Of a stretch of 64,000 bases of DNA, positions 1 to 64,000 are shown piece after piece. Under the pieces are notes generated by a model, which was given only the letters and a program-made list of their open reading frames with translations, was not told the DNA's origin and made no database searches. The position numbers were made by a program, and so were the translations under genes. The stretch's first letter is position 1, and each line of letters begins with the position of its first letter. Source of the DNA: Isurus oxyrinchus (taxonomy: Eukaryota); assembly GCA_026770705.1 (NCBI GenBank), contig JANJGN010000018.1, positions 78,120,001-78,184,000 on the forward strand, given 5' to 3'.

Positions 1-428
1 TAAGCTTCATATTATTTATAAAGTACCATGACACTTAAAATTAATTTTTGTTTCTACTTCATAGCAAGATATTTAACACAGAAGAAGCCATAGGTTCCAC
101 AAACCATTCCATCCAATTGACCCCTTTCTTTCTGAGATCTTTTGTTATTCAATTGCAAAATTTAAAATCCATGAATCTATTTAGATATCAGGATCTTTTC
201 TATATTCATTATGAAACCCCTCCTGTTCAGCCACCTGCTGTGATAATTATTGCACATGTTGATCACTTCTGTAAGGAAATTCTGTGTAAATCTTTTATCT
301 TTAGTTTTCATCATGAATTTCTGCCATCTCGTTCTTTAGGCCCCTTCAGGAGGGAAAGGAGAAATGTAAAAAGTACATGCAAAGCATGAATGTTATTGCT
401 TTATACGGTTTTTTGAATGTTTCTCCAG

Positions 429-547
429 GACCAACGACTCACTTCGCCTTTGTCGTTTGCTTTGACTTCCGAACGCCAAGAACATGTACAGTTTGCATTA
501 AAAATTCTTTTTGAGGCAGCACCTTTGCCTGATTTTCCTGCTATAAC
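429..547 (+). CDS. CIP2A: CIP2A internal coding exon (first in window; gene starts upstream)
   Basis: ccag|GAC...AC|gtaagt, 119 nt. Reads [39 protein letters not shown], matching recalled human CIP2[39 protein letters not shown]. Confidence 0.93.
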
Positions 548-778
548 GTAAGTGTTCCAGGTGTTTGGTTTGCTTTTTCTGTTGGTTAATCAGAATGATA
601 AACATGACCATGCATCATCAGTTTGATAACCATTGTAAATCAATAAAAATACATATTGTAGACACTAATTACATTGTATAGGAAAACACCTCGGTTAAAA
701 TAATGGGACAGAGGAATGGCATACAAGCATGTTAAACATTTATTGGATATTACCGACAGTAATTATTAGACTACAACA

Positions 779-1000
779 AAAGCAAAATATTTCAGAAGCT
801 GGAAATCTGTAATAAAAATAATGCTGAAAATAATCAACAGATCAGGTGGTATCTTTGGGGAGAGAAAATGAGTTGCTTTTGCAGGTTGATGACCTTTTGA
901 TAGATGGAGGTCATTGATTTGGCATGGTCATTGACTTGAAATGTTAACACCCTTTCCACGGAAGTTGCTTGACATGCTAGGCATTTTCAGCATTTTTGTA
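779..1000. mobile_element. Old, decayed palindromic PLE-tail insertion
   Basis: Diverged minus-strand tail (AGCTGGAAATCTG...) followed by a plus-strand tail (GACTTGAAATGTTAAC...CAGCATTTTT). Confidence 0.6.
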
Positions 1001-1677
1001 ATTATAGGGTTTATGTTTTAACAATGTAACTTTTGCTGTCAGTATTGATGTCTTGTTGCTTTCAAATGAGTATGCCAACTTGTAAGAGCTGCATTCCTTT
1101 ACATAGCAAAACATGGGGATGAAATTTTGCTTAATCTGTTATGACACAAATTACACGCAAGAAATGTAATTTAGTTGCAACATCCGATAGCATTTAATGT
1201 GAGTCCTTGCAGCATCCCACAGTATCTATTCTGATTTCTGAACCCCAGGTGCACCACAGTTCTCACAGATTACCCAAAATGCCACCTATTGCACTAAATT
1301 GAGGTATGGGAAGAGCTTCTATAATTATGGTTTAGTGGTTTAATTAGCTGGAATTAATGATTTTAGGGTTGGGGTGCTTAAGTGCCATTGATAAATTATC
1401 CTTCTTAAAATACAATACAAAAACTGTTACAGAATGAATTACATCAGCATTACTTATTTCTCCCAATATATTTTCTTTTCAACGTTTTGGCTGGATTTAA
1501 AACTCTTTGTAGATTGAGTTTTGAAACTTTTATGTAGCAAATCATACATTTCACAGCTCTGTAACAAAAATTGTAGTGTCAATTCTCTCATGTATTATTC
1601 TGCCTGGGTATATGTTGCCCTGAATATAGGAAAGAGTGAGGAAAAATTTTACACTTGCGCTGCTTTGTTCCTTTCAG

Positions 1678-1858
1678 GCTTGGAGAAAACATTGCTGCCA
1701 ATAATGCATACAAACAGCAGAACACTGACCATGTAATGAAAAAAGTTCCTGTCCATCAGCATTCTGCAAGCTTTGTAACATCAAAATGTTCAAGTACAAC
1801 CAATGCTGCCAGATCCAATATTCATGAGTTGATTGATAAATTGCAATTAGGAATGGAG
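1678..1858 (+). CDS. CIP2A: CIP2A coding exon
   Basis: ttcag|G CTT...GAG|gtttgt, 181 nt, phase-compatible with the previous exon. LGENIAANNAYKQQ...IHELIDKLQLGME matches CIP2A LGESIAANNAYRQQ...IEELIEKLQSGM. Confidence 0.93.
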
Positions 1859-2009
1859 GTTTGTACTGTATGTTGATTGGCTTTACTGGTTATTTGTTTA
1901 TACATTGTAGTTTGCATTTAATCCTGTACTCACATCTAGTTGTTACTGGCACTTTTTCAGCAGGCACTAGAGAAACTATTGGACCAACAATGCATCTCAT
2001 TAATTTATT

Positions 2010-2455
2010 CTTAATATTCAGTCACGAGATATGGACATTGCTGGTGAGGCCAGCATTTATTACCCACCCCTAATTGCCCTTGAGAAGGTACTCCCACAGT
2101 GCTGTTTGGGAAGGAGTTTCAGAATTTTTAAGCAGCGATCGCAAAGGACCGCTAACATATTTCCAACTCAGGATGGTGTTTGACTTGGAAGTGCGGGTGT
2201 TCCCATGCTCCTGCTGTCTTTATCCTTCTTGTTAATTGAGGTTGCTTATTTGGGACGAAGAAATCTTGGTGAGGTGCAGCAGTGCATCTTGTAAATGGTG
2301 CACACTGTAACCATGTTGTACCAGAGGTGAAGGAAAGGAAGATTAAAGTTGGTGGATGGGGGTGCCAGGCAAGCAGGCTGCTTTGTCCAAATGGAACTTC
2401 TTGAATTTTGTTGGAGTTATGCACATCCAGGCAAGCGGAGAGTATTCCAATACAC
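2010..2455 (-). mobile_element. CR1/L2-superfamily LINE 3' end
   Basis: Same tail (GCCAGCATTTATT.CCCA.CCCTAATTGCCCTTGAGAAGG) as the copies at 6855 and 45686. Confidence 0.75.
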
Positions 2456-2541
2456 TGTGATAATGAGGGCCCTCAGGAGGAGGCAGAGATAGATTATCCA
2501 TTCACCTCTTATGATTGAAAATGATTGTGTATGTTTCAAAG

Positions 2542-4366
2542 AAAAAAACTGCGGTTGCTGGAAATCCAAAACAAAAATAAAAATACCTGGAAAAACTCAG
2601 CAGGTCTGACAAGCATCTGCGGAGGGGAATGCAGTTAACGTTTCGAGTCCATATGACTCTTCAACAGAACTAAGGAAAAATAGAAGAGAGGTGAAACATA
2701 AGTTGGTTTAAGTAGAGCTGGATAGAGGGCCGGTGATAGGTGGAGATTGCCAAAAGATGTCATAGACAAAAGGACAAAGAGGTGTTGATGGTGGTGATAT
2801 TAGCTAAGAAATGTGCTAATAGGTGACATTAAGGGTAGAAAGCAGGACAAGCAAGGTACAGATAGCCCAAGTGGAGCTGGGGTGGGGAGAAGGGATCGAA
2901 ATAGGCTAAAAGGTAGAGATAAAACAATGGATGGAAATATATTTAAAAATAATGGAAATAGGTGGGAAAAGAAAAATCTATATAAATTATTGGAAAAAAG
3001 GGGGATCGGAAAGGGGGTGGGGACGGAGGAGAGAGTTCATGATCTAAAGTTGTTGAACTCAATATTCAGTCCAGAAGCTATAAGGTGCCTAGTCAGCAGA
3101 TGAGGTGCTGTTTCTCCAGTTTGTGTTGAGCTTCACTGGAACATTGCAGCAGACCAAGGACGGACATGTGGGCATGAGAGCAGGGTGGAGTGTTGAAATG
3201 GCAAGCGACAGGGAGGTCTGGGTCATGCTTGCGGACAGACTGAAGGTGTTCCGCAAAGCGGTCACCCAGTCTGCGTTTGCTCTCTCCAATGTAGAGGAAA
3301 TGACATTGGGAGCAGCGAATGCAGTAGACTAAATTGAGGGAAGTGCAAGTGAAATGCTGCTTCACTTGAAAGGAGTGTTTGAGCCCTTGGATGGTGAGGA
3401 GAGGGGAAGTAAAGGGGCAGGTGTTGCACCTTCTGCGTTTGCATGGGACGGTGCTGTGGGAGGGGGTTGATGTGTAGGGGGTGATGGAGGAGTGGACCAG
3501 GGTGTCCCGGAGGGAACGTTCCCTGCGGAATGCTGCTGGGGGGGTGAAGGGAGGATGTGTTTGACGGTGGCATCATGATGGAGTTGGCGGAAATGGTGGA
3601 GGATGATCCTTTGAATGCAGAGGCTGATGGGGTGATAAGTGAGGACAAGGGGGACCCTATCATGGTTCTGGGAGGGAGAGGAAGGTGTGAGGGCAGATGT
3701 GCGGGAGATGGGCCAGACACAGTTGAGGGCCCTGTCAACCACTGGGTGGAAAACCTCAGTTAAGGAAGAAGGAGGACATGTCAGAGGAACTGTTTTGGAA
3801 AGTGGCATCATCAGAACAGATACGACGGAGGCGAAGGAACTAAGAGAATGGGATGGAGTCCTTATAGAAAGCAGGGTGTGAGGAGCTGTAGTCAAGGTAG
3901 CTGTGGGAGTCAGGAGGCTTGTAATGAATATTGGTGGACAGCCTGTCACCAGAAATTAAGACAGAGAGGTCAAGGAAGGGAAGGGAAGTGTTAGAGATGG
4001 ACCATGTGAAAATGATGGAGGGGTGGAAATTGGAAGCAAAGTTGATAAATTTTTCCAGGTCCAGGCGAGAGCATGAAGCAGCACCGAAGTAGTCATTGAT
4101 ATACCGGAGAAAGAGTTGTGGGAGGGGGCCGGAGTAGGACTGGAACAAGGAATGTCCCACCTACCCCATAAAGAGACAGGCACAACTGGGGCCCATGCGG
4201 GTACCCATAGCCACACCTTTTATTTGGAGGAAGTGAGAGGAGTTTAAAGAGAAATTGTTCAGTAAGAACACAAGTTCAGCCAGAGGGAGGAGAGTAGTGG
4301 TGGATGGGGATTGTTCGGGCCTCTTGTTCGAGGAAGAAGCAGAGAGCCCTCAGACCATCCCAATGG
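2542..4366 (-). mobile_element. 5'-truncated Penelope-like element in a CIP2A intron
   Basis: Frameshifted RT (LRYINDYF) and GIY-YIG (LVYCIRCSQCHFLYIGE) fragments collinear with the 51400 ORF; tail with hammerhead motif at 2633-2671. Confidence 0.92.
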
Positions 4367-5559
4367 CTCACAGCACATCGATACCCAGTTTTGATCTTCT
4401 AAATCTTTCCTATTTAGTAGTGCTGCAGAATCCTTAATGTAAAGATGGGACTTTGTCTCCAGAAGGCCTCTGTAGTGATTACTTCTATCAATACTGTTGT
4501 GGACAAATGCACCTGCGACAGATTAGTGAGGACAAGCTCAAGTATGGTTTTCTTTCATGTTGGTTTTCTCTTCACCTGCATCAGGCTCAATCTGGCAGCG
4601 ACATAGCTGGATCAGTCATGGTTCTAATATGCTACCACCCAAAATATAATCTGTGCCCTTGCTATCCCGGTGCTTCTTCCAACTGATAGTTGAGGGAAAG
4701 TAATAGCCAATAATCAGCAGGAAGTTTCCTTGCCCATGTTTGATCTGATGCCATGAGACTTTACTTCTGGAGTTAATGTTGAAGTCTTCCACAGCCAGTC
4801 CCCGCTGACTATACCATTCTGCCACTAGAGATTGAAATGAAGGAACCTGGGATGTTACTGGAGTTGCTGAAAGATATGAACCTGAGTATGAGTATAATTA
4901 TATCCAGCTGTTGATTCATTAGCTTGTAAGTCAGCTCTTCTAACTTTTAGCACAAGCCTCCAGATGATGTTGGGGATTTTAAATTCATATGGAATGTGGG
5001 TATTGCTGACAAGACTGTCATTTATTGGCTTTGACAAGGTGGTAGTCGTAAGCCATTTTGTTAAATATAACTGAGTGGTATCCTAATCCATTTCAGAAGC
5101 TAGCTAATAGTCAACTACATTGTGGGTCTGAACTCGTGTCTCCGGACCATTCCCCTGAACCTGTGGATTACTAGTCACCATGCTACCAAATCCCATGTTC
5201 AATCAATAGTAATAATCTAATTGAGGAAAATGGAGCAATATAAAATGGGCTACAGTGACCGAATCTCATTAAGAAACTGAGTTATCAGAATTGTGTGGAA
5301 AAAGTGAAGGTTCTTTTTTTAATTGCAATAGTTTCCTGAAATTGTACGTATTGAAAGCTGGCCTCCTAAGCACAAGTGTTGAACTTTAATCTGTCATTTG
5401 GTCATATGTTTGAATTCCACAAATATTTTTATCGTCAGCTGTTTAATGTAAGCAATAAATACCTGTAAAAATATTTATTTTTTAGTTTTCTGCTGAGCGT
5501 TCTTTATTGACTTTGTTTTTATTTAGCTACTTAACAATACATTTAATATCTTTTCATAG

Positions 5560-5634
5560 CTGAAGGAACAAGTCAAGGATGTGAGGCTGTCAGATGTGAT
5601 GGATGTATATGAGCAGAAGCTTTCATCTCTTGCT
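5560..5634 (+). CDS. CIP2A: CIP2A coding exon
   Basis: catag|CTG...GCT|gtaagt, 75 nt; LKEQVKDVRLSDVMDVYEQKLSSLA. Confidence 0.94.
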
Positions 5635-6244
5635 GTAAGTAGCAGTTGAAATTGATGACATAATCTTTTTAAACTGGCGACATTGAAAATTGTTAAAACG
5701 AAAATTCCATGTGCCACATTTTATAGGAATAGTGATCACGTTATTACATTAATGAATCTCTCTTTAAGTTGAAAACAATAAAGAAATACAGGGAACATTT
5801 TAAAAATTTTCCCTCGGTTGATTTCAGTGCAGTTTCTTTTGCAACTGAGTGTGAATAATATGATAATGCATTAGTATCTTTGCTGAATGTTTTGTGACAA
5901 CAGAAGTCCAGAATGGTGGTGGGATTGTTGAGCTATTCTTCAGTTAGTCCGATATAGCAGTTGCACAGTAGTAGTGGATAGCATAAGCTACATTTTCTAA
6001 TCCCTTCAAGTTTAAAGTAAAATTCTTTATTGTAGTGTAACAGTTTTGAATTCAGCTTAATAATCTACCTCCACTGCACATATCTATGTCACGTCTGATG
6101 GTTTAGTGTTCCTTCACCAGTATGAAAAGCAATATACATAAAGTTGTAAAGAGCTTTATAACTGTAGAAAAAAATGTATGAAGTTGTAATCTTAGCTCCT
6201 TAGTGTCTTATAAACATGTTTTTGTGTAGCTCACTAGATTTTTG

Positions 6245-6445
6245 AACGTTTATTTGCATATAGCACCTTGAACACAGTGAAATGCACTTCACAGATGTGT
6301 TAGCAGCCAAAATTTGACACTGGGCCACGTCAGAAAATAGGCATGGATCAAAACCTTGGTCAAAGATATAAGCTTTAAGGAATGTCTTAAAAGAGGAGAA
6401 AAATAGGCGGAGAGATTTAGAGAGGGGATTCCAGAGCATAATGCT
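6245..6445 (-). mobile_element. L2-like LINE 3' end
   Basis: LWNPLSKSLR..SSFKTFLKAYIF resembles the L2 ORF2 C-terminus. Confidence 0.65.
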
Positions 6446-6724
6446 AAGATAGAGATGTAATGTTGACTGTAATGCTATTATATTTTATAGTTATACTATT
6501 TTGAGAAAGTGATGGAAAAGAGGATCTTTTTTATTATCTAGATTTAAAACTGCTGCAATTTCTAAAATCTAGTAAATGGTTTAATTGTGATACTGGCTAA
6601 CTACAAAGTGGAGACCAAACCAGATCTTTCTGTAGAGGCTAAAAGGGATGACTCACATGTACAATCAAATGCAATATGTACTAGAGTATAAAACTGCTTC
6701 AGAATAGACATGAAAGCAATTGGA

Positions 6725-7425
6725 AAGAACATAGGAGCAAGAGTAGGCCATTCTTCCTCTCAAACTGTTCTGCCATTCAATTAGACACTGGCTGATATGT
6801 ACCTGAACTCCCCTTTACCTGCCTATGTTCCATATCCTTTTAATAATTTGTTTTTATTCATTCGTGGGGTGTGGGTGTCGCTGGCTAGACCAGCATTTAT
6901 TGCCCATCCCTAATTGCCCTTGAGAAGGTGGTGGTGGTGAACTGCCTTCTTGAACTGCTGCAGTCCATGTGGCATAGGTACACTCAGTGCTGTTAGGAAG
7001 GGAGTTCCAGGATTTTGACAGTAAAGGAACGTCGATATATTTCCAAGTCAAGGATGGTGAGTGGCTTGGAGGGGAACTTCCGGGTGGTGGTGTTCCCATG
7101 TGTCTGCTGCCTTTGTCCTTTTAGATGATAGTGGTCGTGGGTTTGGAAGGTGATGTTTAAGGAGGCTTGGTGAGTATCCAACAATGCTCTATCAACCTCA
7201 ATTTCAAATTTCAATTACCTAGTAACCACAGCCTTTTGAGATGGGGGAAAGAAATATTTCCACAAACCTTCGTGTGAAACAATGCACCCAGATTTCAGTC
7301 CTAAATGGCCTAGCTTTAATTTTAAGATTAGGCTCTCTTGTGGGTGTCCGTCCGTCTCCCCCCCCCCCCCCACCAGGTGAAATAGTTTCTCTATCCATTC
7401 TATGTCTCTTAATCATTTTAAGTAC
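6725..7425 (-). mobile_element. CR1 3' fragment interrupted by a second LINE 3' end (about 6850-7180)
   Basis: GAGTAGGCCATTC tail; inner piece encodes SKSWNSLPNST; outer piece continues MDRE..ARPFRTEI. Confidence 0.75.
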
Positions 7426-9253
7426 AGTCCCCATCGCTTAGAGTGAGCGAGTTTGTATGACGGCAGATTGACCACAAATATGGTAGCCAATGTAACCTAT
7501 GACAGAAGTCCTGAAGGTGGCAGGCAACACTAGGACAGTTAACTCCCGACATTAATCGTGATCAGATATATCCGTGCATGTTAGTATATTCAAAGACATT
7601 TTGTAAACATCATTTGTGTAACTTTAACACAGGTTTCAGCAACAATTTTTAGTTTGCTATTGGCCTGCTGGTTCTACTCTTACAATTGTAGCAATGGTGC
7701 ATTTTCTGGTGACGTTTTTAAACGTAGTTAATGTAACATTAATTATTCTTGGTGAAAGTTTATTCTGCATATGAACACCTGTCTGGCAAAAATGGACAAT
7801 GTCAGTGGTAAGGACAGTATCTTTTTTACATTCACCAACCACCCCTCTGCTGTCAACCGTTTAAGCTCAAGGGAAGGGTTTCTACAAAACGGTTCCAGAG
7901 ATGCAAAGTAAAAATTTCAATTGCTGCCAGTTTCAGAAAAGATGGGCAATGAAGAAGGATTGTGCGCAAAAAAAAAAGTTGAAAGGTTATAAATTTAGCA
8001 ACGTAATTGGAAGTAATGGCATAATGATCTTCATTAATCAGAAAATAAGATAGCAATGCAGACTGACTTGGGAGGAGAGAAGGAAGATGAGGGGGAAAAA
8101 ATTGCCTTATTATAAAAATTGTCATTTGCTAGTACAGAATTTGAGTGTTGCTGAAAAATCAGACGTCTAAACTTTTCATCTTGCAGTCATCAGGATGCTT
8201 TGCAAGAATACCAATATAGGGGGAAAACAATTTATGCTGCATGTGAAGGGAGTTCTTTGTCATCTCTGATTCCCCTTAAAATTCAAACAACCTCTCAACT
8301 TATCTAAAAATGCAGATGCTAGACCTAACCTATTTACTTGTACCTCAAACCTAACACTTTTAACCTTTTCATGTTTCCAAACACAGACATCCTGACTCCT
8401 ATCAATCCCTTGCCCAGCTTAATTAAATCGTACACTGAGATCCAGCCTTTTTTACAGAATATCATAATATTCCCCAAAATACCTTTTTTTAAAAACATCC
8501 ATTCTCATACTGATGTAACCCAGTCGGAACCATCCGAAGTTTGCTTTTTAATTAGCATTTTGCCATACAAACCTTACTTGGGAACTTCCAAAGGGAATTC
8601 CCCAGCGCATCTTTGGGTACCTCCCTAATATGACATCCTGGAGCTCGGAAGTTATGGCCTCATGCAGACAGGATTTCTTCACACAAACCTAACGTTTTGG
8701 GGGTTTTGCCCTTCCACTATTACATATACAATTCCATTTTTTGTGTTGTGGGTGCAAATACTTTAAATTTATTCATTTTCCTTTTAAGCTTCCTTGGTTG
8801 AGACTATGACAGCTGAGAGATATGAAGTAGTTGAGGAAATATCTTCTTTTCTTTTGACTGTTTGATGTTTTACGTGGTGTAGCAAACATTTTTAACTTGA
8901 GGGGTTAGTTTTAGATAAGGTTGCTCTCCCTTTTTTCTGCAATCCCTTTCTTTTGCTTAGTCTCATACTTCTGCACGTATGTCAGTGGGATGCATCCAAG
9001 GCCATTTATGTCTCCTGTGTCTGTCACATTGCTAGGAATTGTCAAGGTTCATGTAGAGGTGGCACTCCCTCATTTATTCCTTTGCATGCCTCCACTCATT
9101 GATACAATGGCACATGAACAGAGTGGGGCTTTAACCATCCTTACTTCATTGGATTTCTCCATTTTACAATACCACAGACTCTCTTTTTGAAATATTTCAA
9201 TATTAACATAATCTTTAGCATGAATATAATTGAAGTTTAACTCTTTTGTTTAG

Positions 9254-9364
9254 TCTAAAGAAAACCGTTTACAGGACCTATTGGAAGCCAAGGCACTGGC
9301 CCTAGCACAGGCTGATCGTTTGATTGCCCAGTACCGTTGTCAGAGAGCCCATGCAGAAGCAGAG
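9254..9364 (+). CDS. CIP2A: CIP2A coding exon
   Basis: tttag|TCT...GAG|gtattt, 111 nt; [37 protein letters not shown], near-identical to the recalled human segment. Confidence 0.96.
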
Positions 9365-10012
9365 GTATTTTGAATATACCATGAGATAGATCATTTTAAA
9401 AGTTACTGCCTTCTCTTAATTCAGTCTTTTAAGTCAACTAATCTTTTTATTTGCTGCATTATATAAATTAGTTAATTCAATTTATAAGAATGCAATTTTT
9501 TTTAGTACAAAGTAGTATTGTCAATGGTAGACCAACACTCTAGGCTGTAAAATTCTGGTTATGCGGATCTTCAAAATGTGGCAGAGTAAGGTACAGTTGG
9601 ACTTTTTTATCATACTAATTTCTATTATATATAATGTAAAAAAGCTGTTATCAAATGCAAAGTGTCAGTAGACTGGAAATCTATTTTGCAGCTGCGATTC
9701 TTTTATTCTATGGAAATGAAGGATAGTAATCAATTATGGTTAAATATTTTCGAGTACTTTGTGATTAAACAAAATTGCATGCGGTTTGTCAATAACTTGG
9801 TGAAAACTGCACTGCTTCTGAGTTATCCAGTCATTATGGCTGTAAGAATGTTAGAAACTACAGTAAATCATATAGTTCCTTTTCATTTTGCTAATTTTGA
9901 AATTCTCATCAGGGGAATCTCAAATCAACTGTTGTTCACTGTTCTTCCTAGTTATTAACCGAACCAATTCAAACACATGCATCTTAATTGGCCAATTGTT
10001 CTGGGGTTTTGG

Positions 10013-12318
10013 GGTCTCCAATGTAGAGGAGGCCACATTGGGAGCAGCGAATGCAGTAGATCAAATTGAAGGAGGTGCAAGTGAAGTGCTGATTCACCTG
10101 AAAGGAATGTTTGGACCCTTGGGCAGTGAGAAGGGAGGAGGGTAAAGGGGCAGGTGTTATACCTTCTGCAACTGCATGGGAAGGTGCCGTGGGAGGAGGA
10201 TGAGGTGCTGGGGTGATGGAAGAGTGGACCAGGGTGTCCCGGAGAGAACGATCCCTACGGAATGCCGACCGGGAAGGTGAGGGGGAGATGTGTTTGGTGG
10301 TGGCATCATGCTGGAGTTGGTGGAGGACGATCCTTTGAATGTGGAGGCTGGTGAGGTGAAAAGTGAGGACAAGGGGTCCTTATCATTGTTCTGGGAGGGA
10401 GAGGAAGGTGTGAGGGCAGAGGCATGGGAGATGGGTCAGACGTGGTTGAGGGCCCTGTCAACAACAGGGGTGGGAACCCTCGGTTAAAGAAGAAGGAAGA
10501 CATGTCAGAAGTGCTAGTTTGGAAAGTGGCATCATCGGAACAGATGCAACGGAGGTGAAGGAACTGAAAGAATGGGATGCAGTCCTTACAGGAAGCAGGG
10601 TGTGAGGAGCTGTAGTCGAGGTAGCTGTGGGTGTCGGTGGGATTGTAGTGAATATTGGTGGACAGTCTATCACCAGAAATTGAGGCAGAGAGGTCAAGGA
10701 AGGGAAGGGAAGTGTCGGAGATGGACCATGTGAAGATGATAGAGGGGTGGCAATTGGAAGCAAAATTGATAAAAAATTTTTCCAGGTCCAGATGAGAGCA
10801 TGAAGCAGCACCGAAACAGTCATCGATGAACCAAAAAAAGAGTTGTGGGAGGGGGCCTGAGTAGGACTGGAACAAGGAATGTTCCACATACCCCATAAAG
10901 AGACAGGTGTAACTGGGGCCCATGTGCCCCAGCCATACCTTTTTATTTGGAGGAAGTGAGTCAAGTTTAAGGAGAAATTGTTCAGTGAGAACACAAGTTC
11001 AGCCAGACGGAGGAGAGTGGTGGTGGGATAGGGGTTGTTCGGGCCTCTGTTCAAGGAAGAAGCGGAGCGCCCTTAGACCATCCTGATGGGGGTTGGAAGT
11101 ATAGAGGGATTAGAAAGGAGGCGGTTAGGGCCAGGGGATTTTGTCCTTTGCCCCCACCTATTGCTGGCCTTCTATCCAGCTTCACCTGCTCCAACACCCT
11201 TAAACAGTATAAATTGCATCACATTTTTACTTCGGTTTAACTTTGAAGAAGAGTCATACAGACACAAAACGTTAACTCTGTTTTTCTCTCTGCAAATGCC
11301 GTTAGACCTGTTGAATTTTTCCAGCATTTTCTGTTTTTGTTTCAGATTTCCAGCATCCGCAGCATTTTCCTTTTATCTTCCTGGAAAATATTCAGTTGGC
11401 ATTCTAGTATGCTTTTCTATCTCACAAAGGTTACAAATCCTAATATGGTTCCAATTAAAACTGGCTCAACTCAAAACTCCAGACCAATTAAAATGCACAT
11501 GTTTGAATTGATAAGGTTAATAACTAGGAAGAACAGTGAACAACAGTTGATGTGAGAGATTCGTCTCCTGATGAAATGGCAAGCAACAAGTAGGTCTGGA
11601 TCTCACTCGCCATTTCAACACACTGGAGGAACAGCAACTCATCTTCTGATTAGGCATCTTACAGCCTTCTGGACTTAACACTTGAGTTTAACAACTTCAG
11701 ACCATGAGCTCTCTCCTCTATCCCCACCCCCTTCTTTACCCCTTTTTAATTTTTATTTTTATCCACTTTTTAATTTTTTTATTTTCATTTTTATTCATTT
11801 ATACAATGTTTTATCCCCACCTTTTATCCTATTTTCGATCTTTTATCCCACCACCCCTCCACTCCACAAGGGCCATCTGTTACTTGTTCTTTTCAGGGTG
11901 CTTACCCATGTCCCTGCTGTTATCACATTCTGCTTTCTTACCTTAATGCCACTATCAGCACCTCATTTAGCCCTTACCAGTACCATTAACACCCACTTTG
12001 TCCTTTTTGTTCATGACATCTTTGTCAATCTCTCCTTTGCCCCTACCTATCACCAGCCTTCTATCCAGCTTCACCTGCTCCACCCACCCTGTCCTCTTGT
12101 TCATGACATCTTTGTCAATCTCTCCTTTGCCCCCACCTATCACTGGCCTTCTATCCAGCTTCACCTGCTCCACCCCACATAAACAGTATAAATTGCATCA
12201 CATTTTTGTTTCTCTTTCGCTCTGAAGAAGAGTCTTATGGACTCGGAATGTTAACTCTGTTTTTCTCACCACAGATTCAGTTAGACCTGAGATTTTCCAG
12301 CATTTTATGTATTTGTTG
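10013..12318. mobile_element. Rearranged Penelope-like element (RT on -, tails on +)
   Basis: 10013-11110 minus-strand RT/linker (MGPSYTCLFM, WFIDD); plus-strand tails at about 11140-11378 and 11606-12318. Confidence 0.88.
12007..12178 (+). repeat. Tandem duplication, 90-bp period, inside a PLE tail
   Basis: TTGTTCATGACATCTTTGTCAATCTCTCC...TCACCTGCTCCACCC begins at both 12007 and 12097. Confidence 0.9.
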
Positions 12319-12676
12319 TTGAGTATTTTCCAGAATAGATTAAAATAGCCCCTGTATGCTGTTCCTTAGAAATATCATCTCCAAACATGGCGCCAACTTT
12401 CACATACATTGATAGTGAACCCTGCTACCACCATAGACACCAAGACCGCTATAGCAGCAGTGTTAGATTGCCTGTCTAATATCACTTGTCACTCTGCACT
12501 TATTGCACCAGTGATGTCTAGTGGTTAGTGCAAATCAGATGTGTATACTCCAACAATATTTAATGTCTCAAGTATTGGATTTTCTAATTGTTTTCTAATT
12601 TGTGTGGTATTACCTTCTCTACATTCATTCTGAATTGTTCCATTTTATAAATCATTTGGCATATTTTGAGTTGTAG

Positions 12677-12873
12677 GCACGACAGTTAGCTTCACTTTTA
12701 ATGGATGCAGAGAGAAAAAATGAAGAACTTGATGGAGTGCTGAAGACACAACTGTTGGAATCTGACCGTGCCAAGGCTGATATTGAGGAGCTTTATCAGC
12801 ACAATTGTAAATTACAGGCCATTTCTGAAGAACATGAATCTTTAAAAGTTACTTCAAAAAGTCTTGCTCAAAA
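12677..12873 (+). CDS. CIP2A: CIP2A coding exon (coiled coil)
   Basis: tgtag|GCA...AA|gtaagg, 197 nt; [18 protein letters not shown]...[16 protein letters not shown]. Confidence 0.94.
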
Positions 12874-13325
12874 GTAAGGTTGAGTGATATCTGCTCATTT
12901 TTTGGTGCAGTTTTCCTTCTTGTTATTTCAAAAAATGAACTACAGTGGCATCAGGATTCATGTACAACAGCTAAAGAATTGATTTTGTGTATGACATAGA
13001 GCAATAGTTCTACCAGTTTTGTGCCATCATGTGGAAGGCCCCGTATTTGCCTATAAGAATTTCAAAATGGCATTAATGGATGCGTGGAGTAGTACACAAG
13101 GGAAAAGAACTTGAGACACTGAGGAGATTGTAGGAGAGGAGAAAATGTAACTTTATGGGAGTGGGCTGAATGAACCGCGATGTATGGCAATCCACAGGAG
13201 TATAATTATACTTGCGGAACTTTTTTTTTATAGGTTACATAAATTGTATTTTTCACTGTATAACTTCTTGAAAGTGTAATCCATAAATCCAGTTTCAGAT
13301 TTGCATATTGACACAATCTTTTTAG

Positions 13326-13439
13326 CCTTGAGACAGTCGAAAGGCAACTTGAAGAACTTCAGATTGAACACAATTCCTTAAGCAAACAAAGTGAATTGTT
13401 CAAAAAGCAAATTGACTCCCTTAAACAACAGAATGATAG
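13326..13439 (+). CDS. CIP2A: CIP2A coding exon (coiled coil)
   Basis: tttag|C CTT...AG|gtaagt, 114 nt, phase 2-2; LETVERQLEELQIEHNSLSKQSELFKKQIDSLKQQND. Confidence 0.92.
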
Positions 13440-13598
13440 GTAAGTCCATCTCCTATTAGATTAGATTATCTGTGATTAGATGTAATATTTATAGATTCTA
13501 AGCCAGTCAGGATGGCTTGAAGTCATATGTTTGTCAAGTGGAATTTTTTTTAAAGAAACAGTAAAATATCTTGTCTTTGCTTTCTTTTTGAATCTTAG

Positions 13599-13681
13599 AT
13601 GCCTTGATCAGTTGGCAGAGATGGAAGCGCAGAAAAATGATTTGTGCATTCAGTTACAGGAAAAGGACAATAAATTATTGG
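13599..13681 (+). CDS. CIP2A: CIP2A coding exon (coiled coil)
   Basis: cttag|A TGC...G|gtatgt, 83 nt, phase 2-1; CLDQLAEMEAQKNDLCIQLQEKDNKLL. Confidence 0.9.
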
Positions 13682-14687
13682 GTATGTCTTTGGTTTGTCA
13701 CTCATCTATGTCCATTTGCTTCAAGATGTATTTACTTTTCGAACAGAACAGTGAAGTGTGCCATGGAGTGACATTATACCTTTCTTTTGTATAGTTTTCT
13801 GTGCTACAAATGGCTAAGCTCATTGGGAAAAACTGACATTGGAAATGTGTGGGTGTGATGCTATTGGGAACTTAAAAGAAGATAGAATAGTAGGAAAAAA
13901 TTAGTAATAAAACTTCCTGTTATCTTAAGACCATTTAATTTATTTGAATTGTGCTTCTTTCTAATGTGGATTTACCGTGCTTCAAAACTTTAAGTATATG
14001 ACCCAAGATTGTAAGTCTCAGGTCCCTTACCCTGTTCTAAATTTATTCCTTGCTCATGTCAAGCACTAACACAAAAGGACAGGACTGCAGAAAGATTCCT
14101 ATTAGGTCATATCTCTGCAACTGATCTTCCATTTTTGAGGTTCATGAGGACTGCCAGTGTACCCAATGTAGCAGATTGACATGTTGTGTAAATCTGAACA
14201 GCTGTACATATACTGAAGCTGCATAATTCAGTGCCAACTGTTAAGTTATTCTGATTGTCATCTGAAAGCAGCTTGAGGTGAATAATTTGACAAATTGTCA
14301 TGGGAACAGACTGAATGGGCCAGGGGCTTGATTAATATTGGTGACTGAAATTGAAGTAAGGAGCCGTCTAACAGGAGGGCACAACTTCAGAAAAAGAACA
14401 GTAAAGAACTGCAGCACTTGCAGGTGTGAATTCCACAGTTTAAATCAAAGGTTACAATTTTAGTTATTTCTTCAGCTTGACATCCTGATGGGCTGGAAAA
14501 TCAAGTACCAGGTTAGTAGGCACCTTGCAAGAGTTGAAAATATTACATAATCAGCAGAAAACAGGACAGAGTGGCAGAAAAGCACCCAACACAAAAAAGC
14601 CTGTGTGATTGTATTAGTGTTGAGGAGTCTGCATTCTGCATGTTAGTCTTCAACCACTAACCTTATTTTTTTTGTAATGATTGACAG

Positions 14688-14827
14688 GCTTGGAACAAAA
14701 GCTCCAAGCACAGCAAGAAAAAACAAAAACAATGGAGAAGGAGAAAGAGGACATGGAAGAAGCTATTGATGCCCTCCGAAAGGAGCTTAGCAAAACTGAG
14801 TTAGCCAGGAAAGAGCTCAGTATTAAG
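14688..14827 (+). CDS. CIP2A: CIP2A penultimate coding exon
   Basis: gacag|GC TTG...AAG|gtaaat, 140 nt; [11 protein letters not shown]...[21 protein letters not shown]. Confidence 0.95.
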
Positions 14828-16472
14828 GTAAATGATGTATTTAGAATTATTAATCTGTCTGCCTTTCAGAAGATTGTAGAAGCACATGTGATGATCACAA
14901 TATCCAGTTTGTATTGCTGCTCTCTCCCTGAGTTATACTATAATATGACAAGCCTTTGAATAGTGAGAATAAACTTCTGATTGCAAGGATTGCAGGTCCA
15001 ATTACAGGAGAAATTAGTGTCGCTGACTTTAACCTGAGAGAAAATCTAAGGCAAATTCAATATTTTATAACAGAAATTTAATTGGGGAACTAAAATGGCT
15101 GCTTAGAATAGTGGGTTCCAAAGCTACCTTTTCCCTCTCGATTTGGATATACTGTTTTGAACCCAGCACAGAATAATCTGATAGTCCTTTTTCAGTTGTT
15201 TTGGATAGAATTCCTTTCCAAGTTGGAGCACCTGTCATAATTCTACATAAATTGGCACCCACACTTAACAGCCTTAATAATGGGTGATGGGGGAAATTGA
15301 GAAATTCATTCTTCATGGCTGTTCTGAGTTTGGGATTAATCCAAAGTATAAGGAGCGATAGTCATTTATATTGACTGTGTCCAAAGTGCCCGTTAATGAA
15401 ATTTATAACATATGGTCCACTTTTCTATTTGTAAGGAAAAATAAGTAAACTTAACCAACAGTATATATTTGGTGTTTGCTGCAATTATACTGGAAAATAA
15501 TTGCACTAATGTTGACATGTTACTATTTTTTGTTGATGTGAATAGTAATTTTCTTTCTTCACAATTTTCTCTTGCTTTTTGAATAGAGAAAATGAACTAA
15601 TCACTCCCATATTTTACTTATGAATTAATTGATTTGGCTGATATTGTAATTTCACTTCATTACTGTTTGAGCTTTAAAAAGAAATACATTTTTCACATTT
15701 TGTATATCACTCTGGAGTGCCCCATTGAATGTACTTTATTCAATTACTTGTGAAATTTTAGTTGTAATATTTCATTCTGTTTCAATTTGTTTTGTGATGT
15801 TCTGGAACTCATGACTAATTTGGGCTGTAATTTGAAAAATATATTGGCCTGGAGGCTCTGTTAGGTTGTACTGTTTGTTTTTTTTCAGTGCGGTTTGTCC
15901 AAAATTGATCAAACTGGTGTAAAAGACCAATGAATTTCAAATGCACTTAACTTCCAACGCGGATTGAGTTTCCAAGATCTTTTGCTCACGAGCAGATAAA
16001 ATTGATCACCATTGCAAGTTTCTGCTAAATTGCTTCTCTTGTGAGCCTTCGAGCAGGCTCTAAAAATTGAAGTTCTATTTTCAGGGCTAAAGCCACTAGT
16101 AACTTTTAGATATTAAAAAAAGTATTTGCTAAAAAACAGACCAGTGTACAGCAATGAAACTAGTAAATTGTTCATTTTTTTTTTTGTAGTCATTCTCCAG
16201 CATTTAAAATAAAATTACTCAGCTGTTGGAATAGACCCATTTGATAAACCCATTTTCAGTTCTATTAGTAAAATTGCATCAGCTGACCACTTAAAATACT
16301 CCTTGATATATTTAATACAAAACAAATCTCTGAAATGCTGCCTAGTTGTGCTGTTCCTTGGTAGATTTTATTTTTGGCGATATGCAAATGAATTTGAATG
16401 GAAAATTGAGTAAAAGAAAAGTGCTTCAGAAAACTAGCATGACTTGCGATGCCGATTTGTGCCCAATGCAGA

Positions 16473-19400
16473 AACAAACATACAAATTATGAGCAGGAGT
16501 AGGCCATTTGGCCCCTTGAGCCTGCCCTGCCATTCAATAAGATCATGGCTAATGTGATTGTAACCTCAACTCCATATTCCCACCTACCTGTGATAACCTT
16601 TCACCCCCTTGCTTATCAAGAATCTACCTACCTTTGCCTTAAAAATATTCAGAGATGCTGCTACTACTGCCTTTTGAGGGAAGAGTGTTCCAAAGACACT
16701 CTACCCTCCAAGTGAAACAAAATTCTCCTAATCTTTGTCTTAAATGGGTGACCCTTTTCTTTTAAACAATGACCCCTAGTTCTAGATTCTCCCACAAGAG
16801 GAAACATCCTTTCCACATCCAACTTGTGAAGACCCCTTAGGATCTTCTATGTTTCAATCAAGTCACTCTTCTTAACTCTAGCAAATACACGCCGAGCCTG
16901 TTCCACTTTTCCTCATAAGGCAACCCTTCAATTCCAGGTATTAGTCTAGTAAACCTTCTCTGAACCGCCTCTAATACATTTACATCCTTCCTTAAATAAG
17001 TAGATTAATATCGCACATAGTAATCCAGATGTGGTCTCACCATTGTCCTGTATAACTGAAGCATAGTCTCTCTACTTTTATATTCAATTCCCCTTATAAT
17101 AACAATAACATTCTATTAGCTTTCCTAATTTGCTGTACCTCACAGAATTTTAACGAAACTGAAGGGGGCCATTTGGCCTATCATGTCTGCACCTGCTCTC
17201 CAAATGAGCATTATGACCTAGTGCCCTTGCCCTGTCTTTTCCTTGTACCCATGCCATTGTTTCTATTCACATAATCATCTAATGCCCTCTTGAATGCTTC
17301 GATTGAACCTGCCTGCACCACACTTGCAAACAGTGTATTCCAGACCTGAACCACTCACATTTGCTTCTTTTGCAAATCACTTTAAATCTGTGCCCTCTCG
17401 TTTTTGATCCTTTTACGTGTGGGAACAGCTTCTCCTTATCTACTCTGTGCAGCACCCTTGTGATTTTGAACATCTCTATCAAATCTCCTCTTAGCTGCCT
17501 TCTCTCCAAGGAGAACAGTCCCAACCTCTCCAATCTATCTTCATAACTGAAGTTCCTCATCCCTGGATCCATTCTTGTAAACCTCTTCTGCACACTCTCC
17601 AATGTGTCCACACCCTTCCTGTAATGTGGAGCTGTACACAGTACTCCAGCTGAGGTCTAACAAGTGTCTTATATAAATTCAGCATAACCTCCTTGCTCTT
17701 GTACTCTGTGTCCCTATTAATAAAACCCAGGATACTATATGCTTTATTAATTGCTGTCTCTACCTGTCCTGCCACCTTCAATGATCTATGCACACACACA
17801 CTGAGGTCTTTCTGTTCCTGCATCTCCTTCAACATTTCACCCCTTATTTTATATCGTCTGTCCATGATCTTCCTTCCAAAATGCACCACCTCACACTTCT
17901 CTGCAATGAACTTCATCTGTCACCTAGCTGCCCAGTCTACCAACTTGACTATGTCATCTTGAAGTTCTACACTCGTCCTCGCAGTTTACAACATTCCCAA
18001 GCTTCGTATCATCTGCAAACTTTGAAATTGTCCCCTGCACACCAAGATCTAGATCATAAATATATATCAGGAAAGACAAGGGTCCCAATACTGACCCCTG
18101 GGGCCCCTGCAAACCTTCCTCCAGCCCAGAAAAAATCCATTGACCATTACTCTCTGCTTCCTATTTTTTAACCAATTTTCTATCCATGTTGCTACTGTCC
18201 CTTTTATTCTCTGAGCAATAACTTTCCTCACAAGCCTGTTGTGTGGCATTGAAGCAAATGCCTTTTGAAAGTCTATGTACACCACATCAACAGCATTACC
18301 CTCATTGACCTTTTCTGTTACCTCTTCATAAACTCTAGCTAGTCAGTTAAACGCTATTTCCCCTTTAGAAATCCATGCTGGCACTTTCCTATCAACCCAT
18401 ATTTTTCCATGTGAATTGTTTCACTGAAATTAAACTGACTGATCTGTAATTGCTGGGCTTATCCTTCAAACTTTGTTGACAAGGTTGTAATGTTTGCAAT
18501 TCTCCAGTAGCTTGGCACCTCCCCTGAACCTAGGGAAGACTGAAAAATTGTAGCCTGTGCCCCTGCAATTTCTGCTCTCTCTTCCTTCAATATCCTTGAA
18601 TGCATCTCATCCGGTCCCAGCGCCTTGTCAACTTTTAAGTACTGACTGCCTATTCAACACTTCCTCCTTATCAATTTTGAACCCTTCTGGTGACAGAGTT
18701 TCCTTGTCTGTCACCATGGCTGAGGTAGCATCTACTTCCTTGGTAAAGAAGGATGCAAAGTATTCATTTAATACCTCAACCATGTGTAAATTCCCCTTTA
18801 GGTCCCTAATCGGCCCTAGTCCTCCTTTTACTGCCCTTAAACTATTTATATGCTTATAGAAGACTTTGAGATTCCCCTTCATGTTGGCTGCCAGTCTTTT
18901 CTTACAACCCCTCCTCACTTCTCTATGCTTTTTCACCTCGCCTCTGAACCTTCTTTATTCTTCTGGGTTCTCAATTGTTTTTTCTATCTGTCATAAGCAC
19001 ACTTTTTCTTCTTAATTTCTATCTCCTTTTTCTTCCAGGGAGCTCTGGATTTGTTTGCCCTACCTTTCCATTTCGATGGAATATACCTAGACTGCCTGAA
19101 CCAATTCTGTTTTGAAGGTAGTCCATTGTTCAGCTACAGTTTTTCCTGCCAATCTTTCATTCCAGTCTATCTGGCCCAGTTCCATTCTTTCCCATCAAAG
19201 TCGGCTCTCGTCCAGTTAACTATTCTTACTCTGGATTGCCTAGCATCTTTTTCCATCATCTGAAAACGTTCATTACAATGATCACTGATCCTAAATGTTC
19301 CCCCGCTTGATCTACTTGGCCCACCTCATTTCCAAGAACCAGGTCCAATAGTGTGTCTTTTCTTGTTGGATTGAACACTTGCTGCTGTAGAAAATTTTCC

Positions 19401-19925
19401 AGAACACAAGTTAGGAACTTTTGCCCCTCTCCACCTTTTACACTACCACTGTCCCAGTCTACATCGGAGTAATTGAAATCCTCCATTATAACTACTCTAT
19501 AATGCTTGCATCTCTCTGCAATTTCCCTGTTGATTTGTTCTTCTACATCCTTCTCACTAGTTGGCAGTCTAAAGACTACACCGAGCAATGTAATGGCCCT
19601 CTTTTTTTTGTTCGTTAGCATCGTATTTCCGCATAGCAATCTGCACCTATAATTCCCCAATCTTATTTACTATTTTCCGTGCATTCACAAACGTACATAG
19701 TAACCCTGATTTAGACTGTAACTTTCTACGTCATCCTGACTTCACCTATTATTAACTTACTATTCTCTATACCAGTGCTATCTGTTCCTCCCAGTATTTT
19801 GTGCACTCTGGCATTCCTCTCTAATATTGCATCTCCTTGCATATTCCTCTCTATTACCTGCATACTAACCTTTTACAATTCATGCACTAGGACACCCAGA
19901 TCCCTCTGCATCTCAGAGCTTTGCA
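16473..19925 (-). mobile_element. Nested CR1 LINEs in the last CIP2A intron (inner copy about 17141-19854)
   Basis: Inner copy has endonuclease (DFNY, LLDLVLGN) and RT fragments (DFQKAF, LVRPQLEYCVQ, RLERLGLFSLE). The outer copy reads through TGCTGTACCT^GCATACTAACC with TACCT duplicated. Confidence 0.92.
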
Positions 19926-20088
19926 CTTGAAACCATTCTGTATCATTTTTGGTTATTTGCTTCCTGAATAAGGAAAGTATTTATGTTCAGGAACAGATAT
20001 TTAGAAATTAGTTTTGTTTTACATAAATAAATTTGTTGTTCCACAGTCCTGCCTAATATGGATGTTCATTTTGTGTCTTGCCCTGCAG

Positions 20089-20259
20089 TTGTCATCTCTA
20101 GAAATGCAAAAGTCCCAGGTAGAAGCACGATTGCAACAAAAAGAAGCCCTTGTCCAAGCCCAACAGGATGAACTCAACAAACACTCTCAGATGATAGCAA
20201 TGATTCACAGCTTGAGTAGTAGCAAACTACAATCAAATACAGTAAATCTCAGTCTGTAA
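20089..20259 (+). CDS. CIP2A: CIP2A last coding exon with stop
   Basis: tgcag|TTG...TAA; ...[32 protein letters not shown] matches the human C-terminus [32 protein letters not shown]. All nine exons join in frame (1191 nt). Confidence 0.96.
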
Positions 20260-21214
20260 CCTTGTTTCTTGGGATTTTGTTGAGAGAAATGGGGATTGAC
20301 TTCGTTTGTTTATAGTCCTTGCATCTGATGCATTATATATCTCCCCTATGGGATTAAGACTACAAATTACTTTTAAATAAGAATTTGTAACCATTAAATA
20401 TCAATAATATTTTTAAAAATTTGCTTCAGAAGTGAGTGTTTGACATTGCCAAAGTGCTGAATTGAACTGTTTTGAGCACATTCACTGGCAAGAACTTAAT
20501 GGTATTGCGGTCTTTAAATTTAGTGTAATAATTCAAAACTATTTCTGACTGCATTATCGGACTCAACATGTAGCATATTACACCCTTTGGCCGCAAACTG
20601 ACTAATTGTATAGAGAGTTCAGGTCAAGACATGTACTATTTGGGTTAGTACTGTATCTTCTGAGTAGTTATTACTTTGACATTGGATGATAGCTGTGTCC
20701 CAGTGAGAAAAATGCAAAACTTGAATTTTCAAAATTATATTAATAGTAGATGCAATTCTGTCTTCATACTACTGTCCTGGATTCCGATGCCAAATGCATC
20801 ACAGCTATAATTATTCTAGCAGCAATCCATTTTATCTTAATCATAAAAAATAACTTAATCATGTTATTGATCAGCTTATGCGTAATGTAAATGTATGAAA
20901 ATTTTATATGCTTTTCAATGTTTTTATGAATGTCCCTCACCAAACTGGGAAAGCACTGCTCCAAAATTAAAAAAAAACAACTTGCAGATTTTGGGTTCAA
21001 AGTAACCAACATTATCTTACCACAAATACATAGCAGTAATTTGCCTTGTACATTCCTGTCACTTGTGTTTGCTTCCTGTTCACCTTTGTAATGAATTTTG
21101 ATAGTGTTTTAATCTATGGTGTCGTCTCTAGAGATGCTGTCTCACTTTCAATTCGTTGTGTACGGCCACACAAATGTATTACACTTTTACTTTCCTTCCT
21201 TTCCCCCTTGAGAA

Positions 21215-21220
21215 AATAAA
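21215..21220 (+). promoter_or_regulatory. Candidate CIP2A polyadenylation signal
   Basis: AATAAA about 950 nt after the stop, following an AU-rich 3' UTR-like stretch. No transcript evidence; nearer ATTAAA hexamers also exist. Confidence 0.4.
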
Positions 21221-21534
21221 CCTTTTCAAATTAAAAATATGCTTAAAGTTGAATGCAAACTATGATTCATACCACACATATATGCTCAAACTTTGTTTTC
21301 TTCTCAGAAGGCTGGTGTTTAAGCTTTCAGGGAAATGTTCGCAAATCTCAAAGCTGCAAATGTATTGTTCAAGCTCTTCTCACCTTTCATGCCCATCCAT
21401 CCTCTGGCTATGTACTTCCTCACATCCCATCTGTTCATACATCATGCCCACTCTGTCATCCCAACGAAATTTCATGTCTTTCCCTGAAACTCATTCCATT
21501 GGCTGAACGTTATGTCATTATAGTTACTCATAAC

Positions 21535-21985
21535 TATGCATGATGGTTTCATCCTGTGCCAGTCCCAGCTCCCTGACATCTTCAGACTTACAAGCACACC
21601 TAAGGGGTGACTTCTATGAGACAAAGCATAACCATTGAAACCTCGGCTGATATTATTTGCAGAAACTCAGACAATGAAGCACATCAGTGCTACAATGAAT
21701 GGTATATGACCACCAGGTCAGTGGTCAAACAAGTCATTAGCAAGTTAAAGATGTACTTCAAGTGCCTAGACAGGTCTAGAGCCACCCTTCAATAAGCGCC
21801 AGTAAGGATTGCTAGAATGGCTCTGGTTACTGCACTCTGCACAATATTGCAGAACTATCTTTTTTTATGTTTGGACATCAGTTGCACATTGAATGAGTGA
21901 AAGCCTTTGTGGTTGATGAATACTCCTGTGCGATCTGGGAGTGTTCTGATTTGCCATGTGCAGTTGGCCCTGTAGATGTGGGAAA
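21535..21985. pseudogene. PIF/Harbinger transposase remnant (HARBI1-like DDE)
   Basis: + strand HDGFILCQSQL..G*LL*DKA*PL..YNE..TRSVVKQVISKLKMYFKCLD; - strand VFINHKGFHSFNVQL. Confidence 0.8.
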
Positions 21986-24769
21986 TTATCCAGAGCTGCA
22001 AACTCGAGCACCTGCTCATTCTAACTAACATCATCACAGACAATGTTATTTTAATTGCTGTCCCTCAGTTACCTGTCTTCTGCATTTTTGGCATGCAAAT
22101 TTGGATATCCTGAATATGTCTTCAACAGAATGACCCAAGGAAAAAAGGCTGAAGGTGTTGGTGACTTTAACAGTCACTGGTAAATTTTAAGGTAACCAAA
22201 ACATCACCTATCCTGATGATATAAAACAAAACTTCAAAGTGTATTAAGTACATTCAATAAAATTACTGTAAACATGCTTTCCCACTAGCAGATAAGAAAG
22301 CGGCTGTGAGTATGGAATATTTATTACATTTCCATGAAATTAATTGACTCCCTCTTTTGCTACCATGTTATAATCTTGTTTTCAGCGGAAAGTTTCAGGA
22401 AGCCCATGGATCTGATGTTAAGTTCAAAACCCTGTAAATATCACTAATTGTTAATATGTTTAATTGGCAAGTTGCCTCTTCTGAGGGAGTTGGCCGCATG
22501 CAGCCTAACACACTCGAGTGAAAAATCAAGATAGCGGGTTGGAACTGGGTTCCTAACTTGCTGTTTTACCCTGGTTTTTACACCTTCCCCTTCACCCCCC
22601 ACCCATCCTCCCCAACACAAGCCTGCACCTGAACCAAGACACTTCTATGTTAAAATTCTCCTATAAATCTAGCACAGGTCTTGATATAATATAACAACAT
22701 TAAAATTGTAATAGAAAATGATTAGAAGCTTAATTTTCCTGGTGCAATGAAGGTGGATTGGGGTGAAGTGGTGATTGCAGTGGGGAAATAGTGGGTTCTA
22801 CCAGACTGCTAGCATATATGGGATCTTGCATTTTTTACTACTTTACATTTACTGATATTTGGTAAGAAATGGCAATGAGACCCAGGAATTCACAGAACAT
22901 TTATTACAGTTAATTAACTTGTGCAGCCATGGAACCCTTTGGTTAGCCCCTACCTATGCTGGTTTCAGTCACACTGCCAAACTCACTGTAGGCAACCAAG
23001 TATAAGCCCATAATTGGAGGCTTTTGGCTACAGAACTGTACACACGCAGCCATTGAATGGCACCACCCCTCTTACAGACCCAATGCATTTTCACCTTAAG
23101 TAGAGTTATCAATCAAATCTATTACTTTGAAAAGATTCTTGGATTGTCAGTCATGTACGGTATTTCAATTGAATGGCTTGACACCTTTCTGAAAAACGCA
23201 TGAATCTGAATCCAAAAAATTCGATCAATCTGTGATTTCAAGATTTAAAGTGACCAGATAGCCAGAAGGAATGTTACTGAACAAAATGATTCCGATGGCT
23301 CTAAACTGAACAGACAGTATATCTAACCAATGATACAAATAAAACAAGCAATCATAATGTATAACAAGACAAACATTAAAATAAAAAGTATAAAATAATA
23401 AAGGATTGTCAAAATATGAACATTTCAGCATACAAAATTGCAGAATGCAGATCTCAATTTACAGAATAAAAATGGAAGGTCTACAATACTCTTACATTTT
23501 GTATTAAAATCCATAGATCATATGTTGTCAGGTTGAATTCATTAAATTCTCAATCATTTACATACTATTTGAGTTTTATGATTGGGTTGTTTCGCACTCT
23601 TTGTTCTATATCTCATTTGTGGAATGGTGTCTCCTCAATTTGATTGCACATTTACTTTTGTGTGGTTGTGGCAAGAGATAGAGGCAATGGAAGGTGAGAT
23701 TCAAGAGTTTTCCAGCAAAGCCCAATGAGCATTTTTTCTGCCTTTCAATAAAGGAACACTTATGCAGTTGTTTGTGTCAAAGTAGCTTTGGTATGCATAC
23801 CCTAGGATCCTTAGTGCTCATTTCTGAATGCTTTCAAACTTGTTCACATGCTTTTTGATAAATCCAGCATTCTAAACCAGCACTGCATATTCAATAATGT
23901 TTCTTACGAAACTATTAATTACAAGTGAATAGGTCGGTTTGAGATATGTCATAATGCTTGAGAAGACGTAGTATGTGAAGTCTTCTATTTGCCATCATAA
24001 TCATTTCACATACTTGGCAATCCCATTTAAGATTGCTTTGAATGCAGATTTCTAATAGTTTAATGCACACTTGTCACACAGTCTCAGCATTGTCTAAGTT
24101 GATGAGAGGAGGATTGCATGTGAAATACAATCCCTTAGCATTGCACTGGGGTTCAGGTCATGTAGAATTTGATCAATGTTAAACTGGTTGAAGTCTCCCA
24201 CTATGAAAATGGAGACATCCGGGTGAAATAATGTTGTCTATTGTTGATTGAATATGATCAATAAACAGCTCTGCAATGGCATTGTATGGCTGGGGAATAG
24301 ATTATTGCTGTGAAGAAACTAAAATAGGTTGAGGTAATCTTGCAGGTCTCACTTCAGTCCAAAAAAAGGAGCCTTGGAGTTTAACTAATTTTCCAACAAA
24401 GCATAATACAGCACACTTCCTATTAGTCAGGATGGTGTTTTCATCTATTGTATACTTGGAGAAGAGGGTTCAGAAGCAAAATGTAGAAGAGATAATCAGA
24501 CACAAAGGGATGGAGTGGTAGAATATCCCAAGCATAAGTGAACAGACTTACTCCAGGGCTTTCATGTGCCAGCCTTGTAATACATCACTGAAGCAGCTCT
24601 ATCTACCAAATGAGAAAAAGTAGCACTTTGTTGTGACTTAAGCAGCTGACCAGTTATCTGGCCCACTAAATTTGACACAGTATCCCAGAAATACGAATGT
24701 TGTCCTGATTTATGTAGCTTTAGATCAGCTCCCAGATTCGTTGGTAGCATTAAAGTGAAACAGTTACTT

Positions 24770-25910
24770 GTTGTATACCTCAATAAGATCACTTCTCAAT
24801 CAACTTTATTCTAGGCAATGTTTCTCCAGTCTTTCCTGTTGTTTTCTGACCTCAAGGAGATGGGTATCAACTTGGAATCAGCCTCGTGACTCTTAGCGTT
24901 TAGAGAGGAAAGGTGTGATACAAATATCAGACTTGGTATCAGTTAAATACAATCTGTAAGAAGCTAAAAATTATTAAATATATTTATTTCTATTTTTTAG
25001 TATTCTTTCTTCTCCTTTACTGTTACGTCCATGTGCATAGCTTGTTTATAAAAAGGCCATGTCTTGTATGTAAGCTTTCAAGACTCAATAAAAATCGTAT
25101 ATAACAGGCATATTTATTTAGCAGGCTAAGTGCACTAGTGACCTGGCATTATAGCTTTAATTGCATCTATGCTACTATGGTTTTGTTTGTAAAAAGTCTA
25201 CCTTTATTAACACTGATGCAAATTATTTGGAAGTGCCAGAGCAATCACTAAGATCAGTACAAACGCAGCAGCAGCAGCAATTCCCCCAAAATGCTGATGT
25301 TTTTGTCTTTCCTCTTGCATTCTTGAGTCTGAAATTTGAACAAAGTACACTTTAGCAAACTTCATAGAATTCACACACAAAATACATCTGTAAATTTAAA
25401 ACTAAAGAAACACAATAAATAGGGGATTTCAATAAAAAGTAACTGCAGATGTAAATCTAATAAAAATGCTAGAAGCAACTGGGGTTTCTGAGAACAGCTA
25501 TAATAATACTCAAAAGAAACAAATTGGATGAAGTATGCACTCATAATGATGTAGAAATAACTAAGGATGGTGTCATAGGATGCCATAACATATCACACCA
25601 ATGCAGAACAGTAATCAATAAAGTTGGTAAATGCTAGGCTATAGGGTCAAAACAGTCAAATGGTAATCACAAGAAGTAATCCTCTGGTATAGTGCACTGG
25701 TTGTACATAAGAAACCTGTTTTTTGAGTACTGTGTTCCGTTCTGTCTTGCAAGAGACATTCAAATACTGGAGGTGGTGCTGCAAAAAGTCACGAGGCTGA
25801 TTCCAAGACTCCTGATACCCATCCCCTTGGGTCAGAAACAACAGGAAAGACTGGCGAAACATTGCCTGGAATGAAGTTGACTGAGAGGTGATCTTATTGA
25901 GGTATATAAC
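24770..25910. repeat. Inverted repeat pair (24770-24897 / 25781-25910) bracketing the HHLA2 TM exon
   Basis: About 130-bp arms with roughly 10 substitutions and 3 indels by eye; both derive from a decayed CR1 segment (..LRGDLIEVY). Confidence 0.88.
25207..25328 (-). CDS. HHLA2: HHLA2-like transmembrane exon with stop
   Basis: tttcag|AC TCA...TAA, phase 1; DSRMQEERQKHQHFGGIAAAAAFVLILVIALALPNNLHQC*. The five exons total 1104 nt (367 aa). Confidence 0.8.
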
Positions 25911-26289
25911 ACCGTAAATGGTACAACAGGAAAATCTGGAAATTACATCAAACTAAATTGTGAGAGGAAAACTAGGGTGACAATTGATCTAACGAGTAAA
26001 AGGCAAATTTAGGACTGAACATCAGAATGTTCTTCATACATAGGGCAATCAACACATGGAAGAAAGAGGGAATGCAAAATATTGATATAGTCAAGGACCT
26101 CCAGATAAACAAGATGGTGTTTCCAAGCCGAGTTTGCTTCAAATTGGTGGATCATAGTAAAAGGGAGGATGAAAATATAAGGCAGGAATTTCACTCAACA
26201 AAATATATTTCCACTGGGATGGCTGGTCTCGTGTGTGTATCTCATGGTCTGTTGAACACAGTTTTCCTTTCTAACTCAGCAGCGTAGTA

Positions 26290-26638
26290 CAGGTTGAGTA
26301 TCCTTTATCCGTAATTTTGAAAATTGACCACATCCAAAAAGAACACTTCTTTTGAATCTCATCAACTTTTAGCATGGGAAGTCTAGTTGTTCATCTGCAC
26401 AGTTTACCTTGCAATTTTTGTAGTGAACATGTCAAAAAGAAACTTAATACACATAACCTAGATTTATTATACAGTGATACATCTTACTTTTCTAGTTATT
26501 TTATTTGCTTCAGGCTATAGCTAGCCTAGGCTTAGGCTATTGTAATGCAAGTTTATATGCGATATCCAAAAACCAAAATTATCTGAAATCCAAACTTCAG
26601 TCAGCTCAGAGGGTTTCAGATAAAGGACACTTGACCTG
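26290..26638. mobile_element. pogo/Tigger-type MITE (349 bp)
   Basis: TA|CAGGTTGAGTATCCTTTATC...GATAAAGGACACTTGACCTG|TA: TIRs with TA target duplication. Confidence 0.85.
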
Positions 26639-26669
26639 TATTTAAAATTGTATTGTGTAATTGTATATG

Positions 26670-26688
26670 TGTCCATCAGAGGGCGCTA
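26670..26688 (+). promoter_or_regulatory. CTCF-like motif
   Basis: TGTCCATCAGAGGGCGCTA vs consensus TGGCCACCAGGGGGCGCTA (16/19), with the CpG retained in AT-rich DNA. Confidence 0.5.
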
Positions 26689-26776
26689 GACAAAATGTAA
26701 TGCTTTCCTTGTTTTCGTAAACTCTTGGTAAATGTAATATGTGAGCCGGAAAATTAAGAATAAAAGGAGACAGAAG

Positions 26777-27020
26777 GTGCGTTTAAAATAAGTGGCTAGT
26801 TTCTTTTTTCGGCCTGTGCAAACACGATGGGCTGAATGGCCTCTTTCTATGGTTCTAGAAGTGTAAGAATTTCACTATGAAATTGCACTATGTAATACTT
26901 ACATATGAACATGCCAATATTATTAAATTCTTACACTTCTAGAACCATAGAAAGAGGCCATTCAGCCCATTGTGTTTGCGCAGGTCAAAAAAAGAAACTA
27001 GCCACTTATTTTAATCACAC
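26777..27020. repeat. Long near-perfect inverted repeat (about 96-bp arms, 52-nt spacer)
   Basis: 26777-26872 is the reverse complement of 26925-27020 with few mismatches. Confidence 0.92.
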
Positions 27021-27325
27021 TTTCCACAGCACCTAGTCTACAACCTTGCAGTTTACAGTACTTCAGATGCAGATCCAGGTACCTTTTAAATGAGTTGAGC
27101 ACTTCAGACTCAACCACCAACTTAGACAGTGAATTCCAGATGCCCACCATCCTCTGCATGAAAAAGTTTTTCCTTGTGTCCCCTCTAATCCTTCTACCAA
27201 TAACCTTGAATCTATGCCCCTAATAATTGACCCCTCAGCCAGGGTAAATAAATCTTTCCGGTCTACCCTATCTAAGCCCCTCATAATTTTGGAGACCCTG
27301 TCGCCGCCTCTGTTCTAAGGAAAAC
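26940..27325 (-). mobile_element. CR1 3' fragment
   Basis: MRGLDRVDRKDLF and the CR1-type GGCTGAATGGCCT tail. Confidence 0.8.
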
Positions 27326-27830
27326 CTTGAGTTCAACAATTTCAGATCACGAACTCTCTCCTCCATCCCTGCCCTCTTTCTGATCCCCCTTTTTCCAATA
27401 ATTTAAAACAATTTTTTTACAAATATATTTTTCTTTTCCCTCCTATTTTAAAATTTATTTCGATCTATTGTTTCATCTCCACCTCTTAGCCCATTTTGAT
27501 CCCTTTCCCCCACCCCACCCCCACTAGGGCCATCTGCCACTTGCTCGTCCTGCTTTCTACCCTTAATGTCCCCATTAGCACATCCTTTGGATAATATCAC
27601 CACCATCAACACCCTTTTATCTATGACATCTTTGGCAGTCTCTTCTTGGCCTCCACCTATCAGTAGCCCCCTATAGATCTCTACCTGTCCCACCCACCAG
27701 CTTATATTTCATCTAATTTCTATATGTCTTAGTTCTGATGAAAGGTATTATGGACTCGAAACGTCAGCTGTATCCCTCTCCGCAGATGCTGTTAGACCTG
27801 CTGTGTTTTTCCAGGTATTTTTGTTTTTGT
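27325..27830 (+). mobile_element. PLE pseudo-LTR fragment
   Basis: Starts TTGAGTTCAACAATTTCAGATCA and ends in the shared GACCTGCTG..TTTTCCAG tail. Confidence 0.85.
27731..27769 (+). ncRNA. Hammerhead motif with canonical core in a PLE tail
   Basis: AGTT-CTGATGA-aaggtattatggactc-GAAAC-GTC-AGCT; exact CUGAUGA, GAAA and GUC, stem II weakened. Confidence 0.6.
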
Positions 27831-27968
27831 TCTGTTCAGGTGTAGACTGTCCAGGTTGTACTGATCCCACCTTCCCCAGAAACAGCCCCAGTGCCTCAGA
27901 AATCTGATGCCCTTCCTCCTACACTAGCTTTCCAGCCACATGTTTATTCACTCAATTCTCCTGTTTCT

Positions 27969-28195
27969 AAAAGTAAACTGCAGATGCTGGAAATCCAAAC
28001 AAAAACAGAGACAGAAATACCTGGAAAAACTCAGCAGGTCTGGCAGCATCGGCAGAGAAGAGCACAGTTAACGTTTCAAGTTCTCATGACCCTTCAACAG
28101 AACTAGTTGTTGAAGGGTCATGAGGACTCGAAACGTCAGCTGTGCTCTTCTCTATCAATGCTGCCAGACCTGCTGAGTTTTTCCAGATATTTCTG
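27969..28195. mobile_element. Palindromic mini-PLE insertion (two inverted hammerhead-bearing tails)
   Basis: About 95-bp arms centred on AACTAGTT (28101-28108); 12-bp TSD TCTCCTGTTTCT at 27957-27968 and 28196-28207; interrupts a CR1 ORF1 remnant. Confidence 0.88.
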
Positions 28196-28629
28196 TCTCC
28201 TGTTTCTGTACTCACTTGCACGTGGGACTGGGAGTAATCCTAAGATTACTGTTTTAGAGGTCCTGCTTTTCAATTTCCTTCCTAGCTCCCTAAAATCTGC
28301 TTTCAGGACTTTCCTTGTTGTCCTTTCTTTTGAGGAGCTGGGTTCAAATGCAGTACATTCTGATAGAATGAAAGTCTTTCCTCAAGCTGCCTGTTGCAAT
28401 GCTCATACCCAAAATGAATTTAGATAGCCTACCCAGCTCCTAGCCGGGCTCTACAACTCAAAATTGCTCACTCTCTGGCCCAGAGTGGTCAAGGATGGCA
28501 GCTTAAGAAAGTACAATTATTTTACATGGAAGACCTGTTTTACAAAACATAGGTGCTTTAGTTCTATCAAAGGGTAAAGTATAGTTTATCAAATTTTATT
28601 CTGTAAGCACATAATTATTGACAGCTTAC

Positions 28630-28941
28630 CTATTCTTAAAATGTAGGTGAATACTTGCATTGTATCTCTGGTTCTGATTTCACAAATATATTCTCCTGCA
28701 TCTTCCAAAGTTACATGCTGCAGTTCAAGGAATGAACATGGCGTGTTGTTTAACTTTTCTGATTGGTTCATCTTACAACTTGAGCATACATCACCATACT
28801 GGTGGACTGATCCACATTTCATCACAAATGGGGAGACTTCGGTTTTTCTAAACCTCCATGAAATTGTCAAATTCTGATCATTACTGGAGAAATTGCCGCA
28901 AGTAATTGTGATGGTTTCACTCTCAGTTTTATTTAATCTGT
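28630..28941 (-). CDS. HHLA2: Second IgV-type domain exon
   Basis: ttttaag|AC AGA...G|gtaagc, 312 nt, phase 1-1; ITITC...ISWRF...LELQHVTLEDAGEYICEI. The V-C-V order and position next to CIP2A point to HHLA2. Confidence 0.88.
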
Positions 28942-30476
28942 CTTAAAAAAAGAGCAAAAATATTTAATGTGTAATATAACACGTTACATTATTTTCCTTT
29001 TCCCATCTTGTGTGCTCAAGTGTCAATATTCCAAAGATTGAGAGCTCATTGTAAAATGGTTGTGTTTATTTGTGCTGTAACGCTAGAGACACAGTTCCTG
29101 CACATGTGTAGATGCCGTTACAGTGATACAGGAGTTACAGTCTTGCTTGCATGCTACACCCTAAAAGTATGCCTCAAAATGAAGACCAGGATAGCAAACC
29201 ATGACAGTAAGGGGTGAAAATGGTATTGAGAAAGTAGTGTCAGTGCCAGCAGCAATAACTAGTCGCATAGGTGCTAAATCCAGATGCCTTCTAATGAAGT
29301 TTTGGCCAAGTGCACGGCACAACTGTTCCTGATGCCTTTCCAGTCAGCAGCAGGAGTTACAGTGTTGTAATATATACAGGAAACAAATGAAAGAGGGATA
29401 ACTTCTCAATGTGGGAAAAGGCATTTTTTTTAATATATATATACATATACGGCTAATCTTTCTGTTCGAGCACTGACTAAATATGTCCAACTCTAATAAA
29501 TCTGATCCATTTGGGTTCAGGCCATTTACATGTTGTGTACTGGTATCTTTACTACTTGGGTTTGGTACGTGCCCAAAAAGGGTTGGGAAATGAATCTAAT
29601 GCTATGGGCCTTAAAGGCCTCCGGAAACTTAAAGGCCACTGATCTTTTGGTAATTTATCAAGATTTCTGATAGCACTGCAGGAAACATGAGGGTCCCCTG
29701 CATTGATGATGATAGTAATATATCTTGCTGCAGGAAGTGAATCTTAGGGCGAATGTACTATTTATTTCCCTATCTGCGTGGTGTGGAGAGCATTGCAGGA
29801 GGTGGCGAACAGCATTAATACCAATAACAATGTCCAAATGGTAGTTACAATGCCAGGAGACAATAATGGACCTCACCAGGAGCAGCAAGGTAGAAACCGG
29901 CAATAGCAGATCATTTTAATGCACCATACCAACTATAAGCTTTCCTTTTTTGCTCATGTATTCCTTTGCTTACTCTCCACCTTTTCTTGGGTGCCTATGA
30001 CACTGCACAATGCACTACGAGCACTTCCCTCAGCCAGTACCATCTCTTGCAGTAAAAGGCTGCAGAGGATGAACAATTGCCAACTCCTTCCAAGATTAGC
30101 ACCTACAAATTGCACAGTTTTTACTTCTCAATACCTGCAGCACTCACCCTGGCATATCATTGTAAAGAGGCACCATGCTACCAATGGCAACTAGACAGTG
30201 TATGATTCTGCTTTTAAAGGTGAAGGCAGTAACTAACAAGAGGGAGACAGTGCGTAATACAAGTGTTTCAGCCACCTTATATTCTTTGACACCCAAATTC
30301 ACAATGGAACTTAGATGGGCCAGCTGTAGGATTTGTTTAACACTTAAAAAGCTAAACTACAAATGCTTTAGACATAACAAACAAAGCCGTAAACACTGAA
30401 ATTACACAGCTGATCAAGCAACATTTGTAAAGAGAAAAGTTATTTTCTGTCATTTTAAGTTCTTTGTTGTTCCAAA

Positions 30477-30657
30477 GGGGCAATTTTCACCTAAGTCGCC
30501 AGTTGGGAAACTGACTGATTCGAGAGTAAAGCTTGTTTTACATCCCATCAGATTTTACTCTCCATTGACATCAATGGAGAGTAATATCAGCTGGGATCTA
30601 TATCCATTTGATTCTGATGGTTTCCCACCAGGCAAGTCATGATGAAATTGTCACCCG
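30477..30657. mobile_element. Probable MITE
   Basis: GGGGCAATTTTCA...TGAAATTGTCACCC ends, with an internal hairpin TTACTCTCCATTGACATCAATGGAGAGTAA. Confidence 0.5.
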
Positions 30658-31381
30658 AGCATGTGGCTTTGCCCTTGCCTGACTTGCAACTAGAATTGCA
30701 CAAGAAGCACAAAAGGGTTGGAAATCACGCACAATGGGTCTCAGTTTCTTTTTTCACAGTGTTACCATTGAAATTAAGTTTATATGTGGCACAATATGAA
30801 GGAAAATTGGTCCTAGTTGGCTGAGATTTTCCACTTTGTATTGTTCATTAAAGTGAAAGAATTGAAAGTCATATGGACCAGCAGAAGTAGAAAATCCAAA
30901 CCAGATGGGTCGGGTCTCCAGATTGTTTGGATACCAGCTTTTTTCCACAGGACTACTCCCACTGTGGTCCTTCACAATGCTGGCTGAAGCATCATATAAA
31001 CTGATTGAGTCATTGACTCAAATCGGTGGCTTGGACTCTATTCTGACTCAATTTATTTTTTGACTTGTGATTTGACTTAGGAAAAAATTACTTGGTTACA
31101 ACCCTATAATCTGACTAGGTCTTTGTGAGTAAGAAAGTGCAAAAAACAACAAAGCATGGTGCTTCAAAGTTGACCCCATGGGTATAGAAAAAATGTACAC
31201 CAACACCTTCACTTAATTTGACAAAAAGGGAAATATGAGCCACAGAAAATGTTGCAATTACAAAAACTGTTTAATCATCAAATTATATCCAATTCAAATA
31301 TCACAACAATCCTAAAATATTTTACATACTTGAAAACTAATGTTCGGGAGGTTTCTTTAAAGGTTATTTACCAATTGTTAC

Positions 31382-31666
31382 CTTGCATTTTCCAGGTTGC
31401 AATCCATGACTGCTGCAATCGTTCATTCTTAATATTACATTTGTAGGTTAAGTTTGACGTTTGATCAATCTTCAAAATGCTTGTAACACTGTGAAGTCCT
31501 TCTGCATCTACAGATTCTTTTAAACTTGTACCATCAGTTAGGTCATTCCCATCCTCATCTTGCCATATTATTGATGGCTTTGGATAAGTACCATTTACTG
31601 AGCAGGTAGCATTGGCTGCAGGAAACAGCATATTTGGGGGATGTAGTTCTACATTCTTCCAGTAAG
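31382..31666 (-). CDS. HHLA2: B7-family IgC domain exon
   Basis: ttccag|CT TAC...G|gtaac, 285 nt, phase 1-1; TCSVNGTYPKPSIIW...GLHSVTSIL...YKCNIKNERLQQSW. Confidence 0.9.
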
Positions 31667-31934
31667 CTGGAAATAAATAATAAGCCATTGGTTCCTTATT
31701 TAGACAGCTTAGCTTCTCAAAAATATTACCATTCAGCTTTACATGTAATAATGGCAATAAAAATCAGGAGAAATATAAAACAGTTTGCTAATTCACTATG
31801 ACTCACTTCAAACTATCACACAAAGCCAAAATCCCTCTGCTTCTGAAAAAGTATTCATGTACAACTTAATAACATATGCATTATATGTGATATATAATAT
31901 TACATTAGCATTTAAAAAGTAAGGTACTTCTCAA

Positions 31935-33045
31935 GTCATTTGATAAAGTGTCACACAACGGACTTGTGAGCAAAGATAGAACTCATGGAATAAAAGGGAC
32001 AGTAGCAACTTGGCTACGAAATTAGCAGAGTGAGAGGAAACAAAAAGTAGTGGTGAATGATTGTTTTTCGGACTGGAGGAAGGTTTAAAGTGGAGTTTCC
32101 AGGGATCGGTGTTAGGACTCCTGCTTTTCATGATATGTAATAATGACCTAGGTCTTGGTTTACAGGGCATAATTTCAAAATTTGCAGGTGACACAAAAGT
32201 TAGAAGTATTGTGAGCCATTGGGAGGATAGTTAGAGCTTCAATAGGACATAGCCAGGATGGCAGAATGAGGGGACAAGTGGCAGATGAAATGTAATGCAG
32301 AGAAGTGCAAATTGATTCATTTTGGTAGGAATAATACAGAGAGACAATACAAATAAAGGGTACAATTCTAAAGCAGCAAAGGGGCCCAGGTATTTATGTG
32401 CATAAATCATTGACAGCAGCATGACAGGTTGAGAGTGCGTTTGACATTAACCTGGGGTTTATCAATAGGAACAGAGAGTATAAAAGCAAGTAAGTTAAGT
32501 TAAATATGTATAAACACTGGTCTCAGCTGGGCATCACACTTCAGGAAGAATGCGAAGGCATTAGAGAGGGTGCAGAAAAGATTCACAAGAATAGTTCCAG
32601 CGAAAAGGAATTTCAGTTATGTCAAACGAATGGAGAAGTTGGGACTGCTCTCCTTGGAGAAGGTTGAAAGGACACTTGATAGAGGTATTCAAGATTATAT
32701 GGGATCTGGACAGAGTGGATAGGGAGAAACTGTATCCATTGGTGGAAGCATTGAGAACCAGTAGACATAGGTTTAAGATAATTAGCTAAAAATCAATGGC
32801 GACATAAGGAAAATCTTTTTCATGCAGCAACTGATTAGGATCTGGAATTCATTGCCTGAGGCTATGGTGGAGACAGGGTCAATTTGAAGCTTTCAAAGAA
32901 AATTTGGATCAATATCTGAGAGAGAAATATGGGGAGAAGGCAGGGAAGTGGCACTGGGTGAATTGCTCCTTCAGAGGGTCAGCAGGGACATGATAAGCCG
33001 AAAGGTTTCCTTTGGTGCTATAACCAATTTATGATTCTATGATAT
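31935..33045 (+). mobile_element. CR1 LINE 3' part (decayed RT)
   Basis: FDKVSH, GSVLG, SKFAGDTK-like motifs and a 3' tail ending ATGATTCTATGA. Confidence 0.88.
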
Positions 33046-33149
33046 GTATGGATAACAGAAACTGGAGATTAGGAAGGAGAGCCCAAAATTTGGACAAAGT
33101 GATGGATTTCAGGGGGGTTTTTAAAGGATGATAGAGAGGTGTGAGCTGA

Positions 33150-33316
33150 AAAAAAATTTTTTTTCCCTTAGTTCTGTTGAAGAGCCATACGGACTCGAAA
33201 CGTTAACTGTGTTCCTCTCCACAGATGCTGTCAGACCTGCTGAGTTTTTCCAGGTATTTTTATTTTTGTTTTTGCTTTGGATTTCCAGCATCGGCAGTTT
33301 TTTGCTTTTATCCTTA
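33150..33316 (+). mobile_element. 167-bp PLE tail insertion with hammerhead motif
   Basis: 10-bp TSD TGTGAGCTGA at 33140-33149 and 33317-33326; motif at 33170-33208. Confidence 0.85.
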
Positions 33317-36300
33317 TGTGAGCTGATTGAGTTTAGGCAGATAGAGTAAAAGTTACCAAACTTTTATTTCAACATTTGACAATATATAATGAGAGAACAT
33401 GAGCTATAGCTAAATATAATAAAAGTAAATATGTTGTGAATTCAATAAACACTGCAATGTACTAATGATTCAAAGTTTAGTTCGCCTTACAAATGTACAA
33501 ATTGGCAAGGAATATGACAAGAACAGTGTCCTCAGGTGAGTTACATAAAATAGTGGTTACTCATTTGGGAGGCATATTAAGGATTTGTTAGACAATCAGA
33601 TTAACTAAATAGGAGGTAATGGTGTGGTTTCTTTGATTTTAAGTTGGGAATTAATATGAGATTTTGCAAGGAATATATGAAGTGCTCCTCCTCAAAAATT
33701 ACCTTCAACCTTTCTACACTATAGCCTGCCGCTCCTCATATTTATCCTTCTTCCTATTGTGGATGGCAAGTAATTAAATGTATTTTTATGGCACGGCATC
33801 ACAGTTTTATATCCTCAGTCAGCTCTTTGAAGTTGGAATAATCAATTATTTTGGAAAATATTGAAGTTTTGAATACTTTATAATGAAAGGTACCCAGCAT
33901 CATGTGAGATCCTCTACAATCTCTCTCCTTATTACTTCTTCAACTTTCTCCAGCCCTGCATCCCTGTTGGCATCCACCACTCTTCCAATTCTGTTCCAAT
34001 ATGTGTTCTAATATTGCTTAGTTTAGTCTTCAGCCATCTTGCTTCCCCTCTTTTCAATTCTGCCCCAAGCCCTTCTACTTAGCTTCATCTCTGCAAACCT
34101 TCAAAAGGCTCCTTAAAATCTACTAACAAGAATTTTGTCTAAAATTCTCCTGACCAGCTGACCAAAGATTGATGGAAAGCCTGCATACGCCTTGTAAACA
34201 GTGTTTCTGCTAATCTACCACTTAAATTATGGCACCCATCCTGCAGAACCATTGAGTAAATTCTCAATATATCTCTATGACCACCACACCTACTCCTTTC
34301 CACCTGCTTGGTTCTGATTATTAACATATTTATGGAAAATATATTTACCATGCTCTAAATATAAATAATACCAGTTATTTTTCAGTGAATTTGATCTAAT
34401 CAAGAAGCTTGTGGAATTATTTTGTCATTCTGTATCCTCCCTATTTCAGATCAGTCTGGTTTAGTTAGGATCCCTTGTTACATAGAAACATTCTGGATAG
34501 TGACGTACTTTTAGAATGATTTTAAGGCTTATAACCTCAATGGGATTGTGGAAATACTCCTATGATTAGTGGAAATGCTAATATTTGTGTAACTGTTTTT
34601 TAAATGTGAAATGTGATGGACCTATTGTCCAAGATTAGTATAACTTTAGATTAATTTGCCTTTTAGGATTCAATAGTTTGTCCAGATTTTTATCTGTAAC
34701 AATTCTGGTTAACTCCAGAAACAGTTAAAATAAATAACCAAGACCTAGTTCAAACAAATTACCTTAAGATCTGTTTTTATTCAAACTAAATTGGGATCAT
34801 AGGGACATAATTTGGGACAAGATTTAGTTATATAAACTCCTTGGCACTATTTCTTCTTTTCTTCTGTTAACAATACCACTGATGGTGAGCGCAGCTACGT
34901 AATCAATTTTGTCAAAACTTGCCGGCTATATTGCGATGCCAAAAAAATATCATTTGTACCTTAGCAATAATAGAAGCCAGGGATGCATGTGTGCCTCTGG
35001 CATCCAACATTGAATGAAACCTGGGGGTGATTTAAAATGTTGCAGCAATGCAATCAACTGCTGAGTGATCGAGAGCATTACAGAAATGATCAGCAGAGTC
35101 AGATAGCCAGTAAATTTTGTTTCCACTCTTTCACAGCACTGCAGAGACTGCTTACATTGCAACATGGTGCTGCAGCAAAATTGCTCACCCTGCCCCCACC
35201 CTGGTTGGACAACTAGATACAAAATGTGAATGCTTTGATTCCAGGATATGGATTAGACAGTTAAGTTCTGTCCCTGCCCAAGATTCACCTCTGAAAGGTA
35301 TTGAAGGGCCATTTGCTTTGCAAAACTTTTCCCATAAACAAATGTCAAACTAATCAAAACTTTCCTTCCATAGTCTGCAAAGAACAGTGGAAAGGGAGGA
35401 TTTGCAATTTAGAAGATCAATTGAGATATTGGGCCCAATTTTAACTCCATGTATGTAATCGGTTTTGAGTGAGTTAAAACCTCACCAAACCTGTTGAGAT
35501 GCGATAAAGTCAATTGATTCATCAGGACCTTGGCATCAATTCCAATTCACTTGCTGCCTGGGCTTAACATCAAGTGCCCACACCTTTGTCACGAAACAGA
35601 TGTGAGAAATGACAGCCACAACTCTGCCTCTTTTACACTTGCTTTTGTCATCAAGATTTCCTCTCACTCTTTTCCAGGATCCTTAACAGTGTTTTAAGGT
35701 TTTGTATTTTGATGACAGCTCCATACATCAGCACAGCCTTGACCTTGTCCTGAATTTCCACATTCACGTCAATTAATGATATGCATTGAAATGGGATGTT
35801 TTCAACCTAGTCAGTGCTGAACTAAATCATGACACCCTTTGAAATATTATATCTGCAACATTTGCCCTCCTAGGGCTGGGCCGTGGTGTAGTGGTACTGT
35901 CACTAGACTAGTCTTTGCGTATCACAGGGTATAGCTCTCACAAATCTCACCATGACACATGATGAAGTATATGTAAGGGAATCTTTGTGATGTAGATCAA
36001 AGGCAAATTAATGAAGTTCAGGTGTAGATCAGCTATGAACTAATTGAAAGACATTGACTGGCCTTTTCCTGTTCCTATCTTTTTATGTAAGTTTATTTTA
36101 CACTTAGTTTTATTTTGAGATGATATTATAAATTTAGTTCCTTGGTCAGACTGGCGACGGGGCCGTAAAATGCAGTGTAACATTCTAAACTCCATTGACT
36201 TCGGCAGGACCGTAAAGTCCCACAGGCATAAAATTCCGCCACTTGACTCCTTGATAAGTGATTAGAATTAAATGATTTCACATTCTATTCATTTCCAAAT

Positions 36301-36354
36301 CACAACCCAATTCACAGAAAATTCATTTTCAATGGAAAGTAACATATCTCTGAC

Positions 36355-36681
36355 CAGCCACTTCTAGCAAGATGTTCAGTTCACTTTTCCCCTCTGATGT
36401 ACTGATGTAACATTGGTACTCTCCTTCATCAGCCTTGTTAACTCCTGTAAGCTGAAGGGATGCATTTCCTTTCATTATCTCATCGATAAAAAGCTTTGTT
36501 CTCCCTTTGTAGTTTTGATCTTGTTTGAATAACTGATCTGTTTCTCGATAAAAGCTGTGAACCACAATGGTCTTCTGGGCCAGATGGCGCATCCAGTGAA
36601 GAACTATATCAGACAACTGGGTTGGTCGAAATGTACAAGGCAAAACCATGTCCTTGGAAATGATACCTATGCTGCTCCCAT
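36355..36681 (-). CDS. HHLA2: B7-family IgV domain exon 1 (HHLA2/B7-H7-like)
   Basis: ttttag|AT GGG...G|gtcaga, 327 nt, phase 1-1. B7/butyrophilin IgV motifs VLPCTF, LHW, VHSFY...DQ...YKGRTKLF, GNASLQL, DEGEYQC. Confidence 0.9.
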
Positions 36682-36933
36682 CTAAAAGGAAATAGAACAA
36701 AATTAGTCTTTGCTGGTAAACAAAAGTGTTTGAAAGTTACAATCCAATTTCCAAACTTCAAAAACCAACCAATATTACTTCACCATAAACTGAAGGATCA
36801 ATAGCAATGATTATGCACAGAATAGACCATTATTTTGGGGCTGGGGTGGTTGGGGGCTCGGTGGGGCGGGGGGTGGGGTGGTGGTCTGATGGACTAGACT
36901 GCTATGCAACATTATTGTGATAATAGAAACATT

Positions 36934-38152
36934 GGGCAGAATCATCCCAAATTTGCACTAAGTGCAGTAGCAGGCAGGGAATACAATGTTTTACCCGTCG
37001 GCCGCATTGGCAGCTTTTTGCGCCGTTTCGTCCCAAACCTGCCACATTAATTATGCATACCTGGGATACACGCTGTTTCAATGGCGGGCGGGCTCCGATT
37101 TGCCTGCCATGCTGTCACCTCGCCGTTTCATCACGCCAGGCACCACATTTAAAGTACAGCCGCGCTCAGTGCTTCTGGTCCAGGACTGCTGCAAAGAAGA
37201 CATGGTCCCAAAAGGCAAGAAGACTGCAGCCCTTGAGGGCCTTTTGGATGCTGTAGAGTTCTGCCATGATGTCCTTTACCCCTGCTCTGGCTGCAGGATG
37301 AGCAGCTACATTACCACTCCAGCTTGGTGGGCGATGGCAGTGGTGATCAGTGCCAGTGCTGCACAGATGAAGTTGGCCATCCAGTGCAGATAGATGATGA
37401 ATGATTTCATCCATGCAGCCAGAGTATGGCAACCATCTCATCACTCTAACCTCACACTCAAGCCCATCAAACATTCACTGGCATCTCACTCACTGCCAGC
37501 TAAAGGGACATCACCACCCATTCTCACACACATACCCTCACATGTCCATCTGGTATCATCTCCTCTGGAGACTGCCTCCTCAGCCCACACCATCTTGAGG
37601 CCACTTGCACAGATCAACATGTGCCCCCACACACCCTGGGATACTTTCCTTCAGTCCAGCTCTTGTCCTGCAGCTCTTCCCTTACCTGAGGCCACTTCTC
37701 CCCCTTCCCCAAGCAAGCCCTAGCCTTGCAGCCATTGAAAAGCCACCCTCATCTGGTAGGTAAAGACTGCCCATGAGCTCCCCTATAAGTGATGTGGTGC
37801 TGTCTGTGACGCTGAGTAATGACTGAAGCAAAATAGGCAAACAAACCTTGAAGCCCTGAGTGAAGTGCAGCCTGCCAAGTGCACACCTGATAAACGGTGT
37901 TGTGAAACACATCAGCATGTGAGCAGATGATCCGGCAGGAGGGGACAATTCCGACAGGCTGGCCTAATAATGCTATGCAGATGTATTACAATGAGGTTCC
38001 CAACATCCAATGATGGGAAACATGGCCTGTCATTGACAGGCTGAGCGGACGATTGCAAACTGGTTTCATGCTGTCATGAAGCCAGTCACACCATATTGTC
38101 TGCTCACGCCATCGAACATGCACGATGCCAGCAGGCATGGAAAATCTCAGCC
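36934..38152 (+). mobile_element. Harbinger-derived element with Myb/SANT-like ORF remnant, copy 1
   Basis: LEGLLDAVE...W.AMAVVISA...IQCR*MMNDF; GGGCAGAAT left end; collinear with the copy at 56364. Confidence 0.75.
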
Positions 38153-38221
38153 GTTAACGCTGTTTCCCTCTCCACAGATGCTGCCAGACCTGCTGAGTTT
38201 TTCCAGCATTTTCTGTTTTTA

Positions 38222-39504
38222 TCTATAATTCTTGAACCTGTCAATTTCCTTGCAAATTTGTTCTTCCATAACTTTATAGAATGCACTAGCAATGTAATGC
38301 TGCTTCCACTGTTTCTTAGCTCTGATCGGATGCTTTCTGCCCTTGATCCCTCCAGGATCTTTCTCTCCATCACTGTAATGTTCTCCTTAATTAATAGTGC
38401 TACCCTTCCCCGTGTATTTCCTCCCCTGTCATTCCTCAACACCAGCATCCAGAGATATTTAATCCTTGCTGAGCCAAGCCCCATTATTGCCACATCATGT
38501 TTCCACATGGCCATCTTGCCTGCAGCTCAGAAGTTTTATTTAGCACACTCCACACAATCACATAGATGCACTGTAGCCCTAATTTAGACCTTATTATAAC
38601 ATTCTCTCTTACTCTGACCCCTCGTAATACCTTATTCATTAAGAACCACGTCAATGGCCTCCAACTCTGTTCACATGTTACCCTTATGGTCCCTAATAGG
38701 CCCAACTATTTCTTTGGTCATCCTCCTGCTCTTTATGTATTTATAAAAATCTTCTGGTTTTCCTTGATTTTATTCACCAATATTTTTTCATACCCTCTCT
38801 TTGCATTCCTAATATCCTTTGTAATTTCACCTCTTAACACTTTATACTCCTCTAGGTTTTCTGCTGTTATGAGCCCTCGGTATCTGTCATAAGCTCCCTT
38901 TTTTTTCTTTATCCTCTCCTTAAAGCCCCTTGACATCAAGGGGGCTCTGGATTTGATAGCCCTACCCTGTTCCTTTAAGGGGTCATACTTGAATGTTTCC
39001 CATTAATCTGACATTGATTTATCTTCAAGTAACTGTTTCCAGATGGCTTTAGCTAAATCATATCACAGCTTCGTAAAATTACTGTACCTCAGTTTGGGAT
39101 TTTTATTCCATAATTATCATAAATCTAACTGAATTATGATCACTTCCACCAAAGTGCTCTCTAACTGATACCTCCTTCCACCTGCCCAACTTCATTCCCA
39201 AAAAACGAGCCCAGAACAACCCCTCTCTTGTTGGGCTTGCTACATACAGGCTAAATAAGTTCTCCTGAATGCATTTTAGGATTTTTTTGTTCCCGCCGTG
39301 CCTTTTACATGAATTCTATCCCAGTTAATATTAGGGTAGTTGAAATCCCTTACTATTACTATCCTATTATTTTTGCACTCTTTGAGATTACGTACATGTT
39401 TGCTCTTCTATCTCCCTCTGATAGTTTGGGGACATATTGTACACATCCAGTGGTGTGGTTGCCCCTTTTCATTCTTCAGTTCAATCCCTAAGGCCTCATG
39501 ATCC
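38222..39504 (-). mobile_element. CR1 LINE fragments (endonuclease/tether); continues at 40549-40580
   Basis: RGRVALLIKENITV, KDIRNAKRGYEKILVNKIKEN. Confidence 0.82.
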
Positions 39505-40548
39505 TGTTAAGACCAGGTGAGAAGGCGTGAGGTCGCTCCTCTTCTATTCTGCCCCCTCAGTTGGTCACAACAAAGTGTCTTTTTTATTTCTTTTCCCCAT
39601 AAATACCTTTTCCAATGCCAATTTATTTACTTGTGAATAAGGAGCCAATCAAACCAGGTTTTTTGTGAACCTAAGAAAGAGTAAGTTTATTAGTTACTAA
39701 ACCCGAGAAAAAACTAATAAAGATGTGATAGTACATACACATAGATATCAGAAGAAAGAAAGTTAGAATCCAATAAAAGCTAAAAGAATATATAATTAAG
39801 CAATTGGCTTGTCTTTGAGGTGTAAATTGTTGAATGTTGCAGCTGTTTGAAATTAGTGGTTTCCTGTGGAATTCTGGGGTTGAATTTGTTCAGGTCTGCA
39901 CTTAGTTGAAGACACTTTCAGCTTTGGAGAGAGAGGGAGAGATTTCCTGCTCTTTTCCAGCAGTGTTTTCAGATGACTGTCATGTTTCTTTTTCCCTTCG
40001 TTTTTCATTCTGCTTGGCAGAACCAGTTTTTAAACTCTTGTCTGTGTATTCCCAGAAGGGGATTCAATTATCAGGTCTTGCATTCGGTGTTGCAGACCAA
40101 ATAATCTCATTTTGTGTTCTTTGCATCTCCAAAACATATGACACATTTCAAGAAATAACTCAACAGGAAATTGGAGTTATTTCATCTTGAATGTTTGATG
40201 AGTATCTGGGTGGTTAGCAGATCCTATTGTCTTGATACGGACTACACTGAATGTCAGCACTGTGCATCTTTAATGCCTTCTTTTCAATAGGGTCCCTGTC
40301 TGAAGTTGACTTTGACACAACTGCATCCCCACACCCCCCTTGCCAAAGGTGAGATTCCATGTAACAGGTCTACAGTGCAATTCATATTGAAAATTTACAG
40401 AAAAGTGGTCAACTTTACAGCATCATGGAAGCCATTTTTTGTTCAGTATCTTTTCTTGTATCTTTAAAAAAAGGTCTTCCTTATACAGTTCACTTTGTCG
40501 AAGTTGTAGGTAGCTCTCACTCAGTCACAGTTTCCTGTTGTTGTGACA
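39505..40548. mobile_element. Solo LTR (1044 bp) inserted in CR1
   Basis: TGTTAA...GTGACA termini, 4-bp TSD ATCC; the CR1 sequence resumes after it. Confidence 0.78.
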
Positions 40549-41575
40549 ATCCTTCTACCATATCAACCTTCCTCAGCTGTGGCCAAGCAGGCAGGGAGGG
40601 CCTCACTGGGCCTCAAATCCTTCCTGGAATGCAGACTTCAGCTGGCCTAGTCCTGATGCCCTGGGAGGCCCAGGGGCTGACTAGAAAATTCTAGTTGGCC
40701 TCTGTCAATAGGCCTTATGTGGTCTTTAAATAGCTATTAATTGGCAACTCGCCACTCTGGGAATATGGCCTAAGGCAGAACGGTGCTGGCAAAGTGCCAT
40801 ATTGGCCAGAGGTGTGGATTTCTGCACCTCCCCACTTCTGCACTTGCCCCCATCAAGGAGTAAAAGTTCAGCCCCGAATCATGGTCCTGTGACATACACA
40901 GCACCTCATTTTCAAATTCAGCTGTGCAGATCCAGCCCTGTGCACGCTTTGCCAGTTTTTAATGGCGAAACAGCTGAACAGGCCCCAGAAAATTAAATTG
41001 AAGATTATTCTTGTGGTGCCTAGGAAAGAAGTCCCCCTTTGGGGCCCACAAAAATAAATTGAGCTGCTGCCACCACCAACTGCACCCCACCCCACAACCC
41101 CTCACTACCCCCTCCAAGCATCATCCCTGGACTTACCTGGTTGTCTGATCTGGAACTGCCCTGAATCCAGCCAGCTGCACGTGGCTGCCCATCTGGAGCA
41201 GGCAGCTTGTCAGTTCTATTTCAATAAGATCTGACCTTGAAAAGGGTCCTGGCCTCTTTGCTATCATGCTGGTATGCTCGCGGGCTGCCTGAAAGTTAAA
41301 ATCTACCCCTTTAATTCCATTCGCTGCCTTTTCAATACTCTTTAAAAATTCATTATTTTTAAAGAACTTATCTAATTCTCTCTTAAAGGATGTCTTAGGA
41401 GTTGTTTTTCTAGCACACTACCAGCAGTACTGTTAAATAAGGGGCAATAGGGCCATGATTTTGGAATTTGCATTGTCAATGGACAAGATTTCCCACTGTT
41501 GGTATGTGCTCAATAGTTAGCTGTGGTAAAGCACTGTTAATAGTTGTCTAATAACCTGCTATGTGAAAAGACATT

Positions 41576-42638
41576 GGGCCGTAATTTCCAGTGACGTGGC
41601 AATTGAGTCGGATTGCCACTCTGCTCGAAAGTTCTTACCTGGAAATCCAGCCGATCCTATCTTGCCTTTTGACTCAGCCGACCAAGATCTGGGCAGCACG
41701 GTGCATTGCCACAGCCGAGTGTCAAAGGTCATAGAGTCAAAGGTAAGTAAGCCATGGTCCTTTTATATAGCACTAGCTGTTGTAAACCAGGTAAGTTTAA
41801 AGGTCCAGCCAGGATAATATCTTTGACAAGGTAAGTGTACAAGGTAAGTGGTAGGGTTTGTGGGGGGCAGTAGTCAGATCGGGCCTTGGAGGTGGAGGGA
41901 TCGGTCTGGTTGAGCCAGGCCTTGGCGGGGTGTTGGGTCAGGCCTTGGGAGTAGGTGGGGTTGTCTGGTCAGGTCTGGTCGGGCCGGGCTTTGGGGGCGG
42001 GGTAGGGTCGGGAGGGCCGGGGCTAGGGTTGGTTCAGGTTGGGCCTGGGGGGATGCGCTCATGTTGCGTTGGGCCTTGATGCGGGTGTCTAGTTTAGTTG
42101 AGTTGGGTTGGGTTGTGTTAGGCTTTGGGGTGGGGTGGCAGGGAGTCAGGGCCTTGTGGGGGTGGTTAGGTCGGACCGGGCCTTGGTGGGAGGGGTGGGG
42201 TGTCTGGGGAGGGCCCAGTTGTGCTGGGCCAGGTCTTTGAGGGGTGCGGGGGGTCGGGGTCAGGTCGGGCCTTGCAAGAATAGTCGGAGTTTGGAGAAAG
42301 TCCCAGGGGGGTGGTGGGGGTGTCCTGTAGGCAGGATGGGGGCTCAGAGGTGTCCCGGGTGGTGGGAGGAGTCCCGTGGGGTTGGGCGTGGGCGAGTCCC
42401 CTGGGGGTTCAGGGGTATGAGGGAAGTCCCGTGGGGAGGTCAGTGTGGGTTTGTGCAATAGTTTCCCAGAAGCTAGAAGTGATTTTAATTCTTCAAACAT
42501 TTTCTAGGCAACTATTGATGTAAGACAGTCGGAACCATCTGAAGTTTGCAATTTAAATTGCAATTTTCAGATGGTTCCCAGTGCAGGACAATTACCCAGC
42601 GGATGTTTATGATGCCCTAGAGTTCGGAAGTTATGGCC
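41576..42638. mobile_element. Non-autonomous TIR element (Harbinger-like) with a G-rich interior
   Basis: TIR GGCCGTAATTTCC / GGAAGTTATGGCC, ATT on both flanks; its right end is homologous to 8510-8660. Confidence 0.7.
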
Positions 42639-42769
42639 ATTCCTCTAATTTGTCCTTTGTTTTGCTACTTTCCCCTTCATTTTAGTGAATTTATAGCCAA
42701 TTTAACATCAATGATTTTATAGTTAAATCCAACATGCAAATGTAAAACATCAGTAAAATGGGATGTCAC

Positions 42770-42827
42770 CTGCGCTCCATAATTGGGAAATTCCAAAAAC
42801 ACAAAACCAGACTATTCGACATAACAT
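42770..42827 (-). CDS. HHLA2: HHLA2-like signal-peptide exon (coding part; exon probably 42770-42955)
   Basis: ATG...GCA G|gtgaca reads MLCRIVWFCVFGISQLWSA. Phase 1, joins the IgV exon in frame; in-frame TGA upstream; acceptor tctcattgcag at 42956. Confidence 0.7.
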
Positions 42828-42907
42828 TCTTGTTCTTCCTTCAGTTCACAGTAGGTTGCATCCAAAGTATCTTCACAAATAAAGTTACATGTAGACAGAA
42901 TCTTCAT
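42812..42907 (-). promoter_or_regulatory. Upstream ORF (31 aa) overlapping the HHLA2 start codon out of frame
   Basis: ATG 42907 to TAG 42812, MKILSTCNFICEDTLDATYCELKEEQECYVE*, passing the main ATG (42827). Depends on the exon model. Confidence 0.5.
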
Positions 42908-42989
42908 TTCATTTCTCAGTTGAACACTCCAACTTATTCCTTAAGAATTATCTTTCTGCAATGAGAAACAATTCTCGCATTTAATAAGA

Positions 42990-43840
42990 GTATATGAAAT
43001 AAGAGCAAGGATAGGCCCCTTGGCCTGCTCCACCATTCAATAAGCCAATGGTTGATCTGACTGTTGCCTTAATTCCATTTCCTTGCCAGCTCCATGACTA
43101 ACTCTCATGGAGAAAATTAAGGGATATTCTGGCATGGTGGTCCATTGGAACGAGGTGGGGAGTGGTGCTGTTAGAGCTGTGAGTGCGTTGTTGCGGGGGG
43201 AGTGTGCTCTCAGAGCTGTCAGAGCAGTAGCGGAAGGAGTTCTGCAAGGTTTGCCTGAGGGCGCAGGAGCAGAGTGGACACTGCGCATGTGGAAGATGTA
43301 AACATCCGAATTAGAGGAAGAGCAGCATCCCGGATGCACGCAGCCCAGGGGACAGGACAATGAACTCAGTTAGGGTACAATCCCATAAAATAAAGGATAG
43401 TTGTTCACCCTGGCTGTCCATAACCCTTGACTCCCTTCAAGGTCAAAAATCCACCTAACTCAGCTTGAATAAATTCAGTTACCCAGCTTTCACTGCTCTC
43501 AGTGGTAGAGAATGCCAAAGATTCACAATTTTCTGACAGAAGAAATTCCTTCTTATTTCCATCTTAAATTAGAGGCCCATTATTTTGAAACTCTGCCGCT
43601 AGTTCTAGATTCTCCACAAGCATCTCAGCATCTATTCTGCCAGCACCCTCAGAATCTTATATGTTTCAATAAGATCACCTCTCATTCTTCTAAATTCCAA
43701 TGTGTATAAGCCCAACCTGCTCACCCTTTCCTCATAAAACAGCCCTTTCACCCCAGGAATGAGCCTTGTGCATCTTCTCTCAACTGCTTCCAGTGCAAGT
43801 AATGCCCTCCTTAAATATGGAGGCCAAAACTGTATGCAGG
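42990..43840 (-). mobile_element. CR1 3' fragment with an internal insertion (about 43095-43412, possibly hAT-like)
   Basis: CR1 tail sequence is split; the insert ends AGGATAGTTGTTCACCCTG, TIR-like on one side only. Confidence 0.65.
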
Positions 43841-45019
43841 GAGTCTTATGGCAGCGATGGGGGTCTATAGCTAACTGCTAGATAGCCAGTGAGACCCCTG
43901 CATTGCATCTTTATGAGAAGGCCCGCCACATCCTATGCCACTCAGACACTTGACAGGCCAGCAGCAGGCTTTCCACCGGGATCAAGGACCCAGGAGGTGG
44001 AAGTCCCACCCACTGAGAGCTGCCAGCCATTTGGAGACAGGCAGCACTTCTATACTCAGCAGCACTGCTGGGCAGGGAGTGGCTACTACTGTTACTGCAC
44101 CCACCCAAGGCCTCAGGCAAAGGCGAGTACTGCTGGTTGGGAATTGCAAGGGCGCCTCCATCTCAAGTTGCCCAATGATACATGTGATTGATGATAATTT
44201 TATTATAAATAAAGTTGTTAAGTCTCCTGAAGCAGAGGGGATAGCGTCTGGATGGATTGTTTGGACCATGGATGCAGCCTTTCCTACCCCTTTGGAGCAT
44301 GGAGTGTCTTGCTCTGAAGACCTGCCACAGGGAGGCTGTCTCAGTGGAGATGGAGGCCTCTGTGAATGGCAGGGGGCTGCTCCAGCAGCAGCACAACAGC
44401 AGCTCACCTGCAAACATCAGATCTAACTGGGTCTGTAATAATTCAAAACAAAAACAGAATTACCTGGAAAAACTCTGTAATATCTCTGTAATAATTCAGT
44501 TGGCTGCCTTTCCCCCATGGTGCAGATAGCTGATTCGGGTCCCACCCACCCACAGGAAACTTCTGGTGGAAATAAGTCAGGGAGCCATCATCATAGGGCC
44601 CGGAAACATCAGTTCAAAGATTATGCAAACTGATGAAACTTGTTTTATGGTTGCGATTAAAGGTTGTCTAAGGTACATCAATGCCAAAGCTTGAAACAAC
44701 CTTAGATCTTTCGAACAACATGCAATAAAAACCAATGTGGTCTGTAGGAAAAACGGAGCAAGATGAGTAATGTTTCTAGTTATCAAGTCCAAAGCCACTT
44801 ACAATAGCTGGATGGGATCGAGGCTTTACTTAAAATTGATCAATGTTATTAATAACCGTAATGATTATTGTTGCCAATTCACAGGGTATTAATGTAAGCT
44901 GAAAAATTAGTTTTTAATTTTCTTTCATTTCCTAAATAGTTTAAGTGAAAACAACTATGAAAACAAACATAATCCTGAAAAAAAATCACCGACCAAGTAA
45001 ACGCTTCCATAAAAAGTAA

Positions 45020-46056
45020 TAGAAACAGAAAATGCTGGAGAAACAGCAGGTCTGGCAGCAGCTGTAGAGAGAGAAACAGCGTTAACGTTTCCAGTCTGCA
45101 TAACTCTTCTCCAGCATGAAAGAGATGTAAAAGTGTGATGGATTTTATATTGTTTAAGAGGGAGTGGAGCAAGTGGAGCAAATTCGAAGGTCAGGGATAG
45201 GTGGGAGCTCAGGAGAGATTGACAAAGACATCATGGACTCAAGATAAAGGGAGTGTTAATGGTAGTGTAAGCATTAAAGAATGTGCTGATAGTGGCATTA
45301 AGGTAAGATAGCAGAGTGTGTTAATAGCAGAAGAAGGGTCAGCGCTTTGTGAAAGCACAGCGTAGAAACAAGTGACAAGTGGGGAGGGGGAGGGGGTGGG
45401 TTGGGGAAAAAGGATAAAAAAAATGTTCTGAGTAGGCACTTTACAGCCTTCTGGAATTTAACATTAAGTTCAACAAATTCAGACCATAAACTCTCTCTTC
45501 CATCTTTATCACTTTTTAAATCCATTTTAAACATTTTTATTTATTTTTTATTTATTGATACATTTTTTATTTTAAATTTTTAATATAAGTATTCTCTTCA
45601 TCCACTTTTTAGCCTTTTTCTTCATCGACCCACCCACCCACCCCCAGACAACCCCATAGGGCCCCCCACAGGACGGTCTTCCTCTCCGAGTCACTCACCA
45701 TCCTGACTTGGAAATATATCACGATACCTCGTTGTCGCTAGGTCAAAATCCTGGAATTCCCTCCCTAACTGCACTGTGGGTGTACCAACACCACAGGGAC
45801 AGCAGCGGTTCAAGAAGGCAGCTCACCACCACCTCCTCAAGGGCAATTAGGGATGGGAAATAAATGCTGGCCCAGCCAGCAACGCCCACATCCCGTAAAT
45901 GAATTTTTAAAAATTCTACTTTAGCTCTGAAGAAGAGTCATACAGACTCAAAACGTTAACTGTTTCTCTCTCCACAGATGCTGTCAGACCTACTGAGTTT
46001 TTCCAGTGTTTTCTGTTTTATTTCAGATTTCCATCATCTGCAATATTTTGCTTTTA
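45020..46056. mobile_element. PLE insertion of inverted plus direct pseudo-LTRs, with nested LINE 3' end (about 45686-45905)
   Basis: 14-bp TSD TCCATAAAAAGTAA at 45006-45019 and 46057-46070; decayed hammerhead motifs near 45080-45115 (-) and 45923-45962 (+). Confidence 0.88.
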
Positions 46057-46112
46057 TCCATAAAAAGTAAGTTGTATAATATTCAATAAGAACAGTAGCA
46101 TACATTAATTTA

Positions 46113-46240
46113 GGCCGGGGTTTTCCGGTCCCATCGTGGTGGGACCCACCGTGGGAGTTTCTGTGGCCCAGCCAAAAGCCTGTTGACTTTCAGCGGGACC
46201 GGACGATCCCAGTGTTGGGCAAGGCTGGAAAATCCAGCCC
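46113..46240. mobile_element. Harbinger/Tourist-type MITE
   Basis: Imperfect TIR GGCCGGGGTTTTCC / GGAAAATCCAGCCC with TTA on both flanks. Confidence 0.7.
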
Positions 46241-46291
46241 TTAGCGCCATTAACATGGGTGCTTTTTAGAGGAAAATGAATGGACACTGAT

Positions 46292-49200
46292 CACAGAATC
46301 ACAGTGCAGAAGAGGCCCTTCGGCTCATCGAGTCTGCACCGACATGTGAGAAACACCTGGCCTACCTACCTAATCCCATTTACCAGCACTTGGCCCATAG
46401 CCTTGAATGTTATGACGTGCCAAGTGCTCATCCAGGTACTTTTTAAAGGATGTGAGGCAACCAGCCTCCACCACCTTCCCAGGCAGTGCATTCCAGACCG
46501 TCACCACCCTCTGGGTAAAAAAGTTTTTCCTCACATCCCCCTTAAACCTCCTGCCCCTCACCTTGAACTTATGCCCCTTTGTGACTGACCCTTCAACTAA
46601 GTGGAACAGCTGCTCCCTATCCACCCTGTCCAAGCCCCTCATAATCTTGTATACCTCGATCAGGTCGCTCCTCAGTCTTCTCTGCTCCAAAGAAAACAAC
46701 TCAAGTCTTTCCAACCTCTCTTCATAACTTAAATGTTTCATCCCAGACAACATCCTGGTGAATTTCCTCTGCACCCCCTCCAGTGCAATCACATCCTTCC
46801 TATAATGTGACGACCAGAACTGCACACAATAGTCCAGCTGTGGCCTCACCTAGGTTCTATACAACTGCAACATGACCTCCCTACTTTTGTAATCTATGCC
46901 TCGATTGATAAAGGCAAGTGTCCCATATGCAATTTTCACCACCCTACTAACATGCTCCTCTGCCTTCAGAGATCTATGGACCCACACGCCAAGGTCCCAT
47001 TGTTCCTCAGAACTTCCTAGTGCCATGCTGTTCATTGAATACTTCCTTGTCAAATTACTCCTTCTAAAGTGTATCACCTCACACTTTTCAGGGTTAAATT
47101 CCATCTGCCACTTATCTGCCCATTTGACCATCCTGTCTATATCTTCCTGTAGCCCAAGACACTCAACCTCACTGTTAACCACCCAGCCTAACTTTGTGTC
47201 ATCCGCAAACTTACTAATCCTACCCCCCACATAGTCAGCTATGTCATTTATATAAATGACAAATAATAGGGGACCCAGCACAGATCCCTGTGGTATGCCA
47301 CTGGACAATGGCTTCCAGTCACTAAAGCATCCCTCTGCCTCCTACAACTAAGCCAATTTTGAATGCACCTCATCAAATTACCCTGTATCCCATGTGCACT
47401 TGCCTTCTTTATAAGTTTCCCATGTGGGACCTTGTCAAAGGCTTTGATGAAATCCATATAAACGACATCAACTGCACTACCCTCATCTACACAACTGGTC
47501 ACCTCCTCAAAAAATTCAATCAAATTTGTAAGGCATGACCCCTCTCTGACAAAGCCTTGCTGACTATCCCTGATCAAACCTTGCCTCTCCAAGTGGAGAT
47601 AGATACTCTCTTTCAGAACTTTCTCCAATAGTTTCCCTACCACTGATGTGAGACTCACTGGCCTGTAGTTCCCTGGCTTATCTGTACAACCCTTCTTAAA
47701 TAGCGGAACCACATTAGCTGTTCTCCAGTCCTCTGGTACCTCCGCCGTGGCCAGAGAGGAATTAAAAATTTGAGTCAGAGCCCCTGCGATCTCCTCCCTT
47801 GCCTCCCTCAGCAGTCTGGGACACAAATCATCCAGACCTGGAGATTTGTCCACTTTTAAGCCTGCCAACACCTCCAATTCCTTGTCACTCCCTATGTCAA
47901 TTTGCTTAAGAACCTCGCAGTCTCCCCAAGTTCCATACCTTTATCCTCATTCTCTTGGGTGAAGCCAGATGTGAGGTATTCATTCAACACACTAGTGATG
48001 TCCTCTGGCTTCACCCATGGATTGCCCCCTTGGTCCCTTACTCTTTCCCTGGTTATCCTCTTCCCATTGATATACTTATAGAATATCTTGGGATTTTCCC
48101 TAATTTTACCAGCCAGAGCTTTCTCATTTCCCCACTTTGCTCTCCTAATTGCTTTCTTAAGCTCCACCCTGCACTGTCTGTACTCCACAAATGGCTCTGC
48201 TGATTTGCTTCCCTTGTAGATGCTAAAAGCCTCTCTTTTCCTTCTCATCATAACCTGAATATCTCTGGTCATCCATGGTTCTCTGGGCTTGTTACTCCTT
48301 CCTATCACCCTAGAGGGAATATGTTTAGCCTGTACCCTCCCCATTTCCTTTTTGAACACCCCCCACTATTCCTCTGTAGATTTCCCCACAAGTAACTGTT
48401 CCCAGTCTACCTTGGCCAGACCCTGCCTTATTTTACTAAAATCCACTCTTCCCCAATCCAAAACATCTTTTTTGCAACTTATTGATTTCTTTGTCCAAAA
48501 CAAACTTAAACTGTACTATGTTGTGGTGGCTATCGCTAAAATGTTCCCCCACCACCACCTCAGCCACCTGTCCGGCTTCATTCCCCAGAATTAGGTCCAG
48601 CAATGCACCATCCCTTGTTGGACCCTCTACATATTGACCTAAAAAGTTTTCCTGTACACATTTCAAGAAATCCACTCCATCAAAGCCCTTAACATTATGT
48701 CTATCCCAATTAATGTTGGGAATGTTGAAATCACCTAATATAATTACCCTATTGTTATTCTTTTTACGCACCTCCACAAATTGTGCACATATTTGGTCCT
48801 CAATTTCCTGCTGCCTATCTGAGGGTCTATAATAAACACCTAATAATGTGGTTGTCCCTTTTTTATTCCTAAGCTCTACCCACAAATCTTCATTCAATGC
48901 CCCCTCCAAGATATCATCTCTCCTTACTGCATTAACTGACTCCTTAACTAATAATGCCATGCCTCCTCTTCTTTTACCCCCTCCCCTGTCTCGCCTGAAG
49001 ATTTTATATCCCGGAATGTTGAGCTGCCAATCCTGCCCTTCCCTCAAGCACTTCTCAGCGATGGCTACTATATCACAATTCCACATGTCAATCCTCAATC
49101 TTAACTCATCCGTTTTACCTGTAATACTCCTGGTATTAAAGTAGAGGCCACCCAGCCTTGTCTTACTCCCTTGAAGCTTATTGCAGCAGTACTCCCTCTG

Positions 49201-49650
49201 ACTTGATTGTTTTACTGTATTATAATGTGTCCCTATTCTGCTAACATTCTGTGTACCCTCCCCTGCTGAATTAGTTTAAACTCCTCCCAACAGCACTAGG
49301 AAACCTGCCCGCAAGGATGTTATTCCCACTCTGGTTCAGATGTAGATTGTCCCACTTGTACAGGTCCCACCTTCCCCAGAAATTGTCCCAGTGATCCAGG
49401 AATCTAAAACCCTTCCTCCTGCACCAACTCTTAAGACACGTATTCATCTGTGTTATTCTCCTACTTCTGAGCTTGCTAGCATGTGGCACTGGTAGTAATC
49501 CAGAGATTACAAACCGAGAGGTCTTGCTTTTTGGTCCACTGCCTAACTGTCTGAATCTTTGATGCAAGACCTCATCCCTCTTTCAACCTATGTCATTGGT
49601 ACCAACATATACCATGACCTCTGCCTTATCACCCTCCCCCTTCAGGATTC
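46292..49650 (-). mobile_element. Long CR1 LINE: ORF1 esterase end plus disrupted ORF2 (APE + RT)
   Basis: ORF1 VISGLLP...DNLHLN (SGNH-type); APE GDFN, DLIL, SHHN; [32 protein letters not shown]; several stops and frameshifts. Confidence 0.95.
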
Positions 49651-50214
49651 CTCTTATCTGCTCTAACTATGTCCCGTAGCTTACGTCATTGGTACCTAAG
49701 ATCTCTTCACCCACAATACGACCCAGGAAATAACACTGTAAAGTCAGGACCCAGCACATCATGGTCCTGAGCCATTTTACAGCAGAAGTCCATTAGAGCA
49801 ACTGTAGAATTTAGTCCCCTCTAGCCTTCATAACCTTCAATCCTTTCCTTTGTAAAATATCTAACCCACTCACTCTCTCCAAAACATAACCTTAACTTTC
49901 ATTTCTGCAACACCAAAAATTGTTGTCAAAGGATGTAACAGACCAAGAAAATGGAATAACTGGCACTATGGATCAAGGGGATCAAGGATACTAGATGAGG
50001 GTAAAGGGACAGGAAGGCATTGCAAGGGGCTTATGGGGGAGAGGGAATGATGGCAGGCAGAAAGGTGACTGAGAGGTGGGAAGCTGGAGCCCAACAAGGG
50101 AAACTGAAATGCTGAAAAACAAGAGGGTGGATGGGATACCACATGTAAGAATGGGAGGAGATGCACGCAGACTCCAGAACAGGAAATGTTGGGAGGGGAG
50201 GGGGGTGGTTAGAT

Positions 50215-50595
50215 GGGTAGATAGGAGAAGCTGGGGTTGTTCTGCAAGAGAAGATTAAGAGGAGATTTGATCATGGAGGGCCTAAGAAGATAGGTAGAAA
50301 CTGTTCACATTGGTGGAAACATCCAGAACCAGAGGGCACAGATTTAAAATTAAAGAAGCATCAGCAATATGAGGAAAAACCTTTTTACACAGCGTCGGTG
50401 ATTAGGATCTTGAATTCACTGAGTGTGATGGAGGCAGATTCAATCAAAGCCTTCAAGAGAGAATTGGATAATTATCTGAAGAGAAATGGAAAAGGTGAAG
50501 GAATGAGGTCAAGGTGAGTTGCTTTTGCAGAGAGCTGATTTGGACACGACCGGTGGAATGACCTCCTTCTATGCTGTAACCATTCTATGATTCTA
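50215..50595 (+). mobile_element. CR1 3' fragment
   Basis: EKLGLFS..LRGDL-like sequence and tail CTCCTTCTATGCTGTAACCATTCTATGATTCTA. Confidence 0.8.
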
Positions 50596-51223
50596 AATAT
50601 ACACCTGTTTCTCCAGCCTGAACAATAGGGAGAATTCCTAAGGAAATTTCTGGAGGCTGTTGTTAGTTATGTTGTGCTGCGAGTTCTCTGATGACAATTT
50701 ATTTAGTGACAGGCTGGGCAATCGATATTAAGAAGGTATTAAGAACGCAAACTGGAGGAACAACACCTCATCTTCCGACTAGGCACCTTACAGCCTTCCG
50801 GTCTGAATATTGAGTTCAACAACTTTAGGTCATGAGCTCCCTCCCCCATCCCCACTCCCTTTCTGTTTCCCCCTTTTTCCCTTTTTTTTCCCTATAAATT
50901 ATATAGATTTTTCTTTTCCCACCTATTTCCATTATTTTTAAATATTTTAAAATCTTTTATGCTCCCCCCACCCCCACTAGAGCTGTACCTTGAGTGCCCT
51001 ACCATCCATTCTTAATTAGCACATTCGTTTAGATAATATCACCAACTTTAACTTTAACACCTATGTGTTCTTTTGTACCATTGTCACTGACATCTTTTGA
51101 TGATCTGCTTCTATCACTGCTTGTTTGTCTACACAACCACCTCTCTCTCTCCCTATCTCTCCGCCCCCCACACACACACCTTAAACCAGCTTATATTTCA
51201 ACTCTTTCTTGGACTCGAAATCA

Positions 51224-51262
51224 AGTTCTGTCGAAGGGTCATGAGGACTTGAAACGTCAACT
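51224..51262 (+). ncRNA. Minimal type I hammerhead ribozyme motif in the 5' pseudo-LTR
   Basis: AGTT-CTGTCGA-A-GGGTC-atgag-GACTT-GAAAC-GTC-AACT: stems I and II pair, palindromic ACGT in place of stem III; core has A6U. Confidence 0.65.
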
Positions 51263-51399
51263 CTTTTCTTCTCCGCCGATGCTGCCAGACCTGCTGAGTT
51301 TTTCCAGGTAATTCTGTTTTTGTTTTGGATTTCCAGCATCCGCAGTTTTTTTTTTGTTTTTATCTCTGTGTTTAATTGACTACCACTGCTCTTCAAGAA

Positions 51400-54099
51400 A
51401 TGCCTACCTCCTTGAAGAAGTTCTGTTCCTCTCTGCGACAAGATTTCCGTATCTCTCTGTTGCCTTGTTCACCTTCTTTGCTTTCCATTTCCCTCCTGGT
51501 GTTTGACAAGGTGTTTACTAAAACCCGCTTTCACAGCCATATCTCCTTTCTCAGTGACTGTCTCCGTCTCCGACTTACCCCACGTGGATTTCAACTGAAA
51601 TTCCACCCCTCATCTTTCGAACCCACCCAGGATTACCGGTATCTCCGGGACATAAAACGTTTCTCAGACTGCTGTTCCCGTCACATTCTGAAATCCACAC
51701 TCAGTGCCATGCGCCGCCATATGAACACACTCGACCTCTTCCTCCAGCAGCACCGCCGTACCCTTTTTCAAAGCTGCGCGTGCCCCCAGTTTCATTTTAT
51801 CCTTCGGCTCATCCGAAGTCTCAACAAGAAACTTTTTCTCTTTCTCTCAACTGCTAAGGAATGCAAGCTCCAACAACTCATCGACACCAACACCCATCTA
51901 GGACCCTCCACCCCAGCTTGTCCCTCCGTCCCCACCCCATCTTCCAATCCCAGCCCCAGCCGTGTATTCACTATACCCCCTGACCTTCCCCTCTCCGATG
52001 CTGAACGTTCAGTGCTCAGCAAAGGACTTAGTTTCATACCCTTACGCCCTCACCTCAATGAATTTCGGGCTCGGCATGATACTGAACTCTTCTTTCGCCG
52101 TCTTCGTCTCCGGGCTCACTTCTTCGGGCAGGAGTCCTCTCCCAGTTCAATGGATCCTTTTACCCATCTCCAATATTCTCCCTCCACCTGGACCCCTCCC
52201 TCTGGATTCTTACCTTCTCTTGATCTTTTCATTGAGAACTGTCGGCGCGACATTAGTCGTCTCAATTTCTCTGCTCCTCTCACCCATTCGAACCTGTCTC
52301 TCTCTGAACTTACTGCACTCCATTCTCTCAGGTCCAACCCTGACATTGTCATCAAACCCGCTGACAAGGGTGGTGCTGTTGTTGTCTGGCGCACTGACCT
52401 CTACCTCGCGGAGGCTGAGCGTCAACTCGCAGACACTTCCTCCTACCTCTCCCTGGACCATGACCCCACCACTGAACATCAAGCCATTGTTTCCAGGACT
52501 GTCACTGACCTCATCTCCTCTGGGGATCTCCCTCCCACAGCTTCCAACCTGATAGTCGCCCAACCTCGGACGGCCCGCTTCTATCTCCTACCCAAAATCC
52601 ACAAACAGAACTGCCCCGGTAGACCGATTGTCTCAGCTTGCTCCTGCCCCACAGAACTCATCTCTCGTTATCTTGACTCCCTTCTCTCTCCCCTTGTCCA
52701 GTCCCTTCCCACCTACATCCGTGATTCCTCTGACACCTTACGTCACATCAACAATTTCCAGTTCCCTGGCTCCAACCGCTTCCTCTTCACCATGGACGTC
52801 CAATCCCTCTACACCTCCATCCCCCACCAGGATGGTCCAAGGGCCCTTAGCTTCTTCCTCGAACAGAGGCCCAAACAATCCCCATCCACCACTACTCTCC
52901 TCCGTCTGGCTGAACTTGTTCTCACGTTGAACAATTTCTACTTCAACTCCTCTCACTTTCTCCAAATAAAAGGTGTGGCTATGGGTACCCGCATGGGCCC
53001 CAGCTATGCCTGTCTCTTTATGGGGTATGTGGAACATTCTTTGTTGCAGTCCTACTCCGGCCCCCTTCCACAACTTTTTCTCCAGTACATCGATGATTAC
53101 TTCGGTGCTGCTTCATGCTCTCGTCGGGACTTGGAAAAATTTATTAATTTTGCTTCCAATCTCCACCCCTCCATCATTTTCACGTGGTCCATCTCTGACA
53201 CTTCCCTTCCCTTCCTTGACCTCTCTGTCTCAATCTCTGGTGATAGACTGTCCACCAATATCCACTACAAACCCACCGACTCCCACAGCTACCTCGACTA
53301 CATCTCCTCACACCCCGCTTCCTGTAAGGACTCCATCCCATTCTCCCAGTTCCTTCGCCTTCGTCGCATCTGTTCCGATGATGCTACCTTCAAAAACGGT
53401 TCCTCTGACATGTCCTCCTTCTTCCTTAACCGAGGTTTTCCACCCACGGTCGTTGACAGGGCCCTCAACCGTGTCCAGCCCATCTCCCGCGCATCCGCCC
53501 TCACGCCTTCTCCTCCCTCCCAGAAACATGACAGGGTCCCCCTTGTCCTCACTTATCACCCCACCAGCCTCTGCATTCAAAGGATCATCCTCCGCCATTT
53601 CCGCCAACTCCAGCATGATGCCACCACCAAACACATCTTCCCTTCACCCCCCTTATCGGCATTCCGTAGGGATCGCTCCCTCCGGGACACCCTGGTCCAC
53701 TCCTCCATCACCCCCTACTCCTCAACCCCCTCCTATGGCACCACCCCATGCCCATGCAAAAGATGTAACACCTGCCCCTTCACTTCCTCTCTCCTCACCG
53801 TCCAAGGGCCCAAACATTCCTTTCAAGTGAAGCAGCATTTCACTTGCATTTCCCCCAACTTAGTCTACTGCATTCGTTGCTCTCAATGTGGTCTCCTCTA
53901 CATTGGAGAGACCAAACGTAAACTGGGCGACCGCTTTGCAGAACACCTGCAGTCTGTCCGCAAGAATGACCCAAACCTCCCTGTCGCTTGCCATTTTAAC
54001 ACTCCACCCTGCTCTCTTGCCCACATGTCTGTCCTTGGCTTGCTGCATTGTTCCAGTGAAGCCCAACGCAAACTGGAGGAACAACACCTCATCTTCTGA
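51400..54099 (+). CDS. Penelope-like reverse transcriptase / GIY-YIG endonuclease (premature stop 19 aa before the ancestral end)
   Basis: First ATG at 51400. RT motifs KPADKG, LPKIHK..PGRPIVS, MDVQSLYTSIP, GVAMG..MGPSYA, YIDD; Cys linker CPCKRCNTC; LVYCIRCSQCGLLYIGET. Confidence 0.93.
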   Translation: MPTSLKKFCSSLRQDFRISLLPCSPSLLSISLLVFDKVFTKTRFHSHISFLSDCLRLRLTPRGFQLKFHPSSFEPTQDYRYLRDIKRFSDCCSRHILKSTLSAMRRHMNTLDLFLQQHRRTLFQSCACPQFHFILRLIRSLNKKLFLFLSTAKECKLQQLIDTNTHLGPSTPACPSVPTPSSNPSPSRVFTIPPDLPLSDAERSVLSKGLSFIPLRPHLNEFRARHDTELFFRRLRLRAHFFGQESSPSSMDPFTHLQYSPSTWTPPSGFLPSLDLFIENCRRDISRLNFSAPLTHSNLSLSELTALHSLRSNPDIVIKPADKGGAVVVWRTDLYLAEAERQLADTSSYLSLDHDPTTEHQAIVSRTVTDLISSGDLPPTASNLIVAQPRTARFYLLPKIHKQNCPGRPIVSACSCPTELISRYLDSLLSPLVQSLPTYIRDSSDTLRHINNFQFPGSNRFLFTMDVQSLYTSIPHQDGPRALSFFLEQRPKQSPSTTTLLRLAELVLTLNNFYFNSSHFLQIKGVAMGTRMGPSYACLFMGYVEHSLLQSYSGPLPQLFLQYIDDYFGAASCSRRDLEKFINFASNLHPSIIFTWSISDTSLPFLDLSVSISGDRLSTNIHYKPTDSHSYLDYISSHPASCKDSIPFSQFLRLRRICSDDATFKNGSSDMSSFFLNRGFPPTVVDRALNRVQPISRASALTPSPPSQKHDRVPLVLTYHPTSLCIQRIILRHFRQLQHDATTKHIFPSPPLSAFRRDRSLRDTLVHSSITPYSSTPSYGTTPCPCKRCNTCPFTSSLLTVQGPKHSFQVKQHFTCISPNLVYCIRCSQCGLLYIGETKRKLGDRFAEHLQSVRKNDPNLPVACHFNTPPCSLAHMSVLGLLHCSSEAQRKLEEQHLIF

Positions 54100-54544
54100 C
54101 TAGGCATCTTACAGCCTTCCGGTCTGAATATTGAGTTCAACAACTTTAGGTCATGAGCTCCCTCCCCCATCCCCACCCCCTTTCTGTTTCCCCCTTTTTC
54201 CCTTTTTTTTCCCTATAAATTATATAGATTTTTCTTTTCCCACCTATTTCCATTATTTTTAAATATTTTAAAATCTTTTATGCTCCCCCCACCCCCACTA
54301 GAGCTGTACCTTGAGTGCCCTACCATCCATTCTTAATTAGCACATTCGTTTAGATAATATCACCAACTTTAACTTTAACACCTATGTGTTCTTTTGTACC
54401 ATTGTCGCTGACATCTTTTGATGATCTGCTTCTATCACTGCTTGTTTGTCTACACAACCACCTCTCTCTCTCCCTATCTCTCCGCCCCACACACACACAC
54501 CTTAAACCAGCTTATATTTCAACTCTTTCTTGGACTCGAAATCA

Positions 54545-54583
54545 AGTTCTGTCGAAGGGTCATGAGGACTCGAAACGTCAACT
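54545..54583 (+). ncRNA. Minimal type I hammerhead ribozyme motif in the 3' pseudo-LTR
   Basis: AGTT-CTGTCGA-A-GGGTC-atgag-GACTC-GAAAC-GTC-AACT. Confidence 0.68.
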
Positions 54584-55596
54584 CTTTTCTTCTCCGCCGA
54601 TGCTGCCAGACCTGCTGAGTTTTTCCAGGTAATTCTGTTTTTGTTTTTGATATTAAGAAGGTCCCTGGATTGATCCCTGAACTGTATTAAATTTTCTTAT
54701 CTCAGCCAGAGTGACAGAGGGAATGCTAAATAAGTCAGTTTTTCCAGATTAGTAAGGAACAAAAGCATTTTTGCTACCCAGGTAGATTCAGAAATCATGC
54801 ATCTGTGGGCATCAATGGACCTAATCAGGCTTGGCAAAATAGCTGCCGAGGGCACACAGTAATACTGGCCACTGACAAGTGCAGGGCACAACTCCTACTT
54901 TCCTGCAGTTCTGAAGAACAGTCGTATTCAACTTATCTCCAGTATACACAGTACTTTGCTCTTATTACAGGAGAAATCTCTGCCAGTGAAACCTCACTGA
55001 ATCAAGTGAGAAGAGGTGTGTTGTGAACGGCCGCATTAAATCAAAGTCCAGTACTAAAGATTAAAACTGAACACAAATTTTAACTTGCTTACAGATTTTG
55101 TAACATTTAAAATGAATTTACTTACATTTTCTAAGCTTCTCTCAGTCCTATTTAGCCTTGCATCATGTTGGCCACTACTCACTGAAATTTAACATTATCG
55201 TTTCAGAAGACATGTAATGAAACTGCGTGTCAAACAAAAATTTAAGGTGGAGTTTGTTAATGATCAATTTCCTTCCAGAAATGCCGTTTTACGTGAATAA
55301 GGTGTGGTTAACAGTCATAACCAGGAAAACCTGTGCTGCAGCATTCTGCATGATATCACTTGATCAGACAAGGCATCAAAATCTCAACTTGTGCAGATCG
55401 ATGGTCTACTCGACGGTGGATCTGGTTGCATAGCTCGTATTGTAGCGCTCTACAACATCGGCCTGAGGGCTGCTCACCAATGTCATCAGCCAAAAACAAT
55501 GGCGTCAGTCTTCTAAATATTCATTTGGAAGAAATTTCTGTTTATCCAGGGCTGGATGTCAGATAACCAGTTAGATAATAAACAAGTTCTGTACTT

Positions 55597-55789
55597 GAAA
55601 ACAGAAAATGCTGGAAAAACTCAGCAGGTCTGGCAGCATCTGTGGAGAGAGAAACAGAGTTGACCTTTCAGGTCCACTCTTCTTCTCTCTGTTTTTCTCT
55701 CTCCACAAATGCTGCCAGACCTGCTGAGTTTTTCCAGCATTTTCTGTTTCCATTTCAGCAACCGCAGTATTTTGATTTTATTTATTTTA
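55597..55789. mobile_element. Palindromic mini-PLE tail insertion
   Basis: About 60-bp inverted arms; imperfect 13-bp TSD AAGTTCTGTACTT (55584-55596) / AAGTTCTGCACGT (55790-55802). Confidence 0.8.
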
Positions 55790-55890
55790 AAGTTCTGCAC
55801 GTAAAAAAGTTTATATGTCACTTTCAGTAAAGTTTCAGTGACACAGCAGGAGTAGCTGTGAGGAAATTGATGAGCATGGTGAAAAACTAA

Positions 55891-55942
55891 GGGCTTGATT
55901 TTAACAGTGTATGTGAATCTGCTTTAAGTTAAAATCGGGCCC
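55891..55942. mobile_element. 52-bp micro-MITE
   Basis: GGGCTTGATTTTAAC / GTTAAAATCGGGCCC; related decayed copy at 35431-35486. Confidence 0.55.
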
Positions 55943-56363
55943 TATGGGTCAAATGGATCAATGCAATGGTGCTGCTAAATAATCCACAACAGACTGCAAA
56001 GGGAAGCAATGATATTTTAACCTAGTGGTCTGGGTAGCTGATTAAAAACAATAGGTTAATTTAATCAGCAGTATTCTTCCCAGGTTTATCTAAAATTTGT
56101 TTTAGTACTGTTTATTTTAGTAGTGAATACAAAGGTGTTACACCTTAAGAAAGCAGCTAAGGTAAGCCGACCTTAAAATGGAAAAAAAGACCAGGCATTT
56201 GTGTAAATATTCATGACAACAAACATTGTTAGGCAACTTGATGCAATATTATCTCTGACCCATTCTACATAACTTTGCAGCTGAACCTGTTAAGTCACAA
56301 TATCTAAAACTATTTTCCCTGTTGCATAATGAGGTGTTACTTGATACCAAGAACAGACACAAA

Positions 56364-57670
56364 GGGCAGAATTGTTCCAGATTTGCACTAAGTGCAGTAG
56401 CAGGCGGGTAAAACAATGTTTTACCTGCCGTCTACAATGAAGGGTTTTCATGCTGTATCGTCCCAAACCCGCCACATTATTTATGCATTCCTGAGAAACA
56501 CGTCATTTCCATGTCGGGCAGGCTGTCAGTCACCTGCCTGCCCGCCATTGCCTCGCTGCTTCATCACGCCGGGCGCCATATTTAAAGTCCAGCCACACGC
56601 ACACATCTCAGTGCTTCCAGCCCATGACTGATGCAGGGAAGATGTCCATGAAATGCAAGAGGACTGCAGCTCCCAGGTTTAACAATGTGTCACTGGAACA
56701 CCTTTTGGATACCATCGAGGCCCGCCGGGATGTCTTCTACCCCCGTTCTTGCCGCAGGATGGGCAGTCATGTGACCAACCAGGCTCAGGAGGTGGTGGCA
56801 GTGGTGATCAGTGCCAATGCTGCACAGGAGATGTTGGCCATCCAATGCAAACAGAAGATGAATGATCTCATCTGTGCAGCCAGTGTATGGCAACTATCTC
56901 ATCATTCTAGCCTCACACTCACAAGCCCATCACACATTCACTGGCATCTCACTCACTGCCAGTTCAAAGAACATCACCCATTCTCACACACATACCCTCA
57001 CATGTCTATCTGGCCTCATCTCCTCTGGAGACTGCCTCCTCAGCCCTCACCATCTTGAGGCCACTTGCACAGATCAACATGTGCCCCACAAGAAGGATAT
57101 CCTCCTTCCCCAGTACAATCCTCGTCTTGTAGCTTATTCCTTTCCCTGAGGCCACTTTTCTCCCTTCGCCAAGCAAGACCTGGCCCTGTGGCCATTGAAA
57201 AGCCACCCACATATGGCTGATCTGGTAGGTAGAGACTGGCCCGTGAACCCCCCTAACCGTAATTTGGTTCTGTCTGTGAAGCCTGGCACTGAAGATTGCG
57301 AATGCTGCCCAAAGCAAGGTAAGCAAACAAACCTTGAAGTCCCGGGTGAAGTGCAGCTCGCCAGGTGCACATCTTATATATGCTATTGTGAAACACGTTG
57401 ACATGTTTTCCTGCTGATGTGGGTGGACAATCCAGCGGGGTCAGGGGCAGAGTGGGTGGGGAACGATTCCAGCGGGCACGCCTAATAATGATATGCTGAT
57501 GTATTACAATGAGGTTCCTGACATCTGATGGCATGGAACGCGGCCTGTCATTAGCAGGGTGAACGGGCGATCGTGAACTGGTTTCGCGCCATTGTGAAAC
57601 CAATTGCGCCATATTGTTGTCTCACGTCACTGAACACACCCGAAGCTGGTGGGCACTGAGAATCCCTGCC
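56364..57670 (+). mobile_element. Harbinger-derived element with Myb/SANT-like ORF remnant, copy 2
   Basis: APRFNNVSLEHLLDTIEARRDVFYP...IQCKQKMNDL; ends GGGCAGAATT...AATCCCTGCC. Confidence 0.78.
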
Positions 57671-58242
57671 AAAATGTGGAAGACATTAATTGACTTCCTT
57701 TGGAAACAATAACTGGGGCACCTTCATTCCAAGATGCATCATGACCAAGAAAAGTGAAGCTGCAGTCCCCCCCAAAGTAAGAGCTTTGTTATTGCTCCTA
57801 TACAGGAATAAACACTTGTAGTATTAGAATCCTGTACCGTGATCTTTGGCAGTGTAGAAACCATTGCAACATTTGCCATTAGCAGTCTGGAACAATATCT
57901 GTCAGTATTGGAGAACAAGATGGTGATGCAAAATTAAATGACTCACAAGCAGGGCTGTACCATTGTTGAAAGTTCCATAAATATCCTCATCTTCATGATG
58001 ATAGGGCCCAGCACATGAGCGCAAGATAGAAAGCAAATGCATTTGTAACCAGTTTTCAACCAGAAATCTCAATTCATCTAGGCCTCCTCCTGACCTTCCC
58101 ACCATCACCAGTGCCAGTCTTCTGCCGTGTGTGTGTGCGTATGTATGCACATAAGGAAGTTTCCTATATTTGGATGAAAGACTCTTTTACTTCTTTTTGA
58201 CTGTCTGTGCTTAATATGTTTGGTTCAATTATTTCAAGCAGG

Positions 58243-61200
58243 TGTAGTAATGTGCTATTTAATATGCCTATAAGACGAATGCTGTAATGGAAGATCACAT
58301 GATCTTGGTATCCAATGGCAGGGTAGCATGGGTTACCTCTGTAGTCAGTAGTCTTGAGTTAGAATCTGAAGAGTAAAGAAGTGTTGTAAGCACACAAGTG
58401 TAGCTGCTAAGTTCCTTTTGTAAATAAACAGAATGTGTTTCTTCTAAGCACGATCTACTGGTCTTTCTGTCTTGGTACCAACTCGGTCACCCCGAAACAA
58501 GCGTGCAATCCAGATCCTTAAGTCCCAACAAACCAGGGTATGGGATCCAACAAACTGGCGACAAGAGTAAAAAGCAAGAAAAAAAGCACAAAAGGATGAG
58601 AAAAAGCAAGAAAGAACAAAGGAAATCAAGAGAACTGGAATTGGGCTGCACCTCACACGGTAGTTGTAAGTAAAGAAAAATTTCCTTCCTGATTGTCGAA
58701 GCAATCCCCTTAAAACATGCTGCAATTTGGAAGAGTGGAGACTTTTGATCCAACCTTGGATGATTGGTTTCATTATGTTGAACACCTCGCGTTCTTCTTC
58801 CAGGCAAATGACATTGCGGGGGAGGAGAAGAAGCATACGATCCTCTTATCCATGTGTGGGCGTGAGACATATGGATTAATTTGAAATTTGTTGGCACCCA
58901 GTGCCCCAGACTTGATAATATTTTGATGACTTAGTGAACCTCATAAAGAATCATTACTAATCCAAGCCATCGGTGATGATGCAACGGTTCAAATTTAAGG
59001 CAAGGAATAGAGCCGTGGGAACAGTTGCTTGTTATGTGACAAGTGTGAAATAACTAACTGAATATTGTGAGGTTGATATATATATCAATGATATGCTTAG
59101 CGATCGCTTGGTATAAATGAAGATGCAATTCAGAAGAGATTACTGTCTGAAACAAATTTAGATTTCCAGAATGCATTGGAAATCACTCTGGCAATAGAAG
59201 GCATAGTGCAGGATTTGAAAGCCATACAGGGAGCTCAAAATGGCGCCGTCTCCCATGTTAGGCGAGGGGCCTCAGTCAAAAAGAGCACGGAAGTGCAGGC
59301 TCGGAAGTGGGAAGAAGCCACTGCTAGCAGGCAACTAAAAAGAAGCAGCAAAAACATGGAATAATATTAACAGAGGTGGAAGCAAATAACCTTGTAATGA
59401 ATCACAGTTTAAACAAATCAAATGTTTTTTTCTGTCTTCGGAACGGGCACCTCATGAGATGTTCTAATGATTGAATCAGGCAGGCTTACAAACTAAAGCA
59501 AAAACCCAATGTGAGTAACAGTGTTGAAAAGCTTGAAGTAATAGATTCAGATCATTATTCATTGTATAATCTAAAGGTGGGAAGAACAGAGCCTATCTAT
59601 GTAACCATGAGAGTGAATGAGAGCCGATCAGAATGGAGGTGGAGTGTGCACTATGGTGATAGGTAAGCATACTTTTAAATACTTGAATCTTGGGGAATGT
59701 AAACTAAATTTGGAAGAAACAGATGCCAAATTGAAAACTTACACAAGAGAAGACATATAAGTCAATAAAGTGGCATAAGTAAAGTCACAGTACACTATGG
59801 AGGTCAAACAGAGAAATTAGCCTTGATGGTAGTAGCAGGCGAGGGACCTAGTCTCCTTAGACGAAACTGGCTGCAAGAAATTAAATTGGAATGGACTGAA
59901 ATCTTCTGACTGAGAACTAATGGGTTATCAGAGCTACTACAAAAATATGCCTCAGTTTTCAAGGATGAACTTGGAAAGATGGAGGGGTTACAAGCAAAAA
60001 TTAATGTCGATCCAGAGGCAACACCAAGATCCAGGAAGGCAAGACCAGTACCTTATGCAATGCAGGACATCTTCTGCCACAATTGACAAACTATATCAAA
60101 GTTAAGTAATCAACAGACTACCAGAAGCGGTCATATCAGACAATGGTGTTATGACTCAGCAGTTGCTAAAGGCTGAGTTATTTAAAATCTCAGGGGGAAA
60201 CTTTTAATAACTGTCATAACCTATATTTTCAATTGGTATATTTGAATTGCAGCTCTGAATTAAGAAATGAAACTATCAAGCCTCTAGATGTTTTTATATA
60301 AATTAAATCAAACATTTATTAATTTAACAAGGAATTAAACACATACACATGTCTACAAATTACTACCATAGTAACTTTTAAACAAATCCCCAAAGTAATC
60401 ACTCCCAGATAAATCTTCCTGAAGGCAACAAAACCTATAGACTTAAACAGACACCAAGCAAAGCACATTTTATCCTACAAATTAAAAAATGAGGTTCCTT
60501 TCAATTTGGTTCCTTCGCACAGTTGTAGGTTTACAGGCGGCATGCTTCTGACTCACACACAAAACTCTGTTCTGTATATACCTAGCCTTCCCTTTGAATG
60601 TAAATTCTCATTGTATCCCCAAGCCCTTTTGAACTCCACCTCTTCTAACAATAAAACCCCTTTCATAGTACCAATTTTGTTAGTAATATAAACATATTGC
60701 TTGTTATCTCCTAGCTAGGTGCAAGATTTCACCCCCAGTCTTTGAATGGTTTATTCAACAAAATGCAAATGTACCTTTACCTTACTGTTTAACATCTCAA
60801 AACTATTATACATCAAAGCAGCCAGACAAGCTGGCTTTAATCCAATTAAGGCACACACGCACTCACACCCACAGACACACACCCTACTACAGATCCAGTT
60901 TAAAATAATTTCCAATAACATTAGGTACATTAATATCTTCATGACAATGGAATGGTATTTATGAGTGCTGAGTTTCACTAATTTATCAGCCTTAATGGTA
61001 TTACTGATGTAAAAACTTCACCATACCACCCTTCTTCAAATGGACTGGCTGAGAGAGCAGTTCACATATTCAAGTGTGGTATGAAGAAATTGGAGATTCT
61101 ATAGTGACTAAAGTAGCATATTTTCTTTTCCATTATAGGACCACCCCTCATACAACGACAGGTGTCACATCTGCGGAACTGTTGATGAAGCGCCAACTCT

Positions 61201-62101
61201 GATCGAGATTGAGCCTAATTATGCCAAACTTGGGGGGGAGGGTGGAAAGGAGTCAGTGAAGTCAGAAAATTGGACATGACTGTCACAGCGTGACAGGACA
61301 TTTAATGTAGGAGAGAAGGTATATGTGGAGAATTTTAGAGAAGGATCAACATGGTTGTTTGGTGAAATAAGCACAATAACTGGACCTCTTTCCTACCATG
61401 TGAAAGTGGAAGATCGAATCAGATGGTGACATGTGGATCATATAAGAGGAGAAACAAAATACCCAGAAACGTTTCCACCAGTGTTTGTGACTGAGTCAAT
61501 GTCTCCTATTGAAAGAATTCAACGGAGTACAGGTATGTCTGAATGGCCGACTATACCTGAAAGAGTTGAGGAAATAGATTTGGAAGTACCTATTGAAGAA
61601 CCAGATGCTCAGATGACTCCAGTGAAGAAGGTTCCAGATAAAACATCGGAAGCTGTAGAGCTGAGATGTTCTACATGCATAAGGAAACTCCCAGAAAGAC
61701 TGACTTTGTAAATTAATTGTGTGTGAAAAATTTGATATTTCGAGAAGAATTGTAAAATGTATTTCTGAGTAAAGGAGGACGGATGTAGTAATCTAATGTG
61801 TAATATACCTTTAAGAAGAATGTTGTAATGTAAGATCACATGATCTTGGTATCCAATAGCAGAGTAGCATGGCTACCTCTGTCGTCAGTAGTCTTGAGTT
61901 AGAGTCTGAAGTATAAATACAGGTTTTTGAGTTGTAAGCACACAAGTGTAGCTGCTGAGTTTCTTTTGTAAATAAACAGAATGTGTTTCTTCTAAGAACA
62001 ATCTACTGCTCTTTTCTCTCTTGGTACCAGCTTGGTCACCCCAAAACAAGCGTGCAACCCAGATCTTTAAGTCCCAACAAACCAAGGTACAAGATCCAAC
62101 A
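58243..62101 (+). mobile_element. Decayed Ty3/Gypsy LTR retrotransposon, RT/RNase H deleted
   Basis: LTRs 58243-58552 and 61784-62101 (TGTAGTA...CCAACA); PBS TGGCGACAAG at 58556; PPT AAAGGAGGACGGA; TSD GCAGG/GCGGG; gag FDPTLDDWFHYVEHL; integrase VISDNG...PYHPSSNGLAERAV. Confidence 0.92.
60147..60946. mobile_element. Solo LTR (800 bp) inserted in the Gypsy integrase
   Basis: TGTTATGA...TCATGACA termini, 4-bp TSD ATGG; the integrase continues on both sides. Confidence 0.82.
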
Positions 62102-62610
62102 GCGGGGAAAGGTAAATTATGTTGGACTGGAGGAGAATGGAAAATCTTTGTTTATCACTAATGTTCTGTTGCTTTAAGAGCCTTTGTTAAGAGCTAACTG
62201 AATGATTGCTGTTGAAAAGTTACAGACTGTAGAAGTAAATGAGGTTTTCTTTCATTGTTTTCTTTTTTCCAGTGTTTTGTGCCACTGAGCTACAAGGGTA
62301 ATTGATCGCACACATGTGGGCTGCTGAAAGCTCCCTGGGAACAGCCAACAGAATTCATAAAGCAAAAGGAATTGCATTCCATCAATATGCTACTGGTTTG
62401 TGATCACCCAAAACGAATCCTGCAAGTGAGTGCTCACTTTCCAACTGAGGCAATAGCTTCTGAGAGGGTGAGAAGGGAGTGATCGACGTATGTTGGCTTA
62501 CCAGCGAGATTCCAATCCTCCAACCAAACAAAAGTTGACAAACATAAAATTGACTGTGCATCAGGATATTTAGATTTGCCACTGCTTGCAAAGCTCCACA
62601 GTAAGTGATA

Positions 62611-63631
62611 TGTCCACAACCCCCACAGCAGTGTGTTTTAGAGAGGATATTTTAAACCTTTTGCATATTGTGACATTCAGTAATGACACAAAGCAAGCTT
62701 TCAGATAAGTTTAAATCAGAAGAAAAGATAATGCTTATTCACACCACACCACAAAATGTAAGCACAATGAGAAACAACCACTTCTTCACACAACACAGAC
62801 ACACGCACACGAGTGAAGATTGATTCTAGCGAAATAGCATTCATTTAGGTTTTTAACAGAAATACAAGAAGCAAATCATTTGTTTAAGTTTAGTTCATTA
62901 AGATGCATTATTGCAGGCCTGTATGGGTTCTCTCTTGTGGTTCCTTGGATGAATGGAAGTTGGAAGCCTCTGGGTTTACAGACAAAGTCATGGCCAAGTT
63001 TCTGTAGAGACAAATATTTGCAGGTGAAGATAAATTAGTCCCCCTCTCACATTGCCTGGGTTGACTGATTGTTCAGACATATTCTATTCCTTTTGTTGGA
63101 GGAATGGTTCCTCTTACCCTGTTGGTTTCCAGACTGAGATATCTCTGAATGGTTCTTGGAATAATAAGATTTATTATCTGAAGTCAGTTTTGATCACATG
63201 ACCATACGATCAATGCTTCTATTGTCTAGATGGATGATTTGAGGTTAGAAGACATTGCTACACAATTGGGGGTTTGGTGAATGGTGGCTGTTCACACCTG
63301 CTTGTGATAAACTGGTTTCCTCATATCTCTTTTTGTTAAGCTTCGAGCTTACAGACACTGGGGCAATCCAAACAATAGAAAATGTAAATTCACAAGTGGT
63401 TTTGTGTCCAACATGACTATTCAAAGGAGGGCATTCCACCCACAGTCATTTACATTTTAAGAACTTTCCAGAGAATTGAATTAATTCTTTGTGCAGAAAT
63501 CATAAAAGGTCACATGCCCCTCGGTGACCACCTTTGTAGCACATTGTCCATAAAGTCAATTTCAAAAAGTTCACATTGAATAAAGTCAGTATGTTGAAAG
63601 TTAGGAATATGGTAACTTTACTGGCATGACA
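62611..63631. mobile_element. Possible solo LTR
   Basis: TGTC...CATGACA ends and composition like the other solo LTRs; no TSD found. Confidence 0.35.
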
Positions 63632-64000
63632 AAAAGTCCCAACAACATGAACATTTATCACACAGGAATAAAGTCAACAAAATTATATATATATATACAC
63701 ATCAACTTACAACGTCATAGGATGATTGGACACCTGTGCCACCTTTGTGCCATTTGAAGTTTTATTGCTTATGTTTTATGCCACTTCTTCTTGGTGCAAC
63801 CCCAACACCCACAGCCGAGGTGGAGGCTGCCTGCTGAGTGTTATGCCTGTTGCTTGAGATTACGTTGGGGCATCCACTGGTGGCCTGTGGCTTAGAGGGC
63901 TCCAGCCTGCTGAGAGTCTCTTTTGCAGGTGCACCCTCTTTGGCATCACCTACTAGATGCCCTGGGGTCACTGACAGAGAGGAAGAGAGGTGCTAGCTCA

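Follow-up and report, generated by a model that had tools for sequence, protein, structure and literature searches.

Does a Penelope-like element (PLE) need its hammerhead ribozyme to cut in order to keep jumping? The question is raised by a copy in Isurus oxyrinchus whose two hammerheads both carry U rather than A at core position 6. The window is the whole 64,000-nucleotide stretch of DNA that was analysed, and within it positions 50744-54648 of the + strand are a young Neptune/Nematis-type PLE with the following parts:

50724..50737, + strand: left target-site duplication (TSD), 14 bp, identical to 54649-54662
50744..51326, + strand: 5' pseudo-LTR (pLTR), 98.97% identity to the 3' repeat
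51212..51220, + strand: GACUCGAAA half-site, 5' copy, a late addition in the lineage
51224..51262, + strand: 5' minimal type I hammerhead, with U6 at 51231 and an additional A following A9; the cut is predicted to follow 51258
51327..51365, + strand: long-tail extension, reaching the second recurrent 3' end of family insertions (end coordinate approximate)
51400..54156, + strand: single ORF, RT and GIY-YIG endonuclease, from Pfam, motifs and homologues
54066..54648, + strand: 3' pLTR, from direct-repeat comparison, ending at the short tail
54533..54541, + strand: GACUCGAAA half-site, 3' copy, from motif check and folding
54545..54583, + strand: 3' minimal type I hammerhead, with U6 at 54552; stem III is the loopless palindrome ACGU, and the cut is predicted to follow 54579
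54649..54662, + strand: right TSD, matching the left copy exactly

The ORF carries DKG at aa 322, IDD at aa 564 and a C-x-C-x2-C-x2-C linker at aa 784-792, and its Pfam matches to RVT_1 (aa 407-571, E 1.6e-6) and GIY-YIG (aa 821-855, E 4e-4) both lie slightly below the curated cut-off. There are 854 homologues with the same domains at E<=1e-20. A premature TGA stands at 54097-54099, where the 5' repeat has CGA. The 5' pLTR is a 5'-truncated tandem copy made up of the ORF end, the 3' UTR, the hammerhead and the tail, and 7 substitutions over 583 bp separate it from the 3' pLTR. The element as a whole spans 1.18 units, joined seamlessly. The 6 bases between the left TSD and the element repeat part of the target.

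A single ORF with RT and then a C-terminal GIY-YIG domain, partial-tandem pLTRs (a 583-bp direct repeat), two tail lengths and, elsewhere in the family, head-to-head insertions with TSDs are the traits of EN+ PLEs. The TSD offsets of the family's insertions, measured from the tail anchor, fall into two groups, at about 9-21 and about 50-58 bases behind it. Between RT and EN lies a CX2-5CxxC zinc-finger-like linker, as in Neptune and Nematis, and this linker together with the architecture points to the Neptune/Nematis assignment, with the choice between the two clades left to RT phylogeny. EN+ PLEs of this type are likewise described with RT, a Cys-rich linker, a C-terminal GIY-YIG domain, a partial tandem pLTR, inverted 5'-truncated copies and an optional tail of 30-40 bp; unlike the elements described there, this shark family has clear 12-16 bp TSDs (PMC8557442). 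A retrozyme is defined by a non-coding unit and a detected circular RNA, whereas this unit encodes RT-EN.

Both motifs read AGUU-CUGUCGA-A-GGGUC/GACUC-GAAA-CGUC-AACU, except for a private C-to-U at 51250 that turns G10.1-C11.1 into G-U in the 5' motif. C3 is at 51228 and 54549 and C17 at 51258 and 54579, a spacing of 3321. The earlier note had put one motif in each pLTR at this distance, enclosing the whole ORF, and on re-reading the letters we agree, although the last about 85 ORF bases (54066-54156) fall within the 3' pLTR. Stems I and II, the extra nucleotide after A9, G10.1-C11.1 and the palindromic stem III are those of a minimal type I hammerhead. The core departs from the canonical CUGANGA/GAAA/UH at U6 in both motifs and is canonical at the remaining positions. 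Rfam returned no hammerhead among 19 matches at E<=5, which is unsurprising where stem III has no loop. The motif check within the window also found U6 at 2633-2671 and 28066-28104 (both on the - strand) and at 33174, and A6 at 27735, 12222 and 45927, as previously listed.

Hammerheads in pLTRs, together with a model of unit-length circles, were already published in 2014 (PMC4209133). The motifs described there from metazoan PLEs (fish Xena, Poseidon and Neptune) resemble ours in having one motif per flanking repeat about 3 kb apart, a 4-bp stem I, an extra nucleotide between 9 and 10.1, G10.1-C11.1, palindromic 15.2-16.2 without loop 3, and mostly solo copies genome-wide. They differ in the core, which is CUGANGA there, with U3-A8 as a reported variant (PMC4209133), and CUGUNGA here, U6 being fixed in a lineage that numbers 73,809 copies or more. 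The nearest parallel is the A6C hammerhead of phage Bcep176, which also has a natural pyrimidine at position 6 in an otherwise intact core and whose activity is weak yet measurable and improves with Mn2+; it is C6 rather than U6, a single phage locus and a monomeric ribozyme (PMC3088659, PMC7151607). A search of PMC7151607 for the term 'A6U' gave no occurrence, and our literature searches turned up no natural U6 hammerhead core; Lunse et al. 2017, on dimeric PLE hammerheads, may list core variants.

Is U6 a trait or damage? By exact pattern search, a 33-letter motif has 75,564 matches in the genome compared to 0 for its reversed control, so the motif is not a chance occurrence, and 73,809 of these copies (97.7%) have U6. 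Among the first 100 non-U copies listed, 7 have A6 and 78 belong to a C6U7 side branch that spread too. The older GAGUC subfamily is mixed, with 59 U6 and 34 A6 among the first 100 listed of 4,005, and a separate sampled family has an AGGUC/GACCU stem II. When 50 copies are placed in a tree by their ORF DNA, with the motif left out, A6 precedes U6, which precedes U6C7; end branches are 0.057-0.076 for five old A6 copies and 0-0.011 for the youngest U6C7 copies, some of which are at zero divergence. H17 went from U to C (GUU to GUC) later than A6U. The suggestion that A6U is a subfamily trait is thus strongly supported, over several successive subfamilies, and the U6 share in exact copies together with the ORF tree order rules out decay by independent mutation. 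U6 is inherited, and it was fixed in a source lineage that continued transposing.

Whether that lineage relied on cleavage can be asked of the places where genomic copies begin. The preferred start is 51224, the first base of stem I. We counted 2,999 apparent 5' breaks at this edge genome-wide (U6C7 copies only, under a stricter filter), while the cut site had 230, which matches the 202 of a control position lying 17 nt upstream. A second control at +8 gave 950; a variant with a 3-base deletion accounts for 75 among the first 100 listed, and roughly 240 breaks remain once it is discounted. In three tail-anchored samples, 25/115, 11/57 and 17/76 copies end at the edge (p 4e-8, 4e-5 and 3e-3 against the stretch in between), and 3/115, 1/57 and 5/76 end at the cut site, which is no excess (p 0.66-0.73). 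The sample of 76 consists of A6 families, so the lack of a cut-site excess is common to both versions and does not tell U6 from A6. A cut-site search of the old A6 families gave 592 matches, in which a different junction, 3-4 bases short of the cut, predominates; in this confounded search no more than 8 among the 100 listed are compatible with a start at the cut. The 62 sampled edge copies comprise 10 that are direct and TSD-confirmed, 37 inverted and 15 unclassified. The letters of inverted junctions open 60 among the first 100 edge matches listed, and microhomology may sharpen the edge peak. To judge from these ends, the templates were probably mostly uncut RNA. The stretch is matched in 23 sequence runs; every one consists of assembled contigs, and for most of them an RNA origin is a guess. 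In the contigs of four runs, no listed joint has GT..AG ends, two joints end at 51224, and no alternative letter at 51231 reaches 10%; as contigs hide RNA ends, strand and level, they carry no weight here for cleavage, splicing or expression.

On balance, we consider it probable that the source lineage fixed A6U and went on transposing by copying mostly uncut RNA, with the U6 ribozyme likely weakened and its fold and remaining core likely under selection. Multiplication after A6U and the many copies starting at the motif's first base suggest that cutting, which for U6 is a prediction, is likely slow or dispensable for jumping. The element RNA, as judged from DNA, would begin at or beside the first base of stem I, which would make the hammerhead the RNA's 5' end; an initiator-like TCAGTT/TTAGTT stands at that start in older subfamilies. 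With priming in the upstream tail, reverse transcription would run off at this 5' end and give the copies of ~105-145 bp and the head-to-head copies, while priming in the downstream tail would give the long copies. Any cleavage that persists would require a dimer, possibly with help from the ORF protein. It would remove the first ~35 nt of the RNA, and its effect would be to lower expression, not to ready a template. PAc, a Poseidon element of Anolis carolinensis, behaves in a similar way: its two internal RT starts match short and long tails, both DNA strands are nicked and extended, uncut RNA is the dominant template, dead-ribozyme RNA inserts normally in vitro and hammerhead cleavage is protein-assisted (PMC11167929). 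It differs in belonging to the Poseidon clade without a Cys linker, in its canonical core, and in the place of its ORF, which begins within the hammerhead (PMC11167929), while the ATG of the shark element comes 142 nt after the cut. Among the points against this explanation, the position-6 activity data come from A6C and one type III ribozyme rather than from U6 here, and the AG at the 51224 start is preceded by a pyrimidine tract and might act in splicing as an acceptor, as in D. virilis.

Another such point, the strength of selection on the motif, bears also on an alternative that we regard as unlikely, namely that the ribozyme lost all function with A6U and that the motif persists through overlap with a promoter, start or protein-binding site, or because it has had too little time to change. 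Since A6U, 1/31 core and stem positions has changed, an A-U to G-U that keeps pairing and is the only pairing-preserving change, compared to 4/7 free positions (p 0.002) and 22/104 flank columns (p 0.026). Changes within the motif sit at positions that are free in a hammerhead (N7, loop II and H17), a pattern that constraint on a promoter at the DNA level would not predict. Against ORF four-fold sites (22/186 changed), however, 3.7 core and stem changes would be expected and 1 was seen, which is not significant (p 0.10); subfamily 5, with only 2 usable copies, gave no comparison with silent sites. The dead-ribozyme alternative also draws on the spread of the C6U7 side branch and on anole RNA-seq, which has no reads ending at the cut site. 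The constraint itself could stem from an overlapping promoter or protein-binding DNA or RNA, and the later H17 change could be compensation for working catalysis.

The opposite alternative, after Cervera and de la Pena 2014, takes U6 as a working variant: the motifs dimerise via ACGU and cut twice, and a 3321-nt RNA is circularised and templates the more-than-unit copies. We consider it quite unlikely. The earlier note had likewise proposed that cleavage at both sites would release a unit-length, possibly circularisable RNA, a proposal that the ends do not support: linear cut RNA would be a template too, yet cut-site ends stay at control level, and the dominant short product spans the whole uncut motif. 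A circle once religated would leave no end at the cut. The kept core, stems and palindrome, the change of GUU to GUC, the protein-assisted cleavage of the anole motif, the 1.18-unit length of this copy and identical tandem copies (L013-L015) are in its favour, although tandem read-through or strand transfer via the repeated hammerhead-tail segment would also yield seamless long copies. Published changes at position 6 lower activity, single mutants of the CUGA turn have low activity (PMC9901934), and canonical minimal motifs, as dimers, already cleave poorly. Folding predicts a weak ACGU stem III duplex (-1.7 kcal/mol) and, with flanks included, a native stem II probability of 0.02-0.06 in single-strand folding, whose model a double hammerhead lies beyond.

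The half-site that the earlier note saw just 5' of the core is where it was reported, at 51212-51220, with a further copy at 54533-54541, and it is a late, stepwise addition rather than an old conserved feature: in the ORF tree GAACUC copies (end branches 0.011-0.031) precede GAAAUC copies. It is very improbable that the GACUCGAAAUC half-site acts as a second functional strand that forms either a decoy stem II or a permuted core and brings about a cut at -35: the youngest copies carry it and GAAAUC followed by AAGUU would set a cut beside the observed pile-up, but this role is largely contradicted by the edge pile-up in middle and old subfamilies without the half-site (11/57 and 17/76), by the stepwise origin and by a predicted pairing probability of 0.00 with the 5' strand of stem II in single-strand folding.

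A bolder reading, which we consider unlikely, can be offered tentatively: CUGUNGA would be a naturally working, slow, protein-assisted core, and the PLE hammerhead a self-decapping brake at the mRNA 5' end, tuned down by A6U and then by GUU to GUC before the expansion to about 100,000 copies.

The function of PLE hammerheads has been called unclear (PMC8557442). This lineage is a dated natural experiment, with A6 and U6 versions of one motif in an ordered series that ends at zero divergence, so short synthetic RNAs can be used to ask whether transposition depends on how fast the ribozyme cuts. Cleavage by U6 would widen the natural consensus of the hammerhead core, and it would mean that searches with a CUGANGA descriptor overlook 73,000 motifs or more in a single genome. 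Lack of cleavage would mean that an active PLE lineage has held on to the fold without catalysis. The fixed start of copies at stem I's first base is also a pointer to where the RNA begins and to the origin of short and head-to-head PLE copies.

Both hammerhead motifs of the Penelope-like element (PLE) are where the earlier note placed them, 3321 nt apart, and all of the copies it named in the window, five with U and three with A at core position 6 (U6, CUGUNGA; A6, CUGANGA), were verified. In each motif the core reads CUGUCGA and A9 is followed by an additional A; stem I is AGUU/AACU, stem II is 5 bp long, and stem III (ACGU) has no loop. The 583-bp repeats of the element differ by 7 substitutions, and a C11.1U change private to the 5' motif marks this copy as slightly decayed. 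Among named homologues, the ORF protein is closest to Chiloscyllium proteins (68% identity across 67% of the query), which makes a shark the likely host. The element and other features of the window are as follows:

50744-54648: PLE insertion, flanked by 14-bp target duplications at 50724-50737 and 54649-54662
51400-54156: ORF of the element with RT and GIY-YIG matches, a Neptune/Nematis-type Cys linker (as defined in excerpts of PMC8557442), and a premature TGA at 54097
46280-49582 (-): fragmented LINE in which APE endonuclease and RT domains are recognised
36332-36736 (-): open frame matching an immunoglobulin V-set domain, likely a host exon

Truncated copies of the element that are older, with identities of 82% and 84%, lie at 2539-4360 (-) and 10008-11114 (-), the first having U6 with a GAGUC stem II. 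When loop II changed to AUGAG, it gained an AUG that precedes the main ORF and shares its frame (51241-51297); the short frame opened there is 18 codons long in the family, and the change at 51250 cuts it shorter in the 5' copy.

That A6U is an inherited subfamily trait, as the earlier note proposed, is borne out by genome-wide motif counts, a tree of the ORF alone, and the presence of U6 in the youngest copies. A 33-letter motif pattern with positions 6-7 left free had 75,564 exact matches in the 4.98-Gb genome (reversed control, 0), only 1,755 of them with a non-U base at position 6. Among the first 100 of the 75,564 listed, positions 6-7 were UC in 82, UU in 17, and CU in 1 (counted by eye). 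An older pattern with a GAGUC stem II had 4,005 matches; of the first 100 listed, 59 had U6 and 34 had A6. In an unselected sample, consisting of 1.464 Mb of blocks picked regardless of the element plus the window, nhmmer found 194 matches; a full motif could be parsed in 108, which had UC (37), UU (35), AA (15), AU (14), CU (3), or others (4) at these positions.

Grouping 248 de-duplicated motifs gave a series of subfamilies, A6A7, A6U7, U6U7 (GAGUC), U6U7 (GGGUC), an AUGAG loop with C at H17, and U6C7, along which mean divergence falls from 0.068 to ~0.01, although part of the set was pattern-selected, which lowers divergence. A tree of 50 copies, built from ORF DNA with the motif left out, repeats this ladder, with only 6/45 inner branches starred; its longest end branches are five old A6 copies, and those of the youngest U6C7 copies go down to zero. 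Therefore, the lineage carrying U6 went on transposing until the present. One A6 copy within the youngest group is likely a back-mutation.

Other variants were seen. Among the first 100 of the non-U6 copies listed, 7 had A at position 6 and 78 had CU at positions 6-7, forming a C6U7 side branch (loci L031-L060 on contig G000 C1) that likely has >1,000 copies and is a counterpart of the natural A6C variant. Another A6 hammerhead family (L212, L196, L211, L235, and L125) has a tail in common with the element, a 3-nt loop, and an AGGUC/GACCU stem II, which from its sequence appears to reflect compensatory changes between families. Three identical motifs in tandem ~3350 bp apart (L013-L015, G000:C1:462207-468932) and an inverted pair at zero divergence (L022-L023) represent either very recent activity or local duplication.

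Copy starts were located in 262 de-duplicated tail-anchored copies, from random blocks and from three tail searches (the first 30, 30, and 40 places, respectively); 14 of the 262 were excluded from the age-class counts. Starts at the stem I 5' edge (-38 to -32 from the cut) were found in 25/115 young, 11/57 middle, and 17/76 old copies, versus 3/115, 1/57, and 5/76 at the cut (-2 to +3), which is the background level. The 62 copies starting at -40 to -30 comprised 37 inverted junctions, 10 direct junctions with a target-site duplication (TSD), and 15 unclassified. Genome-wide, using patterns that required three non-native letters ahead of a given base, there were 2,999 breaks at the stem I edge (U6C7 copies only, stricter filter), compared with 230 for the cut and 202 for a control site; a second control site had ~240 once a deletion variant was removed. 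Of the 30 cut-site loci inspected, inversion junctions accounted for 20, small deletions for 6, and direct truncations for 4. Given the pile-up at the edge and background starts at the cut, templates were mostly uncut in the U6 families and likewise, at less power, in the A6 families.

Rearranged tails also occur. At 28001-28196, two copies of the U6 motif and tail form a head-to-head fold-back that turns at the stem I 5' edge and has a 12-bp TSD (Rfam gave a miRNA-like hairpin below threshold). A further inverted tail pair, from an older family and lacking most of its hammerhead, lies at 55598-55785. Many old tails (such as L325, L232, and L219) have a recurrent GC-rich end attached 3-4 bases ahead of the cut site, a pattern suggestive of another mobile element that inserts into the stem III palindrome or captures it.

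In the simplest reading of the edge pile-up, the element RNA would start at the first base of stem I, and RT primed in the upstream tail would run off there. Older subfamilies have TCAGTT or TTAGTT at this base, which we take to be initiator-like. The run-off reading accords with the family's two tail lengths and its TSDs of 12-16 bp, and with an anole PLE in which RT starts internally at two sites on uncut RNA (excerpts of PMC11167929). The half-site just 5' of the core (51212-51220) is missing in older subfamilies, has a first form GACUCGAAC and a later form GACUCGAAA, and would lie upstream of the inferred RNA start; its predicted pairing probability with stem II is 0.00, and the pile-up does not require it.

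The alternative is that the edge would be a splice acceptor at the same AG, as in D. virilis, where an intron ends at helix I (excerpts of PMC4209133 and PMC2377424). No shared upstream exon is visible in the truncated copies, and GT..AG ends were found in 0 of the 14 joints listed for four sets of assembled contigs. Nothing here requires that an RNA circle would form by cleavage at both sites and then ligation, the model proposed in 2014 (PMC4209133, in part). The unit-length circle that the earlier note envisaged gained no support from copy starts, which show no excess at the cut site, although the model itself is compatible with the data because ligation restores the junction. As to whether U6 would cleave, excerpts of published work describe a natural A6C hammerhead as slow yet active, with Mn2+ preferred (PMC3088659; PMC7151607), all single-position mutants of the CUGA region of a type III hammerhead as low in activity in a full scan (PMC9901934), and canonical minimal PLE motifs as cleaving poorly even as dimers (PMC4209133).

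From the earliest U6 subfamily to the youngest, 1/31 positions in the core and stems changed, turning an A-U pair into G-U, versus 4/7 free positions (N7, two loop II bases, and H17; Fisher p 0.002) and 22/104 flank columns (p 0.026). Against ORF four-fold sites (22/186 changed), 3.7 core/stem changes were expected and 1 was seen, which is not significant (p 0.10). These comparisons suggest, but do not establish, that the motif is still under constraint, and an overlapping promoter could be the source of part of it.

Hammerheads in both pseudo-LTRs, dimer dependence, the circle model, inverted copies, and tails were already known. No natural U6 core was found among the papers listed for hammerhead, Penelope, A6U, and CUGUNGA-type strings, judged by title for the last, nor in excerpts of PMC8557442, PMC6765202, and bioRxiv 2026.07.22.740005; the Cervera supplement (PMC4209133, in part) has 3 'CUGU' occurrences, the two passages shown being outside the core, and no shark row. 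The U6 lineage is useful as a natural experiment on the role of PLE hammerheads.
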